Shown here: piece by piece, positions 1 through 64,000 of the stretch
Layout: every line of letters starts with the position of its first letter
Position numbering within the stretch: position 1 is the first letter of the stretch
From: an uncultured Hormoscilla sp.
GTDB taxonomy: Bacteria; Cyanobacteriota; Cyanobacteriia; Cyanobacteriales; Desertifilaceae
Direction: 5' to 3'
Length of the DNA: 64,000 nt
Assembly (NCBI GenBank): GCA_963921275.4
Contig: OZ001293.3
Span: forward strand, 2,336,001 to 2,400,000
Program-made: the position numbers and the translations under genes
Notes under the pieces: generated by a model
Databases searched by the model: none
What the model saw: the letters and a program-made list of their open reading frames with translations, nothing else
Told to the model about the DNA's origin: nothing

Positions 1-169
1 GTTCTGGCTTGACTAAGATACTATCTTTTTCTATTGCTTGACCGGAAATGATATCAACTACGCAAATTCCGACCTCGATGACTTCATTTTCTTGACCTGC
101 TGGCGGTTTACCTTGCCAGCAAGTCGCTTCTACGTCTACTACGATGATTCGATCTAGTTTATCTCCCAT
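1..169 (-). CDS. DEDDh 3'-5' exonuclease (ERI-1/KapD-like), N-terminal part; runs off the window edge
   Basis: Manual translation from ATG at 169: MGDKLDRIIVVDVEATCWQGKPPAGQENEVIEVGICVVD, with the ExoI D-x-E-x-T and EIIEIG-like motifs. Confidence 0.8.
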   Translation of the reverse strand, partial: MGDKLDRIIVVDVEATCWQGKPPAGQENEVIEVGICVVDIISGQAIEKDSILVKPE

Positions 170-208
170 TTTTACACAAACGAGCGGGCTGCGGCCCACC
201 CAATAAGA

Positions 209-601
209 TTAACTATCTCGCGCGATCGCCTCTGGTTTCAGTAAGTTTGCCAATTTTTCTTTCGACCAAGTTTGCGTGGGATAGGCGATCGCGAATATCG
301 ATTCCAGCCGAATCAACCACGTGATACATTTATATTCATCATCGTCTTCGTCATATTCATCGGGAGGTACTAACAGGATAATTTCCACAAACTCCTGGTC
401 CAAATTTATCGGGATACCAGAGAAACTGTCCTCGGCTTCAATCTGAATTTTGCTCCCGCGATCGAGGGCTTCTTTTAACCGCTGGTACAGCAGATTATAC
501 TTTTTCACCTGGGATTTTTTTGCCAAAATTTTTCTCCCTAAATTGCAAATAATGCTCGATTGAACTGGTCCGGATTCTCTCACAGAAGGGGCGATCGCCA
601 C
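209..601 (-). CDS. Hypothetical protein (true start probably downstream of 601)
   Basis: 130-aa ORF co-oriented with its neighbours, protein-like composition. Confidence 0.55.
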   Translation of the reverse strand: MAIAPSVRESGPVQSSIICNLGRKILAKKSQVKKYNLLYQRLKEALDRGSKIQIEAEDSFSGIPINLDQEFVEIILLVPPDEYDEDDDEYKCITWLIRLESIFAIAYPTQTWSKEKLANLLKPEAIARDS

Positions 602-605
602 CTAT

Positions 606-957
606 TTAACTTCTTTGGCGACGCACTTGTATGCGCCGGTCAGCCTTCTGCTTCCTCACCCATGACAAGAATTTTTCCATCTGAGGCTCGTTTTTCAGTT
701 TTTCTATGGTATTGAATTCCTCCGCCAAGCGCTTGTTGTCAAACTTAGCATGGATCTGTCCGTGACAAGCAGCACAGATCTCAACGGTTGGACCGGGAGA
801 CTGCTTTTTCCGTTTTGTCCTCTGTCGGGGTACTAGATGATGAACGGTCAGCTACCTCATCTTGACGAATGCGATCGAGAATTGTCAAGTAGTCGGGATG
901 CTGTTCGGCAAACCGTTGTCTCACCGCTGCGGCTGCCACTTGGTAAGCTATTTCCAT
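606..957 (-). pseudogene. HNH endonuclease (YisB-like) remnant joined out of frame to the N-terminus of another gene
   Basis: 852-606 reads LTVHHLVPRQRTKRKK...ICAACHGQIHAKFDNKRLAEEFNTIEKLK...FLSWVRKQ with no start. An upstream ATG at 957 (MEIAYQVAAAAVRQRF...) is in another frame. Confidence 0.65.
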
Positions 958-1140
958 TTTTACCTCTCGTTATCAATTTTCAATAATCGACTAATAGAAT
1001 TGAGCCATTAATATAATTGTTGGCTAATTTGAGCATGCAACTGTTATTATAGCCGACAATGATAGCATAATTATGAGCAATTGAAAAAAAATATGCTATT
1101 AGTAAACAGGACCGTCAAACTCCGAACCTAACCATCATTA

Positions 1141-2061
1141 ATGAAAACTGATTCCATATTTTATAAGTTATTCCAAAGGTTCCCGAGGATATTCTTTGAA
1201 CTCATCAGTCAATTGCCAGAACATCCGGAAGCATACAGATTCACTTCGGTAGAAATCAAACAGCCAACATTCCGGATGGATGGGCTGCTGAAGCTGCCTG
1301 ATGATACCATAGATGAACCAGTATACATCATCGAGGTGCAGTTTCAGCCCTTACCAGACTTCTACTGGCGTCTTTTTGCTGAAATCTCTCTCTACTTGGA
1401 ACAAGAGAAATCAGAGCGAGATTGGCAAGCAGTCGCGATATTTGCAAAGCGCAGTCTAGATCCGGTGTGCCGAGGCAATATCGGGGGTTTCTGATGTCTG
1501 AGCAAGTGACCCGCATCTATCTGGATGAGTTGGGTCCGGCAGCAGACCAGTCAGTGGGTTTGGGGATGATACAATTAATTGTAGAACCGGAATCAACCGC
1601 TGTTGAGCGATCGCGGCGCTTAATCCAGCAAGCACAGCAGGCGCTCAGGGAAGAAGCGATCGCTCATGATGTTCTAGAATTGATTAAGACGATCGTCTTC
1701 TACAAGTTTAAAAACCTAAGTAGTAAGGAGATTGAAGAAATGTTCAAATTGAGCGATTTAAAATAGACGAGGGTCTACCAAGAAGGCAAGGAATAAGTTA
1801 GAAACAATCCCTTTGTTTTTGCAACTGGGCTTGACAGTTGAACAGGTTGAGGAAATGTTATCCTTGAACGAATTTAAAATTACCAGGTTTTATCAAGAAG
1901 TTCAGGAAGAAAGCTTGTTAGAAAAAGTTCCTCGGCTATTGGCATTGGGTTTGACTGTCGAACAGTTGGCCCAAACATTAGATTTGGATATTGAAGTGGT
2001 GCGCCAAGCAGCATCACTGTCTGGATATGATACCGATCGGGGGGAAAATACAGTCAATTGA
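1141..2061 (+). pseudogene. Rpn family / DUF2887 protein, frameshifted with internal stops
   Basis: Typical MKTDSIFYKLFQ...FTSVEIKQPTFRMDG start; split into ORFs 1141-1494, 1422-1766 and 1813-2061. Confidence 0.85.
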
Positions 2062-2589
2062 CCTCTGGGGGGACATCTCAATTATGAGATACTCCCGACC
2101 TCTGGTTCCCAGGTTCTACCTGGGAACAGTATTCGGAGGCTCCCGCCTCTAAAAATTCCATCTCGGGTTAAGTCTCTCGCATCTTTAAAAAAATGGTATA
2201 AGCTAATTGTAGCTACCCTTGACAAAATGGTATTAGAGTCTATCCGTACCCAACTGTTGGTTGATTGACTCGCGTCTGGGGTGCATCTCATATTCGCAAA
2301 TCTATCTGTAGGGGCAAAGCATTCGGACGACAAATCATGACATAAAAAGTTATGCACTAGAGACGCAACACTGCGCATCTCTAGTATAGCTACTTATCAT
2401 CCCGAATCGGTAGCTGGGTCTCTATAATCTCCGCGCGCGCCGAAGGCGATCGATATCGACTCGTTTACCCTCCGGTGAATGGTAGTAGCCGGCATCGATA
2501 ATTTTCAGCGTCTCTTGCGGGATCGCCATCCGCTTCACTATCTTTTCTCCAAATGACTCTTACTAAAATATTACACCATTATCGATTTG

Positions 2590-2651
2590 TCTCATAGCCC
2601 GCCCGGGGTTCAAACCCCGGGCTAATAGCTAAAGTCGGTTGAAAACCGACT
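2590..2651. repeat. Dispersed REP-like double-hairpin repeat; related copies near 22425-22485, 31185-31270, 36407-36429 (truncated) and 51841-51902
   Basis: TCTCATAGCCCGCCCGGGGTTCAAACCCCGGGCTAATAGCTAAAGTCGGTTGAAAACCGACT recurs in either orientation. Confidence 0.75.
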
Positions 2652-2692
2652 TGTAGAACATTTAGAGACATTAAAATTGGCGTTAAGCCAAG

Positions 2693-2735
2693 TACCCCTG
2701 GCAGGATTTGAACCTGCAAAGACGCCGCTCCTGAA
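2693..2735 (-). pseudogene. 3' half of a tRNA (probably Leu-CAG); 5' half deleted
   Basis: Reverse complement TTCAGGAGCGGCGTCTTTGCAGGTTCAAATCCTGCCAGGGGTA has a T-arm and acceptor 3' strand. Confidence 0.6.
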
Positions 2736-2809
2736 TAAGCGATCGTCGGGTGCAACGATAATACATGTAATCTAGCCCGCGCAGGCGGGCTTTGTTTGTG
2801 TAGCCCCAC

Positions 2810-3105
2810 CCAGCGTATTAGCCTTATTCCGCTGGTTCTCAATGACGACGTTTAATGAACTTTCGCTTTCGCTAGTCATGGTCACTTACTCGACGTTGAC
2901 CGGTTTTAGGCTACCAGTTTTTCGCCTTTTAACCCCGCTTTACGGATTGATGCCATCGCTACCGTAGGGGTTATGTTTTTACTCCTGCACCTGGAGAGGT
3001 GGGCTTTCACCACCATCATCTATAAGTTCTCGGGGCTAATGTAACCCCGGTAGCGGTCCCACTCCTTGACTTGTGCCAAGTCAGTTTACGTTAAACGAAT
3101 CGCAC
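2810..3105 (-). mobile_element. Truncated group IIB intron (5' part of domain I) inserted in a tRNA gene
   Basis: Reverse complement starts GTGCGATTCGTT at 3105 and is collinear with the complete intron at 24401 (CGCTA..CATTAGCC..GAACT; GAACCAGCG.AATAAGGCTA..CGCTGG). It stops at a REP-like repeat at ~2810. Confidence 0.8.
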
Positions 3106-3128
3106 CCCTACCATTGAGCTATGAGGCA
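3106..3128 (-). pseudogene. 5' exon (23 nt) of an intron-split tRNA; identity uncertain (U1 would fit Asn)
   Basis: Reverse complement TGCCTCATAGCTCAATGGTAGGG = acceptor 5' strand plus D-arm, directly abutting the intron GTGCG. Confidence 0.7.
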
Positions 3129-3135
3129 ATAGCAA

Positions 3136-3209
3136 CCCCCCAGGTCAGAATTGAACTGACGACCTCCTGTTCTTCACACAGGCGCTCTGACCAACTGAGC
3201 TACCGAGGG
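3136..3209 (-). tRNA. trnF: tRNA-Phe(GAA)
   Basis: Anticodon arm CCTGT-GTGAAGA-ACAGG; T-arm GTCAG-TTCAATT-CTGAC. Confidence 0.8.
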
Positions 3210-3213
3210 AAAA

Positions 3214-3288
3214 CGAGAGCGGAGGGATTTGAACCCCCAAGTCTTCAGTTTCGTAGACTGACGTGTTCTCCAGTTACACTACGCTCTC
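3214..3288 (-). tRNA. trnR: tRNA-Arg(ACG)
   Basis: Anticodon arm TCAGT-CTACGAA-ACTGA; acceptor GAGAGCG/CGCTCTC. Confidence 0.9.
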
Positions 3289-3292
3289 AAAG

Positions 3293-3381
3293 CGGAGAGG
3301 GAGGGATTTGAACCCTCGACGGTTTTTTAAACCGCTCTTTCTTAGCAGGAAAGTGCCTTATGACCACTCGGCCACCTATCC
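3293..3381 (-). tRNA. trnS: tRNA-Ser(GCT)
   Basis: Anticodon arm CTTTC-CTGCTAA-GAAAG; long variable arm. Confidence 0.88.
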
Positions 3382-3385
3382 AACA

Positions 3386-3467
3386 TGGGCCAGGTAGGAT
3401 TTGCACCTACAACGCATCAAGCGGGGGTTTTACAGACCCTTGCCCACGCTAATAGGCGGGCTGACCC
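3386..3467 (-). tRNA. trnY: tRNA-Tyr(GTA), atypical D-arm
   Basis: Anticodon loop CTGTAAA; acceptor GGGTCAG/CTGGCCC; T-loop GTGCAAAT deviates from consensus. Confidence 0.7.
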
Positions 3468-3498
3468 AAAATTTTTGCCCTCAAAAAATGAAGGCTAA

Positions 3499-3571
3499 TA
3501 GCCCCAACGGGAATCGAACCCGTGTCTTCTGATCGAAAGTCAGAAATCCTTGACCGCTAGACGATGGGGCC
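3499..3571 (-). tRNA. trnE: tRNA-Glu(TTC)
   Basis: Anticodon arm TCTGA-CTTTCGA-TCAGA; canonical GGTTCGATTCC. Confidence 0.9.
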
Positions 3572-3574
3572 ATT

Positions 3575-3649
3575 TGGCGCGGGGATTAGGATTTGAACCT
3601 AAAATTCCAGTTTTGGAGACCGGAGTGTTGCCAGTTACACCATCCCCAC
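3575..3649 (-). tRNA. trnW: tRNA-Trp(CCA), CCA end encoded
   Basis: Anticodon arm CCGGT-CTCCAAA-ACTGG. Confidence 0.88.
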
Positions 3650-3651
3650 AT

Positions 3652-3727
3652 TGGTGGCAGCGGCGGGACTCGAACCCGCATCGACCAAGTTATGAGCTTA
3701 GCGCTTTGACCATTAAGCTATGCTGCT
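3652..3727 (-). tRNA. tRNA with CAT anticodon (Met or Ile2), CCA encoded, two acceptor-stem mismatches
   Basis: Anticodon arm CTAAG-CTCATAA-CTTGG; acceptor AGCAGCA/CGCTGCC. Confidence 0.8.
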
Positions 3728-3737
3728 CGATCGCCAG

Positions 3738-3810
3738 AGGGGAGAGCGGGAGTCGAACCCGCGATTTTCCGCTTTGCAGGCGGACGCCTTACCAACTTAG
3801 CTATCTCCCC
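3738..3810 (-). tRNA. trnC: tRNA-Cys(GCA)
   Basis: Anticodon arm TCCGC-CTGCAAA-GCGGA; U discriminator. Confidence 0.9.
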
Positions 3811-3887
3811 TGGGAGTCCCGACGAGATTTGAACTCGCATCTTCACCTTGAGGGGGTGACGGCTTCAACCAATTTGCCTACGGGACT
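3811..3887 (-). tRNA. tRNA-Glu(CTC)-like, atypical (C33), CCA encoded
   Basis: Anticodon arm TCACC-CCCTCAA-GGTGA; acceptor AGTCCCG/CGGGACT. Confidence 0.7.
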
Positions 3888-3893
3888 TCGCGA

Positions 3894-3968
3894 CGAGGCT
3901 GACGGGATTTGAACCCGCGACTTCCTGTTCGACAGACAGGCGCTCTGGACCAACTGAGCTACAGCCTC
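3894..3968 (-). tRNA. trnD: tRNA-Asp(GTC), first gene of the array
   Basis: Anticodon arm CCTGT-CTGTCGA-ACAGG; acceptor GAGGCTG/CAGCCTC. Confidence 0.92.
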
Positions 3969-3981
3969 AAAAAAGACTATT

Positions 3982-4066
3982 CAGTTTTCAAGGTACAGTT
4001 AACTTGGGGTGGAGCTTTGAAGCTCTTTTTCCCTCGCTCTATTTTAGACTACAAATATAATACATT
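3982..4066 (-). promoter_or_regulatory. tRNA-operon promoter/leader, copy 1: tandem TGTA(G/T)T boxes, -10 TAAAAT, boxB-like hairpin, boxA-like ACCTTGAAAACTG
   Basis: Reverse complement TGTATTATATTTGTAGTCTAAAAT...GAGCTTCAAAGCTC...GTACCTTGAAAACTG; resembles rRNA-operon antitermination signals. Confidence 0.65.
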
Positions 4067-4216
4067 GATTCCCGAAAGTCTGAAAAAATTTTTTTTGGGA
4101 TTTGTTGTTGGAGATGCGATCGCCGGTCCCTGGGCAAGGATATCGCCGGTCCCTGGGCAGGCTAGACGCCCACCCTATGGGATTTTCTGAACTACAACTT
4201 CAGGGAAAAACTTATT

Positions 4217-4309
4217 CATTTTTCAAGGTACAGTTGGCTTTGGGTAGAGCTTTGAGGCTTTTCACTCTCGCCATATTATATCCTACTTTATATACTACAT
4301 AAGTGTCAA
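4217..4309 (-). promoter_or_regulatory. tRNA-operon promoter/leader, copy 2 (TTGACA, TGTAGTAT box, TATAAT, boxB/boxA-like)
   Basis: Reverse complement TTGACACTTATGTAGTATATAAAGTAGGATATAAT...AAGCCTCAAAGCTC...GTACCTTGAAAAATG; aligns with copy 1. Confidence 0.65.
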
Positions 4310-4378
4310 GGGTTTGCCGAAAATTTTTTGGGGCTCGCCGTCGGCGGATGCGATCGCCTGGGCCACGGGAGTTAGGCA

Positions 4379-4552
4379 CGAGGCTGACCGGATTTGAACT
4401 GGCGACTTACTGTTCTACTTCCAGGCGCTCTAGAGCCGGTCAAGTAGAAGCTAGATACCGGGTTTCTTGTCCAGCTATCAAGGAGAGATCGATGCTCTCA
4501 CCGGAGAAACCCGGTATCAGCACTGGCGATATAGGCCAACTGAGCTACAGCC
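4379..4552 (-). pseudogene. Degenerate copy of tRNA-Asp interrupted by a ~95-bp insertion carrying a 14-bp inverted repeat
   Basis: Both halves match 3894-3968; GATACCGGGTTTCT (4454-4467) / AGAAACCCGGTATC (4505-4518) lie in the D-arm. Confidence 0.75.
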
Positions 4553-4596
4553 AAAAGTACAGTTGGCTCGGGTACGATGATTGTTGTTAATGGGAA

Positions 4597-4626
4597 TTGA
4601 CAAGGTAGCGAGGTTGTGAGTATGAT
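4597..4626 (+). promoter_or_regulatory. Sigma70-like promoter reading into tandem array A
   Basis: TTGACA-N18-TATGAT. Confidence 0.45.
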
Positions 4627-4671
4627 AGATTAAGCTAGGGCAAATAAACCGTGCTCAACACGGTGAATTTC

Positions 4672-4901
4672 CGGCGTTGGGTAGCGAACAGTCGGCGTTG
4701 GGTAGCGAACAGTCGGCGTTGGGTAGCGAACAGTCGGCGTTGGGTAGCGAACAGTCGGCGTTGGGTAGCGAACAGTCGGCGTTGGGTAGCGAACAGTCGG
4801 CGTGGGTAGTGAACCGTGGGCGTTGGGTAGTGACTCATGGGCGTTGGGTAGTGAACCGTGGGTGTTGGATCTTCACCCGTGGGCGTTGGATTTTCACCCG
4901 T
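4672..4901. repeat. 21-bp tandem array A (CGGCGTTGGGTAGCGAACAGT x6 plus ~5 progressively diverged copies)
   Basis: Read directly; no spacers between units. Confidence 0.95.
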
Positions 4902-5146
4902 ACCTGTTAAGCACAACGAGACCGCATTAAGCACGACTAGACCCCGTTCCCCTAAACAAAACCAAGGCATTATGGAACAACCAATCCTGTTAAGAGTAGT
5001 AAGTCAAGGCCCGGCCCCAGTCCGGAATTAAATTGACTCCTTTGAAATCACTCCAAATCAGTTGTAGAATAATATAGAGGCAACTCACTCGTCTACAACT
5101 AACTCAGACCGGCAGACGGCAACCCGACCAACCCGCCTTTACTTTG

Positions 5147-5402
5147 GGGTGTGGTCAAATGTAGTTGATTAGTCAGATAGCCTCTGAAACCGGGTTAGAG
5201 CGATCGCTACAGGCGCACAAAGCAAGAAATGTTCAAGAAACCGGGTCTAGAGGGCCCCCCGTTCGCGTAGCGTGCAGCCATACTTTTCTTTCGCCAACCG
5301 GTTTTAACCGCACCCCATGGTCCCTAAAAGCTCCCAGTACGTGGTCACAAATCATCATTTAGCTCCCCCCTCGCATTCGCCAACTGGTGCAAGACCACAC
5401 CC
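5147..5402 (+). mobile_element. MITE-like unit with GGGTGTGGTC / GACCACACCC ends
   Basis: Left end GGGTGTGGTCAAATGTAGTTGAT and right end CCAACTGGTGCAAGACCACACCC match units at 14644, 14919 and 30471; related ends at 8480-8544 and 31009. Confidence 0.65.
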
Positions 5403-5429
5403 TGTATTATCTTTGTTAAACTCTGTCAA

Positions 5430-5768
5430 ATGTCCCCTGAAGACCAAAATTATGTTTGCATCGATACTAACCAGGCAGCTTGGGAACCAGGCCCGATCGC
5501 AGGTCTGCAAATAATGCCCCTGCATCGCTTTGGTACGGAACGAGTGTTTCTGATCGAGTGGGAAGCGGGAATACATTTCCCCGACTATACCTATGAGGAT
5601 GGATCGGAAGTCTTAGTTTTGGAAGGAGTTTTGGAAGATGAGCATGGTAGCTATCCCAAAGGCACTTGGTTGAGGCATCCTGTTGGCAGCAGTCACGCAG
5701 CTTTCAGTCCTTCGGGCTGTTTACTTTACGCTAAAGGCGGTCACTTGCTTCCCGACCTTAAGCAATAA
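5430..5768 (+). CDS. ChrR-like cupin domain protein
   Basis: EVLVLEGVLEDEHGSYPKGTWLRHPVGSSHAAFSPSGCLLYAKGGHL (Cupin_7 pattern). Confidence 0.85.
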   Translation: MSPEDQNYVCIDTNQAAWEPGPIAGLQIMPLHRFGTERVFLIEWEAGIHFPDYTYEDGSEVLVLEGVLEDEHGSYPKGTWLRHPVGSSHAAFSPSGCLLYAKGGHLLPDLKQ

Positions 5769-5892
5769 CCCGATGCGGATCTCTCCAGTGCCTGCTGTGA
5801 CAGTTTGTGACGCTGGAAACATCCCGCCGGAGGTTTGACCCCCGCGTTCCTAAATGGTATTAGAGGATTAAATTAATCTCAGGAAATCTCCG

Positions 5893-8379
5893 ATGGCAGT
5901 AAAAAAAACTGAAATTTATAGCTCCCTATGGGCAGGATGCGATGAATTGCGAGGTGGCATGGACGCTTCCCAGTATAAGGATTACGTCCTCACCTTGTTG
6001 TTTATGAAATATGTCTCTGATAAATATGCCGGCGATCGGGACAGTATTATTTTCGTCCCAGATGGCGCAGCTTTTGAGAACTTAGTGGCCCTTAAAGGGA
6101 ATCCCGAAATCGGAGACAAAATTAATAAAATTATTGGTCAGTTAGCAGAAGAAAATGGACTTAAAGGTGTCATTGATGTTGCCGACTTTAACGATGAGGA
6201 CAAGCTGGGCAAAGGTAAGGAGATGGTCGATCGCCTGTCTCGGTTGGTGGCGATTTTCGACGGGTTGGACTTAAGCGCGAACCGCGCTGAAGGGGATGAT
6301 TTACTGGGGGATGCCTACGAGTATCTCATGCGCCACTTTGCCACGGAGTCGGGGAAAAGTAAGGGGCAGTTTTATACCCCGGCGGAGGTGTCGCGGGTTG
6401 TCGCGAAAGTGGTGGGCGTTACGCCAGAAACCAGGCAGGATGCAACGGTGTATGACCCCACTTGCGGCTCCGGTTCCATATTGCTGAAAGTGGCAGATGA
6501 ATCTCCTAATGGCTTAACTATTTACGGGCAGGAAATGGATAACGCTACGGTAGCATTGGCGCGGATGAATATGTTTATGCACGACTGTCCGACGGCGTTA
6601 ATTGGGCAGGGCAATACTCTCTCCTCTCCTTACTGGAAAGAGACCGAGGGCAGTTTGAAAACTTTTGATTTTGCTGTTGCCAACCCGCCTTTTTCCTATA
6701 AAGCTTGGAGTAATGGGGTAGATACTACCAAGGATGAATTTAATCGGTTTGAGTATGGCGTTCCCCCGGCGAAAAACGGCGATTATGCTTTTCTGCTCCA
6801 CATTCTCAAATCATTGAAAAGTACGGGCAAGGGGGCGGTAATTTTGCCTCACGGGGTACTATTTCGGGGAAATGCTGAGGCTCGCATTCGGCAGAATTTG
6901 GTCAGCCAGGGATACATTAAGGGTATCATCGGTTTACCCCCAAACCTGTTTTATGGCACGGGCATTCCTGCTTGTATTATCGTTATTGATAAAGGGGATG
7001 CCAGCTCCCCGGGTAACGACCCTCCGCTACCCGGTCAGGGTTTGTTTATGGTGGATGCTAGCAAGGGGTTTATCAAGGATGGCAATAAGAACCGGCTGCG
7101 CAGTCAGGATATCCATAAGATTGTGGATGTATTCAATCATCAGATAGAATTGCCTCGCTACAGTCGGATGGTGAGTTTGTCCGAAATCGCAGGGAACGAT
7201 TATAATCTCAATATTCCCCGTTATATTGATTCTAGCGAACCTGAAGACATTCACGACCTCAGCGCTCACTTCAAGGGTGGCATTCCTAACAGGGATATTG
7301 ATGCCTTAAATGACTACTGGCGGGTGTTTCCCCAGGTGCGAGATGCTTTGTTTGCGCCTGGAAATCGCCCGGGATATAGCCGGAGTTTGGTAGCATCTTC
7401 TCAGGTAAAGGCGACTATTCTCAATCATCCCGAGTTCGCCGAGTTTGCCGATCGCACTCTCGCATTGTATCGCGATTGGCGCCAGCACCACGATCGGGAA
7501 CTGAAGGCGATCGCCCTTGGGGAGAAGCCGAAAGAAGCGATCGCCAAGCTATCGGAGGATTTGCTGGCGCGGTTTGCCGACTCTGACTTGCTGGATAAGT
7601 ACGACATTTACCAGCTATTGATGGACTACTGGACGGAAACGATGCAGGATGATGTTTATATACTGGTGCAAGATGGTTGGCAGGCGGGGAAGGTGCTGCG
7701 GGAGTTGGTGGCGAAAAAGGGCGAGAAGTTGAAGGAAACTCCAGATTTGATCGTCGATAAGAAAAAGTATAAAGCTGACTTGATACCGCCCAGTGCGCTC
7801 GTGGCGCGGTATTTTGCCGATAAGCAGCAGCAGATCGACGAACTACAGGCAGAATTGGATGCGGTCAGTCAGGAGTTAGAGGCGCTGATAGAGGAACATA
7901 GCGGCGAAGATGGGGCCTTAAGTGATGCCCAGACAGATGCGGGGAAGGTGACGAAAGCTAAAATAAAACAAGTCATCAAGGATAATCGACAATTATCAAT
8001 TTTTGACAATTCAGGATCCTCCCTTGATGACGAACAATTCTCAATTCTGGAACAATGCCTGAAATTGTTCGATCGAGAGGCTGCGAAGAAGAAAGCAGTG
8101 AATAATGCCCAGACAGAACTGGATAAAGCAGTGTTTTCCCAGTATGCTAAATTAACAGAGGATGAAATTAAAACTTTGGTAGTGGATGATAAATGGCACG
8201 GGACGCTAAAGGCGGCAATTGCGGCGGAGATCGAGCGGGTGACGCAGCAGTTGGCGAACCGGGTGAAGCTGTTAGAGGAACGTTATGCGGAACCTTTGCC
8301 CCAGTTGGAAGAGGAGGTTGAGGAGTTGGCCCGCCGGGTAGAAGACCATTTGCAGCAGATGGGCTTGACTGTATCTTAG
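5893..8379 (+). CDS. hsdM: Type I R-M methyltransferase subunit M
   Basis: GKSKGQFYTPAEVS, YDPTCGSGS (motif I), VANPPFS (motif IV), LPHGVLFRG. Confidence 0.97.
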   Translation: MAVKKTEIYSSLWAGCDELRGGMDASQYKDYVLTLLFMKYVSDKYAGDRDSIIFVPDGAAFENLVALKGNPEIGDKINKIIGQLAEENGLKGVIDVADFNDEDKLGKGKEMVDRLSRLVAIFDGLDLSANRAEGDDLLGDAYEYLMRHFATESGKSKGQFYTPAEVSRVVAKVVGVTPETRQDATVYDPTCGSGSILLKVADESPNGLTIYGQEMDNATVALARMNMFMHDCPTALIGQGNTLSSPYWKETEGSLKTFDFAVANPPFSYKAWSNGVDTTKDEFNRFEYGVPPAKNGDYAFLLHILKSLKSTGKGAVILPHGVLFRGNAEARIRQNLVSQGYIKGIIGLPPNLFYGTGIPACIIVIDKGDASSPGNDPPLPGQGLFMVDASKGFIKDGNKNRLRSQDIHKIVDVFNHQIELPRYSRMVSLSEIAGNDYNLNIPRYIDSSEPEDIHDLSAHFKGGIPNRDIDALNDYWRVFPQVRDALFAPGNRPGYSRSLVASSQVKATILNHPEFAEFADRTLALYRDWRQHHDRELKAIALGEKPKEAIAKLSEDLLARFADSDLLDKYDIYQLLMDYWTETMQDDVYILVQDGWQAGKVLRELVAKKGEKLKETPDLIVDKKKYKADLIPPSALVARYFADKQQQIDELQAELDAVSQELEALIEEHSGEDGALSDAQTDAGKVTKAKIKQVIKDNRQLSIFDNSGSSLDDEQFSILEQCLKLFDREAAKKKAVNNAQTELDKAVFSQYAKLTEDEIKTLVVDDKWHGTLKAAIAAEIERVTQQLANRVKLLEERYAEPLPQLEEEVEELARRVEDHLQQMGLTVS

Positions 8380-8601
8380 CCCCTACCACGCCCGCCGAAC
8401 CCTAAAGGGTCCGGCTACACGAACGAAGCCCGCCTACGCGGGCTTAATTTTCTGGGTATTCGTGATTCTCTCGTTCCCAGTGGTCATGCATTTGTCCGGC
8501 GACACCGGAGAGATCGTGAGGATCAACAGGTTTTGACCACACCCCCAAGAAACCGGGTTTCTGGGTACTCGTGATTAATTAATTGTTTGGAGAATAAAGA
8601 G

Positions 8602-9681
8602 ATGAATAGAATCAATGGCTTGTCATTATTACCAGGAGATATTGGGGATATCGAGACCAAGGCGGTACTCAAAAAGTTAATTACTGCTCACCAGGCGTTA
8701 GCAGAACTGAAAGGGGTGGCTAATAGTATTCCCAATCGGGAAATTTTAATTAACACATTATCCTTGCAGGAAGCTAAAGATAGTTCGGCGATCGAAAATA
8801 TTATTACTACCCAAGATGATTTATATCGTAGTGACAGTCAGGTGCAGCAGTTCGTGACCGCCGCAGCCAAAGAAGTACATAACTATGCTACGGCCCTACG
8901 TGAGGGGTTTAACCAGCTTCAAAAAACGGGATTATTAACGGAACGTCAGATATTAGAAATTCACGCCACGATCGAGGGAAATAACGCGGGTTTCCGCAAG
9001 CTTCCGGGTACTACCCTAAAAAACGATGCAACGGGGGAGGTGGTTTATACACCGCCACAAAATTATGAAGAGATTAAAACTTTGATGGCTAATTTGGAAA
9101 AATTCATTAATGATGACAGGCTTTGTGATTGGGACTCATTGACGAAAATGGCGGTAATTCACCATCAGTTTGAGAGTATCCATCCATTTTACGACGGAAA
9201 TGGTAGAACAGGGCGAATTGTTAATGTTTTGTACTTAGTAAAACAAAATTTACTGAAAACTACTGTACTTTATTTAAGTCGTTATATTAATCAAACCCAA
9301 ACACAATATTATGAATTGCTGCAATTTACTCGGAAAACGACAGATTGGGAACCTTGGGTAATCTATATCTTAGAAGGGGTCAAAAAAACTTCGCTACAAA
9401 CAGTTGAGTTGATTGAAGGAATTAAAGGGCTGATGCTGTCACACAAGCATTTCATTCGTAATGAACTACCTAAGGTATACAGTCAAGATTTACTCAATAA
9501 TTTGTTTAGGCATCCTTACATTAAGATTGACTTCGTCCAGAATGAGTTGAGAGTGAGTCGGGTGACAGCAACGAAATATTTGGAGGAGTTGGTGAGAATA
9601 GGTTTACTAAAAAAGCTAAAGATGGGACGTGAAAATTACTATATTAATGTTGCTTTATACAACCTGTTAGCGGGACTTTAA
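8602..9681 (+). CDS. Fic family protein
   Basis: HPFYDGNGRTGR Fic motif; N-terminal EAKDSSAIENI. Confidence 0.93.
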   Translation: MNRINGLSLLPGDIGDIETKAVLKKLITAHQALAELKGVANSIPNREILINTLSLQEAKDSSAIENIITTQDDLYRSDSQVQQFVTAAAKEVHNYATALREGFNQLQKTGLLTERQILEIHATIEGNNAGFRKLPGTTLKNDATGEVVYTPPQNYEEIKTLMANLEKFINDDRLCDWDSLTKMAVIHHQFESIHPFYDGNGRTGRIVNVLYLVKQNLLKTTVLYLSRYINQTQTQYYELLQFTRKTTDWEPWVIYILEGVKKTSLQTVELIEGIKGLMLSHKHFIRNELPKVYSQDLLNNLFRHPYIKIDFVQNELRVSRVTATKYLEELVRIGLLKKLKMGRENYYINVALYNLLAGL

Positions 9682-9974
9682 GCTGTCGGGTGGGCACCTC
9701 CCACCAGCAGCAGGCTGTAACCATACTGAGTTAGAGGACTACCGGTCCGGTTTTCTGGACTACCGGTGAAATACCCGGCGCAAAAGTGAGATTACCCAGT
9801 CCCGTTAGGGAATATGTATAGAAAATAGATAAAATCTATGCATATCGGAAAAACATGTATAGAAAATGGCTTTTTCTATACATGTTGCAGCACTGAATCA
9901 ATAATAACAATCGGAAAACATAATTAAAAATTAAATATACCATATTAAGTCACTGATGTATCGCACTTATCAAG

Positions 9975-11292
9975 ATTTCCGATGGGTTATCGCCGCGCAA
10001 TTTGTGGTGATTTTAAGCAGTTTTATGAGGTATAGAGTGAAGCACCGGAATTTCTGAAACAGCAAGTTGGCAGTTTTTCTCGCCATGCTACACTAGAGTA
10101 GATAACGGGACAAGTTATTATGGGTAAAATCTCACATTCAGGCGATCGCACTTATCGGAAGTTCCTACAAGATATGAAAACCCAGGTCGTTAAAATGCCA
10201 AATCTCCAACAGTTGGAGAAATTACTTGGGGCCACAATATTCTGAGACAAACCCGATCGGGGTAGCAACTTATCAGCAGGATTCGCAGGTGCCGTCAGAA
10301 TATCAGGGATTATTGCCAACGGATTCTGATTGGCAGCGATTTAAGAAGTCAGCGTTGCCGTCCGATTTTTCCGGGACGGTGGATGATAATTGATAAATTA
10401 TGACACCACTAGAGTTAAGAGAAAAAGGCTATAATAATTTAGTTAGCAATTTAGGACAGGTGGATGCAATTCGCTTTTTACAACAGATGGGATGGGGGCA
10501 TGGTGACTATACCTAAGAAAGAGGCGAGATTTTGGATTATGTAACGCGGGAGTAATTTTGGCAGGATTTGCAGAGGATTAGAGATAGAAAATAATTGTTA
10601 AAAGACGTGAAATGTTTTTCTAGCAGTCGGGTATGATAATGAGTAAGCATCAATTAGCGCTCAACAATAGTCAAGTGCCAGAAGGTTATAAAAAAACTGA
10701 GGTTGGGGTGATTCCTGAAAAGTGGAAAACAATGGTATTTTCAGAAATTGCTTCGTGCCGAAAAGAGCGTATAGACCCCAGAAAATCAGGGACTCAAGAG
10801 TTTTGTATTGAGCTAGAACATATTGAATCAGGGACGGGAAGATTGCTAGGGAATACGCAAACGGGATATCAGTCGTCTCTGAAAGCTGTTTTTCAACCCG
10901 GTGATGTTTTATTTGGTAAGTTGAGATCTTATTTACGGAAGTATTGGCTTGCAGATCGTGAAGGAGTTTGTTCAACTGAGATCTGGGTATTAGTTGCAAA
11001 TTCATCACGAGCGCTATCTGAATTTTTATATCAAATTGTCACAACTGAACAGTTTATCGATATTGCTAGCATTGCCTACGGTACACATATGCCGCGCTCT
11101 GATTGGAACTTAGTCAAAAACTATAATGTTGCAGTTCCACCAGTAAAAGAACAATGCGCGATCGCCCAAACCCTATCGGACGTGGATGGGCTGATAGCAG
11201 CACTGGATCAGGTGATCGCCAAAAAGCGCAACATCAAAACCGCCACCATGCAGGAACTCCTCACCGGCAAGAAACGCCTGCCGGGGTTTGGC
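9975..11292 (+). repeat. ~1.3-kb direct duplication; second copy ~15348-16653, including the hsdS 5' half
   Basis: Near-identical nucleotide sequence until CCGGGGTTTGG, where TRD2 diverges. Confidence 0.92.
10400..10594 (+). pseudogene. Small antitoxin-like gene remnant with two internal stops; duplicated at ~15761-15955
   Basis: MTPLELREKGYIILVSNLGQVDAIRFLQQMGWGHGDYT*ERGEILDYVTRE*FWQDLQRIRDRK. Confidence 0.6.
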
Positions 11293-11961
11293 GAGGGGAA
11301 AGGTTATAAAAACACTGAGGTTGGGGTGATTCCTAAAGATTGGGATGTGGCATCTCTTGTTGATGTCAGTATTAATGGCGGTCTTGTACGAGGGCCTTTT
11401 GGTGGGGCATTAAAAAAAGAATTTTTCGTTAAAAGTGGTTATAAGGTTTATGAGCAGCGCAATGCAATATATCGAAGTATAGAGATTGGTAATTATTTTA
11501 TAGACTCGAAAAAGTTTAATGATTTAAGGAGATTTAAAATTAGCGAAGGAGATCTAATTGTGAGTTGTTCTGGAACCATAGGCTGTATTTACAAAATTCC
11601 TGAAGGAGCGCCACAAGGTGTAATTAATCAAGCATTGCTGAAAATAACCCTTAACAATAATTTAATAGATAGTAATTTATTTTTAGCTGTTTTCTGTTGT
11701 GACAAGTTTCAAGAAAAAATTACTGAAAATTCTCACGGCGGAGCTATGCAAAATTTAGTGGAAATGGATACATTTAAGAATACTTTATTGCAGTTGCCAT
11801 CGTTTCTAGAACAAAAAGCGATCGCATCTATACTCTCGGACATGGATGCCGAAATAGCGGCCTTAGAAAAGCGCCGCGCCAAAACCAAAGCCATGAAGCA
11901 AGGCATAATGCAGGAACTCTTAACCGGAAAAACCCGACTCATCGTTCCCAACAATCCTTAA
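10633..11961 (+). CDS. hsdS: Type I R-M specificity subunit, copy 1
   Basis: GYKKTEVGVIP start, two TRDs, conserved EQxAIA...MQELLTGK helices. Confidence 0.95.
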   Translation: MIMSKHQLALNNSQVPEGYKKTEVGVIPEKWKTMVFSEIASCRKERIDPRKSGTQEFCIELEHIESGTGRLLGNTQTGYQSSLKAVFQPGDVLFGKLRSYLRKYWLADREGVCSTEIWVLVANSSRALSEFLYQIVTTEQFIDIASIAYGTHMPRSDWNLVKNYNVAVPPVKEQCAIAQTLSDVDGLIAALDQVIAKKRNIKTATMQELLTGKKRLPGFGEGKGYKNTEVGVIPKDWDVASLVDVSINGGLVRGPFGGALKKEFFVKSGYKVYEQRNAIYRSIEIGNYFIDSKKFNDLRRFKISEGDLIVSCSGTIGCIYKIPEGAPQGVINQALLKITLNNNLIDSNLFLAVFCCDKFQEKITENSHGGAMQNLVEMDTFKNTLLQLPSFLEQKAIASILSDMDAEIAALEKRRAKTKAMKQGIMQELLTGKTRLIVPNNP

Positions 11962-12001
11962 ACCGCAAACCGCCATCTAAAAACAACCAGGAGAAAATAT
12001 C

Positions 12002-12541
12002 ATGAGCAACGTCGGACAAAGGAAATTCGCTACTCAAAAACGAGTTATCCAACTCTTTGAACAGCAACTCGGTTACTCAGATCTGGGATACTGGCACAAC
12101 CGCCAGCACAACCGCAACATTGAAACAGAATTCCTGAGCCAATGGTTGAGTAAGCGATGTACGACGGGCAGTACGAGTAGTGCGCCCGGAGTACATCGAA
12201 GAGGCGTTAGCGATACCCTGATTAACAAAACCCTGCGGGAACTCGATCGCGCCGCCGCCCTGGCAGACACCCAAAACCTTTACGACGCTAACAAAGCAGT
12301 CTATCGTCTCCTCCGCTACAGTGTTAAGGTCAAAGAAGGGGCCCGACAACAAACCCAAACTGTCTGGCTCATCGACTGGAAACATCCCGAAAATAATCAT
12401 TTCGCGATCGCCAAAGAAGTCACCATTAAAGGCCAACAAGACAAAGGCCCAGATCTCGTTATTTATGTCAACCCGAGAGAGTCAAATAAACCCGGTTTCA
12501 AGGGCTACCACCCGAATTTCCTATGGGTTCTGACCGCGTAA
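12002..12541 (+). pseudogene. hsdR: Truncated hsdR 5' fragment with a 45-bp in-frame palindromic insertion
   Basis: Matches 17389 hsdR up to PDLVIYVN, then runs into repeat DNA. Confidence 0.9.
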
Positions 12542-12595
12542 TTTGTGGTTCATCAGATGCAACATGGTGCTGTTTGGTGGGATGGCTATAGGCTC

Positions 12596-12960
12596 TTACC
12601 AAATGGGTGCGAGATTCAGGACAAAACCCGGGAAAACTGTTTCCCCTGATAGAGTCACGGGATTCTCAATCACTTCCACCTCTTGATTTGGACGATAAAT
12701 TTCTACTTGCCTGGTTCTGCGATTAATTAACCAACCCAAGCGCATCCCCCGGTATTCTCTCATCTTCGACTGCGTTGAAGGCAAGCTGTCACTGGGAGAA
12801 AGTAATTCCACGATAAAATCAGGACAAAGATGAGGAAATCTCTGTTGTTCGGAAATCGTCAAGCTATTCCAGCGTTCCAGTCTCACCCATGCAGCATCAG
12901 GCGATCGGTCGGCCCCCGACGGCAGCTTAAAACCTCCTGATGAATCGAAGGCAACCCCCT
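12596..12960 (-). pseudogene. Uma2 (DUF820) endonuclease, 5'-truncated
   Basis: FDSSGGFKLPSGADRSPDAAWV...CPDFIVELLSPSD...RLGWLIN; N-terminus missing. Confidence 0.85.
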
Positions 12961-13040
12961 ATATAATATAGGATGTAAGTACATCCCAGATATAGTTTAC
13001 TGTCCCGGGGATTTGTCATGCATGGTATTAGCCATCAAAT

Positions 13041-13817
13041 ATGAATTTAAACAATCCTGAATTACAGGAACATCTGGTAAAACAAAGTCAGCAAATTCAG
13101 CAGAAATTTAACCGCGCCATAGAACTTGCTGGTAATGATGCTATACTCAGACAAGAAACTATTGAGAATCTGCGGCTAAACAAGCAGGGAAGTTTGAGTA
13201 CGAGGGCGCTAGAAGCATCTCTCGGAGACTTAGTTGATTTTCTGGAGCGATATAGCCAAAGAGTTTCCGGTGACTTTGCTTCTCGGTTTCGGCGTATGCA
13301 CAGACAAAACGCAGATCCATTTCAAGCAGAATCAGAGTTACGCACCGCTGAAGACATTTTGGAAGAGAGGACAATACTTGGAGAGAACTGCTCAATTGAA
13401 GGATTACCTGAAAATTAGAGTCGCAGTACTCCCGAGTACAAAGTAACAGATAAAGATGGTGAAAACCGCCTGGTAGAAGTCAAAAGGATTGGCGAACCAG
13501 GTCAACCGCTTTCCAAAACGGGTATCGATCGAAACCTCAGAGCAGCCTTCAGCCAGATTAAGAGTCAAGCTGAGCAAACTTTTGAAAGAGAAGGCTTTGT
13601 CCGTATTGATGCGTCTCATACAGGGAGTAGCAATGTTACTCCCGAAAACATTCGGAGATTAATCAAGGGGAGACTGGTTTTTCAAAGAGTCAACAAAAAA
13701 GTAATTAACTTTGTTAAGTGGGTTGAGGTTCTCTATAACGACAATACAGGTACAGCTCGCAGACTACTGTTTAAATTTGAGAATGGGGAACTGACTATCT
13801 ACGCAAATGAGGATTGA
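13041..13817 (+). pseudogene. Putative PD-(D/E)xK nuclease toxin with one in-frame TAG at 13416-13418
   Basis: The frame continues past the stop: SRSTPEYKVTDKDGENRLVEVKRIG...RNLRAAFSQIKSQ...FVRIDAS, to TGA at 13815-13817. Confidence 0.6.
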
Positions 13818-13819
13818 CC

Positions 13820-14470
13820 ATGAAAACAATTGAAACACCAACACAAACTATACTGGAACCGCTTTGGGACACTTGGAGTCGAAAGAAGTATGCTGGAGCA
13901 TGGGACATCGCTCCGGCTTGCGATTTTACCTCTGCTTCTCCCCAAGAGGTAAATGAGTGGATCGCCACCAGTCTGGTTGATACCCTCGATGCCTTTTCTC
14001 ATCTAGTACGCCCTTGGAAAATGGAATTCGGCGCTATTTACAGAGATGATGTAGATAATGTTGTTCTGGAATGGCATCGAGAGCTAACCTATGACTCGTA
14101 TATAAAACAAGCGATCGCCGAAATCAGAGAGTTCCCAGCACCTATCTATTCCCTCGATATGGAAGTAAATTTATTTGCCTATTGCCGCACCTATGATTCT
14201 CCTGATAAGCCAGTTAGAAGTTGGGTCCGTGTTCCTACTTCTTTCTCGATCTCAGGGGGAATGGCAGAAGACTTGGAACTTTACTTATCTTTTGGTATTG
14301 AACATACCTTGTTTTGCCGGTGGTCTGCTAAAGGCTTCGATAATAATGTGCTTCATTCTCTCAATCAACCACTGCTGGAGAAAGCCCTCCGCCGCTGGGA
14401 AAAAAGAGTTGGTTCTATTGTTGAATTCGAGGGATTTTCGGGAATTTATAAGTACGGTTTCCAGGACTAA
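13820..14470 (+). CDS. Hypothetical protein, putative immunity partner of the upstream toxin
   Basis: ATG begins 2 nt after the toxin stop; 216 aa, acidic and aromatic-rich. Confidence 0.6.
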   Translation: MKTIETPTQTILEPLWDTWSRKKYAGAWDIAPACDFTSASPQEVNEWIATSLVDTLDAFSHLVRPWKMEFGAIYRDDVDNVVLEWHRELTYDSYIKQAIAEIREFPAPIYSLDMEVNLFAYCRTYDSPDKPVRSWVRVPTSFSISGGMAEDLELYLSFGIEHTLFCRWSAKGFDNNVLHSLNQPLLEKALRRWEKRVGSIVEFEGFSGIYKYGFQD

Positions 14471-14643
14471 TACCATACCGGGTTTCTGAGCTAACGGTCT
14501 GGGTTGGAGGACTACCGGTGAAATACCCGGCGCAAAAGTGAGATGTCCCCACCCGACCGACCGAAAAGTCCCTCTGAGAAAGGGCTAGTTCCCTGAAGCA
14601 TTAACGCTTACTCGATTCTATGATAACCTAGTAGGGTGGGCAC

Positions 14644-15091
14644 GGGTGTGGTCAAAAGTAGTTGTATTAGTAGAAAAATATTCACGAAAAACGGTGAACG
14701 GTTGCCAACAATGGCAAGACCACACCCGACCGAGAGGTTTAAAACCAAAACCGAGAGGTTTAAAAACAAAACCGAGAGGTTTAAAAACAAAACCGAGAGG
14801 TTTAAAACCAAAACCGAGAGGTTTAAAACCAAAACCGAGAGGTTTAAAACCAAAACCGAGAGGTTTAAAACCAAAACCGAGAGGTTTAAAACCAAAACCG
14901 TGGGGCACAGGTTAAATTGGGTGCGGTCACAAGTAGTTGATATCCAGGTGCATCGCCCGATGCATGTAATAGAGCCCGCGCGGCGTTAGCTGATTTTTCC
15001 GGAACGGTAGGGCGGGCAATGTTGCGGAGTAGCCGGACCATGCACGGGTTCGGGCAGCGAGGCCTCCTACCAACGGGTTTTGACCATATCC
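14644..15091 (+). mobile_element. Composite MITE (unit 14644-14727, array B, unit 14919-15091) with a 9-bp target-site duplication
   Basis: GGTGGGCAC at 14635-14643 and 15092-15100; ends GGGTGTGGTCA / TGACCATATCC; inserted in a GTAGGGTGGGCACCGCCC REP-like palindrome. Confidence 0.75.
14730..14900. repeat. 21-bp tandem array B (CCGAGAGGTTTAAAA(C/A)CAAAA x8)
   Basis: Read directly. Confidence 0.95.
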
Positions 15092-15993
15092 GGTGGGCAC
15101 CGCCCATCAGCAGCAGGCTGTTACTATACTAGGTTCCTGGCCTACCGGTCTGGGTTGGAGGACTACCGGTGAAATACCCGGCGCAAAAGTGAGATATCCC
15201 CACCCGATCGCCCCTAGATATCGCACTTATACTCCGAACGGTATCGCGCCCCGATCGCGAAAAGACCCCCTACCGGGTTTGGAGCGAGGATTTTCGCATA
15301 CCCACCGAGATAGTCAAAGAAACCCGGTTTCAAGGCAAGGGCTCGGAATTTCCTATGGGTTATCGCCGCGCTGTGGTTCATTAAGCAGTTTTATGAGGTC
15401 TAGAGTGAAGCACCGGAATTTCTGAAACAGCAAGTTGGCAGTTTTTCTCGCCATACTACACTAGAGTGGACGGGTTATTATGAGTAAAATATCACCTTCA
15501 GGCGATCGCACTTATCGGAAGTTCCTACAAGATATGAAAACCCAGGTCGTTAAAATGCCAAATCTCCAACAGTTGGAGAAATTACTTGGGGCCACAATAT
15601 TCTGAGACAAACCCAGATCGGGGTAGCAACTTATCAGCAGGACCCGCAGGTGCAGTCAGAATATCAAAGATTATTGCCAACGGATTCTGATTGGCAGCGA
15701 TTTAAGAAGTCAGCGTTGCCGTCCGATTTTTCCGGAACGGTGGAGGATAATTGATAAATTATGACACCACTAGAGTTAAGAGAAAAAGGCTATAATAATT
15801 TAGTTAGCAATTTAGGACAGGTGGATGCAATTCGCTTTTTACAACAGATGGGATGGGGGCATGGTGACTATACCTAAGAAAGAGGCGAGATTTTGGATTA
15901 TGTAACGCGGGAGTAATTTTGGCAAGATTTGCAGAGGATTAGAGATAGAAAATAATTGTTAAAAGACGTGAAATGTTTTTCTAGCAGTCGGGT

Positions 15994-17271
15994 ATGATAA
16001 TGAGTAAGCATAAATTAGAGATCGACAATAGTCAAGTGCCAGAAGGTTATAAAAAAACTGAGGTTGGGGTGATTCCTGAAGAGTGGAAAACAATGGTATT
16101 TTCAGAAATTGCTTCGTGCCGAAAAGAGCGTATAGACCCCAGAAAATCAGGGACTCAAGAGTTTTGTATTGAGCTAGAACATATTGAATCAGGGACGGGA
16201 AGATTGCTAGGGAATACGCAAACGGGATATCAGTCGTCTCTGAAAGCTGTTTTTCAACCCGGTGATGTTTTATTTGGTAAGTTGAGATCTTATTTACGGA
16301 AGTATTGGCTTGCAGATCGTGAAGGAGTTTGTTCAACTGAGATCTGGGTATTAGTTGCAAATTCATCACGAGCGCTATCTGAATTTTTATATCAAATTGT
16401 CACAACTGAACAGTTTATCGATATTGCTAGCATTGCCTACGGTACACATATGCCGCGCTCTGATTGGAACTTAGTCAAAAACTATAATGTTGCAGTTCCA
16501 CCAGTAAAAGAACAATGCGCGATCGCCCAAACCCTATCGAACGTGGATGGCCTGATAGCAGCACTGGATCAGGCGATCGCCAAAAAGCGCAACATCAAAA
16601 CCGCCACCATGCAGGAACTCCTCACGGGCAAGAAACGCCTGCCGGGGTTTGGTGATGAGTGGCATGAGGTATTACTAGGAGAGTTAGGAGTTTTTTCTAA
16701 AGTATCTGGAATTAAAAAAGATGATGTATTGGATTACGGATTTGCTTGTATTAGATATGGGGAAATATACACAAAACATTATGATTTTATAAAAGATTTT
16801 TATTCATTCATATCAGAAGAAATAGCGAACAATAGTCAAGTTATAAAATCAGGCGATCTGCTTTTTGCTGGTTCTGGTGAAACCGCAGAAGAAATAGGAA
16901 AATGTGTGGCGTTCTTGAAGGAAAAAATAGCTTATGCAGGAGGCGATATAATTATATTTTCACCCAAAGAACAAGACTCAATGTTTTTGGGGTATCTTAT
17001 GAACTATGAGTCAATCGTCAGGCAGAAAGCAAGAATGGGGCAAGGAGATGCTGTTGTTCATATTCAGGCTAAGAATTTAGCGCAATTGCAATTTAATTTG
17101 CCGTCATTAGAAGAACAACGCGCGATCGCCTCTATCCTGTCGGACATGGATGCGGAAATAGCCGCCTTAGAAAAGCGCCGCGCCAAAACCAAAGCCATGA
17201 AGCAAGGCATGATGCAGAAACTATTAACCGGAAAAACTCGACTCATCGATCCAAACAATCCTTGTAATTAA
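15994..17271 (+). CDS. hsdS: Type I R-M specificity subunit, copy 2 (same TRD1 as copy 1, different TRD2)
   Basis: Conserved HsdS helices; lies directly upstream of the intact hsdR. Confidence 0.95.
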   Translation: MIMSKHKLEIDNSQVPEGYKKTEVGVIPEEWKTMVFSEIASCRKERIDPRKSGTQEFCIELEHIESGTGRLLGNTQTGYQSSLKAVFQPGDVLFGKLRSYLRKYWLADREGVCSTEIWVLVANSSRALSEFLYQIVTTEQFIDIASIAYGTHMPRSDWNLVKNYNVAVPPVKEQCAIAQTLSNVDGLIAALDQAIAKKRNIKTATMQELLTGKKRLPGFGDEWHEVLLGELGVFSKVSGIKKDDVLDYGFACIRYGEIYTKHYDFIKDFYSFISEEIANNSQVIKSGDLLFAGSGETAEEIGKCVAFLKEKIAYAGGDIIIFSPKEQDSMFLGYLMNYESIVRQKARMGQGDAVVHIQAKNLAQLQFNLPSLEEQRAIASILSDMDAEIAALEKRRAKTKAMKQGMMQKLLTGKTRLIDPNNPCN

Positions 17272-17388
17272 GCCCGCGCAGGCGGGCTTTGTAAGTCTAG
17301 CCCCACCCTTTAGGGTGAGGGCGACGGGTAGCTAAACTTGTATTGAAATGCACCCAATAATCATCTAAAACAACCAGGATAAAATACC

Positions 17389-20300
17389 ATGAGCAACGTC
17401 GGACAAAGTGAATTCACTACTCAAAAACGAGTTATCCAACTCTTTGAACAGCAACTCGGTTACTCAGATCTGGGATCCTGGCACAACCGCCAGCACAACC
17501 GCAACATTGAAACAGAATTCCTGAGCCAATGGTTGAGCAAGCGAGGCGTTAGCGATACCCTGATTAACAAAACCCTGCGGGAACTCGATCTAGCCGCCGC
17601 CCTGGGAGACAAAAACCTTTGCGATGCTAACAAAGCAGTCTATTGTCTCCTCCGCTACGGTGTCAAGGTCAAAGAAGGGGCCCGACAACACCAAACTGTC
17701 TGGCTCATCGACTGGAAACATCCCGAAAATAATCACTTCGCGATCGCCAAAGAAGTCACCATTAAAGGCAAACAGGACAAACGCCCGGATCTCGTTATTT
17801 ATGTCAACGGCATCGCCCTGGGCATCCTCGAACTCAAACGGGCTAGCGTTTTCATCAGCGAAGGCATCCGCCAAAACCTGGACAACCAGAAAGCCGAATT
17901 TATCCGCCCCTTCTTCACCACCATGCAACTGGTAATGGCCGGGAACGATAGCCAAGGACTCCGCTACGGCACCATCGAAACCTCAGAAAAATATTACCTG
18001 GAATGGAAGGAACCTGGCAAGAACCCCAAGGACTTCCTCCTGGACTGGCATCTCCGACTTCTGTGCAACAAAACCAGATTTTTAGAACTTCTCCACGACT
18101 TCATCATCTTTGACAAGGAGGAAAAAAAGATCTGTCGCCATAACCAATACTTCGGCATCAAGGATGCCCAGGAATGCATCCGCCGCCGCCAGGGTGGCAT
18201 CATCTGGCACACCCAAGGTTCCGGTAAAAGCCTGACTATGGTTTGGCTGGCAAAATGGATCCGGGAAAATGCTACCGATGCCCGAGTTCTCATTGTCACC
18301 GATCGCACGGAACTGGACGATCAGATCGAAAGCATATTCAAAGGCGTAGATGAAGATATCTACCGCACCCAAAGCAGTGCCGATCTGATTGCAACCCTCG
18401 ATCGCACGACCCCCTGGCTGATTTGTTCCCTAATTCAGAAATTCGGCAGCCGGGAAAACGAAGCTAGCGATGAATTTATCCGAGACTTGCAAAGCCAACT
18501 CCCCAGCAATTTTACTCCCAAAGGCAACCTGTTCGTCTTCGTAGATGAATGTCACCGCACTCAGTCAGGAAAACTCCACGCAGCCATGAAGCAGATCCTT
18601 CCCAATGCTTTGTTTATCGGCTTTACGGGCACCCCGCTGCTGAAAAAAGACAAGCAGAAAAGCATCGAAATCTTCGGTGACTACATCCACAGCTACAAAT
18701 TTCATGAAGCCGTCGCCGATGGCGTCATTCTCAATCTGCACTACGAAGCCCGGGATATCGATCAAAATATTACCTCCCAAGAGAAAATAGACCAGTGGTT
18801 TGAAGCCAAAACCCGGGGACTCACCGACTCCGCCAAAAGTCAACTGAAACGGAAATGGGCAACCATGCAAAAAGTACTCTCCAGCAAGTCCCGCCTGGAA
18901 CAAATTGTTAGAGACATTCTCTTAGACATGGAAACCAAACCCCGCCTCGCGGACGGACGCGGCAATGCCATGTTAGTCTGTTCCAGTATATATCAAGCCT
19001 GCAAAGCTTGGAAACTTTTTAGCCAAATCCACCTGGCAGGTAAATGCGCCATTATCACTAGCTACAAACCCTCCCCCACGGATATTAAAGGAGAAGAAAC
19101 AGGTGCGGGTTCCACGGAGAAGCAGCATCAATACGACATTTACCGCCAAATGCTGGCTGACTACTTTCAGGAACCAGCAGATCAAGCCATGTATCGGGTG
19201 GAGGAGTTTGAAAGTAAAGTCAAGGAATGCTTTATCAACAACCCCGAACAGATGCGCCTGTTGATCGTAGTGGATAAATTATTGACAGGTTTCGATGCGC
19301 CCCCCGCTACCTACCTTTACATCGACAAGAAAATGCGCGATCATGGTTTATTCCAAGCTATCTGCCGCGTCAACCGCCTGGATGGCGAGGATAAGGAATA
19401 CGGTTATATTGTTGATTATAAAGACCTGTTCCAACAACTGCAAGAGGCGATGACTGACTACACTAGCGGTGCCTTCGATGGTTACGATGCTAGGGATATT
19501 GCCGGACTTTTGAGCGATCGCCTCACCAAAGGGCGCGATCGCCTCTCAGAGACCCTCGAAACTGTGAGGGCCCTGTGCGAACCCGTTCCCCGTCCCTCGG
19601 ATCTCCAAGACTACCTACATTATTTCTGTGGTCCAGACACTAGCGATAAAAATGCCCTTGCCAACAACGAACCCAAACGGGTTGTCCTCTACAAGTGCGT
19701 CAACCGATTAATTCGCGCCTATGCCAACATCGCCAATGAAATGCCCGAAGCAGGTTACAGTAAAGTCAAAGCCGCAAAAATAAAAGCCGAGGTCAAGCAT
19801 TACAGTGAAATGTGCCAAGCAATCAAAATTGCTAGCGGCGACTACCTGGACATGAAACTATACGAACCCGCCATGCGTGACCTCCTGAATAGCTATATCC
19901 AGGCAGAAAATCCTGTTAGCGTCTCGGACTTTGAAGAACTGAATTTAATTCAATTAATCCTCCAAAATGGGGCGATAGCCTTAGAACAGCTACCCGATAA
20001 GTTAAAGCAAGACTGGGAAACCGTGGCCTATACAATTGAGAACAATCTCCGTAAAATTATCACCTCCGAGAGTCCTGTCAACCCCAAATATTACGATCAA
20101 ATGTCAGAACTGCTGGATGCCTTAATCGCACAGCGCCGGCAACAGGCGATCGACTATCACGAGTATCTGGAGAAAGTCAAGCAACTGGCCCAACAGATCC
20201 TGCAACCTGAAGATTCCTCCGCCTATCCCGAATCACTGGATACCCCTGCCAAGCGATCGCTCTATGATAACTTAGGAAAAGATGAAGATTTGGCACTTGC

Positions 20301-20460
20301 GATCGATAATGCTGTACGCTATACTAAAAAAGAAAGTTGGATCGGCAATCGTTTCAAAGAACGGGAAGTGGAAATAGAAATCAAGAAGGTAATGGGCGAT
20401 CGCTCACTTAATGTCAAAGATATCCTAGACATAGTCAAAAACCAAGATGAATATAAATAA
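17389..20460 (+). CDS. hsdR: Type I R-M restriction subunit R
   Basis: RPDLVIYVNG...LELK nuclease motif, WHTQGSGKS, DECHR, FTGTP, QAICRVNR. Confidence 0.97.
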   Translation: MSNVGQSEFTTQKRVIQLFEQQLGYSDLGSWHNRQHNRNIETEFLSQWLSKRGVSDTLINKTLRELDLAAALGDKNLCDANKAVYCLLRYGVKVKEGARQHQTVWLIDWKHPENNHFAIAKEVTIKGKQDKRPDLVIYVNGIALGILELKRASVFISEGIRQNLDNQKAEFIRPFFTTMQLVMAGNDSQGLRYGTIETSEKYYLEWKEPGKNPKDFLLDWHLRLLCNKTRFLELLHDFIIFDKEEKKICRHNQYFGIKDAQECIRRRQGGIIWHTQGSGKSLTMVWLAKWIRENATDARVLIVTDRTELDDQIESIFKGVDEDIYRTQSSADLIATLDRTTPWLICSLIQKFGSRENEASDEFIRDLQSQLPSNFTPKGNLFVFVDECHRTQSGKLHAAMKQILPNALFIGFTGTPLLKKDKQKSIEIFGDYIHSYKFHEAVADGVILNLHYEARDIDQNITSQEKIDQWFEAKTRGLTDSAKSQLKRKWATMQKVLSSKSRLEQIVRDILLDMETKPRLADGRGNAMLVCSSIYQACKAWKLFSQIHLAGKCAIITSYKPSPTDIKGEETGAGSTEKQHQYDIYRQMLADYFQEPADQAMYRVEEFESKVKECFINNPEQMRLLIVVDKLLTGFDAPPATYLYIDKKMRDHGLFQAICRVNRLDGEDKEYGYIVDYKDLFQQLQEAMTDYTSGAFDGYDARDIAGLLSDRLTKGRDRLSETLETVRALCEPVPRPSDLQDYLHYFCGPDTSDKNALANNEPKRVVLYKCVNRLIRAYANIANEMPEAGYSKVKAAKIKAEVKHYSEMCQAIKIASGDYLDMKLYEPAMRDLLNSYIQAENPVSVSDFEELNLIQLILQNGAIALEQLPDKLKQDWETVAYTIENNLRKIITSESPVNPKYYDQMSELLDALIAQRRQQAIDYHEYLEKVKQLAQQILQPEDSSAYPESLDTPAKRSLYDNLGKDEDLALAIDNAVRYTKKESWIGNRFKEREVEIEIKKVMGDRSLNVKDILDIVKNQDEYK

Positions 20461-21166
20461 ATTCACAACGGAAACCCAGATATTAGTAAGTGGCATCTCC
20501 ATACAATTACTGCGCAAATCAATCAAAAACTTACGCATTGTAGTATATCCCCCCGACGGTCGCGTTCGCGTTTCCGCCCCTTGGCACTTAACCGATGAAG
20601 ACATCCGTATGGCGATCGTTTCCCGGCTTTCTTGGATTAAACAGAAACGATCAAAATTTCAAGCGCAACCCCGCCAACCCAAGCAAGAAATGCTAACGGG
20701 TGAAAGCCATTATGTTTTCGGTTATAAGTATAAATTAGAAGTTATCGAACGTCGCGGTCGTCACGAAATACTGCTCTCAGATCGCGATCGCTTACAGCTT
20801 TTCGTAAAGCCCGGCACAGACACAGAAAAACGTTCAAAAGTTTTAAATGAATGGTATCGGGAGCAACTCAAAGGGAAAATTACAGATTTACTCAACCAAT
20901 GGCAACCAATTATTGGCAAGCAAGTTAATGATTGGGGTATCAAGAAGATGAAAACTAAATGGGGAAGCTGCAATATAACCCAGGGTCGCATCTGGTTAAA
21001 CTTGGAACTTGCTAAGAAACCCATCGAATGCCTTGAGTATGTCTTAGTACATGAGTTAGTACATCTTTGGGAGAGATATCATAACGAAAAGTTCAAAGCA
21101 TACATGGATAAATATTTACCACAGTGGCAGCAATATAGAGATATTTTGGATCGCGAATTATTGTAA
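20447..21166 (+). CDS. M48/YgjP (SprT-like) metallopeptidase commonly found after hsdR
   Basis: MKTKWGSCN and YVLVHELVH (HExxH). Confidence 0.92.
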   Translation: MNINKFTTETQILVSGISIQLLRKSIKNLRIVVYPPDGRVRVSAPWHLTDEDIRMAIVSRLSWIKQKRSKFQAQPRQPKQEMLTGESHYVFGYKYKLEVIERRGRHEILLSDRDRLQLFVKPGTDTEKRSKVLNEWYREQLKGKITDLLNQWQPIIGKQVNDWGIKKMKTKWGSCNITQGRIWLNLELAKKPIECLEYVLVHELVHLWERYHNEKFKAYMDKYLPQWQQYRDILDRELL

Positions 21167-21374
21167 TGTAGGGTGGGCACCGCCCACCAGGCTCCCTCGT
21201 TAACAGCCTGAGACTGGGAACGAGGGTAAGAAAACAATGCTAAAATTAATTTATAGCGTTTCTCAGATAGATGCGATCCCTCGTTCCCAGGGAGACCCTG
21301 GGAACGAACAGTCTGAGGCTCTGCTAAGAGTGATTCCTTATACTCACGTGAGTAAGGTAAGTAGTCCAGGCCAG

Positions 21375-21478
21375 GAGGCAGAGCCTCCATAAATCCTTCC
21401 CAGCCTGAGACTGGGAAGGAGGAGAAACTAGAGGCAGAGCCTCCATAAATCCTTCCCAGCCTGAGACTGGGAAGGAGG
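21375..21478. repeat. Two direct copies of a ~48-bp REP-like hairpin unit within a repeat cluster (21167-21478)
   Basis: GAGGCAGAGCCTCCATAAATCCTTCCCAGCCTGAGACTGGGAAGGAGG x2. Confidence 0.75.
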
Positions 21479-21524
21479 GTAAAATGCTACAATTAATGAC
21501 AGCGAAGTGAGGAATTAAAAACGA

Positions 21525-22184
21525 ATGTTAAAGTTGTATCACCACCCGATTTCTGGCAATTATCGTCGCGTGTGGATCGCCCTGCTGGAAAAGCAAATTC
21601 TTTTTGAGCTGGTAAGCTTAAGCTTGGATGGCGACCAGTTCCAACCAGAGTTTCTCGCCCTCAATCCTTTTCACCACATTCCAGTCTTGGAAGATGAAGA
21701 CTTTAGCGTGGTAGAGTCCTTGGCAATTCTGGACTATTTGGAAGCTAAGTATCCAACGCTGTTACCTACTGATGCCAAGACCTTAGCAACGGTGCGCATG
21801 GTGGAAATGGTCACGGTTAATGAACTGCAACCGGCAATGAATCCTTTAGTTCGTAAGATGATGGGGGCAGATGTTGAAGATGCGGAAAAAATGGAGCGAT
21901 CGCGCAAACAGATAGCCACTGTCCTAAGTTTCTTGGAAAGCAAGCTGAACAATTCCCCTTATTTTGCTGGCGAACAGTTAACTATAGCAGAGGTGGTAGC
22001 CGGTACTCTAGTCTGTTGGTTACCCAATATGGGGGTATCTCTGGAGGACTATCCCAAACTGAAAAACTGGCTATCCGGGTTGATGCAGCGCCCTAGTTGG
22101 CAACAAACTCAACCCACTCCAGAATATATTGAAGCATTCAAGCCGCAAGCACGAAAGCTCATGGAAAAGCAGTCCCAGGGCTGA
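21525..22184 (+). CDS. Glutathione S-transferase family protein
   Basis: LNPFHHIPVLED...ESLAILDYLE; YFAGEQLTIAE. Confidence 0.93.
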   Translation: MLKLYHHPISGNYRRVWIALLEKQILFELVSLSLDGDQFQPEFLALNPFHHIPVLEDEDFSVVESLAILDYLEAKYPTLLPTDAKTLATVRMVEMVTVNELQPAMNPLVRKMMGADVEDAEKMERSRKQIATVLSFLESKLNNSPYFAGEQLTIAEVVAGTLVCWLPNMGVSLEDYPKLKNWLSGLMQRPSWQQTQPTPEYIEAFKPQARKLMEKQSQG

Positions 22185-22489
22185 AGTAGAGGCAGCTTTG
22201 AATTAAGAAACTGAATTAAGAAACCAGGTTTTTTGTCAAAACCTGGTTTCTGTGCATCTCAATGCAAGATATTCGTAGGTTTGGTTGTCGAAAGTTATTC
22301 AAGGAGTGCAACGCAAACAACATCTATTGGTTGGGTTGAGGCACGAAACCCAACCTACAGCATTACTATTTTATATTCGCAAATACAAAAGTGAGATGCT
22401 CCCCTTTCTCGACAAGGTTTGTAGTCGGTTTTAACCGACTTTAGCTATTAGCCGGGGGTTTGAACCCCCGGCGGGCCATGAGACTCAGC

Positions 22490-22867
22490 TTAGTCCTTCA
22501 TCGCCGAAACATAAGCAAGAGATTCCTGCCAGAGATTGAACAGTAAAAACTCCGCTCGATCGCCCATTTCGACGACAAAGACACCTTCTTCGCCCTCGGC
22601 CTCGGAGGCGATCCAAGTTCCTTTCAGGCTAACTTCAATGTAGTCAGCATCGCACACGGAAAGGGCGATCTCCTCGGCACGCTCGACTTGCAACTTAGAC
22701 AGGTAGGGCAAATCAGCTGGCAGCAAGAAGGAAGCGGTGCTGAGTTCGATATTAAAGGTTAAACCCACTTGCCGCGCCAGAATTACTCGTGTCTCGACCC
22801 AATCTTCCAGAGGTTGAGCCAGACGCTCCATCTTAAAATCGTTTTCAATATAAGTCAGTTTCAACAT
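22490..22867 (-). CDS. Alr0857-family protein
   Basis: MLKLTYIENDF...STASFLLPADLP...IEVSLKGTW; lies downstream of the HNH gene as in the Anabaena alr0856-57 locus. Confidence 0.75.
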   Translation of the reverse strand: MLKLTYIENDFKMERLAQPLEDWVETRVILARQVGLTFNIELSTASFLLPADLPYLSKLQVERAEEIALSVCDADYIEVSLKGTWIASEAEGEEGVFVVEMGDRAEFLLFNLWQESLAYVSAMKD

Positions 22868-22880
22868 TGCCGGTAGCCTC

Positions 22881-23459
22881 CTACTCCAGGTTTTTGGTCT
22901 GTTCGCGCCAGAACTGTTCTGCAAAAGCAACAGCTGGATGAAGAGGCGCTTTTGGTTGAGTGCTACGATATCCCTGGGGAGCGCTATTCGCACTACCCCA
23001 GGGATATCGTAGTGGCATTTTTGCCTCTGCTGGAGTGCGATCGCCCTTCCGAGAATTGCACCCTTGGCAAGCAGTTACTACATTATCCCAACTGTGTTTT
23101 CCACCTCGCGATCTGGGCAGGATGTGGTCGAGGGTCAACTGTTTGGTGCTGCCGCAGTACTGGCAGCTTTGCTTGTCACGCCGCAATACTTATCGCCGGC
23201 TCACTGGCGGCACTTTCCAGAGCCGTTCCGAACTGGCGAAGGTCAAACGGATATGTTCTGGTACTAGGAGTACCAAGCTGGGCGAACGTACATGCCATCC
23301 GGCGTTACTGGCGATATCCAGGGGTTCCGCTTTTCCGGTCACCAAGAGGGCGATCGCCCGCTTGATATTCACCCGACTCACCGGCAGATAATTCTGGGAA
23401 AACACCACTACCGATCGGCTCAAAACATTGGTTGCGCTAGTCACGGCTTGACTCCTCAT
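22881..23459 (-). pseudogene. HNH endonuclease (Alr0856-like) with an in-frame TAA at 23190-23192 and a palindromic insertion at 22963-23012
   Basis: VVVFSQNYLPVSRVNIKRAIALL...VSRR*VLRRD..CQYCG...[30 protein letters not shown]. Confidence 0.88.
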
Positions 23460-23496
23460 AAAACAGCCCCCGCTTCAGTTGGTAGGAAGCGGGGGC
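23460..23496 (-). terminator. Intrinsic terminator / attenuator hairpin immediately 5' of the HNH start codon
   Basis: Reverse complement GCCCCCGCTTC-N9-GAAGCGGGGGC-TGTTTT-ATG; perfect 11-bp stem. Confidence 0.7.
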
Positions 23497-23526
23497 GTGG
23501 AAAACTTTTAGGGTTCTGTGGTTCTA

Positions 23527-23751
23527 TTACGGTACAGTTTTCAGCCCGTACCTCCCGCTTCCTGTATATCTCCGCGAATCTGCCGATGGCAGATTTTTGC
23601 CAATTTGGCCAAAATTTCCTGTTTCTGTGACCTGTTCTAGCCATAGATAACCGCCCTTACATAAATACTCCCAGCCCATAGCCACCGATTGCCCACCGCA
23701 GGGGCGACCGGCATCAGAGGGGGTATTGGATAAGGTGGATATATGGCTCAC
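23527..23751 (-). CDS. Small leader-like ORF (Alr0855-like position)
   Basis: 74-aa ORF between the divergent promoter region and the terminator hairpin. Confidence 0.45.
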   Translation of the reverse strand: MSHISTLSNTPSDAGRPCGGQSVAMGWEYLCKGGYLWLEQVTETGNFGQIGKNLPSADSRRYTGSGRYGLKTVP

Positions 23752-23793
23752 AGGAATAATTTTTGAAAGCGACTACTTGAACTAGACTTTTCT

Positions 23794-23812
23794 ATACTAC
23801 ACTAAGATTACA
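23794..23812. promoter_or_regulatory. Tandem putative TrcR operator boxes
   Basis: Reverse complement TGTAATCT-TAG-TGTAGTAT; same motif as in the tRNA-operon promoters. Confidence 0.6.
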
Positions 23813-23842
23813 GATTAGTCCACTTATTTGGGAAAAAAAATC

Positions 23843-24178
23843 ATGCCTACATTACCACGCACTTCAACCACCGAAATGGAAGTCACCAGCATCCGCTTGG
23901 AAAGGGAACTGAAGAATCAACTGAAGCGACTGGCTGGAGGTCAGGGCTATCAAGCGATGGTGCGCAATATCCTCTGGAACTACGTCCAGCAGAAATCCTG
24001 TCAATACAGGTCTCCGTTGCAGCTTCATGATATCCGCAGCAGTGTTGATGCGATCGCCCGCAAGGAGGAGCGCTGCGCGATCACCGGTGATGTCATTCGA
24101 CCGAATGAGCCGATGTTATTAGGCCTCACGGCTCATGGAGACTTGGTGCCCCTCAGTATGGAGTGTTTTGCCAGATAG
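23843..24178 (+). CDS. trcR: Ribbon-helix-helix repressor, TrcR-like
   Basis: EMEVTSIRLERELKNQLKRLAGGQGYQAMVRNILWNYV RHH; divergent from the HNH/alr0857-like operon, as I recall for Anabaena. Confidence 0.72.
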   Translation: MPTLPRTSTTEMEVTSIRLERELKNQLKRLAGGQGYQAMVRNILWNYVQQKSCQYRSPLQLHDIRSSVDAIARKEERCAITGDVIRPNEPMLLGLTAHGDLVPLSMECFAR

Positions 24179-24400
24179 TCCCCTCATTGGCATTATACAG
24201 CAGGTAAGATTGTCGGGGCGATCCGTTGGCCCGATCGCGATCGCCCCTATAAACTTTTGTCTTAATTTTGCTGCTCTCCCACCGGCAGCAGCCAGTTCCG
24301 CTGGATATATACACCCATCTCCATCAACCAGGTTTTTTGCTCGTACCGGGTTTTTTCTCGATCTCTGATACTTTAAATACTGCAACTGTAGGTTGGGTTT

Positions 24401-25269
24401 GTGCGATTCGTTCTAGCCTAACGTGGTCAAACACGGAACGCTAGCCCGGTTTCATTAGCCGGGAACTCTGACCGCATGGGGGTTAAATTCCCCTCCCCCC
24501 AGGTACGGGGGTGACACCGGTCCTCGGTGCTACGAAGCGACATCATCGTGGTGCTAAGCGAGGACTCAAATGTAGGATAACTGGCAGCCTAAGCCGGTGA
24601 CGCCGCTAGGAAAGATATCCAAGGTTAGAGCAGGCAAACATGTGCAAGCCTCGTTATAAGGAACCAGCGAAATAAGGCTATATGCGCTGGCCTAAAAAGG
24701 AAATGGTAGCTAGTATTAGTTTTAGACTCTGGCTAATATAGTACTCAAATAGCTCCCGGGGTATAGTGTGGACCTAAAGGTATCGCGAAATGTTGTTAGG
24801 GAACGAAGTAACCTCTCGTGTGCTGTCCATCAGGACAAGTTAGATGTTAAGCGCAAGCCACGGGGGGAGGGATGGCCCAAGAAGCGAATGCCCGGGGTAA
24901 TTCCTGGGATAACATCTACAGTAATGTAGATGATGCTGGGTAGCCAGCGCTGACGTGGGTCGGTGATACTAGGAAGCTGCTGGAATGAGTAATCCTAAAA
25001 AGCCACGGAACTAATCCGAAACGCAAGTGGAGGATAAGGTATGGATAACTGGTAAAACTGACTTGAAAATGGTGATACTAACGGTTATCAGAACAACCAC
25101 TCGCTAAACCAGGAAAGGGAAGAAAAGACAGGCGGCAAGGGCTAACGGAAGTAATTCCTATTAAGTCTACCTATGAAAAGGGCCTAGTACCCAGTAGCCG
25201 GATGCGGTGAAAATCGCAAGTCCGGTTCCTCAAGGGAGGGTCGGGAAGCGATTCCCGGCTCGACCCCAT
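24401..25269 (+). mobile_element. ORF-less group IIB intron (~870 nt)
   Basis: 5' GTGCG; domain V AGCCGGATGCGGTGAAAATCGCAAGTCCGGTT; domain VI GGGTCGGGAAGCGATTCCCGGCTCGACCCCAT; EBS1 and EBS2 pair with the 5' exon; no ORF of 60 aa or more inside. The 3' end is uncertain by 2 nt. Confidence 0.92.
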
Positions 25270-25300
25270 CCCGTGCCTCAACCCAACATTAGCGCGGTTG

Positions 25301-25502
25301 CAATACTTCTCGGTTAATAATCTGTCATTGCGAGGGGGAAACAAAAACCGACATTTTCGGGCTCATCGCTTGGATCCCCCCGAAGCAATCTCATGCCTCG
25401 TCGGGGAGATTGCTTCGGGGGGGTCAACTCAATTGAGCATAAGTTAATCGCGGAGTACCCCCCCTCGCAATGACAAATAAAATCATTAACCGAGAGGTAT
25501 TG
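25301..25502. mobile_element. MITE with 18-bp TIRs and 10-bp TSD (IS4-like); contains a nested TGTCATTGCGAGGGGG...CCCCCTCGCAATGACA hairpin repeat
   Basis: CAATACTTCTCGGTTAAT / ATTAACCGAGAGGTATTG; TSD AGCGCGGTTG at 25291-25300 and 25503-25512; a lone TIR at ~46419. Confidence 0.88.
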
Positions 25503-25509
25503 AGCGCGG

Positions 25510-25749
25510 TTGGGTTTCATCAGTCCGTCTCTCGTTAAAGATCTAGAGAATGCCTTGGGTCAGTATATTATATATGCTAATATCCTGGCACGAGTGGAAC
25601 CAGATCGCATTCTGTATCTAGCAGTTCGAGTGGAAATTTATAATGAATTCTTCTCAGAAGAACTCGTGCAAGTTGTTCTCGCCAACAACCCCATTAAACT
25701 GATTGTATTCGACTCAAAACAGGAGGCAATAGTAGAATGGATACACTAG
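25510..25749 (+). pseudogene. xisH: XisH family protein, C-terminal half only
   Basis: FISPSLVKDLENALGQYIIY...EPDRILYLAV...IVEWIH. Confidence 0.85.
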
Positions 25750-26126
25750 AGGCATATCGCTGGCTCATCTACCAAACATTGTCAGACTATGCTAGTATAC
25801 CTTACAGTCACGGTCAGATCAACAGTATTGTCATTGAAAGTATTGATCGCAACCATTTTATGATCGTCAAGGAAGGGTGGAATTCCGAACAGCACATTCA
25901 TCACTGTCTCGTTCACGTTCAGATAAAAAATGATAAGATCTGGATTCATTTTGACGGCACGGAAGACAGCATTACCGAGACATTGGTGGCCGCTGGAGTA
26001 CCAAAAGATAAAATCGTTCTCGCCTTCCATCTGCCCACGTCAGAAAACATACAGAATACGCGATCGCTTAAATTATACGGCCATACGGCAGAAAAAAATA
26101 TCTTGCTGAGAGGAGGTTGGAAGTGA
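25737..26126 (+). pseudogene. xisI: XisI family protein with a 3' frameshift
   Basis: KIWIHFDGTEDSITETLVAAGVPKDKIVLAFH; the typical tail (VRKHTEYAIA*) is in another frame ending ~26071. Confidence 0.8.
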
Positions 26127-28249
26127 CAGCCCTGCCACAGATTACCATGGAAGTGATTGACGCTCGCTCCCCCTATTTGCCCGCAGTCATAGCTTTAGGT
26201 GATGCCCATAAAAAAACTCTGAGCTTTTTTCCCGAAGGTGCTTTTATCCAAAAAGCTGAGAGAGGCCATATAATTGTCGCTCTCGATCGGAAACAATTTA
26301 TTGGCTATTTATTATATTCCCCTTCTGATTCTTTCGATCGCGTCACTCTCGTCCATCTGTGCATCGATCCATCATATCGCGGTCATGGCATAGCCAAAAA
26401 GCTTGTGGACCATCTCGTCGGCATTACCAAAGAATATCGTGGCATTGGGTTAACCTGTCGCCGGGATTATCACTTGGAAAATTTTTGGCCTAAGTTGGGG
26501 TTTGTCGCTCAATTTGATAAAGATGCGAAAACTCCTAAAAAATTAAACACCTATTGGTGGCTAGACTACGGTCATCCTGACCTCTTTAATTCTGCTGCCC
26601 TTCGTCAAGGGGAAGAGAAGTTATCTGCGGTCATAGATGCTAACATTTTTTTCGAGCTTTATGATGACGAACATACTGCCGAATCTCAATTGCTATTAGC
26701 TGATTGGTTAGAAGATGAATTAAAATTATGTTTAACTGATAAAATTTTTAAAAAAATTAATGAAATTAGCAATCTAGAGGAGAGAAAATTCAAACACGAT
26801 TTTGCCGAAAAATTTACCGGCTTGCCCTGCGATCGCTCAAAGTTCGATAATGTTTATGATTCCCTAAAATCTTTTTTTACTGCAAAAGGAATATTCTCAG
26901 AATCATATCTGCGCAACATAGCTAGAACTATGGCATCAGATGTGCAGATTTTCCTGACCCCAAATCGGAGAATATTGGATCTGGCGGACGAAGTATACGA
27001 ACAATTTAAGCTATCCATTCTCTCTCCTACAGATCTAGTTATTAAATTAGATGAGGTTCGCAAAAATACGGAATATCAACCCGTGCTTTTGGCCGAGACT
27101 TTTTTAAGGCATGTCCGGATTAACAGTGGCAAAGAAACTATTTTATATGACTGCTTTCAAGCTGTCAACCAGGGTGAAACTAAAGTCGAATTTCAGCAGA
27201 AGTTACGTCGGTTTGTGGCAGAATCAGATAAGTTTGAATGCTTGGTGGCCACGGAAGGAGAAAATCAACCAATTACTTTAGTAGTGTACGATCGACATAA
27301 GCAGCAGGAGCTGGAAATTCCCATGCTGCGGGTTGCTGATCGCCCGTTCGCTTCGCGGCTGCGCAGCAGCATCGCCCCTACTATTGCCCGTCACTTAATT
27401 TTTCTGGCGACATTAATTTCCGCTCGCGAACAGCGTCAATTTACCAGAATTACCGATCGCCGCTTGTCGGAAATAGTTACTACCGCTATTCACAAGGATC
27501 ATTTTGTGAATGTAAAAGATGGCTTTTTGAGGGTCAATATAGCTGTTGCGGAAACCAAATTGCAGCTTTCACAGCGACTCACTGATTTAGCTAATAGTTT
27601 GGGCCGGGAATATGATTTTTGCCTTAATTTTGCTAACCTGCTTATAGATCGAAAAAAGCCAACAGAAATAATGAGTATGTGGGAGCTGGAAGGTTATCTA
27701 TTTCCTGGGAAGATTATTGATGCTGACATACCCAGTTTTATCGTTCCCATTAAGCCTTTTTGGGCTCATAATTTATTCGATGTGAGATTGGCTAATCAAA
27801 CCTTGTTTGGAGCGAGGAAACCGGATCTGGCTATCAACAGGGAAGCGGTTTATTATAAATCTAATAAGGGACCGAAAGAATTAAAGCCGGGGGTGAGTGG
27901 GAGAATTATTTGGTATGTGAGCGATGATAAAGACCGGGGATATACGGGGGTAAGTGCCGTGCGCGCTTGCTCCCGGTTGTCCGATGTGGCGATCGGCAAA
28001 CCCAAGGAGTTATATCGGCGCTTCCGCAACTTGGGCATCTATGAATGGCAAAATGTATATAATGTAGCTCGCTGCAATCCGAAGCAGGATATCATGGCGA
28101 TCGCATTCAGCGATACGGAATTGTTTAGCCAACCGATCGAATTGAAAAAAATTAGGGAAATTATCGGCAAAAAAGTGACAATGCAGTTGCCATATTATAT
28201 ATCTCCAGAAATTTTTGCTATCATTTATCAGATGGGCACTGAAAGTTAG
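26123..28249 (+). CDS. Multidomain GNAT acetyltransferase - PIN - C-terminal PUA/ASCH/EVE-like protein
   Basis: HLCIDPSYRGHGIAKKL (GNAT motif A), AVIDANIF (PIN), FIVPIKPFWAHNLF...AVYY...RIIWYVS (PUA-like); AGGAGG 6 nt before GTG at 26123. Confidence 0.8.
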   Translation: MTALPQITMEVIDARSPYLPAVIALGDAHKKTLSFFPEGAFIQKAERGHIIVALDRKQFIGYLLYSPSDSFDRVTLVHLCIDPSYRGHGIAKKLVDHLVGITKEYRGIGLTCRRDYHLENFWPKLGFVAQFDKDAKTPKKLNTYWWLDYGHPDLFNSAALRQGEEKLSAVIDANIFFELYDDEHTAESQLLLADWLEDELKLCLTDKIFKKINEISNLEERKFKHDFAEKFTGLPCDRSKFDNVYDSLKSFFTAKGIFSESYLRNIARTMASDVQIFLTPNRRILDLADEVYEQFKLSILSPTDLVIKLDEVRKNTEYQPVLLAETFLRHVRINSGKETILYDCFQAVNQGETKVEFQQKLRRFVAESDKFECLVATEGENQPITLVVYDRHKQQELEIPMLRVADRPFASRLRSSIAPTIARHLIFLATLISAREQRQFTRITDRRLSEIVTTAIHKDHFVNVKDGFLRVNIAVAETKLQLSQRLTDLANSLGREYDFCLNFANLLIDRKKPTEIMSMWELEGYLFPGKIIDADIPSFIVPIKPFWAHNLFDVRLANQTLFGARKPDLAINREAVYYKSNKGPKELKPGVSGRIIWYVSDDKDRGYTGVSAVRACSRLSDVAIGKPKELYRRFRNLGIYEWQNVYNVARCNPKQDIMAIAFSDTELFSQPIELKKIREIIGKKVTMQLPYYISPEIFAIIYQMGTES

Positions 28250-28259
28250 GTTGAAGTTC

Positions 28260-28700
28260 ATGGAAAATACGGTCCTCTTATTGTCGATGCAACCGGAGTA
28301 TGCTAAGAAAATATTTAATGGCGAAAAGACGGTAGAGCTGCGTCGGGTCCGTCCCAAATTAATTGCTGGCGATCTCGTTTTAGTCTGTGCTTCTTGTCCT
28401 CAAAAGGCTTTATTGGGTTTATTTGTAGTAGAATAAATTCTTGAAGAGTCTCTAGAGGATCTTTGGCAGATGGTAAAAAATAAAGCGGGGATAGGCAAAA
28501 ATAAGTTTTATAGCTATTATCAAGGTAAGTTGGTCGGATTTGGAATTTGCTTGCGCAAACCACAGCGCTTTAGCAAACCTGTAAAGTTAGAAATTATTAG
28601 ACAGCATTGGGCTAAATTTTATCCTCCCCAAGGTTATCGTTATCTGAAAGCTGGTGAAGTGAGTATTGTTGAAAGTTTGGCTGAATGCCAAATTGGGTAA
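28260..28700 (+). pseudogene. ASCH domain protein with one in-frame TAA at 28434-28436
   Basis: LLSMQPEYAKKIFNGEKTVELRR...VVE*ILEESLEDLWQ...FYSYYQGK...FYPPQGYRYL, all in one frame. Confidence 0.88.
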
Positions 28701-28726
28701 ACTTATAATTTTAGTGAGGAAATTAT

Positions 28727-30319
28727 ATGGCGATCCATAAAAGCAAGTTAATCCGGCTATTTCAGGAATTTATTAGCTCCTATCTATACACGGCTGATGG
28801 TCTCAGCCAAAAAGCAGCCTATGAAAAGCAGCGTCAGCAAAGAGAACATCAGTTGCATGCGATCGCATCAGAATCAGCGGAAACCGAACCCATATTATTA
28901 CAACTGTTCCCGGATACGGATTTGCAATTGACTGATGTTAACCAGGTAATCTCCCTGCATATTCCGGCATCTCGCGATCGCCGACGAGAGTTGCTGGTCC
29001 AGCGGACAAATTTTGATGTTTGCGCTCTCAAAATTATCCAGACAGTAGGAAAAAACCTAGTTAATTTTCTCCATCGCTGCCAAAACCATCCCCATCAACT
29101 ATCAGCAGCTTGCATTAAATTTTACCACAAACCATACTCTCAGAGCTTTTCCATTCCCGCGATCGCGCCCATCCTAAATGGCCTGCAACCCGATCGCTTT
29201 CTGGCGATCGATCGTCAATCCCTACAGGTAATTAACTATTTTGGCCAGAAGAATTATACTGAGAAGTTAACAGATTATCCTGCTGTCAATCAGTTGGGAC
29301 AGGATATGATTGCTCAATTGGCTCAGGAGATGCATCAACCTGGGGTGCCCGCACTCAAAGATGGGGATTTGTTCGATCTGTTCTGTCACTGGCTTGTGGA
29401 TGAAAAAAAGGATGAATTGAACGCCAGAATGGTTGGGGAAAAACCAGTTTTTTTGGAGCAGGTTAAGGAGGTAGAATGGCAACCGGAATATCCTTTAGCT
29501 GCATGCGCTGAGGAGACGGGCTTGACGGTATCGGAATTGGAGCGATGGGTACGGGCGATCGAGCGTAAAAAGCAAGCCATTTTATCGGGAACCCCGGGAA
29601 CGGGAAAAACTTTCATTGCTCAAAAGCTAGCGCAACATTTAATTGGCTCTGGTGATGGGTTCTCGGAACTGGTACAATTTCACCCCGCCTACTCCTATGA
29701 AGACTTTATTCAGGGTATTCGTCCCCAAACTCAAGCCGGACAACTCACCTATCCTCTGGTTCCCGGTCGCTTTCTGGAATTCTGCGATCGGGCGAAATCT
29801 CGCTCGGGTCGGTGCGTGATGATTATTGATGAAATTAATCGCGCTCATCTGGCTCAGGTGTTTGGTGAATTGATGTACTTGCTGGAGTACCGCGATCGCA
29901 CCATTCCTTTAGCTGGTAGCAAAGAACCTTTTGCCATTCCCGCAAATGTCCGCCTGATTGGTACAATGAATACTGCCGATCGCTCGATCGCCCTAGTGGA
30001 TTATGCTCTGCGCCGCCGGTTTGCCTTCATCGAACTGCGCCCCAACTATCAGGTGCTGCGGCGATATCACCAAAATACCGGTTTTCCGGTGAATGGCTTG
30101 ATTGCTATACTGGAACAGTTGAATCAGGCGATCGCCGACAAGCATTACGAACTGGGCATCTCTTTCTTTTTAACAGATAACCTAGCCCAAGAGCTTCCCG
30201 ATATCTGGCTTCTGGAAATCGAACCCTATCTGGAAGAATATTTCTTCGATCGCATGGAGCAAGTTAACGAGTTTCGCTGGGACAATATTCAGCAGAAAAT
30301 ATTTTCCCGAAACCGGTAG
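28727..30319 (+). CDS. mcrB: McrB-family AAA+ GTPase with an unassigned N-terminal domain
   Basis: GTPGTGKT, VQFHPAYSYEDF, IIDEINRA, GTMNTADRSIALVDYALRRRF. Confidence 0.93.
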   Translation: MAIHKSKLIRLFQEFISSYLYTADGLSQKAAYEKQRQQREHQLHAIASESAETEPILLQLFPDTDLQLTDVNQVISLHIPASRDRRRELLVQRTNFDVCALKIIQTVGKNLVNFLHRCQNHPHQLSAACIKFYHKPYSQSFSIPAIAPILNGLQPDRFLAIDRQSLQVINYFGQKNYTEKLTDYPAVNQLGQDMIAQLAQEMHQPGVPALKDGDLFDLFCHWLVDEKKDELNARMVGEKPVFLEQVKEVEWQPEYPLAACAEETGLTVSELERWVRAIERKKQAILSGTPGTGKTFIAQKLAQHLIGSGDGFSELVQFHPAYSYEDFIQGIRPQTQAGQLTYPLVPGRFLEFCDRAKSRSGRCVMIIDEINRAHLAQVFGELMYLLEYRDRTIPLAGSKEPFAIPANVRLIGTMNTADRSIALVDYALRRRFAFIELRPNYQVLRRYHQNTGFPVNGLIAILEQLNQAIADKHYELGISFFLTDNLAQELPDIWLLEIEPYLEEYFFDRMEQVNEFRWDNIQQKIFSRNR

Positions 30320-30470
30320 TTCGGGCGATCGCGAGAATGGGCGAATTTCCCTGGCAATCTTAATAATGAAGGGTCTCCTCTACAAATGAGCGATAAGTTT
30401 TACTTATATGTAGGCCAAATCAAGGGTTTCAGCCTTTTTGGTCAGAAATTTATATAATGCGATACATTAA

Positions 30471-30723
30471 GGGTGTGGTCTTGCGCCCGTTGGTACTCGG
30501 CCTCCCCTTCTGTGCCGGGAGATCAATGTCTCGCGAAGGCCGCGCTAGTAACCGCACAAAAGCACAGTCCGAACCCGTGCATGGTCCAGCTACGAGAACC
30601 TTCGCCCGCCGGTAGGCTCCCTTCGACTTCGCTCACCCGACCACGCTCACCCGACCGCCGGCGCGGGCTTTTTACATGCATCTCGTCTCGGCACCCGGCT
30701 ATCAACTACAAGTGAGCGCACCC
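30471..30723 (-). mobile_element. MITE-like unit of the GGGTGTGGTC family, homologous to 14919-15091
   Basis: Reverse complement shares GGGTGCG.TCAC..GTAGTTGATA, GATGCATGTAA, AGCCCGCGC, GGACCATGCACGGGTTCGG and TACCAACGGG with 14919-15091. Confidence 0.75.
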
Positions 30724-30802
30724 TCCCAATGCCTAGACCGCCCGGGTGGGTAATTGGCACGGCACTAAGCAATTCAAAATTCTCTCATTCAAAATTAAAA
30801 AT

Positions 30803-30984
30803 TACGACTCTTCCGTATGTAAATACGACTCTGTCGTATTCTGGTACGACTCTTCCGTATTTACATACGACTCTTCCGTACCCTGGTACGACTCTGTCGT
30901 ATTTACATACGACTCTTCCGTACCCTGGTACGACTCTGTCGTATTTACATACGACTCTTCCGTACCCGGGTACGACTCTTCCGT
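30803..30984. repeat. 21-bp tandem array C (TACGACTCT(TC/GT)CGTA+6 nt, ~8.7 copies, alternating 42-bp higher-order pattern)
   Basis: Read directly; some units have the palindromic core TACGAC-TCT-GTCGTA. Confidence 0.95.
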
Positions 30985-31323
30985 TCCCAATACTTCAAGG
31001 GATACAACGGGTGTGGTCATGCAGACCGTTGCATCACCCGATATCTGGAGAATGGAATCCGCTCTAAGTTATCTCATATCTTGCACCATTTTCAACTAGA
31101 GGCGGAGCTTCGATAACTGGTTCCCACTCTGAGACTGGGAACCAGGGTGAAACGAGGGTAAAATACCTTTTTCATAAGGCTTTCAGTCGGTTTTCAACCG
31201 ACTTAAGCCTCGTTACCTGGCTCCCGCCTGGTAACGCGGGGTAAGCATACCCCGGCGGGCCATGAGACTAATCGAGAATGGTGCAAGATATCAGTTATAA
31301 TAAAATATTTACCCGATCGAGGG

Positions 31324-32502
31324 ATGCCCATGAAAACGATCTTCCTGACAGAACATAAATTCCTATGCTTGCCCCGGGAGGATCTTCCTCAGTCCGTAGT
31401 TGACCAGTTGCGGCAAAAGTACAGCAGTCAACTAGATGTGAAACTGCAAGATACCCCAACAGGCGATCGCTGGCAACTTACCTCTAAAGGATGGGTTGGT
31501 TATATCCCCTTGACGCCAGAATTCAGCATCGTCCTGCATCCGAAAGTACCATTGCACGACTTATTTGGGATGCTGGCCTATGCTTACAAGTTAAAGAGCT
31601 TTCGGGTGCTCGAAGGTCTGATTGACTGTCAAACGATCGAGGAATTATACGAGCAATTAGCCTATCTGCTCGCCCAGCGCATCCTAGACAGATGTCGTCA
31701 GGGATTATATCAGGCTTACTTGCCGAAAACTCAGCCATTGGCTTACCTGCGGGGGCGCGTGCTACAATCTATCTACTCCCCTGGTAATGTCAAGCTCAAC
31801 TGCCACTATCAAGAACCTACTAGGGATATCAAGGAAAATCAGATTCTCGCTTGGACAATGTTGCTCCTTTGTCGCAGTGGTTTGTGTTCGGAACGAGTCT
31901 GGCCAACCGTCAGAAAAGCTTATCATACTTTATCAGGTTTGGTGACTATGCTACCCTGTAGTCCATCGGATTGTCTGGGACGACAGTACAACCGTTTGAA
32001 TCAAGATTATCGACTTTTACATAATCTCTGTCGATTCTTTCTGGAAAATACTGGACCCTCTTACAAGCAGGGCGATCGCACCATGGTACCATTCTTAGTC
32101 GATATGGAGCGTTTATACAAACTTTTTGTCGCCGAATGGCTGAAGTACCATACAGCAAAAAGCTTTTTGGTCAAGCAGCAACAGCGAGTCGCCCTGGATA
32201 AAAATCTGCATTTTCGGATCGACTTAATCCTGTCTGACCCTCAAACAGGTGCAGCACGCTATATCCTGGATACTAAATACAAGACTGGCGATAAAGTGGC
32301 GATCGGGGACTTCCACCAAATGGTCAGCTATGCAAAAGCAACAAAATGTTACGAAGCAGTTTTAGTCTATCCAAAACCCCTATGCTTTCCCCTAGACGCC
32401 AAGAATGACGATATCCGAGTTCGCAGTCTGACTTTCTCCCTGGATGGCAATCTTAATGACGCTGGCAATACATTTCTGCAGGATTTGCAGAGGAGACGGT
32501 AA
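31324..32502 (+). CDS. mcrC: McrC-family nuclease
   Basis: GWVGYIPL, LFGMLAYAY, FLVDMERLY, RIDL...ILDTKYK...DFHQMVSYA. Confidence 0.92.
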   Translation: MPMKTIFLTEHKFLCLPREDLPQSVVDQLRQKYSSQLDVKLQDTPTGDRWQLTSKGWVGYIPLTPEFSIVLHPKVPLHDLFGMLAYAYKLKSFRVLEGLIDCQTIEELYEQLAYLLAQRILDRCRQGLYQAYLPKTQPLAYLRGRVLQSIYSPGNVKLNCHYQEPTRDIKENQILAWTMLLLCRSGLCSERVWPTVRKAYHTLSGLVTMLPCSPSDCLGRQYNRLNQDYRLLHNLCRFFLENTGPSYKQGDRTMVPFLVDMERLYKLFVAEWLKYHTAKSFLVKQQQRVALDKNLHFRIDLILSDPQTGAARYILDTKYKTGDKVAIGDFHQMVSYAKATKCYEAVLVYPKPLCFPLDAKNDDIRVRSLTFSLDGNLNDAGNTFLQDLQRRR

Positions 32503-32544
32503 ATAATTGTTAATTGACGTAAAAAGTTTTTGTAGCAGGAGGGT

Positions 32545-33795
32545 ATGATAATGAGCAAGCATCAATTAGCGCTCGACAATAGTCAAGTGCCAGAAGGTTA
32601 TAAACAAACAGAGGTTGGAGTGATTCCTGAAGATTGGGAGGTTACAACATTAGGAGAAATAGGGCAAAGTTTGATTGGCTTGACATATAAACCGGATGAT
32701 ATCCGTGAATATGGCACGTTAGTGTTGCGTTCTTCCAATATTCACAGCGATAGGCTAGCTTACGAAGATCAGGTTTATGTAGATAGTTCGTTATCCTTGC
32801 CTTTAAGGGGAATTGTAGAAGAAGGAGATATTTTAATCTGTGTTCGTAATGGTAGTCGGCAACTGATCGGAAAATGCGCTATGATAGATTCTGTAGCAGC
32901 AGGAAGCGCATTCGGTGCTTTTATGTCAGTTTTCAGAACCAAGATTTCTGGCTTGGTTTTCTATCAGTTTAAATCTGATGTTATCAAGAAACAGATTAAG
33001 GAAATTATGGGCGCAACCATTAATCAGATCACCAGCAAAGACATGGCTGCGTTCCAAATACCTTTGCCGCGTTCAGATGAAGAACAACGCGCGATCGCCC
33101 AAACGCTATCGGACGTGGATGGCCTGATTGCAGCACTGGATCAGGTGATCGCCAAAAAGCGCAACATCAAAACCGCCACCATGCAGGAACTCCTCACTGG
33201 CAAGAAACGCCTGCCGGGGTTTGACGGTGAGTGGGAGGTAAAAACTGTCGAAGATATAGCAGATTGTCTAGATAATATTCGAGTTCCGTTAAATGAATCA
33301 CAACGTAACAGAATGAAGGGTAATATTCCATATTGCGGTGCCAATGAAATATTGGATTATGTTAATGACTTTATAGTTGATGATGATATTATATTAATGG
33401 CAGAGGATGGGGGATATTTCGATGAATTTGATACTTGCCCAATTGCGTATCGAATGTTTGGGAAATGTTGGGTAAATAATCATGCCCATATTCTGAAAGC
33501 AAAAGATCATGTCAGTCAAGGCTTTCTTTTTTATTCGTTAGAGCACAAGGATATCCGCAAATTTCTTGCGAGTGGAACAAGAACAAAATTAAACAAATCA
33601 GAAATGGAAAAAATTCAGATAGAAATATCTTATAATTTAATGGAGCAACAAGCTATCGCAACTATCCTGTCAGACATGGATGCAGAAATCGCGGCCTTAG
33701 AAAAGCGTCGCGCCAAAACCCAAGCCATGAAACAAGGCATGATGCAGGAACTCTTAACCGGAAAAACCAGACTCATCGATCCAAACAATCCTTAA
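32545..33795 (+). CDS. hsdS: Type I R-M specificity subunit, copy 3
   Basis: Same conserved regions as copies 1 and 2; two new TRDs. Confidence 0.95.
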   Translation: MIMSKHQLALDNSQVPEGYKQTEVGVIPEDWEVTTLGEIGQSLIGLTYKPDDIREYGTLVLRSSNIHSDRLAYEDQVYVDSSLSLPLRGIVEEGDILICVRNGSRQLIGKCAMIDSVAAGSAFGAFMSVFRTKISGLVFYQFKSDVIKKQIKEIMGATINQITSKDMAAFQIPLPRSDEEQRAIAQTLSDVDGLIAALDQVIAKKRNIKTATMQELLTGKKRLPGFDGEWEVKTVEDIADCLDNIRVPLNESQRNRMKGNIPYCGANEILDYVNDFIVDDDIILMAEDGGYFDEFDTCPIAYRMFGKCWVNNHAHILKAKDHVSQGFLFYSLEHKDIRKFLASGTRTKLNKSEMEKIQIEISYNLMEQQAIATILSDMDAEIAALEKRRAKTQAMKQGMMQELLTGKTRLIDPNNP

Positions 33796-33834
33796 ACCGC
33801 AAACTGCCATCTAAAACAACCAGGAGAAAATACC

Positions 33835-34038
33835 ATGATCAACGTCGGACAAAGCAAATTCGCTACTCAAAAACGAGTTATCGAACTCTTTGAACAGCAA
33901 CTCGGTTACTCAGATCTGGGATACTGGCACAACCGCCAGCACAACCGCATCCGAGTCCGCAGTCTGACTTTCTCCCTGGATGGCAATCTTAATGACGCTG
34001 GCAATACATTTCTGCAGGATTTGCAGAGGAGACGGTAA
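33835..34038 (+). pseudogene. Chimeric ORF: hsdR 5' end fused to mcrC 3' end (duplication junction ~33948)
   Basis: MINVGQSKFATQKRVI...HNRQHNR joined to IRVRSLTFSLDGNLNDAGNTFLQDLQRRR. Confidence 0.9.
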
Positions 34039-34086
34039 ATAATTGTTAATTGACGTGAAAAATTTTTGTAGCAGGAGGGTATTATA

Positions 34087-35445
34087 ATGAGCAATCATCA
34101 ATTATCGCTCGACAGTAGTCACGTGCCAGAAGGTTATAAACAAACAGAGGTTGGGGTGATTCCTGAAGAGTGGGATGTCCAGGCTTTGTCAGAAATGTGC
34201 GTAAAAATTCAGGATGGAACACATTTTTCTCCATCATTAGGAGGTAATGATTATCTTTACATTACATCAAAGAATATTGGACGCGGGGCATTAAATATTT
34301 ATAATGCTGAAAGAATTGATGCAATTCAGCACAGGGCGATCTATAGTCGTTGTGACGTAAGGAAAGGCGATCTTCTCCTAACAAAGGATGGAGTAAATAC
34401 CGGAAATGCTGCATTAAATCACTTAAATGAAGAATTTAGCCTATTATCGAGCGTAGCATTTCTAAGATTCAATACTAAGAAATACGATCCAAGTTACTTC
34501 CTGCAACAAATTTTGTCGTCAGATGGTCAGAATCGCATTAAAGATCTAATGTCTGGCAATGCAATTACTCGTCTCACGCTTGAGAAAATTCGTAGGGTTC
34601 AGTTTTCAGTTCCACCAATAGAAGAACAACGCGCGATCGCCCAAACCCTATCGGACGTGGATGCCCTGATAGCAGCAATGGATCAGGTGATCGCCAAAAA
34701 GCGCAACATCAAAACCGCCACCATGCAGGAACTCCTCACCGGCAAGAAACGCCTGCCGGGGTTTGGTGAGGGGAAAAGTTATAAAAACACTGAGGTTGGG
34801 GTGATTCCTGAAGATTGGGAGGTAAAAACCTACGGAGATATTTTTACGTTTTTGACAACTGCAAGCAATCCAAGAGCAGATTTATCGCTAGATCGAGAAG
34901 TTGAATATATTCACTACGGAGATATTCATACTAAATGGGATTGTCTACTTGACTTACGCCTTGAGTCTTTGCCTTCTATTTCTAAACAAAAGGTGAAAAG
35001 AGCAACCATTTTAGAAGAAGGGGATGTTATCATGGCTGATGCCTCAGAAGATTACGAAGGAATCGGCAAGAGTGTTGAAGTTATCAATATTAGTGAACGT
35101 CATGTATTCGCTGGTCTTCATACATTTCTATTGCGAGATAAAAATCAGGTTTTCACTGATGGATATCGAGGCTATTTACACAGGATTGAATCGGTCAAAC
35201 AATCAATCGATCGGATGGCTACAGGATTAAAAGTATATGGAATATCTAAGAAGAATCTCAAAAATATTTTACTACCTGTTCCTGGCAAAAAAGAACAACG
35301 ATCGATCGCATCTATACTGTCGGACATGGATGCCGAAATCGCGGCATTAGAAAAGCGCCGCGCCAAAACCCAAGCCATGAAGCAAGGCATGATGCAGGAA
35401 CTCTTAACCGGAAAAACCAGACTCATCGTTCCCAACAATCCTTAA
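34087..35445 (+). CDS. hsdS: Type I R-M specificity subunit, copy 4; followed by a short hsdR start remnant to ~35538
   Basis: Same conserved regions; two new TRDs. Confidence 0.95.
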   Translation: MSNHQLSLDSSHVPEGYKQTEVGVIPEEWDVQALSEMCVKIQDGTHFSPSLGGNDYLYITSKNIGRGALNIYNAERIDAIQHRAIYSRCDVRKGDLLLTKDGVNTGNAALNHLNEEFSLLSSVAFLRFNTKKYDPSYFLQQILSSDGQNRIKDLMSGNAITRLTLEKIRRVQFSVPPIEEQRAIAQTLSDVDALIAAMDQVIAKKRNIKTATMQELLTGKKRLPGFGEGKSYKNTEVGVIPEDWEVKTYGDIFTFLTTASNPRADLSLDREVEYIHYGDIHTKWDCLLDLRLESLPSISKQKVKRATILEEGDVIMADASEDYEGIGKSVEVINISERHVFAGLHTFLLRDKNQVFTDGYRGYLHRIESVKQSIDRMATGLKVYGISKKNLKNILLPVPGKKEQRSIASILSDMDAEIAALEKRRAKTQAMKQGMMQELLTGKTRLIVPNNP

Positions 35446-35558
35446 CACCGCAAACTGCTATCTAAAACAACCAGGATCGAATACCATGACGTCGGACAAA
35501 GGGAATTCGCTACTCACAAACGAGTTATCGAACTCTTGACAACTGACAACTGACAACT

Positions 35559-36374
35559 ATGGCTCCTACAGTTTTAATCACAGGTGCGTCTCAAGGCACT
35601 GGCAAAGCCACAGCACTTCTGTGGGCACGAAAAGGTTACAATGTCGTGTTAGCGGCACGTCGGAATGGCGATCGCTTAGGGACAGTGGCCCGAGAAATCA
35701 GAGATCTAGGCGTTTCCGCCTTAGCTATTCCTACTGATGTGGGCGACGCCGAACAGGTAAAGGCGCTAATTAACAAAGCGCTGGCTTTCTACGATCGCAT
35801 AGACGTACTCGTTAATAATGCCGGCATCTGTCTGACGGGAACAATGACTCAAACCTCCTTAGAGGACTGGCAACAAATCATGAATACCAACTTGTGGGGT
35901 TACGTTCATACGATTAAGGAAATGCTACCCCACTTCCTAGAAAATCAAGCAGGGAGTATTGTCAACGTGGGTTCCTTTGGCGGGAAAATGCCTCTGCCCA
36001 ACATGACTGCCTACTGTGCCAGTAAGTATGCCGTGACGGGATTAACGGAAACCCTGAAGCTAGAATTAGCACCCCAAGGGATTCATGTTTGTGCGGTGCA
36101 TCCGGGAGTAATCAACAGTGATTTCATGGAACGGGCCTTGTTTCGGGGTTCTGACGAAACCGAGTCGGAAAGTCGTCGCCAACAGATGCAGGCGGTGCTG
36201 CAACAATCCTGGGTTTCTCAACCAGAAGACATTGCCCAAGCAATTTGGGATGCAGTTCAGTTCAAGCAGTCGGAAAAAGTCGTTGGTTCCATATCTCTGG
36301 CCACTGAAGCTTATCGGTTGTTTCCTGGTTTAACTCAGTGGCTCATGGAGCAAACTTTAATTACTAATAAGTAA
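35559..36374 (+). CDS. SDR family oxidoreductase
   Basis: TGASQGTG, NNAG, YCASK. Confidence 0.93.
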   Translation: MAPTVLITGASQGTGKATALLWARKGYNVVLAARRNGDRLGTVAREIRDLGVSALAIPTDVGDAEQVKALINKALAFYDRIDVLVNNAGICLTGTMTQTSLEDWQQIMNTNLWGYVHTIKEMLPHFLENQAGSIVNVGSFGGKMPLPNMTAYCASKYAVTGLTETLKLELAPQGIHVCAVHPGVINSDFMERALFRGSDETESESRRQQMQAVLQQSWVSQPEDIAQAIWDAVQFKQSEKVVGSISLATEAYRLFPGLTQWLMEQTLITNK

Positions 36375-36429
36375 TGGGCCAGTAGCCCAAAAACCCTTCT
36401 CGATTAGTCTCACGGCCCGCCCGGGGTTC

Positions 36430-36562
36430 GGCACTGGTTCAGCCCGATTAAAAAAATCAGATCAATCCCTTGCCAGTTAAAGGTTTGACCGATTTTTTAA
36501 CGCCTCAAACCATGATGCTGTAGGGCATTCGAGCTTTCATTTAACTAGACTGAACTAGTGCC
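36430..36562. mobile_element. MITE with GGCACTGGTTCAG / CTGAACTAGTGCC ends; inverted homolog at 40114-40250
   Basis: TIRs and internal sequence align with the reverse complement of 40114-40250. Confidence 0.8.
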
Positions 36563-36582
36563 GCCCAGCCCCATAATCAGGT

Positions 36583-36755
36583 TATAGCATTTTTCAATAT
36601 GGTGAGGTACAGCGCTTAAATCCCCCTAAATCCCCCTTTGAAAGGGGGACTAAGAATAAGCCCCCCGCCTCTTTCCCCCCCTTCCGAAGGGGGGTTAGGG
36701 GGGATGGGGGGTTGGGGGGATTTTTATGTACCTCACTAATATGAAAACCGCTATA
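36583..36755. mobile_element. MITE with TATAGC...GCTATA ends (IS630-like), enclosing C/G-run hairpin repeats
   Basis: TATAGCATTTTTCAATATGGTGAGGTACA / TGTACCTCACTAATATGAAAACCGCTATA imperfect TIRs. Confidence 0.7.
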
Positions 36756-36777
36756 TTCGTTTTTACCCCTTTATTGT

Positions 36778-38355
36778 CTATTTTTGAAACGGCTGATAGT
36801 CGAGTAGAAGGCGCAGATTTTCAGGGGTAAAATAAAATTCCAGGAATTTGGACATGAAATGTTCTGCATCAAAACCTGCAGTTGAATCACCCTCATAAGA
36901 GGCCATCATTTTTTTCACATTGGTTGCATAAACATCCGCTCCGAATGCGCTGTCAATGGCTTTTGATACCTTTTGAGGATCTCTTGCCTGGTCCTTGAAC
37001 CCGGTTTCCAGGGCATCGAAAACCGGTTCGTTCAGGGACTGGATTTTTTTGATAATGTCCATGTCCAGGTTTTCAACAAACTTGAGCTGTGCTGATGCTG
37101 AAAGAAAAGAAAAATCCACATTTTCCTCTACAAACAGGTCCTGAAAGAATTTCTCCACCTTTGACCTGTGCTCTTCAGCCAGCTTGAAGTGACCGGCCAG
37201 CAGGTTGACCTTTTCCAGATAACGCTTCAGATGGGTTTCCCGTGTTTCCCGATCCACAGGCACTTTAAGCGAACCGTAATAGTGGTGGGGCAGGTCATGG
37301 AGTATTTCAACAAAGTCCTCCATAATGTAGATTTTCTTGGCATAAACAGGACGGCCGAACATGGGGAATTCCAGATAGGGCAGGCCGAATCCTTCCATAA
37401 CCGAGCAGGAGATAATCAGATCGCTTGCTGCAGCCAGATCGCGCAGTGCAAAATCCTTTCCTACATGATCGATACCGAATCCGGCAGCACCCAGCTTGTA
37501 CTTGCGGATGGCATTGAAGACCATGTCCTCATAGGGTTTGTCATCCGGAGAGTCAGCAGGCAGAGTGATCGTGAAAGTCAGTTCCTTGCGTGCGCAGAGT
37601 GCCACCAGAAAGGTCTCAAGCAGATTTTTCCTGCGGATAGTACGTCCGGCAAAGAGCAGCCAGGGACGGTCAGGATCGAATGTATAATTGTTCTTTTCTG
37701 CGTATCCTTTAAGCACCTCGCCGATCTCCTGTTTGCTTTTCTGAGGTACATGGGACTCGATCAGCAGCGGATCGGGAACATAAAAGAGATGGTCTGAAGG
37801 CATACCGCTTTCCAGATAGGCCCGGTAGTCGATTTTATTGATGACCATCCAGCGGGTACCGGGTGAATCAAAATAATAGGGCTCGGACAGGCTGGAATAC
37901 ATATGGTCCAGATTGGGCCAGCGGCCCTGTTCAGCGCTGTCATGCACATGCATCCAGATTTTCTGGTCCGGGACTTCCCGTGCGAGTTTCTTGAGCGCCA
38001 GGGTATAGGCCGCATTTTTTCCAAGGGTCGGGTTCTGGGCCCAGAGCACCTTGCCGCCTGCGCCAATGGCCTTGAACTGCTCCTTGACCTTTTCAGCCGC
38101 ATCTTCTACCTTGCCCATGGAATCGTCCCAGTAGAAAATTTCCCGGATGATGTCCAGTTCGATCTTAATGTCGTTTTTCAGACCTTTTTTAAGAGCATCA
38201 AAAAACCACTCGCTCTTTTCCTCAGAACCGAGAACAAACTGAATCTCGTCCTTGATATAGCCCTTTTCCACGAGCAGAAAGATGGTGTTGAGGATCAGTG
38301 TGGACACGCAGCCCGGGTACATATGGTAGTGCATTAAAACAGGACGAAAATCCAT
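36778..38355 (-). CDS. GT-B (GT4-like) glycosyltransferase, foreign composition
   Basis: AQNPTLGKN, LFAGRTIRRKNL, SVMEGFGLPYLE. Confidence 0.8.
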   Translation of the reverse strand: MDFRPVLMHYHMYPGCVSTLILNTIFLLVEKGYIKDEIQFVLGSEEKSEWFFDALKKGLKNDIKIELDIIREIFYWDDSMGKVEDAAEKVKEQFKAIGAGGKVLWAQNPTLGKNAAYTLALKKLAREVPDQKIWMHVHDSAEQGRWPNLDHMYSSLSEPYYFDSPGTRWMVINKIDYRAYLESGMPSDHLFYVPDPLLIESHVPQKSKQEIGEVLKGYAEKNNYTFDPDRPWLLFAGRTIRRKNLLETFLVALCARKELTFTITLPADSPDDKPYEDMVFNAIRKYKLGAAGFGIDHVGKDFALRDLAAASDLIISCSVMEGFGLPYLEFPMFGRPVYAKKIYIMEDFVEILHDLPHHYYGSLKVPVDRETRETHLKRYLEKVNLLAGHFKLAEEHRSKVEKFFQDLFVEENVDFSFLSASAQLKFVENLDMDIIKKIQSLNEPVFDALETGFKDQARDPQKVSKAIDSAFGADVYATNVKKMMASYEGDSTAGFDAEHFMSKFLEFYFTPENLRLLLDYQPFQK

Positions 38356-38462
38356 AATAAATCCTTTCAAATTATAAAATTTACAGAGACTCAGAGACTC
38401 AGAGGTGTTAAATCCTCCAATCAAATTATTAATTTGATTGGTATGACCTCTGTGGCAAATCT

Positions 38463-39941
38463 TTATCCTTTTAATTCCTTTATTCTGTCGAGGATGGCAG
38501 CGCGGCCGTTGTAGAAATCCATAGCCATGTTCTTCACAACATCATCCACCTGTTCATTGTAGAACTGCTCTGCTTTAGCAGCATCTACACCTAGTGAGCT
38601 CTGCGCACCCTCGATCTGCTCAACCGTTTTCAGACCCAGTTCGTAGAGCTTGAGTTTGCAAAATTCCAGGAAAGCGGCTGTATACAGGTAGTTAAGGGCC
38701 TTTTTCGCATTATCAAGGTCTTCGGTTGCAATAATGTAGCCTACAGCTTCATACAGAATGTCGATCCAGTCCTTTTCTGAAATGTTCATGAAGAGCGGAT
38801 CGTCCTGACCGGCCTTGGCAGCCTCAGAGAGTTTTGCATAGTTGTCCTTGACAATCTGGAGTGTTTCAGGACGGAGCACCTTTTCCATGAACGGAAGGAA
38901 ATCATTGAATTTGTCTAGAAGTGACGCGCGCTTTGCGTCAATGTTGAATACATCGGTTTCACCGGGATCGATAAAGCTGATACCGGTTTTGTCTGGTCCC
39001 CAAGGCACTACCGTATCGAGAGGTTTATCTTCACCCATGAGTTTTGACACCCTACCGTCTTTTTTCTCATAATAGAGGATCCGTTCCAAGGCTGCACCAA
39101 TTACCTCTCCGGGCATAACAGAAAGTTTGGCATCATCAGTGACATCGTGCAGTTTGGCCCCCAGATAGACTTCGTAGATTACTGTGTCATGGGCAATGTT
39201 GTCAAATGTGGTTGAGATATCAGTGCCATACCTACGGCGGGCATCGTTCCACTCTGTAATGGTTTCCAGCTCCACAGCACCCCTGCTCAAAACAATATCA
39301 CCGGAAATGCCGCCCGGTACATATTTGCCGATAAGAGTGGTCAGCGGTCCGACCACATTACGGGTCAAAGAAGCATCCACTTTGTGGCGTGCGTAACGGG
39401 CTGTGATGAAATAGTTCTTTCCGGGAAATTCCTTTTCATGACTCTCAATCACTCTTTTATAAACACCCTGCCATTCCTTCATGTCATTACGCAGGTCGCC
39501 GTCCAGCAGGATAAGGGTCTGTGCATCGGTTTTCATGAATTCCTCAAAAACCATCTTCAAAGCGCTTCCCTTGCCGGGTGTGGCATCACCGCCGTAACCC
39601 TCGTAGGGGCCAGCAAAGACGAGTACATTGTCTTTTTTATCATCCGGCAGGCCAGCAATAGTGTTTTTCCCTGTTTCCAGAGCAGCTTCGATATCGCCTT
39701 TGGCGCCTGATTTCTCAGAATAGGTGCCGTCTGTAACAACAAAAGCCACCTTTTTACCTTCAAATACATCTACAGCTCCCTCAATGCCGATCTTAAGCTG
39801 GGATTTGATATTTTCAGCACATTCATAGGTGGGATGACCGATAATAATATCTGCGCCGAACTCTTTTAACAGTCCGCCAAGATATCCGGTCTCCGGGTTC
39901 AGTTCGCCCTGATAGATATTCTTTTCGATTTGGACGCTCAC
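38463..39941 (-). CDS. GT-A glycosyltransferase similar to glucosylglycerate/mannosylglycerate synthases
   Basis: IIIGHPTY, PGKGSAL, LLDGDLR, YARHKVDASLT, YGTDI, YLGAKLHD. Confidence 0.7.
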   Translation of the reverse strand: MSVQIEKNIYQGELNPETGYLGGLLKEFGADIIIGHPTYECAENIKSQLKIGIEGAVDVFEGKKVAFVVTDGTYSEKSGAKGDIEAALETGKNTIAGLPDDKKDNVLVFAGPYEGYGGDATPGKGSALKMVFEEFMKTDAQTLILLDGDLRNDMKEWQGVYKRVIESHEKEFPGKNYFITARYARHKVDASLTRNVVGPLTTLIGKYVPGGISGDIVLSRGAVELETITEWNDARRRYGTDISTTFDNIAHDTVIYEVYLGAKLHDVTDDAKLSVMPGEVIGAALERILYYEKKDGRVSKLMGEDKPLDTVVPWGPDKTGISFIDPGETDVFNIDAKRASLLDKFNDFLPFMEKVLRPETLQIVKDNYAKLSEAAKAGQDDPLFMNISEKDWIDILYEAVGYIIATEDLDNAKKALNYLYTAAFLEFCKLKLYELGLKTVEQIEGAQSSLGVDAAKAEQFYNEQVDDVVKNMAMDFYNGRAAILDRIKELKG

Positions 39942-40113
39942 ATCAGACTCCTTTTTATTAATGACATATTGAAAAATGGACTGATTTTACTGCTAAAATT
40001 TAATATAGTATATGGGGTAATTTTTGTCAATTGAAAACCGGAATATTAATATACCTCTTGCAAAAGCCTCAGGGAGAGGGATGATAAATTAATTTAGTTT
40101 CGCCTAAATCTAC

Positions 40114-40250
40114 GGCACTGGTTCAGTCTAGTTAAATAAAAGCTCGAATGACCTACACAATCATGGTTTTAAGCTATTAGTTAAAAAAACGATCTAACCT
40201 TTTACTAGCATGGGATTGATCTGATTTTTTTATCAGGCTGAACCAGTGCC
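40114..40250. mobile_element. MITE, inverted copy of 36430-36562
   Basis: GGCACTGGTTCAG / CTGAACCAGTGCC TIRs. Confidence 0.8.
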
Positions 40251-40287
40251 GGGCCGACTGCGAAGTGAGAAAATTACAGGCTTGTAA

Positions 40288-41226
40288 CTATAACCAGGGA
40301 CTGGTAACTCGTTCCAGTTCAGCAACATCTTCGGGACTCAAATTCCAGCCCAAAGCCCCCGCATTCTGACGCGCCTGTTCGGCATTTTTAGCCCCCGGAA
40401 TGGGCACCACACCGCGAGCAATTAACCAGTTAAGAGCCACTTGCGCGGGGGTCTTTTCATACTGTTCCCCCAGCTGTTTTAATAAAGATAGTACGGGAGC
40501 GATTTTCCTCAAACCCTCTTTGCCAAAACGGCGATCGAGCTTGCGGGCACCTGTGGGAATGTGCTCAGCTGTATATTTACCAGTGAGTAAGCCTTGAGCC
40601 AAGGGGCTATAGGCCAGAATTGTCACTCCTAAGCCTTGGGCCGTTTCCAGAATGCCATTGCTTTCAATTTTCCGCACTAGCAGGGAATATTGCACTTGAT
40701 TCACTGCCAGGGGAACACCTCGGTCAGCCAGAAGTTTATGGGCTTCCCGCATTTGGTCAGCTGGATAGTTACTAACTCCCACTGCTTTTATTCTACCACT
40801 TTTGACTTCCTCTGCCAAGCTATTCATCAAAGTTGCTTGACTCATGAAGAAGCCGAAAGGTTGATGCACTTGGTAGAGTTCAACTTGTTCTAGCTGGAGG
40901 CGTTTTAAGCTAGCTGTCAGGGCCTCGGAAATAGATTTAGCGCTGAATCGCCAAGGCAGAGGAAAATATTTGGTGGCAATTTGGGGGCGACGCCCGGTCT
41001 CTTTCATAAACCGACCGATGAGGGATTCTGACTCTCCGAAGCCGTAAACTTCAGCAGTGTCAAAGAAGCTGATGCCGCTATCTAGGGTAGCATCAAAAGC
41101 TTGTCGCACCTGAGTAGCATCGTAGTCACCGCCGTAGCCCCAAAATAGCTTGTCGCCCCAGGACCAAGCGCCAATCCCCAGTTGGGTGACGGCTGGACCA
41201 TTCGGGCCTAAGTTAATAGTCTGCAT
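40288..41226 (-). CDS. Aldo/keto reductase
   Basis: FFDTAEVYG, AVGVSNY, AYSPLAQGLLTGK, VPIPGAK. Confidence 0.95.
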   Translation of the reverse strand: MQTINLGPNGPAVTQLGIGAWSWGDKLFWGYGGDYDATQVRQAFDATLDSGISFFDTAEVYGFGESESLIGRFMKETGRRPQIATKYFPLPWRFSAKSISEALTASLKRLQLEQVELYQVHQPFGFFMSQATLMNSLAEEVKSGRIKAVGVSNYPADQMREAHKLLADRGVPLAVNQVQYSLLVRKIESNGILETAQGLGVTILAYSPLAQGLLTGKYTAEHIPTGARKLDRRFGKEGLRKIAPVLSLLKQLGEQYEKTPAQVALNWLIARGVVPIPGAKNAEQARQNAGALGWNLSPEDVAELERVTSPWL

Positions 41227-41341
41227 TGTTTTTTACCTCGGCTGTTTACATTTGTTCATAGTGTATCGCGAAATTACCCCAGTAGAGGTGCCCAAAGAGG
41301 TTTATGATGAAAAGCGGTAAACCTTTAGTTTCAGTGAAAAA

Positions 41342-42778
41342 ATGGTAACTGGTGATATCGGCAAGTCGCAGTCAGCGTCGCAACTAAACCGGGAGGCAAT
41401 TCCCCCCATCAATTTGTTTACCATGTTTCGGCTGGGGTTATTCCAGATGGGACTGGGTATTATGTCACTGCTGACCTTGGGCGTGATTAACCGGGTGATG
41501 ATTGACGAACTGCGAGTTCCAGCGTTGATCGCAGCGGGGGCGATCGCCATGCACCAGTTTGTCTCCCCCGCCCGAGTCTGGTTCGGTCAGATGTCGGACG
41601 CGAAGCCGATCGCAGGCCACCACCGGACGGGCTATATCTGGATCGGCACGGCGCTGTTTACAGTCACATCTTTTCTGGCTTTGCAAGTAGTCTGGCAATT
41701 GGGAGACAGTGCAACGGCGACGGGTTGGAGTCCCGTAACCTACGCTTGGGCGGTCCTGCTAGCAGTGATGTTTGCCATATATGGGTTAGCCCTCGGTGCC
41801 AGTTCCACTCCTTTTGCGGCGCTGCTATTCGATGTCTCTGATGATGACAAGCGATCGAAATTAATCAGTATTGTCTGGTCCATGCTGATGGTGGGCATTA
41901 TAGTTGGTGCTATCATCACCAGTATCTTGCTGAAACAATTAGCCTTAGATGCCCCGTTAGCAGAGTTAAAAGCATCGATCGATCGGCTGTTTATCATCGT
42001 TCCAGCGATCGTCTTTACCATTGCCTTGCTAGCAACTGCTGGGGTAGAGAAGAAATATTCCCTCTACGCCACGCGATCGACTATAGTCAAGCGCGAGGAT
42101 AGCATTACATTGGGCAGGGCCCTGCGCGTGTTAACCGCAAGTCGGCAAACGGGAATATTTTTTAGCTTCCTGCTATTCATGAGTATCAGCTTGTTCATGC
42201 AAGACCCGGTTTTGGAACCCTATGGGGGCGAAGTGTTTGGCATGCAAATCTCTCAAACAGCCAGACTGAATGCTTTCTTCGGGATGGGAACGCTGGTGGG
42301 TATTGGTTCTACAGGTTTCTTGATTGTACCGCGCTTGGGCAAGCGGAACACTTGTTTTTGGGGCTGTATGGGCACGGCAGTCTGTTCGGGGTTACTGATT
42401 ATGTCGGGATTCACAGGTCAACCCAGTATGCTAATGACTAGCTTACTATTGTTTGGGCTGACTTCTGGAGTCCTGACTGCTGGGGCGATCGGCCTCATGC
42501 TGGACTTGACAGCGGCGGAAACAGCTGGTACATTTATCGGTGCTTGGGGACTAGCCCAGGCGATGGCCAGAGGACTGGCGACAGTGTTCGGTGGGGCAAT
42601 GTTGAATTTGGGTCAAATACTGTTTACAATGCCAGTGCAGGCTTACGGATTTGTTTTTGCAGTGCAAGCAACAGGACTGATAGTGGCAACCCAGTTGCTG
42701 AAGCGGGTGAATGTTCGGGAGTTTCAAACTAATGCTAAACAGGCGATCGCTGCTGTACTCGAAAGTGACCTAGATTGA
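41342..42778 (+). CDS. BCD/PucC family MFS transporter
   Basis: FRLGLFQMGLG, NRVMIDEL, HHRTGYI, AGTFIGAWGLAQA. Confidence 0.92.
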   Translation: MVTGDIGKSQSASQLNREAIPPINLFTMFRLGLFQMGLGIMSLLTLGVINRVMIDELRVPALIAAGAIAMHQFVSPARVWFGQMSDAKPIAGHHRTGYIWIGTALFTVTSFLALQVVWQLGDSATATGWSPVTYAWAVLLAVMFAIYGLALGASSTPFAALLFDVSDDDKRSKLISIVWSMLMVGIIVGAIITSILLKQLALDAPLAELKASIDRLFIIVPAIVFTIALLATAGVEKKYSLYATRSTIVKREDSITLGRALRVLTASRQTGIFFSFLLFMSISLFMQDPVLEPYGGEVFGMQISQTARLNAFFGMGTLVGIGSTGFLIVPRLGKRNTCFWGCMGTAVCSGLLIMSGFTGQPSMLMTSLLLFGLTSGVLTAGAIGLMLDLTAAETAGTFIGAWGLAQAMARGLATVFGGAMLNLGQILFTMPVQAYGFVFAVQATGLIVATQLLKRVNVREFQTNAKQAIAAVLESDLD

Positions 42779-42883
42779 ACAGTTGAGAATTGAGCAGGGA
42801 AAATTGAGAATTGCGTAGTCCGGATCGCCTGTCCGCAGGTTGTTATCCCTTGATGGCGACAATTCACAATTGACAATTCACAA

Positions 42884-43776
42884 ATGAACAATTTTTGGAA
42901 TCAAATTTTATATTTTGCTCAGAGGGCGACGGTGAGAGTGGGAAATCAGCTGTTGCAGGATTTTGGACGGGTTACCGCATCGGAAAAAGCGGATGGGAGT
43001 TTAGTCACCCAAGCAGATAAATGGGCCGATTTTTCTGAGGTTTGTAGTGAGGACTTCCGTCCTCACTACAAACCTCAGTGGGGGAACTAACAGAGGCGAT
43101 CGCGTCTGCATTTCCCAGTCACGGGGTGTTAAGTGAAGAAACCGCCCAGATTTTTCCGGATAATGAATGGTGCTGGATTATTGACCCGATCGACGGTACT
43201 ACTAATTTTACCCGGGGGATTCCGATTTGGGGAATTTCTCTAGGTTTACTCTACCAAGGAACCCCCGTATTTGGTTACGTACATCTGCCCCCGATCAGGC
43301 AAGCATTTCACGGTTTTTGGGGGAAATATCCAGCACTCTATCTCCCGAAAAATCAAGCATTTCTGAATCAGCGTCCCATCCGCACTAGTGAGGATAGTCC
43401 TAGCAGCAATCACTTCTTTAATCTATGTGCTAGAAGTACAGATGTGCTGAGGAGATCGCCCGCATTTCCCTGTAAAATCAGGATGCTAGGAGTTGCGACT
43501 TACAACATGCTCAGCGTAGCAGCAGGAATTGCCATTGGTGGGGTAGAAGCAACCCCAAAAATCTGGGATATAGCGGCAGTCTGGGCCATTGTCCGAGCTG
43601 CTGGGGGAGAGTGGATATCGCTGCAAGAAGAAGCAATCTTTCCCCTCACCGTAGGGTCAAATTACAGCAGTCGTTCCTATCCCACCTTAGTAGTGAGTCG
43701 GACTGAATTGGTGCCAGTATTTCAACCTTTGGTGGAATTTATTGCCCAACCACAAATCAATACAATACCATCATAG
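42884..43776 (+). pseudogene. Inositol monophosphatase family gene frameshifted by a palindromic insertion at 43035-43078
   Basis: KADGSLVTQADKWAD, then the insertion, then ELTEAIASAFP...LSEE...WIIDPIDGTTNF...IWDIAA in another frame. Confidence 0.85.
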
Positions 43777-43815
43777 GACTGATGTCAGTTTCATGTAGAA
43801 TAAAATGGAGAAACT

Positions 43816-44124
43816 ATGGCATTCACAAAGCAAACTATGCAGTTACTGTTTCCCAAACAAGAGCGGCGATCGCGCCGGAATCTGCTGCTCCGACTGATTA
43901 TAGGCACTCCGACCCTAGTTGTCAGCACTACAGCTTACTACAGTTATCAAATTGTGCGTAGCTTGGTACTGGAAAATATCAAAGAAAATGCTTTCTCGAA
44001 AGTGCGGGAAGTGGTTAACAAACTTGATGAATGGCTGGCAATTCTAAAAGCAGAAGTGGCAACGATCGCGGCCAGTACCATCACAGGGACAATGGACTGG
44101 ATGCCTTCGGGGTTTTTGCGTTAG
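43816..44124 (+). pseudogene. N-terminal fragment of a Cache-type sensor protein
   Basis: TM helix plus start of a periplasmic domain (LDEWLAILKAEVATIA...TMDW), cut at a short GC-rich palindrome (~44100-44162). Confidence 0.6.
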
Positions 44125-44279
44125 CGCAGCGGCTGCGCAGCCGCTAGCATCCCGAAGGCATCGAAGTGTTTTCATACTTATATCGTATCAGAGCGCGATC
44201 GCCCCGTAATAAAACTTATCAAATCTCGTGGAGTTGATAGCGGATACTAAATATAGAACCTATGATAGTGGAGTATCCT

Positions 44280-44585
44280 ATGTCCGAAGCAACCCCCGTC
44301 AAACCCGCAGTTTTGCTTACCATCATTAGCGAGACAGTATTGAGAGACAGGATAGTCAAGCTACTGAAACAGCAAGGTATCACCGGATATACCATCAATC
44401 AAGTGCAAGGAGAAGGCTCTCACGGCAAACGCATGGGTGATATCCCTGGCTATGATACAAATTTTGAGCTGAAGACGATCGTGTCCCCCGAAACATCTGA
44501 TGTTATCCTCGATCTCTTAAAAGAGCAGAAAGGAAACCACGCCTTGATCGCCTACCGACAGAATGTGAAAGTATTGATTGATTAA
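44280..44585 (+). CDS. P-II-like (SbtB-like) signal protein
   Basis: LLTIISETVLRDRIVKLLKQQGITGYTINQVQGEGSHGKR. Confidence 0.75.
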   Translation: MSEATPVKPAVLLTIISETVLRDRIVKLLKQQGITGYTINQVQGEGSHGKRMGDIPGYDTNFELKTIVSPETSDVILDLLKEQKGNHALIAYRQNVKVLID

Positions 44586-44690
44586 TTGTAGGGTGGGCAC
44601 CGCCCACCATCTGATATTGAGATAAATAGACAACATCATCACATGTCTTGGTTGGGTTTCCCCAGGTTACCCAACCGACAACATCATCTA

Positions 44691-45500
44691 TTATTTTAAC
44701 AGCCAATCTAGTTGTTGTTCCAGACAAGCAAGGGCTTCAGATATCTGCACCTGCCGAAAGGAGCCATAAAAGCGACTGACACTACCGAAAAGTTCCGGAG
44801 TGGCTAAAACAATCACCCGATCGCCCCAGCCGTACAGTTCTTCCAGCAAGCTCTTGGGTGCCACCGGCGCACAGATCCAGATTTGGGCGGGATCTTGCAG
44901 TCGCAGGGCCTTAATTGCTACTGCCATCGTCATCCCCGTAGCAATGCCATCATCAACCAAAAGGGCGATCGCCCCAGTCGGATTAAGCTCTTTTTTGGGC
45001 AATGGGGAGTGATTTAAGAGGATCTCGCCTGTATCAAGAGATACAGCAGGGCGGTTAGAGGCAAGCTGGGCCAGTTGAGATACTGCTTTTTCTTGGGCTT
45101 GCAGCTGCTGGGTTTCCCGTAAACTAGGTTCATCGATCCCCCCTAACCCCCCTTCCTCTAAGGGGGGAACCGCTTGGCTCAGTTTGGGCAAATCATCTAT
45201 AACGTTCTGTGTAGACCAGATTACCTGTCCGCAGGCAGTCACCGCGCCAATAGCTAACTCCCGATTAGAGGGTTTGGTAATCTTTTTCGCCACCACCACA
45301 TCCAGAGGACAACCCAAAGTCCGGGCGATCGGCACAGCAACTGGCAAACCCCCCCGAGGTAGAGCATAAGCAATTGTGCTGGGCGGTGCTCCCCCAGCCT
45401 GATGCAACTGGGCGATCTGGACGGCAACTACTTCAGCTAGCTGCTGTCCGGCATCCTGGCGATCGGCAAATCTAAAATCAGGTAACATAAGCTTTGGCAC
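44691..45500 (-). CDS. Phosphoribosyltransferase family protein with an in-frame REP-derived insert
   Basis: FADRQDAGQQLA, ALPRGGLPVA, LVDDGIATGMT; PPLEEGGLGG is encoded by a C/G-run repeat at ~45137-45170. Confidence 0.88.
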   Translation of the reverse strand: MPKLMLPDFRFADRQDAGQQLAEVVAVQIAQLHQAGGAPPSTIAYALPRGGLPVAVPIARTLGCPLDVVVAKKITKPSNRELAIGAVTACGQVIWSTQNVIDDLPKLSQAVPPLEEGGLGGIDEPSLRETQQLQAQEKAVSQLAQLASNRPAVSLDTGEILLNHSPLPKKELNPTGAIALLVDDGIATGMTMAVAIKALRLQDPAQIWICAPVAPKSLLEELYGWGDRVIVLATPELFGSVSRFYGSFRQVQISEALACLEQQLDWLLK

Positions 45501-45574
45501 CAGATGGGCTTATTTCTATTTTGGCTCATTTTTGCCGCTCTGAGTCGATCGAATCATACTTGCTCTTGAAATTC

Positions 45575-46363
45575 ATGGCTAACGAAGAACAACTCAGTCG
45601 GTTTGACCACTCAAATTTTAGCTCTCCCGCAGCACCAGCAACATCTGCTTCGATGTCTCCGGAGAGCGCTACTCGCACTACTCCGGAGACATCGATCGAA
45701 CAATTAATTGCCCAGATCCAGTCCGAAGCCGAACGTGCGCCCTTTCCCATCGACGAACCAGTATATCAGGCTGCCAACTTAAAACCAACCCAAGCTATTC
45801 TCTATGCTGGCAATTTAGCAAGTCAGCTGTGCTTTTTTGGCCGGGATCTAGGCAAAGATGAAGTTCATGCCCGTCAACCGCTATACGGTGCTGCTGGCCG
45901 GTTAGTGCGTCAGGGGGTTTACCGCGCCGTTTATCACCAAGAGTCCAGCCAAAATGAAGAATTGTTAGCTGTCTGCGACCATGTCCTGCTCACTAACACT
46001 GTACCTTACAAACCCCCTGGTAATAAAGCCTATCTAGCTGGCGTCAAAAATAGATTTCGTCCTTTTATCGAGCGTCTGCTGGTAATTCACTGGCAAGGAA
46101 ATCAAATCATTACCCTGGGGACTGAAGCCTGCAAATGGTTTATTCCCTATGGCGCTAAAGGAGAAGTGACTAGCTTTTTCCAACGGGACGATCGCTACAC
46201 AGCCAGCTTGCAAGTAACCCTGCGAGGTTTAGATTATCTCAGACAGCCCCATGAAAAGCAAGTAACGCTGTTACCTCTGCCCCACCCATCCCCTTTGAAT
46301 GAAAAATACTATGCCAAATTTCCCGAGATGCTTCAGCAGCACCTTGGGGAAATCTTCCCGTGA
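45575..46363 (+). CDS. Uracil-DNA glycosylase superfamily protein
   Basis: FFGRDLGKDE, LLTNTVPYKP, IITLG, PLPHPSPLN. Confidence 0.8.
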   Translation: MANEEQLSRFDHSNFSSPAAPATSASMSPESATRTTPETSIEQLIAQIQSEAERAPFPIDEPVYQAANLKPTQAILYAGNLASQLCFFGRDLGKDEVHARQPLYGAAGRLVRQGVYRAVYHQESSQNEELLAVCDHVLLTNTVPYKPPGNKAYLAGVKNRFRPFIERLLVIHWQGNQIITLGTEACKWFIPYGAKGEVTSFFQRDDRYTASLQVTLRGLDYLRQPHEKQVTLLPLPHPSPLNEKYYAKFPEMLQQHLGEIFP

Positions 46364-46469
46364 CGCCTGCCCGGCATTAAGGACTTGGTTGCGTAATTTT
46401 ATAGACGCGATCGCACCGCAATACTTCTCGGTTAATAACTTGTCCGGAGCCCAACCTGGGAGATCCCTT

Positions 46470-46975
46470 TACTTACCAGTTAGTCTCCGGCAACAACGCC
46501 TTCACCATAGTAGGGGACCAACTGCTAACTAACAGTTCTTTGGACTTTGAGACCCAGTCGATTTACAGGATATTCGTCCAGACTACCGACTCGACTGGGG
46601 CCAGTTACTCGGAGGCCTTGATTATTAATGTGAACAATGTTGCCTCTTCTCCTACCGACATAGTCCTTAGCAACAGCAGCATCAATTCCTACTCTCCATT
46701 GGGTAGCATCGTGGGGACTTTCGGAACTAGCGACCCCGACTCTGGAAATACCTTTACCTACCGGTTAATCTCCGGCTTTGGTGCCGATGATAACGCTGCT
46801 TTCACCATAGTAGGGGACCAACTGCTAATTAACAGTTCTTTGGACTTTGAGACCCAGTCGAGTTACAGCATCCGCGTCCAGACTACCGACGTTACTGGGG
46901 CCAGTTACTCGGAGGTCTTGACTATTAACGTCAACGATGTTGCCTCTTCTCCTACCGACCTCAACCTCAGCAACA
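46470..46975 (+). pseudogene. Fragment of a cadherin-repeat surface protein
   Basis: Repeated AFTIVGDQLLINSSLDFETQSSYSIRVQTTD; no start; next to a lone MITE TIR at ~46419. Confidence 0.8.
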
Positions 46976-47774
46976 CTGCCCAAGTCCCACCCTTGCCAAA
47001 AGCAGAACTAACCACTAAGGCATGATCAGCTAAGCCATAGATATACTTATTTCGCTCCATCGCATTGCCCACATTGAAGCTAGCATTCGGATCGTAAGCA
47101 GAAATTAAAGTCAATCTGCCCTCTTTAATACTTGGCCGATACTTGCCATTCACTGCCGCCTTAGTCAAGCTGTCAGCTAACACGCCCACAGCAGTTCCAC
47201 CTGCCTCTAATACCCCCAGCATCGACGCTTCATCTACCCCACGAGCCCCACCAGAAACTACCTGCATTCCTTGTGCTGCGCAAGTCCGGGCAACTTGCCG
47301 AGTATAGTCTAGTTCTTCTGACGAGACATCGCGAGAACCGACAACTGCTAGCCCTCCCTTATTCAACAGTTCCATATTGCCTACCCCATAGAAAATAGCC
47401 GGGGCTAACTGTTTTAATTTCTTCTTGATAACCCGGGGATATCTGGCGTCAGCCCGTCCCAGCACCCACAGCCCCTGACTTGTCCATTTCTCAACTGCCA
47501 AACTCAGCATCATCCCCCGTTCTAGTAGCGCTACTAGCCTGGCTGTATCTACCTTGCCTATGGTATTTTGAGGTAAGGAATTTATCTTTATCGACTCCAG
47601 CAAATCCTTTGGACTCATTTGATTTTCCCGCAGCCAACCCGCTACAGTATTATATTCGCCCAGGGTCAGAGGTTGCGGTTTGGTTTGCCGAGGCTGTCCG
47701 AACTGGGCGCACAACAGGAGAATAGCTTCAGTATCTGGCGAAAACCGGCGATCGTCCATAATTTCTCTTATCAT
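46905..47774 (-). pseudogene. dprA: DprA/Smf family protein, 3'-truncated at ~46975 against the cadherin fragment
   Basis: LAVVGSR, VVSGGARGVD, AMERNKYIYGLA, KGGTWA then unrelated sequence. Confidence 0.85.
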
Positions 47775-49498
47775 CTACTCTAAAAAATTAAGGGCTAATG
47801 CTAGAGGAAAAACCTTACCACTTCCCGCACGACGCAGCAAGGCAGCAATTACCGTAAATGTCCAACGGGAATCGACAACATCGTCAACTAAGAACGCTGG
47901 TTCTTGCCTGACATTCGCAGCATCAACTGCAAAGACACCATCCAAATTACGAGTTTTTTGGTAATTGTTACTCATATTCTTCTGGGGTTTATTGTGCCGC
48001 ACCTTCTGCACTACCTTTAGCAAAGGTAAACCCAGCTTTTCAGCCAGTCTCATGGCAAAATCCGGCACTAATTCGGGACGATACAAGGAAGGCACGTAAG
48101 TGACCCAGGTTGGCATGGGTTGGGGTTGCCAGCGCTGAATCATCTCCACAGCACCCCGCACTAGTGCCTCATCAAAGCGATTGTCCCTGTATTTACCATG
48201 CTTCACTAATTCTCCCCAACCCGCATCACCCCAGAGAGATAATGCCCGTCCTGACTCGGCTTGGAAATTTTCGTTGATTTTACCAGAAAAATCATAAATC
48301 TGTAAAGCTTTTGACGGCGGCCATTGCTTGCGAGGTGCAATAACCTGTTCGTTCCGACGTAGATACTGAATAGCTCGAACGGCCATAAATTGGGAGTAGG
48401 TTTCCGGTAACAAAGGCTGTTGCTGGCATACCGCACATTTTCCGCAAGGAGTTGGATCCAGGTCATCTAAGGCTCTGGCTAGAAAAGCCATCAGACATTC
48501 TTGACTTTCCATGTACTCCCCCATCTGCTCTTGTTCTTGGTAGCGAATCCTTGTCAACTGCTCGATTTTATGACGATCTGGTTGATAAAAAACCGGCGTC
48601 GCATACCATTTTGTTCCTCGTTTAGTTACCGGGGATGGAGACTCCAGAGACAGAATTTTCAAAACTTTAGTGATTTGGCTCTTAGAAAGATTGATTCGCT
48701 GCTCCAGCTGCGGAACCGACAAGCCATAATTTGCTTCGTTCAGGGCATTTAATACCTGTTCCGTATGGGCTTCGGGAGGGAAAGCACTTTCGATAAAATA
48801 GTTAGTAATCTCTTCATCTTCATTGCCACACAGGAGAATGCCATAGGCTTTTGCGACTGCTCTTCCGGCCCGTCCCACCTGTTGATAATAATGGACAACT
48901 GAACCAGGACGTTGGTAATGAATTACAAATCCGAGATCGGGTTTATCAAAACCCATGCCTAAAGCCGTGGTGGCAACTAAGGCTTTGATGCGATCGCGCA
49001 GCAGTTGGTCTTCTAATACCTCCCGTTCTTCTCGCTGGCTGTGGTATGCCAGGGCATCAATGTCCTGAGTCCGCAACCAATCGGCAACTCGTTCGGCATC
49101 TCTAACCGTGAAGGTGTAAATAATGCCACTACCGGAGATATTGGGGAGATGTTCTGCTAACCAGGCCATGCGGGCGGCAGCACTGGGAAGATAGATATTT
49201 TGCAGTTGTAAGCTTTCTCGAATTAGAGGACCTCTGGATAGGCGCAGAGAGGACACTAGTTGCGCTTTGATATCATCAACTACGCGGTTGTTAGCTGTGG
49301 CGGTAGTTGCGAGGGCGGGAATATTCTGGGGCAGGGCCTGTAAAATGCGGACAATGCGTCGATAGTCGGGGCGAAAGTCATGTCCCCAGTCCGAGATACA
49401 ATGAGCTTCATCCACGACAAATAAGCCAATTTTTTTGGCAATAGGTAGGAGAATGCCGTCCCGAAATTCTTCATTTGCCAGTCGTTCGGGGGATATTA

Positions 49499-50510
49499 AC
49501 CTAAGTTGCGACCTATTAAAAAAAATATGAATTACCCACTTAGACTTTACAGATATTTGGGATATTTCGTAGCTTTTGATACAAAATTATATTTTTTTTG
49601 TGCTAGACGGCGGGTTGGCTGTTTATAGGTTATAATGTACTAAAATAATAGTTAATTGCTGGGGGATGTAGATGATGGAAGATATGATTACAACAATTTT
49701 TGTTCTTTGTGACGATCTACTAAAAGCGTTAAATATAAAAGAAGATCCACAAGTAAAAATGAACAATGCCGAAGTGATGACAGTCGGATTAGTTGCTGCA
49801 TATTTTTTCGGAGGACACCACGATCGCTCTTGTCAATTTATGGTCGAACACAAGTATATAAAAAATCTGTTAAGTAAAAGTAGGTTCAATCGTCGATTAC
49901 ACAATATTGAGGAACCAATTTGGATGTTTTTCTTCCAAGTTATAGCTCAAACATTTAAAGAGCTCAATCCGGGTCAAGAATATATTCTTGATAGTTTCCC
50001 GGTGCCAGTATGTGATAATATTAAAATTGATAGATGCCAAATTTATAACAAGAAAGAATATCGAGAGTATATTGCCAGTAAAAAACGTTATTTTTATGGA
50101 TTAAGAGTTCATATGTTGGTAAACAAAAATGGAAAGCCAATAGAATTTTATCTAGATCCTGGTAGTTATAATGATGTTAAAGTTTTGCAATCTTTTGGCT
50201 TTGACTTACCATCAAATTCAATAGTTTATGGAGATAAAGCTTATAATGATTATCAATTAGAGGATTTACTAAAAGAGTCGTCAAGTATAATGTTAAAATC
50301 TTTGCGAAAAAAGAACTCAAAAAGAAAAGAATATTCTTGTTTTGAATATATACAAAAAGTAACAAGAAAACAAGTTGAAACCTGTTTTAGTCGAATCACC
50401 AATTTGTTTCCCAAGTCAATTCATGCTGTTACATCTAAGGGATTAGAGTTGAAAATAATTCTCTTTATCATAGCTTTTTGTATCCAATTTTTATAGGTCG
50501 CAACTTGAGT
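49499..50510 (+). mobile_element. IS982-family insertion sequence
   Basis: TIRs ACCTAAGTTGCGACCTAT / ATAGGTCGCAACTTGAGT; TSD TATTA at 49494-49498 and 50511-50515; AT-rich. Confidence 0.92.
49672..50496 (+). CDS. IS982-family DDE transposase
   Basis: LSKSRFNRRL, ILDSFPVPVC, YFYGLRVH, YGDKAY, RKQVETCFS, IHAVT. Confidence 0.93.
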   Translation: MMEDMITTIFVLCDDLLKALNIKEDPQVKMNNAEVMTVGLVAAYFFGGHHDRSCQFMVEHKYIKNLLSKSRFNRRLHNIEEPIWMFFFQVIAQTFKELNPGQEYILDSFPVPVCDNIKIDRCQIYNKKEYREYIASKKRYFYGLRVHMLVNKNGKPIEFYLDPGSYNDVKVLQSFGFDLPSNSIVYGDKAYNDYQLEDLLKESSSIMLKSLRKKNSKRKEYSCFEYIQKVTRKQVETCFSRITNLFPKSIHAVTSKGLELKIILFIIAFCIQFL

Positions 50511-50966
50511 TATTAGTAAAATATCTACTTGTCCTGCTAGTAATTGAGTCTTGACCAGTTCCCATTCTTCTACATTGCTGGAGTTAATTGTCGCCGCTTC
50601 GATATCGATTCGTTTTGCGGCAGCAATTTGGTTTCGCATCAGGGCGAGTAGCGGTGAAATCAGAAGGGTGGGACCAGATCCGAGATCGCGCAGGATGCGA
50701 GTAGCCAAAAAGTAGACTAAGCTTTTCCCCCAACCCGTACGCTGGACGACCAAAAGTCGCGATCGATTCTCGATCAGATCCGCGATCGTTTCCCATTGCC
50801 CATCTCTAAAGTTAGCAGTTGGGTTATCCAGGGCTTGGCGGAGCAGTGATAGCCCTTGCTCTGCTGTTATCATCTCTACAATCTATTATACCATTTTTTC
50901 AAAACAATGCTACAATTATTTAACTCGATTATTCGAGTGCAGGAGATAAAAAACCGGATTTCCTGG

Positions 50967-51521
50967 CTACGATCGCGCCCGTGGGGGACGGGCGGCCCGA
51001 CAATCTCGCAACCAGTTACGAATGGCCTGGGCGATCGCCCCCTGACTATTTTCCCGAGGAGGGGAGGGAGGGCGTCCATCTCTAGCACCATCAATACTAG
51101 AAAACATCAAAGCCAAGCGCCATCCATCCTGAGTTTTCGTCAAAAACAGCCAATGAAAGTGCTGAATTTCCAACACCCGCTCGTTCCGACTATAAGTCCG
51201 TTCCAGAGTAGTAATAAAGACTTGACGAGGGTCTTCTGGAATCGGTTTACCAGGACTAAGAGGTAAAGGATCGAACTCAGCACGCCCTGCTAAAATCACA
51301 TTACTCGGTCGAAAAGAGTCACCTCCGTTACGATTGCGTTGCATGACGCGATTAGCATAACCGGGTAAATCTTCGATCAGTCGAGCCATCAGAGGTTCTA
51401 ATTCAACTGGACAACCCGATTGAGAATTTTCTGCCACAGCTCTAACATTGTTTGGGAAAAGCCCCTGGGCCACCCCCATCCCCAACAATAAACTTATCAT
51501 CCCAGCTAAACGCCACAGCAT
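50967..51521 (-). CDS. Hypothetical exported protein
   Basis: Signal-peptide-like N-terminus; DLPGYANRVMQR and WLRDCRA motifs. Confidence 0.7.
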   Translation of the reverse strand: MLWRLAGMISLLLGMGVAQGLFPNNVRAVAENSQSGCPVELEPLMARLIEDLPGYANRVMQRNRNGGDSFRPSNVILAGRAEFDPLPLSPGKPIPEDPRQVFITTLERTYSRNERVLEIQHFHWLFLTKTQDGWRLALMFSSIDGARDGRPPSPPRENSQGAIAQAIRNWLRDCRAARPPRARS

Positions 51522-51865
51522 ATATTAGACCATTTTGTAAAGGTTGGCTACAATTATTGTAAACATTATCCTATTATACCAATTTAATAAAGTTGTGATA
51601 GAGAAAAACGCCCCCCTCTGGTTACCAGGTAGAACCTGGTAACGGTATTCTGAGGCTCCAGCCTCCACCCATCCGTGCAGAGTCAAGTCTCTCAGAGCTT
51701 TAAAAAAATGGTATTAGTCTGTTAAAACTTTCGATTTTGCACCATTTTTAACTAGAGGCGGAGCCTCCATAACTCGTTCCCTGGCGGAGCCAAGGAACGA
51801 GGGGAAAAACAAGGGAAAACACTTTCTATATAATGATTTCAGTCGGTTTTAACCGACTTTAGCTT

Positions 51866-52630
51866 TTAGCCGGGGGTTTTAACCCCCGGCGGGCCGTGAG
51901 ACCAATTGACTGCTAATTCTTCATAAATACGCTGCCAAGCCGCAGCCTGATCGTCCGCCTGAGTAATCGGACGTCCAATCACCAGATAATTTGCCCCCGC
52001 TTTCACCGCCTCCGATGGAGTCATATAGCGCCTTTGATCGCCCCCCGAAGCCCATTTCGGGCGCACCCCCGGACAAACCAGCAAAAAATCATCTCCGCAA
52101 ATTTGTCGCAATTGCTGCGCCTCCTGGGGGGAGCAAACCACCCCATTTATGCCCGTCTCCCGTGCTAAAAGAGCCATCTTTAACACATACTCTGGCAACT
52201 CGATCGGCACCTGCAAATCAAAAGCTAAATCCCGGGAATTCAGACTCGTCAGCAAAGTAATTGCCAGTAGCTTGGGGGGCGGACAGCTAGCAGATTCAGC
52301 CCCCTCACCAGCAGCTGCAACCGCCGCTGAAAGGGCACGGCGTCCAGCTGTAGCATGAATTGTCAGCAAATCTACCGCATAACCTGCTGCTGCCCGACAG
52401 GCACCCGCGATCGTATTGGGGATATCATGAAACTTCAGATCCAGAAATATCCGCTTTTGCCGATCTTTGAGAATTTGGAGAATCTGGGGACCGCAGCTAA
52501 CAAATAACTCTAGCCCCACCTTCCAAAAGCCCACTTCCGGCAAAGAGTCGATCAGGGCGATCGCCTCCCCCTGACTAGCAACATCCAAAGGAACGATAAT
52601 TTCACTCTTCACTATCTGGTTACTCTGCAC
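51866..52630 (-). CDS. pyrF: Orotidine-5'-phosphate decarboxylase
   Basis: [27 protein letters not shown]; the last codons run into a REP-like repeat. Confidence 0.96.
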
Positions 52631-53861
52631 TGTTTACTAGGCGGACAAATTTCTTTTTCCCCACCTGCAAAACCCGCCCCGAAAGTTCAGCTGCATCAGC
52701 AAAAGTCAAGTTCGTGTCAGAAATGCGATCGCCATCCAGGCGCACCGCCCCCCCTTCAATCTGCCTGCGGGCCTCATTACCACTTTTACATAAACCAGCT
52801 GCACTAAGGATATAAAACAGCTTAGCAGGAAACTGCACATCTTTTATGGAAAATTCTGGCACCGCCTCCGCTTGTTTAGCATCTCCGGTGACCAAAGTCA
52901 GGGCCGCCTTTTGAGCTTCTAGAGCCGATTCCTGGCCGTGATATTGGGTGACAAGATCGACAGCCAGCAATTTTTGCCGTTCCCTAGGATTTTCAGGCAA
53001 AGCATCCAGCGGCAAATTTGTCAACAGTTCAAAATAGGAAGCCACCAAATCATCGGGAATCTTCTCCAGCTTAGAGTACATCGTCAGGGCATCTTCAGAC
53101 AACCCCACATAATTGTCCAAAGACTTAGACATCTTCTGAGTCCAATCCGTCCCCAGCAAAATTGGCACCAGCAAGCCAAACTGCGGTCTTTTACCAAAAT
53201 AGCGTAGTAAATCCCGCCCCACCGCAATATTAAACTTCTGGTCAGTCCCTCCCAACTCCACATCAGCCGCGATCGCCACAGAATCATAACCCTGCATCAA
53301 AGGATAAAGGAACTCATGCAGGTAAATAGGGGTCTCCTGCTGAAAACGTTCGGCGAACCCCTCCTTGGCCAGCATCTGTCCCACCGTCATCCGGGCTAAC
53401 AACTGGAGGATTTCTCCCAAATCCAACTTAGAGAGCCACTCCGAGTTATAGCGCACTTCCAGCCGCCCGGGCGTGTCAAAGTCTATAATAGGACGTATCT
53501 GGTCCAGATACGTCTGAGCATTCTCGGCCACCTCCTCTGGTGTCAGCTGACGCCGGACCTCAGATTTTCCCGTTGGATCGCCAATTTGGGCCGTAAAATC
53601 ACCAATAATCAGCACCGCCGTATGACCAGCATCCTGAAATGCCCGCAGCTTCCGAACTGCGATACTATGACCCAAGTGCAGATCCGCACCGGTCGGGTCA
53701 ATCCCCAACTTGACCCGCAAAGGGCGATCGGTCTGAATTAACCGCTGTTCTAGATTTTCATTAATGTCGTCTGAAGTTGATCGGTCCGGAAAAATCTCAG
53801 TGACGCCCCGGCGCAACCAGGCCAAAGTTCGATCCATAGCTATTGATTGTAAGACAGTCAT
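52620..53861 (-). CDS. tyrS: Tyrosyl-tRNA synthetase
   Basis: [27 protein letters not shown]-terminal S4 domain. Confidence 0.97.
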
Positions 53862-53984
53862 CGTTCCAGCAGAGGGCTACATAACGTTTACACCTGTTAA
53901 CATATATGACAAGCAACCACTAGATTATATGGCACCAGACTTCATAGGCGATCGCCGCTAAGATCGAATTGCACTGACCTCAGC

Positions 53985-54268
53985 TGTCATTGCGAGGGGG
54001 GGATCCCTTACCGAGATTTTGGCAACACTACCGGGAGACCCCCCCGAAGTAATCACCCAGCTCATCGGGTGGGTAGGAGATTGCTAGGGCTTCGGAGCTT
54101 GTTGCGAGGCACGGCCTTCGTAGCGGCGCGACGCCGGAGCGCTCTTCATCTGCTGCTGCGCTTTTACGTATACGAAGTGCTGCGCAGCAGCTAGTGCGCG
54201 TAGCGCTACGGGGGGCGGTCAACTCATATACAACACAAGTTAACTCCTCTGGGCCCCGAGCAATGACA
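53985..54268. repeat. TGTCATTGCGAG...GCAATGACA hairpin repeat with nested short GC-rich palindromes
   Basis: Same family as 25323-25475 and ~61438-61456. Confidence 0.65.
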
Positions 54269-54367
54269 AATCAGAGTATTATTTGACTTAAGTCAGTGCC
54301 ATTCCTGCTAGGGTCTGGATTGAGGAAAAACAAATTGAGTATATAACCAGAAACTTTCAGTAAGGAA

Positions 54368-56308
54368 GTGAAATCAACCGTGTCCTCTAATACTATCGAC
54401 CACAGACAAATAGAAATCCCACCGTCCATAGGGCATTTTGCGCAGGGAGTAGTGAAAGTAGCCGGAGGCACCATCCTTGGCCTGACCATGCTGACAAGTT
54501 CTGTGGTTGCCGGAGGACTGGTCGGCTTAGCGGTGAGCTTTCGGAACCTGCCAGATGTCAGGCGGCTGCGCAACTACGTACCCACAGAAACCAGCTATAT
54601 CTACGATATCAAGGGCAGAGTGCTCATCCGAGTCCATGATGAAGCCAACCGGGAAGTAGTCTCCCTGAATGAAATCTCTCCCGACCTCAAGCGAGCAGTT
54701 CTAGCAATTGAAGATTCCCGCTTCTACGATCACCCGGGGATAAATGCTAACAGTGTGGCCCGTGCCTTCATCGCCAACTGGCAAGAGGGAGAGGTAGTTG
54801 AAGGCGGATCCACGATCACCATGCAGTTGGTGAAAAATCTATTTCTATCTCCAGACCGTAACTTCACTCGCAAGATAGCTGAAGCTGTACTCGCCCTGCG
54901 ACTAGAACAAATTCTCACCAAACAGCAAATTCTCGAGCTGTACCTGAATCAGGTTTACTGGGGTCACAACACCTATGGGGTACAGACTGCGGCTCAGAGT
55001 TATTTTAACAAGGATGCTGCTGATTTAACTTTGGCCGAGGCAGCCCTGATGGCAGGTATCATTCAGGCTCCCGAGGACTTCAGCCCCTTCATTGATTACC
55101 CACTGGCTAAAGAGCGACAGGCTCTGGTTTTAACCCGGATGAGACAATTGGACTGGATCACCGCCGATGAAGAAGCAGAGGCCAGAGATCAACCCTTGCT
55201 CGTGGGCCGACCAACATCCTTTGGCAAAAGTGAGATTCCTTACCTGACAGATGCAGTGGTTAAGGAGCTATCGGACCGCTTTGGTGAAGACGCTGTGCTC
55301 AACGGCGGCATGCGGGTTCAAACCACGATCGACATCAATTTCCAACGGATGGCTGAGAAAGTGGTCAGGAAATGGCATACCCAGCTTTATTACCAAGGAG
55401 TGTTTTACAACTACGATCAAGGTCAAATCGCTTTAGTTGCTGTCGATCCTCGCACTCACTTTGTCAAGGCCATGGTCGGTGGCCTGGATTTTATTGAGAG
55501 TAACTATAACCGTGCTATCATGGCGCAACGTCAGCCAGGCTCTGCTTTCAAGCCTTTTGTCTACTATACGGCTTTTGCTAGTGGCAGATATACCCCTAAC
55601 TCTATTATCTATGACACGAAGCAGACCTATTGGGATGGCAAGGAGTATTACACGCCCAAAAACTACAGCGGTCAATACTCTGGCCCGGTCACCGTTCGCA
55701 AAGCTCTAGAACTGTCCCTCAATGTTCCCGCTGTCAAGATCGGTCAAGCTATAGGAATGAATAAGGTGATTGAGGTCGTTCGGACTTTGGGGATTAAAAG
55801 TCCGATTGCACCGGTAATTTCTTTGCCTCTGGGTGCGGTCGATCTGATACCTTTAGAGATGGCCAGTGCTTTTGCGACTTTTGCCAACAATGGCTGGCAT
55901 TCCGATCCCACTTTTATAGTCCAGGTAACTGACAGTAATGGCGATGTCCTGCTAGATAACACGCCTGAACCGCAACGAGTGCTCGACCCTTGGGCAGTGG
56001 CTACTCTCAATGACGTGTTGCAGGGTGTGATTAATAACGGAACCGGGAAGGCAGCTAAAATGGAGGGGCGTCCTGCTGCTGGCAAGACTGGTACTACCTC
56101 TTCCGAGCGAGATATTTGGTTTGTCGGCTATGTACCCCAGCTCTCAGTTGCTGTTTGGGTGGGTAATGATGACTACAAACCTCTGAGAGATAAAGCTACT
56201 GGTGGCAAGTATGTCGCACCGATCTGGCGCGATTTTATGCGGCAAGCCCTGGCTAATGAACCAGTGCATAATTTTCGCAAAGCTCGGGAATTTTCCCGCC
56301 CGCGCTAG
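54368..56308 (+). CDS. Class A penicillin-binding protein (PBP1A family)
   Basis: EDSRFYDHPG, GGSTITMQL, RQPGSAFK, SLN, KTGT. Confidence 0.96.
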   Translation: MKSTVSSNTIDHRQIEIPPSIGHFAQGVVKVAGGTILGLTMLTSSVVAGGLVGLAVSFRNLPDVRRLRNYVPTETSYIYDIKGRVLIRVHDEANREVVSLNEISPDLKRAVLAIEDSRFYDHPGINANSVARAFIANWQEGEVVEGGSTITMQLVKNLFLSPDRNFTRKIAEAVLALRLEQILTKQQILELYLNQVYWGHNTYGVQTAAQSYFNKDAADLTLAEAALMAGIIQAPEDFSPFIDYPLAKERQALVLTRMRQLDWITADEEAEARDQPLLVGRPTSFGKSEIPYLTDAVVKELSDRFGEDAVLNGGMRVQTTIDINFQRMAEKVVRKWHTQLYYQGVFYNYDQGQIALVAVDPRTHFVKAMVGGLDFIESNYNRAIMAQRQPGSAFKPFVYYTAFASGRYTPNSIIYDTKQTYWDGKEYYTPKNYSGQYSGPVTVRKALELSLNVPAVKIGQAIGMNKVIEVVRTLGIKSPIAPVISLPLGAVDLIPLEMASAFATFANNGWHSDPTFIVQVTDSNGDVLLDNTPEPQRVLDPWAVATLNDVLQGVINNGTGKAAKMEGRPAAGKTGTTSSERDIWFVGYVPQLSVAVWVGNDDYKPLRDKATGGKYVAPIWRDFMRQALANEPVHNFRKAREFSRPR

Positions 56309-56336
56309 CATGGTTGTAGCGGGATCGCAACTGGCT

Positions 56337-56660
56337 TTAAGATGGCTTTTCAATCTCAGACTTCATCCGTTCCAGGGTGAGGTTCATCTGGTCAAACATT
56401 TGCTGAGGCGTAATGCCAAATTGACCCAGCTGGGTTTTCAACTGCTCGATCGTCATCTGCGCCATGAAGTCTTCGGAAAGCTCAAAGCGCTTCATAAAGA
56501 TGCGGTAGCGCTCCATCAAGGCTTCCATTTGCTGGATGAATAATTTTTTTCCTTCGCGGTCAAATTTGCCGTAGTCACTTCCGAGTTGGACGAGAGATTG
56601 ATAATCGGAAAACAACTTCTTGGCTTCTTCCTGGACTATATCAGAATTAAAAAATCCCAT
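56337..56660 (-). CDS. DUF1825 family protein
   Basis: MGFFNSDIVQEEAKKLF...YGKFDREGKK...MKRFELSEDF. Confidence 0.88.
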   Translation of the reverse strand: MGFFNSDIVQEEAKKLFSDYQSLVQLGSDYGKFDREGKKLFIQQMEALMERYRIFMKRFELSEDFMAQMTIEQLKTQLGQFGITPQQMFDQMNLTLERMKSEIEKPS

Positions 56661-57028
56661 TGTTCTTGAGGTTGATTTGCTTGAAAGTAGTGCGCCGTGC
56701 TGTGCATCTACTCATATTTTAGTGCAGCCTTTAGTTTCGGGAAAATGCGGTTTTCCGTATCACCCACCTAGTCCGGGCGGATCGCCTGTCAACAGGATGC
56801 CCTCCATTTCTACAGATAAAGGGTTAATAAGCAATTCAAAATTCTCTCATTCAAAATTAAAAATGGGGAACCCATTCAGGACAAGGCTTTCATAAGATCG
56901 GCCTATGCAATTTAAATGCACGACAGCTTAAGCGTAACGCACCGCCAATATCGGTGCGTTACAGGGGTGTCTGACGATCGCCCTCTCTCATTTGTCAGTA
57001 TAAATACATAAGGCACCCAACATAGGCA

Positions 57029-57601
57029 TTAGATTAGACCAATGCGGTTAGGCGGCCAAAAGCGAAAGCAGGCGCGACCGATGATATTCTCTCTGGGTAA
57101 AAAACCCCAAATATGGGAGTCATTGCTGTTATTTCGGTTGTCTCCCATCATAAATAATTTATCCTTCGGAACCTGGGCAGGGCCCCAGGAATATTCTGGC
57201 AACTCGGCAATGTAGTCTTCCTTCTGGGGTTGATTATCCAGATAGACTTTACCATTTTTTATTTCCACAGTTTGGCTCGGTTCTCCAATAATCCGTTTGA
57301 TGAAGGCTTGATCTGTAGTGTATCCCAGTTTTTGCAGCAGTTTGGGCGGTTCAAAGACTACTATCTCACCCCTCGCCGGCGGACGAAAATGGTAGGATAC
57401 TTTTTCCACTACTAGCCTGTCGCCCACTCTCAAAGTTGGCACCATTGAATCCGAGGGGATGTAGCGAGGTTCCGCCACAACTGTCCGCAGCAACAGCGCT
57501 ATAATCAGGGCAATTACCACGATCCCGAGATTTTCCCGTTGCCCACGCCATACCCGCTGCCACAATGCTGTATCTTCTATTTGCTTTTCTGGTAATGTCA
57601 T
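57029..57601 (-). CDS. lepB: Signal peptidase I
   Basis: IPSDSMVPTL, FIKRIIG, MGDNRNNSNDS. Confidence 0.95.
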   Translation of the reverse strand: MTLPEKQIEDTALWQRVWRGQRENLGIVVIALIIALLLRTVVAEPRYIPSDSMVPTLRVGDRLVVEKVSYHFRPPARGEIVVFEPPKLLQKLGYTTDQAFIKRIIGEPSQTVEIKNGKVYLDNQPQKEDYIAELPEYSWGPAQVPKDKLFMMGDNRNNSNDSHIWGFLPRENIIGRACFRFWPPNRIGLI

Positions 57602-57725
57602 AAAACGAACAAGACGACTTATAAGGATAAATTATAAAGTATAAACTATTAATTGCAAATTATCAATTGCAAATTGTCAATTTGCCTCCTTTATACTTCA
57701 TCCTTTAGCAATCCTATAAGCTGTT

Positions 57726-58058
57726 GTGCATTTAGGGACTTGCGCAAAAATAGATTACCAGCCACTGGCCCCCACGGGAGCGCCCCATTTTGAATTTATT
57801 ATTATCGTCAACACAAAAAAAACCTGGTACATTCTCAAGGGCTCCGATGGTCACTGCGACATTGTCCCGATGCTCCCAGACTCCACTGATCGCTCATCCG
57901 ACAAACAGGAGTATATCGCCTCTTGGGAGCCAAATGCTTCCCCACAAGAAGCGATCGGCAAGCGAGTCGGACTTATTCGATCTGGTATCGTGAACCTATC
58001 TGATTACATCTGCCTTTGGGAAAACGGCGTTGCCTATTTTCGGGATGATGCCTTGTAA
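57726..58058 (+). CDS. Hypothetical protein (start uncertain)
   Basis: WYILKGSDGHCDI...EAIGKRVGLIRSG resembles a small cyanobacterial protein family. Confidence 0.4.
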   Translation: MHLGTCAKIDYQPLAPTGAPHFEFIIIVNTKKTWYILKGSDGHCDIVPMLPDSTDRSSDKQEYIASWEPNASPQEAIGKRVGLIRSGIVNLSDYICLWENGVAYFRDDAL

Positions 58059-58089
58059 TTTTTGCAGCGCAGCCTGTTGCGTTCCCAGG

Positions 58090-58125
58090 CAACTGACAAC
58101 TGACAACTGACAACTGACAACTGAC
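58090..58125. repeat. Heptamer tandem repeat (CAACTGA)x5, STRR-type; also ~35537-35557
   Basis: Read directly. Confidence 0.85.
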
Positions 58126-58153
58126 GTCATCCCCTAATTGTGCAACGGAAAAC

Positions 58154-59452
58154 TTAAAAACCAATTGATTGAGCGCGATTTTCTCGCCCTTTGGCAATTT
58201 CCTGATTTAAAACTTCCAATGCTATAGCATATTGGGTGTCTGCCTTGGTGCCAATTTTAGTCATATCTAGTCTCAATTGTTGCTTCTGCTCGTCTGTCAG
58301 GGCAATCTCCACATCCGGCGCTATGCCCAACTTATTGATATCCCGGCCACTGGGGGTGAGATACTTCGCGATCGTCACTGCCAGACCGGAACCATCTCCC
58401 AAATGCCGCACTGATTGCACCAAACCTTTGCCGAAAGTTTGGGTTCCAACGATCAGGGCACGTTGATTGTCCTGCAATGCTCCTGAGAGGATCTCACTCG
58501 CACTCGCTGAACCGCCATCCACTAGCACCACCAGAGGTTTATCCGTCAGAGCGCGTCTCTTCGCCCACTGCGCATCACCTTCTCCCTTGCGGTTAACCGT
58601 TGAGACTATTCTACCATTTTCCAGCCACATCCGGGCAATTTCCACCGATGCGTAAAGTAAGCCACCGGGGTTTGAACGCATATCCAAGATATAGCCAGAT
58701 ACATTCTGTGCTTCTAAATCTGCGATCGCATCTCGCATTTCCCTCGCCGCTGGGTTGCTAAACTGCTTCAAGCGAATGTAACCGATTCCCTCACCATTTG
58801 GCTCCTGCTGATAACTGTAGTTTACTGGATGAATCTCAATTCGTTCCCGCTCGATCAGAAAATCTATTTCCTCCTCTCCTCGGAGGATAGTCAGGGTCAC
58901 GGATGATCCCACTGGCCCCCGGATTAACTTCACCGCATCATTGACATTCATGCCCTTAGTACTCTTGCCATCAATTTTGATGATGAAGTCCTTGGCAATA
59001 ATACCCGCCTTAAAAGCTGGCGTGTCTTCGATCGGAGATACCACCACCAGCTTTTTAGTTTCTTCATCTTGTGACAGATGAATCCCCACACCCGTCAGTT
59101 CCCCGGAAGTATCAATTTGCATATTCTTGAACTCTTCGGGATCCATAAACCTGGTATAAGGGTCATTCAGCTGCTTTAGCATTTCCCGGATCGCCTTATA
59201 TGCTTCTTCCGGGGTCGTGTAATTGCGATCCAGGTACTCGGTCCGCACCGAGAGCCAATCGACCTGATTAAATGTGCCATCGACATAGTTACGGTAAATT
59301 ATCTGCCACACTTCATCTACGAGTTCTTTCGGGCTGTCCTGAAAGAATGCTTGACCGCGCAGATGAATATCTGCACTGGCAACGGCTACTGCTGTTAGCA
59401 TCACTGCCGTTGCACCTACAACGAATCCTCGTCCTCGTGTTGTCTTTGTCAT
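58154..59452 (-). CDS. C-terminal processing protease (S41 family, CtpB/CtpC type)
   Basis: DPYTRF, PDZ domain, DMRSNPGGLL, SASASEI, TFGKGLVQ. Confidence 0.95.
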   Translation of the reverse strand: MTKTTRGRGFVVGATAVMLTAVAVASADIHLRGQAFFQDSPKELVDEVWQIIYRNYVDGTFNQVDWLSVRTEYLDRNYTTPEEAYKAIREMLKQLNDPYTRFMDPEEFKNMQIDTSGELTGVGIHLSQDEETKKLVVVSPIEDTPAFKAGIIAKDFIIKIDGKSTKGMNVNDAVKLIRGPVGSSVTLTILRGEEEIDFLIERERIEIHPVNYSYQQEPNGEGIGYIRLKQFSNPAAREMRDAIADLEAQNVSGYILDMRSNPGGLLYASVEIARMWLENGRIVSTVNRKGEGDAQWAKRRALTDKPLVVLVDGGSASASEILSGALQDNQRALIVGTQTFGKGLVQSVRHLGDGSGLAVTIAKYLTPSGRDINKLGIAPDVEIALTDEQKQQLRLDMTKIGTKADTQYAIALEVLNQEIAKGRENRAQSIGF

Positions 59453-59714
59453 AAGTTTAAAAGAACCTGATATACTTTAGGGGGATTTAATTCCAATTTA
59501 ACACAGGCGATTTTTGCTCTCCTTAATTGGGCTGGCGGTCGTCGCTGCTGCTTTCGGGTTCGGTGAATAATTTTTCCCTACTACAAGTATTCCTTTTCGG
59601 CAATTGAGAGGTCATTTGTCTAGCACGAGTTTGAGATTTTTTCCGAACCGCCAATTGCCGATAGGAGTCCCTCGCCTGTCATGTCTGGGAGTGGATGTCT
59701 AAGTCCGATCTTTT

Positions 59715-60932
59715 TTAAGGATCTATCCAGCGACCGTCTGCCTTAATGAGGTTGATTAATTCTTCAACTCCGCTTGATTCGGGGACTTTTTTGATTTCTT
59801 CTCTACCACGATACAGAGAAATGTATCCGGGCTGTTTGCCTACATAGCCGTAGTCTGCATCTGCCATTTCTCCGGGGCCATTGACAATACAACCCATAAC
59901 GGCTATATCTAGACCTGTCAGATGTTTGGTGGCTTCTCGCACTCGATGGAGCACCTCTTCTAGGTTAAATAGGGTGCGACCACAAGAGGGACAAGCAACG
60001 TACTCGACCATTGTTTTCCGCAGCCCTAGGGCTTGTAGAATACTGTAGCATACAGGAATCTCTTTTTTCGGAGCTTCGGTGAGGGAAACACGAATTGTAT
60101 CGCCAATTCCATCGGCTAGCAGGGTGGCTATTCCTGCTGTGGACTTAATCCGCCCATATTCGCCGTCACCAGCTTCTGTGACACCCAGATGCAACGGATA
60201 ATCCATCCCGAACTCATCCATGCGCTTGACTATCAGGCGATAGGCTGCTAACATGACTGGCACCCGCGATGCCTTCAGGGAGATGACCAGATTGCGAAAA
60301 TCGAGAGATTCACAAATCTTGATGAACTCTATGGCTGATTCTACCATACCTGCTGGGGTGTCGCCATAGGTAAACAGCATCCTTTCGGCCAGGGAACCGT
60401 GATTAACGCCGATGCGCATGGCTTTGTCGGTGTCTCGCAGGACAATCACCAAGGGTGCTAGGGTTTGACGGATTTTGTCGCCTATTTCCTCAAATTCCGC
60501 CTTTGTGTATTCTGTCCTATCTGACTTGGGCTTTTCAAACACGTACAAGCCGGGATTAATCCGGACTTTATCGACATGTTTGGCTACTTCCAGGGCGATT
60601 TTCATGCCGTTGTGGTGGACATCGGCCACCAGTGGCACCTGTTGGTAAGTCTGAATCAGTTTTTGCTTGATTTGGCCTAGGGCTACCGCATGTGCCATGC
60701 TGGGAATGGTGATGCGGACGATTTCGCAACCAATAGAGTGCAGGCGACGAATGGCGGCGATCGATCCTTCTATATCCAGGGTATCTTCGTTAATCATGGA
60801 CTGCACCACGACAGGATAGCCCCCACCGATGGTGACGTTGCCTACTTTCACTGGCCTGGTTTTTCGCCGGTGGATGGTGGTGTCAAAGCTGGGTGGAATG
60901 GATGTGGTTGTGGGTATGGTCAGGGTTTGCAT
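59715..60932 (-). CDS. ispG: (E)-4-hydroxy-3-methylbut-2-enyl-diphosphate synthase
   Basis: [46 protein letters not shown]. Confidence 0.98.
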
Positions 60933-61611
60933 GAGTTGCTGATGTTATCTCTACTTTTCAGATTGCCACAACTGGGGTCACTTTTTCCCAGGAAGTCCGA
61001 CAGAACAATCGAATGGGGCATAGTTCCATGCATTGATTGCGGTACACTGTCTGTAGCTGCCCAGAGTTGCGACTAAAGTGCCCAAAAACTTACACATCTC
61101 TCATATTTGGGGTAATCCTCAGTACGAGCGGGCTATTTTGCGGTGATCAAAATACTCTCGCTCGTTCCGTATTATTGCCATAGCAGGCTGAGTCTTATCT
61201 TTAGAGCGGCAAATCCGGTGTATTACTTGCTTTTTGTGAGGTAAGTCCACTAAGCTAGAAAAAACAGTGGATGGCTAGCCCTGGCTGCTAACTATAAGCG
61301 CTCGCAGCGTGAGCGTGTTACGCCACGAGCTTTGCTGGCTGCGGCTTGAGCGCGCCAATCTTATGCACTCTGTTATACTTGCGCGGATCTACTCGAGGGG
61401 GGAAGTTACTCAAAAAGCACAAGGATATCTCAATTATTCCCCCCCTCGCAATGACATTCTTTAATTGCCTCAAAAAGCGCGGTTTATGACCGTTCAGAGT
61501 ATAGTCAGACATAAGTTTTTTCTTACTGTGTCAAGTATTGTCATTTAAACATCGGGATGTGGGAATTTAGAGCATTATTATACTGACAAGTTAATGCAAA
61601 GATGAGGATTT

Positions 61612-62124
61612 ATGGATCGAAGCTCTAGTAAGGTGATGTTGGATAATAACGAATGGATCAGAGCATTGGGGTTGATTGAATCGAATAGCCGTGCCCTCGC
61701 TGCTTTATCTGATCAAGTCCAATCAGAAGGCCGGGAAAATCGTCAGCGAATTGAGTCCAATAGTCGGGCGATCGCGGCTTTAGGTGAGAAGGTGACAGAT
61801 ACGGAAAAGACGGATTTGGAGCTGATCAAAGCCAATAGTAAAGCGATCGGGAATCTGACTCAGGTTCTAGGTCAGCTGCAAGATGGACAAGCAATGCTGA
61901 CAAAATTGCTTTCAGAACAACAGGAACTTCTCAAGGAGTTTAGAGAGATCGTCAAAGAAATTTTGAAAAGATTGGAACAATCGCAAACTCAGACGAATGA
62001 AGATTTGGAAACGATCACCCATGAACTGATCGGTATGCGAGATGTTTTTTTGAAGATGCAGCAGGAAGTTTTATCTATGTTGCAGGATGGGGAGCAGAAG
62101 CAGCAGTCCCAGTCAGATGGATGA
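61612..62124 (+). CDS. Coiled-coil hypothetical protein with repeated IESNSRA motif
   Basis: 170-aa ORF with GAGG RBS; internal repeats IESNSRAL / IESNSRAI / IKANSKAI. Confidence 0.7.
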   Translation: MDRSSSKVMLDNNEWIRALGLIESNSRALAALSDQVQSEGRENRQRIESNSRAIAALGEKVTDTEKTDLELIKANSKAIGNLTQVLGQLQDGQAMLTKLLSEQQELLKEFREIVKEILKRLEQSQTQTNEDLETITHELIGMRDVFLKMQQEVLSMLQDGEQKQQSQSDG

Positions 62125-62469
62125 TTGGCAAGGGATACCGAAAGGGGATGCTTAGTGAGGGCATCCCCCGATCGGCTTTTATTTAGTAAAGTCAGGAATC
62201 ACCTATTGGGGTGGTTGCAGGCGTTTTTTCCTGATAGCTTCGTCAGCCATCTCCAGCATTGTATCCAAGGAAGTATCTTTGATGAACTTGGACGCGGACT
62301 CTGCATATGAGCGGTGGGGACATTTATCTCCCAAAATGCAGCCGTTGACGCAGGCTTGGGCGCAGTTGATAGTAGGTTCCATGTTCTCCGGGGTGAAAAT
62401 ATCACTTTAGAGATTGTAATAAAAAAGTGGCCTCGGAGGGGCGTCTCGCCTGTCCGGGGGATTGACAGT

Positions 62470-63813
62470 TTAGTCGGACTGCAATTCCAGGATTTTTGCC
62501 CGGGCAAATTTCAGCAATTCTTTAGCTTCAGCAGTTGCTGTAGTTCCTGGCTGCACTATTTCCAAATAATTAATAATACTTTGTAATTTACTCGCGAGTA
62601 AACTCCGGTTGGGATTAGAACCAGCTAGGGTTTGCCACTGGGAAATTAAATCTTTGGCCCGTAGGAGTGCAGTCACAGACTCAAGTTCGGCTTGCCGTCG
62701 AGTTCGCGCTACCCCCAGGTTTTGCTGATATTGAGCTAGTCTTTGTTGGGCATCGACATAGGCAGGATCTGCGAGTGGCACTTGTTTCAGGCGATCGATC
62801 GCTTGCTGCCACAGAAGCGCAATTTCTTGCCATTGGGCGGCGGTGTGGGGCGGGTTTTGGGCGGCGTTAGCAGCTGTCCAACCAAATTGCTTGGCCGCTG
62901 CGATTAAGCTATAGCTGCGCTGACTGGCAGTTGTTTGACTGGAAACTTGCTGAAAATCCCGTCGGTAGGCAGCTAGTTGAGTTTGGGACATCCTTCCTGC
63001 TAGGGTTTGGGAGGGGATTTGATTGAGCAGATCCATTCCCTCTTGCCAAGCGGCGATCGCCTCTTGTTTTTCTGCGGCATCCTGGGCCTGTTGATACTGC
63101 TGCTTGGCCTTGTTAACTGCTGCGGTTCCTTCTGTCAGCAGAGTCTGTGCATTTTGTTCTTGATAAACCTTAGCTTCCATGCGCCCCACCCGTTTGCGGG
63201 CTGATTCAAATTCGTCGAGGGTGAACTGCCAAGTACAACTAAACAAGGTACAGTATCTTTGGGGATAATAGCCGAGAAACCAAACTGGCAAGGCATCCAG
63301 ATGGGATTGTGCTTTTTTTACCTTTTGGGCACTTAATTCAAAATCCGCTCTTGCAGTGGCTTTGTTCACTAGCTGGTCCCCTTGCTCAATAGAGGCGATC
63401 GCCCCGCGATAATTACGATCCATGCTCATATAACTGGGCAGCAGCAAAAGTGGGACAGTCCGTGCCACTGGCCACCTAATCATCGGATAAGGCAAGTTAA
63501 CGACATAGATCAACCCAGCTGCACCCAACAACAGGGCCGCTGGCCACTTCATTTTGCTCAAGGCCGATGGCGGACGGTTAGCTTTAGCAGCTGCTTTCAG
63601 GGCTTTTTCGCTAAACTGGGGAAACACATCCACAACCGTGTCTCGGAGTTCTTCGACTTCAGCAGGGTCGCCTTTTTGCCGACGCAGCTTTTCTAAGCGC
63701 TGCATGACAATCGACTTCTCGGTTTGGCTTAACTGATCTGTGCCAGCACATTGGTAAACTTCGGCTCGCAGGATTTCAAAAGCACGCTTATTCAGACGGG
63801 ACATAGATTTCAC
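62470..63813 (-). CDS. Hypothetical membrane-anchored helical protein
   Basis: 447-aa ORF; one TM helix, NLPYPMIRWPV and AQNPPH motifs typical of a cyanobacterial family. Confidence 0.8.
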   Translation of the reverse strand: MKSMSRLNKRAFEILRAEVYQCAGTDQLSQTEKSIVMQRLEKLRRQKGDPAEVEELRDTVVDVFPQFSEKALKAAAKANRPPSALSKMKWPAALLLGAAGLIYVVNLPYPMIRWPVARTVPLLLLPSYMSMDRNYRGAIASIEQGDQLVNKATARADFELSAQKVKKAQSHLDALPVWFLGYYPQRYCTLFSCTWQFTLDEFESARKRVGRMEAKVYQEQNAQTLLTEGTAAVNKAKQQYQQAQDAAEKQEAIAAWQEGMDLLNQIPSQTLAGRMSQTQLAAYRRDFQQVSSQTTASQRSYSLIAAAKQFGWTAANAAQNPPHTAAQWQEIALLWQQAIDRLKQVPLADPAYVDAQQRLAQYQQNLGVARTRRQAELESVTALLRAKDLISQWQTLAGSNPNRSLLASKLQSIINYLEIVQPGTTATAEAKELLKFARAKILELQSD

Positions 63814-64000
63814 CCCTACTGCTCTTGTGATGAAAGTATTTTTAGTTTATTATTTCATCGATAGAATATCAACCGCAGATTGCTTCGTGCCTCGCAACGT
63901 CAGTTGTGGGTTGTTAATTGTGAATTGAGCACCGGTGATATAAAGGCGGCAGATCCTAGGGCAACCAGCGATCGACTTGCTCAATAGAGGCGATCGCCCC

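Follow-up and report, generated by a model that had tools for sequence, protein, structure and literature searches.

A 23-nt tRNA fragment followed by the first 296 nt of a group II intron, found in the 64,000-nt stretch of DNA analysed here (the window), very probably represents a dead, lineage-specific insertion of a chloroplast-like group II intron that was guided by base pairing into a redundant tRNA-Asn(GUU) gene, part of an accessory tRNA array, before a deletion truncated it.

Reading of the minus strand showed that TGCCTCATAGCTCAATGGTAGGG (3128 to 3106) is directly followed by GTGCGATTCGTT from position 3105. The tRNA piece starts 6 bases after tRNA-Phe and corresponds to exon 1 of tRNA-Asn(GUU) (3106..3128, minus; identified by comparison with orthologues and by a 22/22 BLAST match to the tRNA-Asn of the same-genus genome G003). 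It contains the 5' strand of the acceptor stem, the 5' strand of the D-stem, the D-loop and 3 nt of the 3' strand of the D-stem. Intron nucleotide 1 falls exactly at the junction, with GUGCG at 3105 to 3101 agreeing with a GUGYG-type 5' boundary. The intron piece, delimited by BLAST to the 5' ends of its family (2810..3105, minus), comprises domain I to just past the second exon-binding site (EBS2). About 296 nt of it (3105 to ~2810) could be aligned with the intron at 24401, with 72% column identity. When the 319-nt stretch made of both pieces was compared with the whole genome, BLAST returned 131 HSPs, 69 of which contained an intron 5' end. The best copy was 83% identical over 297 nt (E 1e-79), and the other 5' ends in the genome, at least 68, shared 70-83% identity with the stump. 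Homology to the family ended at ~2810, where a palindromic repeat starts. The preliminary description had reported a 23-nt tRNA 5' exon adjoining the intron start in the sense orientation, ~295 nt aligning with the intron at 24401, and an insertion of a group II intron after tRNA nucleotide 23 in the D-stem. All three observations were confirmed; given the number of HSPs and the E value of the best one, the coordinates and the homology are correct far beyond chance.

The identity of the interrupted gene was established from orthologous arrays. Searching 60 relatives with tRNA-Phe and the junction as a query revealed several genomes that match the window up to 2 bases before the intron and then diverge. 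An uninterrupted tRNA-Asn(GUU) gene directly follows tRNA-Phe in 8/8 orthologous arrays analysed with ARAGORN (loci L032 and L036-L042), and the sequence at this gene in the G003 array (L032) is TGCCTCATAGCTCAATGGTAGAGCGACGCGCTGTTAACGCG; the interrupted gene was therefore identified as tRNA-Asn(GUU). Window positions 3215 to 3108, covering tRNA-Phe and nucleotides 1-22 of tRNA-Asn, were 96% identical to the G003 array by BLAST. Judged from this sequence, the intron site lies between standard tRNA positions 24 and 25, on the 3' strand of the D-stem. Exon position -2 (window 3106-3107) is a G in the window and an A in 8/8 orthologous tRNA-Asn genes. The G appears to be derived in the window lineage, and may reflect pseudogene decay, an earlier variant or a change linked to the insertion.

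What survives of the array (3135..3969, minus) was defined by nine ARAGORN predictions (Asp, Glu, Cys, Met, Trp, Glu, Ser, Arg and Phe) and by Rfam tRNA hits. A tenth gene at 3386-3467 gave a weak Rfam match (30.2 bits) and is a tRNA-Tyr according to its anticodon loop. From 3969 to 3135, the gene order is Asp(GUC), Glu(CUC), Cys, Met, Trp, Glu(UUC), Tyr(GUA), Ser(GCU), Arg(ACG) and Phe(GAA), so that 10 tRNAs are packed into 835 nt. The intact array of G003 contains at least 16 tRNAs. Among four other species of the genus, one has the array, with an intact Asn gene. Genes for housekeeping tRNAs Asn, Phe and Arg were located elsewhere in the genome. The locus thus has the features of a tRNA L-array: many tRNA genes in tight arrangement, duplicating housekeeping ones and patchily distributed. 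Similarly to the arrays described in PMC8421152 (2021), which serve as a comparison system and hold ~20 tightly spaced tRNA genes duplicating the housekeeping set with a patchy distribution, the array in the window is dense and accessory; unlike them, it has had half of its length deleted and contains the stump of an intron. In the available text of that paper, the word 'intron' is used solely about RtcB. Two further features of the G003 locus were observed: a ~1-kb insert with an ORF replaces the 3' part of tRNA-Cys, Met and Trp (L032 104-1166), and an intron of the same family as the stump interrupts the gene downstream of the array, at the contig end (L032 3000-3072).

The stump belongs to a large intron family. 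The first bases of the 69 family 5' ends were GTGCG in 67 cases and GTGTG in one; the remaining one was offset by an indel. Two full-length members, L109 and L111, were 79.5% and 82.5% identical to the stump, respectively, and had a domain V/VI detected by RF00029 (58.5 and 60.6 bits; cut-off 40). Their domain V (D5) was also recognised by RF04357, the model of plastid ndhA/ndhB D5 (62.4 and 62.1 bits; cut-off 53). L109 encodes, at positions 851-2464, a 537-aa protein with RVT_1, GIIM and HNH domains, a property of this family member, not of the stump itself; in L110, the nearest copy, the same ORF is split in two. We take this reverse transcriptase-maturase-HNH type of intron-encoded protein to be linked to subgroup IIB. 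The ndhA and ndhB introns are also listed as IIB in the available part of PMC9275481. The family of the stump is accordingly assigned, by its sequence features, to the chloroplast-like (IIB-type) class. The Rfam D1-D4 models gave no hit to the stump at E<=5. The preliminary description had named a lack of domain I matches as speaking against its proposal, but the result is uninformative because the full-length family members L109-L111 gave none at E<=0.1 with the same models. The intron at 24401 (24401-25275) is ORF-less, with an Rfam domain V/VI hit at 25193-25269. Across the genome, at least 148 RF00029 hits were above the cut-off (148 of the 150 scored, out of 867 candidates). Twintrons were also encountered: in 11 of 68 family copies, a 24401-type intron is nested at a single position in domain I. 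No copy closer to the stump was found in the sister species, where family members reach 78-81% identity, follow the same EBS/IBS rule and occupy unrelated sites. A donor copy cannot be named, since the nearest relative of the stump is only 83% identical.

To locate the exon-binding sites, the first 520 nt of 68 family copies were aligned and scanned for segments complementary to the 5' exon. Regular expressions located EBS2 in 49 of the 68 copies and EBS1 in 43; most of the others are truncated or contain a nested intron. EBS1 lies in a loop at intron nt ~325 and pairs with exon positions -6 to -1, with a mean of 4.95/6 matches in 39 non-redundant copies versus 2.40/6 in permuted pairs. EBS2 lies at intron nt ~260, and its 5-nt core pairs with exon positions -13 to -9 (mean 3.48/5 in 46 non-redundant copies versus 1.41/5 in permuted pairs); the core was perfect in 14 of the 46 true pairs versus 0.05% of the permuted ones. 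By family covariation, the EBS2 of the stump is CAUUGAG (2838..2844, minus; intron nt ~262), which sits in an unpaired stretch of the consensus structure computed with RNAalifold. Its perfect complement in the family register, IBS2 (CTCAATG; 3112..3118, minus; exon -13 to -7), is part of the tRNA D-arm. All 7/7 positions form Watson-Crick pairs, made up of the 5/5 core and 2 further pairs, and the same 7-mer matched the exons of the other 67 copies at no more than 4/7 positions. The presumed IBS1 (GTAGGG; 3106..3111, minus; exon -6 to -1) was placed using the register of relatives, its partner EBS1 being deleted. The earlier statement that the intron is cut just before EBS2 therefore has to be corrected: EBS2 is retained (2844 to 2838), the cut lies between EBS2 and EBS1 (nt ~325), and the element missing from the stump is, as judged from the family alignment, EBS1. 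The idea of a sequence-directed insertion into the tRNA gained support from the 7/7 pairing. Collectively, the exact junction at intron nucleotide 1, the sense orientation and the in-register EBS2 match indicate a genuine retro-insertion and not a chance juxtaposition.

Comparison with G003 also showed what has been lost. Past Asn, the G003 array continues with Gln, Gln, Lys, Leu(CAA), Leu(UAA), Pro, Leu(CAG), Leu(AAG) and Met, followed by a protein gene. In the window, a 3' remnant of tRNA-Leu(CAG) was recognised by BLAST at 2687..2743 (minus; 88% identity to L032 2221-2277), as was, at 2447..2568 (minus; 94% identity to L032 2480-2601), the first part of the gene lying downstream of the G003 array. 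Because homology stops at 2447, this downstream gene is also truncated; it is cut after ~80 nt, and the minus strand contains no long ORF at this remnant. In place of the 612 nt of array between Asn position 23 and mid-Leu(CAG), the window has the 296-nt stump, the repeat and unmatched sequence. Leu(AAG) and Met are likewise missing from the window. The deletion appears to have taken the remainder of the intron and the 3' exon of Asn, along with about seven downstream tRNA genes. In agreement with this, a whole-genome BLAST search with the intact orthologous tRNA-Asn matched only the 22-nt 5' piece and recovered no Asn 3' exon elsewhere. No RF00029 hit, and hence no domain V/VI, was detected between 2400 and 4100, and the copy ends at intron nt ~296. 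We therefore regard the stump as an intron remnant, not a functional intron. Loss of the remaining intron and of the 3' exon had been proposed before, together with a cut by a REP-like repeat, and both proposals were borne out: intron homology ends where a dispersed palindrome begins (2765..2811, minus; 162 dispersed BLAST hits in the genome). The REP-like palindromes at 2765-2811 and 2596-2651 share ...AAAGCCCGCCTGCGCGGGCT... An Rfam call of CRISPR-DR28 at 2773-2796 (36.6 bits, just above the cut-off) corresponds to the palindrome, with no CRISPR array, and looks spurious, as does a call of Acido-Lenti-1 below the cut-off on the other palindrome.

The following sequence of events would account for these observations. 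A mobile intron of the IIB type, whose family has multiplied in this genome, would have entered the array tRNA-Asn(GUU) gene in the sense orientation between positions 24 and 25. Targeting would have relied on the EBS2/IBS2 pairing with the conserved D-arm, which is visible in the sequence, and presumably on an EBS1/IBS1 pairing. The insertion would have occurred in the window lineage only. A later deletion, with an endpoint now marked by the REP-like palindrome, would then have removed the intron from nt ~297 onwards, taking EBS1 and domains II-VI, then the 3' exon of Asn, the Gln, Gln, Lys, Leu, Leu and Pro genes, and Leu(CAG) in its 5' half; we infer the order of the deletion and the arrival of the repeat. 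The remnant would neither splice nor yield a tRNA. It would be the fossil of an opportunistic retro-insertion, dispensable given the housekeeping tRNA-Asn(GUU).

We then considered how specific and how widespread this tRNA insertion is. Only one of the 68 family 5' ends, the window's own, has a tRNA gene at a distance of 300 nt or less, or a flank resembling a D-arm. The other 67 are all more than 300 nt from any tRNA gene, lack a D-arm-like flank and have different EBS sequences. The preliminary description had suggested a tRNA-targeting intron lineage. This was not borne out, the position of the other 67 copies at non-tRNA sites being the very result it had named as speaking against its proposal. 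Of 401 genomes sampled in the phylum, 1 showed the junction pattern, namely the window's own. Pattern searches of a genome collection and a metagenome collection returned 59 loci (23 and 36, respectively; by our estimate, ~70 chance hits were expected in the genome collection), none of which was a tRNA-Asn with this intron. The two cyanobacterial pattern matches, L054 and L062, were rejected, having no tRNA or intron context. No full-length homologue at the tRNA-Asn 24/25 site was found in these genomes and collections. The insertion thus looks like a lineage-specific one-off, since 8/8 orthologous arrays are intact, the pattern occurs in 1/401 genomes and the collections contain no tRNA-Asn junction. 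In the open-access literature that we searched, no group II intron was described in the D-stem of a bacterial tRNA.

The same pattern search did retrieve a different tRNA. At 14 metagenome or MAG loci (L058, L067, L070-L072, L079, L080, L083, L086, L090, L092, L099, L100 and L102), a group II intron without an ORF interrupts tRNA-Lys(UUU) at the same point, behind nt 23. In 12 of the 14, both exons could be placed, with an intron length of 625-1867 nt, and a D5 hit was obtained in 5/5 loci scanned. Gene content (rbcL without rbcS, chlB, chlL and rps2) and a G+C of 32-39% identify the 14 loci as green-type plastid contigs. The insertion point is identical to that of the stump and the D-arm nearly so (...CTCAATGGTAGAG directly followed by GUGCGA). 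On one further reading, the 24/25 position of the D-stem may be a recurrent natural homing site of IIB introns in cyanobacteria and plastids; free-living cyanobacteria whose chloroplast-like introns proliferate would continue to produce such insertions de novo, and the plastid trnG-UCC intron of land plants and the tRNA-Lys introns of these contigs would likewise have arisen from this intron class. The conserved D-arm, by supplying a ready-made IBS2-IBS1, is the reason for entertaining it. We consider such recurrent homing improbable; the 14 loci are silent on site preference because the search pattern fixed the site.

The alternative that no insertion took place, and that deletion or recombination placed an intron 5' end beside a tRNA fragment by chance, is very unlikely. 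Several deletions have indeed affected the locus and REP-like repeats are present, but the breakpoint would have to hit intron nucleotide 1 exactly. In addition, a 7/7 EBS2 match in the family register has a probability of ~6e-5 by chance (fixed register), a match that none of the other 67 exons approaches. That the stump persists because it serves some role, such as signalling 3' processing or termination in the shortened tRNA operon, is just as hard to credit. Its sense orientation, its position directly after the last intact tRNA (Phe) and the palindrome behind it would suit such a role, but it is not conserved, it is absent from all other genomes searched, and the neighbouring genes have decayed too. 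The stump is without function.

Kinship with a plastid tRNA intron had also been suggested. The plastid trnG-UCC group II intron of land plants probably follows a 23-nt exon 1, at D-stem position 24/25. It resembles the stump in being a group II intron in a tRNA, of the IIB class and apparently at an equivalent position. Unlike the stump, which is lineage-specific and dead, the plastid intron is fixed and vertically inherited, and resides in another host tRNA. It is extremely unlikely that the stump belongs to the plastid trnG-UCC IIB lineage, or represents its cyanobacterial ancestor type, and owes its position to common descent. The apparently shared position, the listing of the plastid trnG intron as group IIB in the available part of PMC9275481 and the resemblance of the family D5 to plastid IIB D5 models would favour it. 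Against it, the host is tRNA-Asn(GUU), not Gly(UCC); the insertion is absent from 8/8 orthologous arrays and from 400/400 other genomes sampled in the phylum; and the other 67 copies occupy non-tRNA sites with different EBS. Furthermore, an nhmmer search with a profile of the 5' 520 nt of the family found nothing at E<=10 in the 14 tRNA-Lys plastid loci, used as a proxy for trnG; the same profile found the sister subfamily at E 4e-21. The suggested kinship is therefore unsupported by the host tRNA, by the non-tRNA sites of the family and by the negative proxy search. The position apparently common to the stump and plastid trnG is best read, from these comparisons, as coincidence or convergence.

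Public short-read data were used to examine the assembly. A 1616-nt contig from runs X1-X3 (one study, which may have sequenced the source strain) covered 3011-4000 with 0 differences and spanned the exon/intron junction, and a second contig from these runs covered 2300-2624. No contig from runs X1-X3 or X5 extended across 2625-3010, and the 2811 truncation point within this interval was crossed by neither a read nor a contig; short-read contigs break in repeats. An assembly artefact created by the many intron repeats (at least 148 copies in the genome, with contigs breaking at 2625-3010) can practically be dismissed, given that the junction itself is crossed without differences, in a test that is not independent if those runs were the source of the assembly, and that the stump is effectively a unique sequence because no other copy exceeds 83% identity to it.

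The retro-insertion into the array is not the only case of a group II intron in a tRNA gene of this genome. ARAGORN with introns allowed revealed that the only tRNA-Arg(UCU) gene (C1:4993817-4994726, minus; L125) contains an intact, ORF-less 835-nt group II intron between positions 38 and 39. This intron belongs to the 24401 subfamily, sister to that of the stump, and has a D5 hit of 46.8 bits. Its EBS1 (UUAGAA) pairs with TTCTAA at 6/6 positions and its EBS2 (CCCUU) with AAGGG at exon -13 to -9 at 5/5 positions. The tRNA-Arg(UCU) gene is uninterrupted in 8/8 relatives examined. Splicing of the intron is presumably needed for reading AGA codons. Two subfamilies have thus each entered one tRNA at different positions, which fits opportunistic retargeting.

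The housekeeping tRNA-Asn(GUU) gene was found at C1:2857980-2858318 (minus; L124) by probing with its housekeeping counterpart from a relative. In the anticodon loop, a group I intron of 266 nt (RF00028, 84.9 bits) interrupts it. The possibility that this gene was absent, or had a group II intron, was rejected on this basis, ARAGORN and a motif scan having missed the gene. The intron-bearing gene is miscalled tRNA-Thr by ARAGORN. Since a housekeeping tRNA-Asn(GUU) is present elsewhere, the array copy is redundant.

A group II intron in a cyanobacterial tRNA was already known: TeI4h interrupts tRNA-Ile(CAU), a gene present once in Thermosynechococcus elongatus (Mohr et al. 2010, PMC2882425). 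According to the available text of that paper, TeI4h is likewise a cyanobacterial IIB-type intron of a family spread by EBS divergence. Unlike TeI4h, which is full length, has an ORF and resides in an essential tRNA, the stump is 296 nt long and sits in the D-stem of a redundant array copy of tRNA-Asn. The genome as a whole, with its D5 hits (at least 148), its mixture of ORF-containing and ORF-less copies, nesting and variable EBS, resembles the accounts available to us of proliferated chloroplast-like introns in filamentous cyanobacteria. A minimum of 150 group II introns has been reported in Arthrospira platensis (PMC2853384), and 101 introns in a later survey (PMC8919778); tRNA targets are unmentioned in the available parts of both papers.

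As the stump indicates, the D-arm of a tRNA can become a new target for a bacterial group II intron that is proliferating, and the guiding pairing is still legible. Together with the tRNA-Arg(UCU) intron, it shows that cyanobacteria saturated with introns do not have their tRNA genes spared. An origin of plastid tRNA introns by ordinary retro-insertion is thereby easier to picture, although the stump is no cyanobacterial counterpart of the plastid trnG intron. As a lead, the tRNA-Arg(UCU) intron is more useful than the stump. The other intron-allowed ARAGORN calls (Leu-tag, Gly-tcc, Arg-ccg, Asn-att twice, Glu-ttc, Phe-gaa and Ala-cgc) were judged spurious on inspection. The tRNA-Leu(UAA) and initiator tRNA genes have apparent, putative introns of ~240 nt.

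Follow-up and report, generated by a model that had tools for sequence, protein, structure and literature searches.

A probably recent amplification of an ORF-less group IIB1 intron in an uncultured Hormoscilla, with four copies inside a REP-like repeat

The intron and its boundaries

The window analysed here is a stretch of 64,000 nucleotides from the chromosome of an uncultured Hormoscilla sp. (GCA_963921275.4, contig OZ001293.3, positions 2,336,001 to 2,400,000), and all coordinates count from its first letter. At 24401-25271 a group II intron without an open reading frame, a copy of a family that we call fam1, interrupts a REP-like hairpin between CTGTAGGTTGGGTTT and CGTGCCTCAACCCAAC. The features of the locus are:

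22329-22361, minus strand: uninterrupted REP-like hairpin repeat, one of 122 intact copies in the genome
24386-24400, plus strand: 5' half of the interrupted repeat, serving as 5' exon, with IBS1 GGGTTT at 24395-24400; continuous with the 3' half in the sister species G002
24401-25271, plus strand, 871 nt: ORF-less group II intron (fam1 copy), recognised by RF00029 and genome blastn, with boundaries taken from a twintron, tandem copies and the empty site
24655, plus strand: EBS2a (U), middle base of the UUA linker 24654-24656, which joins the ID(iv) 5' strand to EBS2; its partner is position -14 of the target
24657-24661, plus strand: EBS2 (UAAGG); pairs with target positions -13 to -9, consensus CCTTA
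24713-24739, plus strand: EBS1 hairpin with a 9-bp stem (24713-24721/24731-24739), from the RNAalifold consensus
25196-25227, plus strand: domain V with AGC triad and GAAA loop, from the Rfam alignments RF00029 and RF04356
25232-25271, plus strand: domain VI and 3' tail, ending in ...CCCCAUCC, from the Rfam alignment and a helix reading of the subfamily alignment
25272-25288, plus strand: 3' half of the repeat (CGTGCCTCAACCCAAC), serving as 3' exon, from the sequence and the uninterrupted repeat of G002

The intron starts with GTGCG (24401-24405), which agrees with the GUGYG rule and is common to all seven subfamilies and to the ORF-carrying introns of the genome, and it closes with CCCCATCC. 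The Rfam model for domains V and VI (RF00029) matches 25193-25269 with 44.4 bits (gathering score 40); all Rfam D1-D4 models stay below threshold on the intron (RF01999 reaches 22 bits against 36), and in the subfamily alignment a portion of domain I folds with covarying pairs (RNAalifold). The intron holds no ORF, the longest frame inside it being 53 aa (24768-24929), and a tblastn search with one of the resident intron proteins found no protein remnant in domain IV, just an overlap with domain V at E 1.0; neither the ORF list nor tblastn revealed a transposase within the element. The element is a genuine group II intron on the plus strand, in agreement with an earlier sequence-only reading of this DNA that had called it an ORF-less intron.

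That reading also had the intron splitting the repeat, which holds, and placed two C residues at the 3' junction outside the intron, which does not, as the CC is intronic. After CCCCAT, CC follows in 138 of the 139 full-length fam1 copies of the genome and TC in the remaining one. Where a fam1 copy lies at position 768 of another, it includes the terminal CC (AAGTCT, then the inserted copy ending in CATCC, then ACCTATG), tandem copies repeat with a unit of 871 nt, and a contig from sequencing run X6 fuses 25271 directly to 24401. The orthologous locus of G002 reads ...GGTTGGGTTT followed directly by CGTGCCTC..., with no bases intervening, and this empty site shows no target-site duplication.

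The 3' end is unusual. Group II introns usually carry the branch A 6-7 nt before the 3' end and terminate in A-pyrimidine; fam1 terminates in CC, and its candidate bulged branch A (25263) lies 8 nt before the 3' end, a spacing that exceeds the Rfam consensus, compared with 7 nt in the resident ORF-carrying introns. With such a 3' end and branch spacing, the catalytic competence of fam1 is taken here as an assumption. Note also that the 0 reads that one poly-A RNA run gave over the stretch say nothing on expression or splicing.

Exon-binding sites and targets of the family

The genome-wide blastn search that the sequence-only reading had proposed returned 139 full-length copies, at least 98.6% identical, in about 110 distinct sites. 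The consensus is matched exactly by 61 of them, the average copy carries 1.24 differences, and the copy at 24401-25271 shows 0 differences from it. Word depth in run X2 was about 9,400 on the intron core and about 99 on unique flanks, although depth is not equal to copy number. In four congeneric species, where at most 12 of up to 196 candidates per genome were scored, the scored matches included no copy at least 95% identical, the best reaching 92%, and the burst therefore appears younger than speciation. Copies truncated at the 5' end (query 288-869, 394-869 and 468-869) are consistent with incomplete cDNA synthesis. Some copies share long identical flanks (about 10 sit inside an ORF-carrying intron that is itself repeated, and several pairs have the same 70-nt flanks), so that part of the 139 arose through duplication of host sequence. 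Both orientations are used, some insertions lying inside ORFs: ORFs of at least 150 aa are interrupted at 48 of the 110 sites, and at 22 of the 110 the intron is antisense within such an ORF. Five twintrons contain fam1 within fam1 at position 768, and head-to-tail chromosomal arrays of 2 and 3 copies occur.

The targets have a consensus of A at -15, A at -14, CCTTA at -13 to -9 and GAGTCT at -6 to -1, followed by A at +1. In the logo of 110 sites, positions -6 to -1 read G(A/G)GT(C/T)T and positions -13 to -9 read C(C/T)TTA, the alternatives being precisely the G-U wobble options opposite EBS1 and EBS2; A-15 is found in 79 of 110 sites and A+1 in 82. With EBS2, the sites form five pairs in 21 cases, four in 52, three in 30 and two in 7, far above the background of 16,858 genomic GRGTYT sites, which mostly form 1-3. 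Since only 6 of the 162 genomic sites with perfect IBS1 and IBS2 pairing are occupied, further determinants must exist.

The pairing partners were delimited by covariation in an alignment of 17 rows, which represent seven subfamilies of this genome (three rows for fam1) and one copy of 92% identity taken from a sister species. EBS1 is AGACTC (24724-24729). It occupies the 9-nt loop of a hairpin whose 9-bp stem covaries, four of the stem pairs being changed on both sides. EBS1 pairs with IBS1 GGGTTT at 6/6 positions, two of them G-U, as the sequence-only reading had proposed, and across the seven subfamilies it covaries with the 5' flank (96% of cells paired, covariation in 6/6 pairs).

The same reading had assigned EBS2 to GGCCTA at 24689-24694, and this assignment falls. 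That segment lies inside two predicted helices and is near invariant across subfamilies with different targets, its fifth base being T or C in a way that does not follow the target; its pairing with the flanks (49.0% of cells) equals that of shuffled controls (48.6%; 253 of 500 shuffles equal). AAGGTT at 24620-24625, the complement of the AACCTT in the logo, was also rejected as EBS2, being conserved among subfamilies whose targets differ. The true EBS2 is UAAGG at 24657-24661, a variable pentamer in surroundings that are conserved between subfamilies: 78.8% of its cells pair with the target, 5/5 pairs covary, none of 500 shuffles equals this value, and the logo of 110 sites fits the same position.

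In IIB1 introns a three-base linker lies 5' of EBS2, with EBS2a in its middle and the partner at -14 (PMC8643678). The placement of EBS2a at U24655 follows this rule, in line with the placement of the intron in subgroup IIB1. The EBS2a/-14 pair covaries over the 17 rows (AU 9, UA 4, CG 1, unpaired 3), although A occupies -14 at just 51 of the 110 sites, which is weak for an obligatory Watson-Crick pair. Taken together, EBS1, EBS2 and EBS2a pair with the flanks in 91.3% of cells, against 65.3% after shuffling (0 of 500 shuffles as high) and 33-44% in slid controls. A scan of the first 346 nt for a column complementary to the +1 base of each family, as expected of EBS3, gave nothing consistent.

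Mobilisation of fam1 and competing readings

The interrupted element is REP/REPIN-like, that is, a short imperfect palindrome with a stem of 9-12 bp and many dispersed intergenic copies. Allowing up to 4 substitutions in 26 nt, the genome holds 122 intact copies, 24 of them exact, including the uninterrupted reverse copy at 22329-22361 that the sequence-only reading had noticed; neighbouring copies are mostly direct rather than inverted. At the orthologous locus the presence of the repeat differs between species, G002 having it uninterrupted. Beyond the IBS1 match the repeat fits fam1 poorly: it pairs with EBS2 at 2/5 positions, both G-U, and carries C instead of A at +1. A split of xisH by the intron was considered and rejected, as the upstream ORFs have no XisH match; relatives show that the 5' half of xisH that is missing here belongs downstream of the repeat, and that its loss went with the palindromic insertion rather than with the intron.

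Related RT-encoding introns, which the sequence-only reading had recommended seeking, are present. The genome contains 75 GIIM matches; of 70 GIIM sites that were examined, 25 fall in open frames no shorter than 540 aa, and the resident proteins form roughly 12 clusters. One resident intron protein that was scanned, from a related ORF-carrying intron and not from fam1, comprises RVT_N, RVT_1, GIIM and HNH, its best solved relative being 6me0_C (E 2.5e-109); this agrees with a protein of the CL lineage with RT, X, D and En domains. A fam1 copy and an ORF-carrying intron can be aligned solely over 35-303 (67% identity) and 768-828 (76%), and no ORF-carrying intron of the genome has a ribozyme close to fam1, so that a helper would need relaxed RNA specificity. 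From the absence of an ORF, the 139 copies of such high identity and the intact resident RT/maturase/HNH genes we infer a requirement for protein in trans: fam1 is most likely a non-autonomous IIB1 retroelement mobilised by related RT-maturase-HNH intron proteins, much as the sequence-only reading had supposed.

The intron at 24401-25271 is thus very probably a recently amplified copy of an ORF-less IIB1 element that spreads by EBS-guided retrotransposition with protein supplied in trans and that entered the repeat ectopically. Read-through transcription from upstream would produce fam1 RNA, from which a lariat would be spliced with the RT/maturase of a related resident ORF-carrying intron, and the resulting RNA-protein particle would reverse-splice into DNA sites picked by base pairing. 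This pairing would involve EBS1 (24724-24729) with -6 to -1, EBS2 (24657-24661) with -13 to -9, EBS2a (24655) with -14 and EBS3 with A+1, whereas the preference for A-15 is probably read by the protein; the inserted RNA would then be copied to DNA. The copy at 24401 would have arisen by ectopic retrotransposition, with EBS1 pairing alone, the loop of an already present REP-like hairpin receiving it. Because recognition lies almost wholly within the 5' exon, occupied sites would remain targetable, giving rise to the head-to-tail arrays, and a fair target inside the fam1 sequence would account for the twintrons.

The sequence-only reading had gone further, seeing in the palindrome a dedicated, multi-copy safe landing site to which the exon-binding sites were tuned. 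Four fam1 copies do occupy the identical position in four copies of the repeat, with EBS1 pairing only, and they are independent events because their outer flanks differ; GGGTTT is fully paired to EBS1 if G-U is counted, and about 122 empty repeats stand ready. These four are, however, a small part of about 126 repeat copies, around 3%, and the tabulation of flanks that the same reading had named as its check places the other 135 of 139 fam1 copies outside the repeat in unrelated targets, an outcome that this reading had itself named as its refutation. The consensus target is unlike the repeat, GGCCTA neither covaries nor lies outside predicted helices, and the real EBS2 has no proper partner there. 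The repeat is an occasional bystander target and not the homing site of fam1, and tuning to it is most improbable. What survives of the proposed preference is an over-representation among events that do without EBS2: 4 of the 9 insertion events with at most 2/5 IBS2 pairs lie in the repeat, against about 1% expected (repeats make up about 126 of 11,356 such GRGTYT sites, 1.1%), an enrichment of about 40-fold (binomial p ~2e-6). As an addition to the main model, the palindrome might thus be a favoured secondary target for EBS2-independent retrotransposition through its DNA structure or context (for example because it forms a cruciform or hairpin, is exposed as a single strand or is a neutral site). 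We regard this as conceivable but doubtful, since the test was made post hoc on a class picked after being seen, and in the hairpin form the stem takes up 5/6 IBS1 bases, which should make EBS1 pairing harder and not easier. All repeats moreover share one sequence, so that an unrecognised contact could give the bias without structure, and survivorship in neutral intergenic DNA may contribute, even though so many sites interrupt ORFs.

A DNA-level route of spread, through recombination, segmental duplication or transposase action in place of RNA, would explain the long identical flanks that some copies share. It fits badly with the 110 distinct flank classes, with sites complementary to two loops of the element and bearing a wobble signature, and with exact ends that have neither target-site duplication nor a transposase inside, and we give it hardly any credence as the route by which the family spread. 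Somewhat less improbable, although still unlikely, is that fam1 is a dead fossil whose burst is over and whose copy at 24401 no longer splices or moves: the unusual 3' end and branch spacing would agree with this, as would the antisense insertions in ORFs at 22/110 sites, which are not removable from mRNA. Against it stand the 61 identical copies and the identity of the 24401 copy with the consensus, the scored matches of four congeneric species with no copy at or above 95%, and the 25 open helper frames that persist. EBS2a covariation is also retained, and such covariation is read in PMC8643678 as a sign of selection for mobility. EBS-guided retrotransposition with trans-acting protein remains the preferred reading.

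Intron load and known systems

The genome contains about 410 domain V matches, its complete ORF-less units number at least 249, and about 7.3% of the chromosome is intron DNA. Among published counts, the highest that we found is 101 group II introns per genome, in Arthrospira platensis (PMC8919778), and the load here is several times this maximum. It is plausible, though we put it below an even chance, that the chromosome is the most intron-laden prokaryotic genome on record, in which one element has very recently reached about 110 loosely matched sites with helper proteins whose own introns are distant ribozymes, and has repeatedly entered a REP-like palindrome without EBS2 pairing; our literature search found no paper tying Hormoscilla to introns. 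With the failure of the REP-targeting claim the novelty of a repeat-aimed retroelement is lost. What remains is a clean natural data set, made up of 139 copies with 110 targets and of seven sister subfamilies. Covariation defines EBS1, EBS2 and EBS2a in it, and it documents tandem arrays in nature and self-twintrons as well as the conservation of EBS2a among ORF-less introns. The genome could help to study how ORF-less introns escape limits of specificity, how a single maturase serves divergent ribozymes, and how a host tolerates insertions antisense in ORFs. Should the burst still be going on, the genome would present runaway intron invasion, served by a shared trans-acting splicing factor, in a natural and tractable form; the same scenario has been invoked to explain how spliceosomal introns arose.

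A close parallel among known systems is that of Thermosynechococcus elongatus, with the ORF-less TeI3 and the ORF-carrying TeI4 (Mohr, Ghanem & Lambowitz, 2010, PMC2882425). Both genomes are cyanobacterial with mostly ORF-less IIB1 introns, and both have families that differ in EBS, twintrons, insertions in other mobile elements and A-15, which in T. elongatus is selected by the protein (PMC2882425); the best solved relative of the scanned resident protein belongs to the T. elongatus intron complex 6ME0 (PMC8643678). Mobilisation of ORF-less introns by the proteins of related introns is demonstrated in T. elongatus (PMC2882425), whereas for fam1 it is inferred. The scale differs, with 28 introns in T. 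elongatus (PMC2882425) against the hundreds counted here, and so do the sites, as fam1 uses one EBS set for about 110 loose matches and the T. elongatus families have few well-matched sites each. N- and C-terminal ORF pieces are kept in the ORF-less introns of T. elongatus but none was detected in fam1; ORF-less and ORF-carrying ribozymes are described there as 'very similar' (PMC2882425), against 67% in domain I here, and the head-to-tail arrays are a further difference.

With EcI5 and the EBS2a-IBS2a rule of IIB1/IIB2 introns (Monachello et al., 2021, PMC8643678), fam1 shares the linker with A on its 3' side, the five-base EBS2 and IBS2a at -14, at 24654-24661. EBS2a is reported to lack statistical support in organellar ORF-less introns (PMC8643678), in contrast to the ORF-less introns of the present genome, which do show it. 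The tandem arrays resemble those of the IIB1 intron EcKTE56.groEL, where a second copy integrates in tandem at a site that is already filled, more commonly with the ORF deleted (Gomes et al., 2025, PMC12584367); differently from those tandems, which come from plasmid assays at one specific site, the fam1 arrays are natural and chromosomal. Group IIC introns insert beside terminator stem-loops (PMC8643678, PMC8919778), and the four repeat-borne copies resemble such hairpin-associated insertion without EBS2 pairing, but fam1 is a IIB1 intron whose EBS2 is functional and whose EBS1 has six bases; its insertion point lies in the loop and not behind the stem, and only 4 of 139 copies are of this kind. 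Finally, A. platensis is likewise a filamentous cyanobacterium with expanded CL-type and ORF-less introns (Miura et al., 2022, PMC8919778), and the count in the Hormoscilla genome lies several-fold above its 101, with counting criteria that are not identical.

Boundaries and surroundings of the intron

The intron in the window is one copy of fam1, a family of ORF-less group II introns of subgroup IIB1, and the features needed to follow its insertion are these:

24401-25271, + strand: window copy of fam1
24655: predicted EBS2a (U), an exon-binding site of the intron
24657-24661: predicted EBS2
24724-24729: EBS1, AGACTC
25193-25269: match to the Rfam group II intron model (domains V/VI)
22329-22361, reverse strand: intact copy of the dispersed REP-like hairpin palindrome, GGTTGGGTTTCGTGCCTCAACCCAACC
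25301-25502: MITE-like nested palindromic element, 202 nt, with 21-nt terminal inverted repeats
25510-25749: xisH, 3' fragment only
25737-26126: xisI, complete
3136-3968, - strand: nine tRNA genes within ~830 nt
2773-2796: single 24-nt match to a CRISPR direct-repeat family, beside the tRNA cluster

The Rfam match (44.4 bits against a threshold of 40) agrees with the group II intron claimed here from the sequence alone, and the claimed lack of an intron-encoded protein also holds, the largest ORF inside this copy being 53 aa. The + strand reads CTGTAGGTTGGGTTT/GTGCGATTCG at the 5' boundary, 24400/24401. Two C's that had been bracketed at the other junction are part of the intron, so that the 3' boundary moves to 25271. 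Four lines of evidence assign these C's to the intron: all 139 full-length copies of the source genome end in CCCCAT followed by CC (138) or TC (1), with variable sequence beyond; five fam1-in-fam1 twintrons, all at intron position 768, have the host sequence AAGTCT/ACCTATG and an insert terminating in ...CATCC; tandem copies have a period of 871 nt, and a contig of sequencing run X6 joins 25271 directly to 24401; and in a congeneric species (L045 of G002) the orthologous locus shares the outer flanks and runs from ATGCAACTGTAGGTTGGGTTT straight into CGTGCCTCAACCCAACATTAGCGC. The window copy is 871 nt long, lacks a target-site duplication and entered a repeat copy already present at this locus.

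The MITE-like element downstream has inner arms at 25320-25338/25460-25478 and 25373-25392/25406-25425, and gives 84 blastn HSPs in the genome (10 nearly full length, 67-79% identity). The xisH fragment directly after it covers positions 62-134 of the 134 in the Pfam XisH profile; since congeneric species (L043, L044) carry a full xisH at the orthologous place, the 5' half was lost in the source lineage along with the palindromic insertion. Note also that the CRISPR-like match (RF01356) scores 36.6 bits against a threshold of 35, and that contig C3 of the assembly (31,420 nt), with 17.6% G+C against 47.4% for the chromosome, probably belongs to another organism.

Exon-binding sites

Other ORF-less subfamilies of the genome are 72-76% identical to fam1, the largest being fam2 with 71-72 full copies, and each has its own target consensus. 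In the subfamily alignment two short variable stretches stand in a conserved context, each complementary to the element's own flanks.

Exon-binding stretches of ORF-less subfamilies (element : target)
EBS1 loop, intron 324-329: fam1 AGACTC; fam2 TGCACT : AGTGCA; f824 TCTATC : GATAGA; f836 TTCATT : AATGAA; f831b TTAGAA : TTCTAA; f861 AGTTC : GGACT
EBS2 stretch, intron 257-261 (pentamer in fam1): fam1 TAAGG; fam2 TCTAG : CTAGA; f861 ACATAA : TTATGT; f847 CACCG : CGGTG

Even a 92% identical copy from a sister species (G004) has loops TCTAGA and AGTAA, both matching its own flank. RNAalifold predicts the EBS1 stretch as the 9-nt loop of a 9-bp hairpin and the EBS2 stretch as a single-stranded segment after helix GCCUCG and linker UUA. 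This layout of linker, EBS2a and EBS2 agrees with the IIB1 rule of Monachello et al., given in the available text as a three-base linker with EBS2a in its middle, an A 3' of EBS2a, a five-base EBS2, and IBS2a, the target counterpart, at -14 (PMC8643678).

Pairing and covariation in alignment A3 (17 rows: seven subfamilies of the genome, including fam1 with three rows, plus one sister-species copy)
EBS1-IBS1: 96% of cells paired; 6/6 pairs covary
EBS2-IBS2: 78.8% of cells paired; 5/5 pairs covary
EBS2a-IBS2a: 82.4% paired (AU 9, UA 4, CG 1, other 3); 1/1 covaries
Whole structure (three pairings plus 9-bp EBS1 stem): 91.3% paired versus 65.3% shuffled; 16/21 covary

None of 500 shuffles of this alignment reached the observed pairing, and when the partner was shifted by 1-3 columns the value was 33-44%. 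The AGACTC assigned to EBS1 by the sequence-only reading is thus confirmed by its covariation with IBS1 at all six pairs across subfamilies. The EBS2 proposed at 24689-24694 fares no better than chance: GGCCUA, set against -12..-7, is 49.0% paired versus 48.6% in shuffles, 253 of 500 of which are as high, and the stretch, which falls within two predicted helices, is essentially invariant, its one T/C position not following the target. Covariation instead points to 24657-24661 as EBS2 and to U24655 as EBS2a. No covarying column was found for EBS3, the partner of +1, in the first 346 nt.

Target choice and the palindromic repeat

Collapsing flanks with up to 8 differences in 40 positions left 110 classes of fam1 sites.

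Prevailing bases at fam1 targets (classes out of 110; negative positions, 5' exon; +1, first 3'-exon base)
-15 A 79; -14 A 51; -13 C 75; -12 C 65, T 33; -11 T 74; -10 T 68; -9 A 67
-6 G 96; -5 A 66, G 36; -4 G 81; -3 T 87; -2 C 82, T 23; -1 T 94; +1 A 82

The C/T and A/G alternatives are those permitted by G-U wobble opposite AGACUC and UAAGG. Once the intron is removed in silico, open frames of 150 aa or longer contain 26 of the 110 sites in sense and 22 in antisense, the other 62 being in neither; antisense copies cannot be spliced from host mRNA, and their persistence would fit a very young burst or weak selection.

The intron does split the REP-like repeat, and an uninterrupted copy lies in reverse nearby, as had been noticed. 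The proposal that this repeat is the matched landing site fails: only four of the 139 copies are in it (C1:2360401, the window copy, 5034907, 5473320 and 6301915 on chromosome contig C1), these being independent events because their outer flanks differ, against 122 uninterrupted repeat copies (24 exact, the others with up to 4 substitutions in 26 nt). The genome-wide blastn search and flank table that the reading had suggested as a check find mostly targets other than the repeat, and it had itself named copies in unrelated targets as the outcome that would speak against it. The reading is therefore partly confirmed, being right on the intron, the split repeat, EBS1 and the missing ORF, wrong on EBS2, and corrected at the 3' boundary.

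At the window site IBS1 (GGGTTT) pairs with EBS1 at six of six positions, two of them G-U, and GTAGG at -13..-9 makes two of five pairs with EBS2, both G-U, with T at -14, C at -15 and C at +1. Such a target suggests an EBS1-only insertion, by ectopic retrotransposition rather than homing. Only 7 of the 110 classes have at most two IBS2 pairs, or nine events when the four repeat-borne ones are counted separately. That the repeat is a favoured target for EBS2-independent insertion may be entertained as a secondary hypothesis, as it supplies four of these nine events while contributing ~126 of the 11,356 GRGTYT sites with at most two IBS2 pairs, roughly 40-fold above expectation in a comparison made post hoc; however, the hairpin stem takes up five of the six IBS1 bases, and a simple 'exposed loop' explanation therefore fails.

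The repeat itself is a gain/loss polymorphism between species, since it is missing at the orthologous site of G003 (L044, TGCAAC/ATCAGCGC); in G004 (L043) it is degenerate. The ~30-nt palindrome gained or lost has CAAC at both edges. Rather than inverted doublets, its copies often form tandem pairs or triplets in direct orientation, 39-183 nt apart (C1:4133664-4133865, 1278646-1278771 and 6398569-6398633, among others; one triplet has an 88-nt period).

Proliferation, candidate helpers and known systems

The 139 full-length copies found by blastn in the 7.03-Mb assembly all lie on C1 and are at least 98.6% identical; 61 match the family consensus exactly, the window copy among them, with a mean of 1.24 differences per copy. 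Word depth in run X2, ~9,400 in the intron core against ~99 in unique flanks, fits a copy number of order 100, although depth is not copy number. Related introns occur in all four other species of the genus, where the nearest fam1-like copies among those scored reach 91-92% identity (scoring covered no more than 12 candidates per genome, out of up to 196), and on that sample the burst appears recent and lineage-specific. Genome-wide, an nhmmer profile gave 455 domain V matches (410 aligned over at least 34 nt), fam1-type 5' ends number 300, and in 249 cases a 5' end is paired with a domain V at a spacing of 700-999 nt; intron-related DNA on C1 (blastn, 13 representatives) amounts to 500,961 bp, or 7.3%. 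One tandem array has two fam1 copies and another three; a new copy would have entered between the intact 5' exon and the resident intron, and +1 is G, as such entry would give, at 16 of the 110 sites.

The search for a related RT-encoding intron, also suggested earlier, yielded 75 GIIM matches, 25 of the 70 examined lying in open frames of at least 540 aa that form 12 clusters, 66-89% identical to each other. One representative (590 aa; RVT_N, RVT_1, GIIM and HNH domains) has 6me0_C as best solved relative (E 2.5e-109), 6ME0 being the T. elongatus intron complex in the available text of PMC8643678. The ORF-carrying introns start like fam1 (GTGCGATTCGTT), but their ribozyme is distant: fam1 can be aligned to one of them only over fam1 positions 35-303 (67%) and 768-828 (76%). 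Their ORF extends 67 nt beyond the start of domain V and their 3' end is the canonical ...GUUUAAU, whereas in the ORF-less lineage GACCCC is followed by four variable bases (AUCC, GACU, GACC, GGCU or UAAU). Trans-mobilisation was shown experimentally in T. elongatus, where the protein selects A-15 (PMC2882425, available text). By this analogy, and having no ORF, fam1 would be mobilised in trans, and the non-autonomous retroelement of the sequence-only reading is upheld to that extent.

Composite introns are also found. Domain I of ORF-carrying introns recurrently hosts fam2 (target ...GCAAGTAACTATGATGAGCGTA/AAGCGAAGG), which makes these loci twintrons (C1:2406917-2409916 and about nine similar loci). 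In another composite, an antisense fam1 copy separates the maturase domain of an ORF-carrying intron from its domain V (C1:1059481-1061068 and nine similar loci), with the open frame cut to 486 aa. Since about ten loci share these fam1 flanks and this frame, and ten domain-V contexts cluster, the latter composite appears to have multiplied.

A literature search, covering neither subscription-only papers nor supplements, found no paper linking Hormoscilla with introns or group II introns; three Hormoscilla sp. MAGs hold the closest named relatives of a protein from the window, at 85-92% identity. In a set of 1,790 representative bacterial genomes, Arthrospira platensis has 101 introns (PMC8919778, available text), the largest published count that the search found; this count follows different criteria and is not directly comparable with ours. 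The mechanism itself is already known, and the interest of fam1 lies in its copy number and clean comparative data. Proliferating ORF-less IIB1 introns of cyanobacteria, helped by proteins of related introns, divergent in their EBS and forming twintrons, are a known kind, and a IIB1 intron has been observed to integrate in tandem in laboratory work (PMC12584367, available text). Compared with the T. elongatus introns, as far as the available text of PMC2882425 describes them, the Hormoscilla case is larger in scale, uses one EBS set at ~110 loosely matching sites, shows no ORF remnants in fam1, has ORF-less and ORF-carrying ribozymes that are far apart, forms natural tandem arrays and recurrently enters a palindromic repeat.
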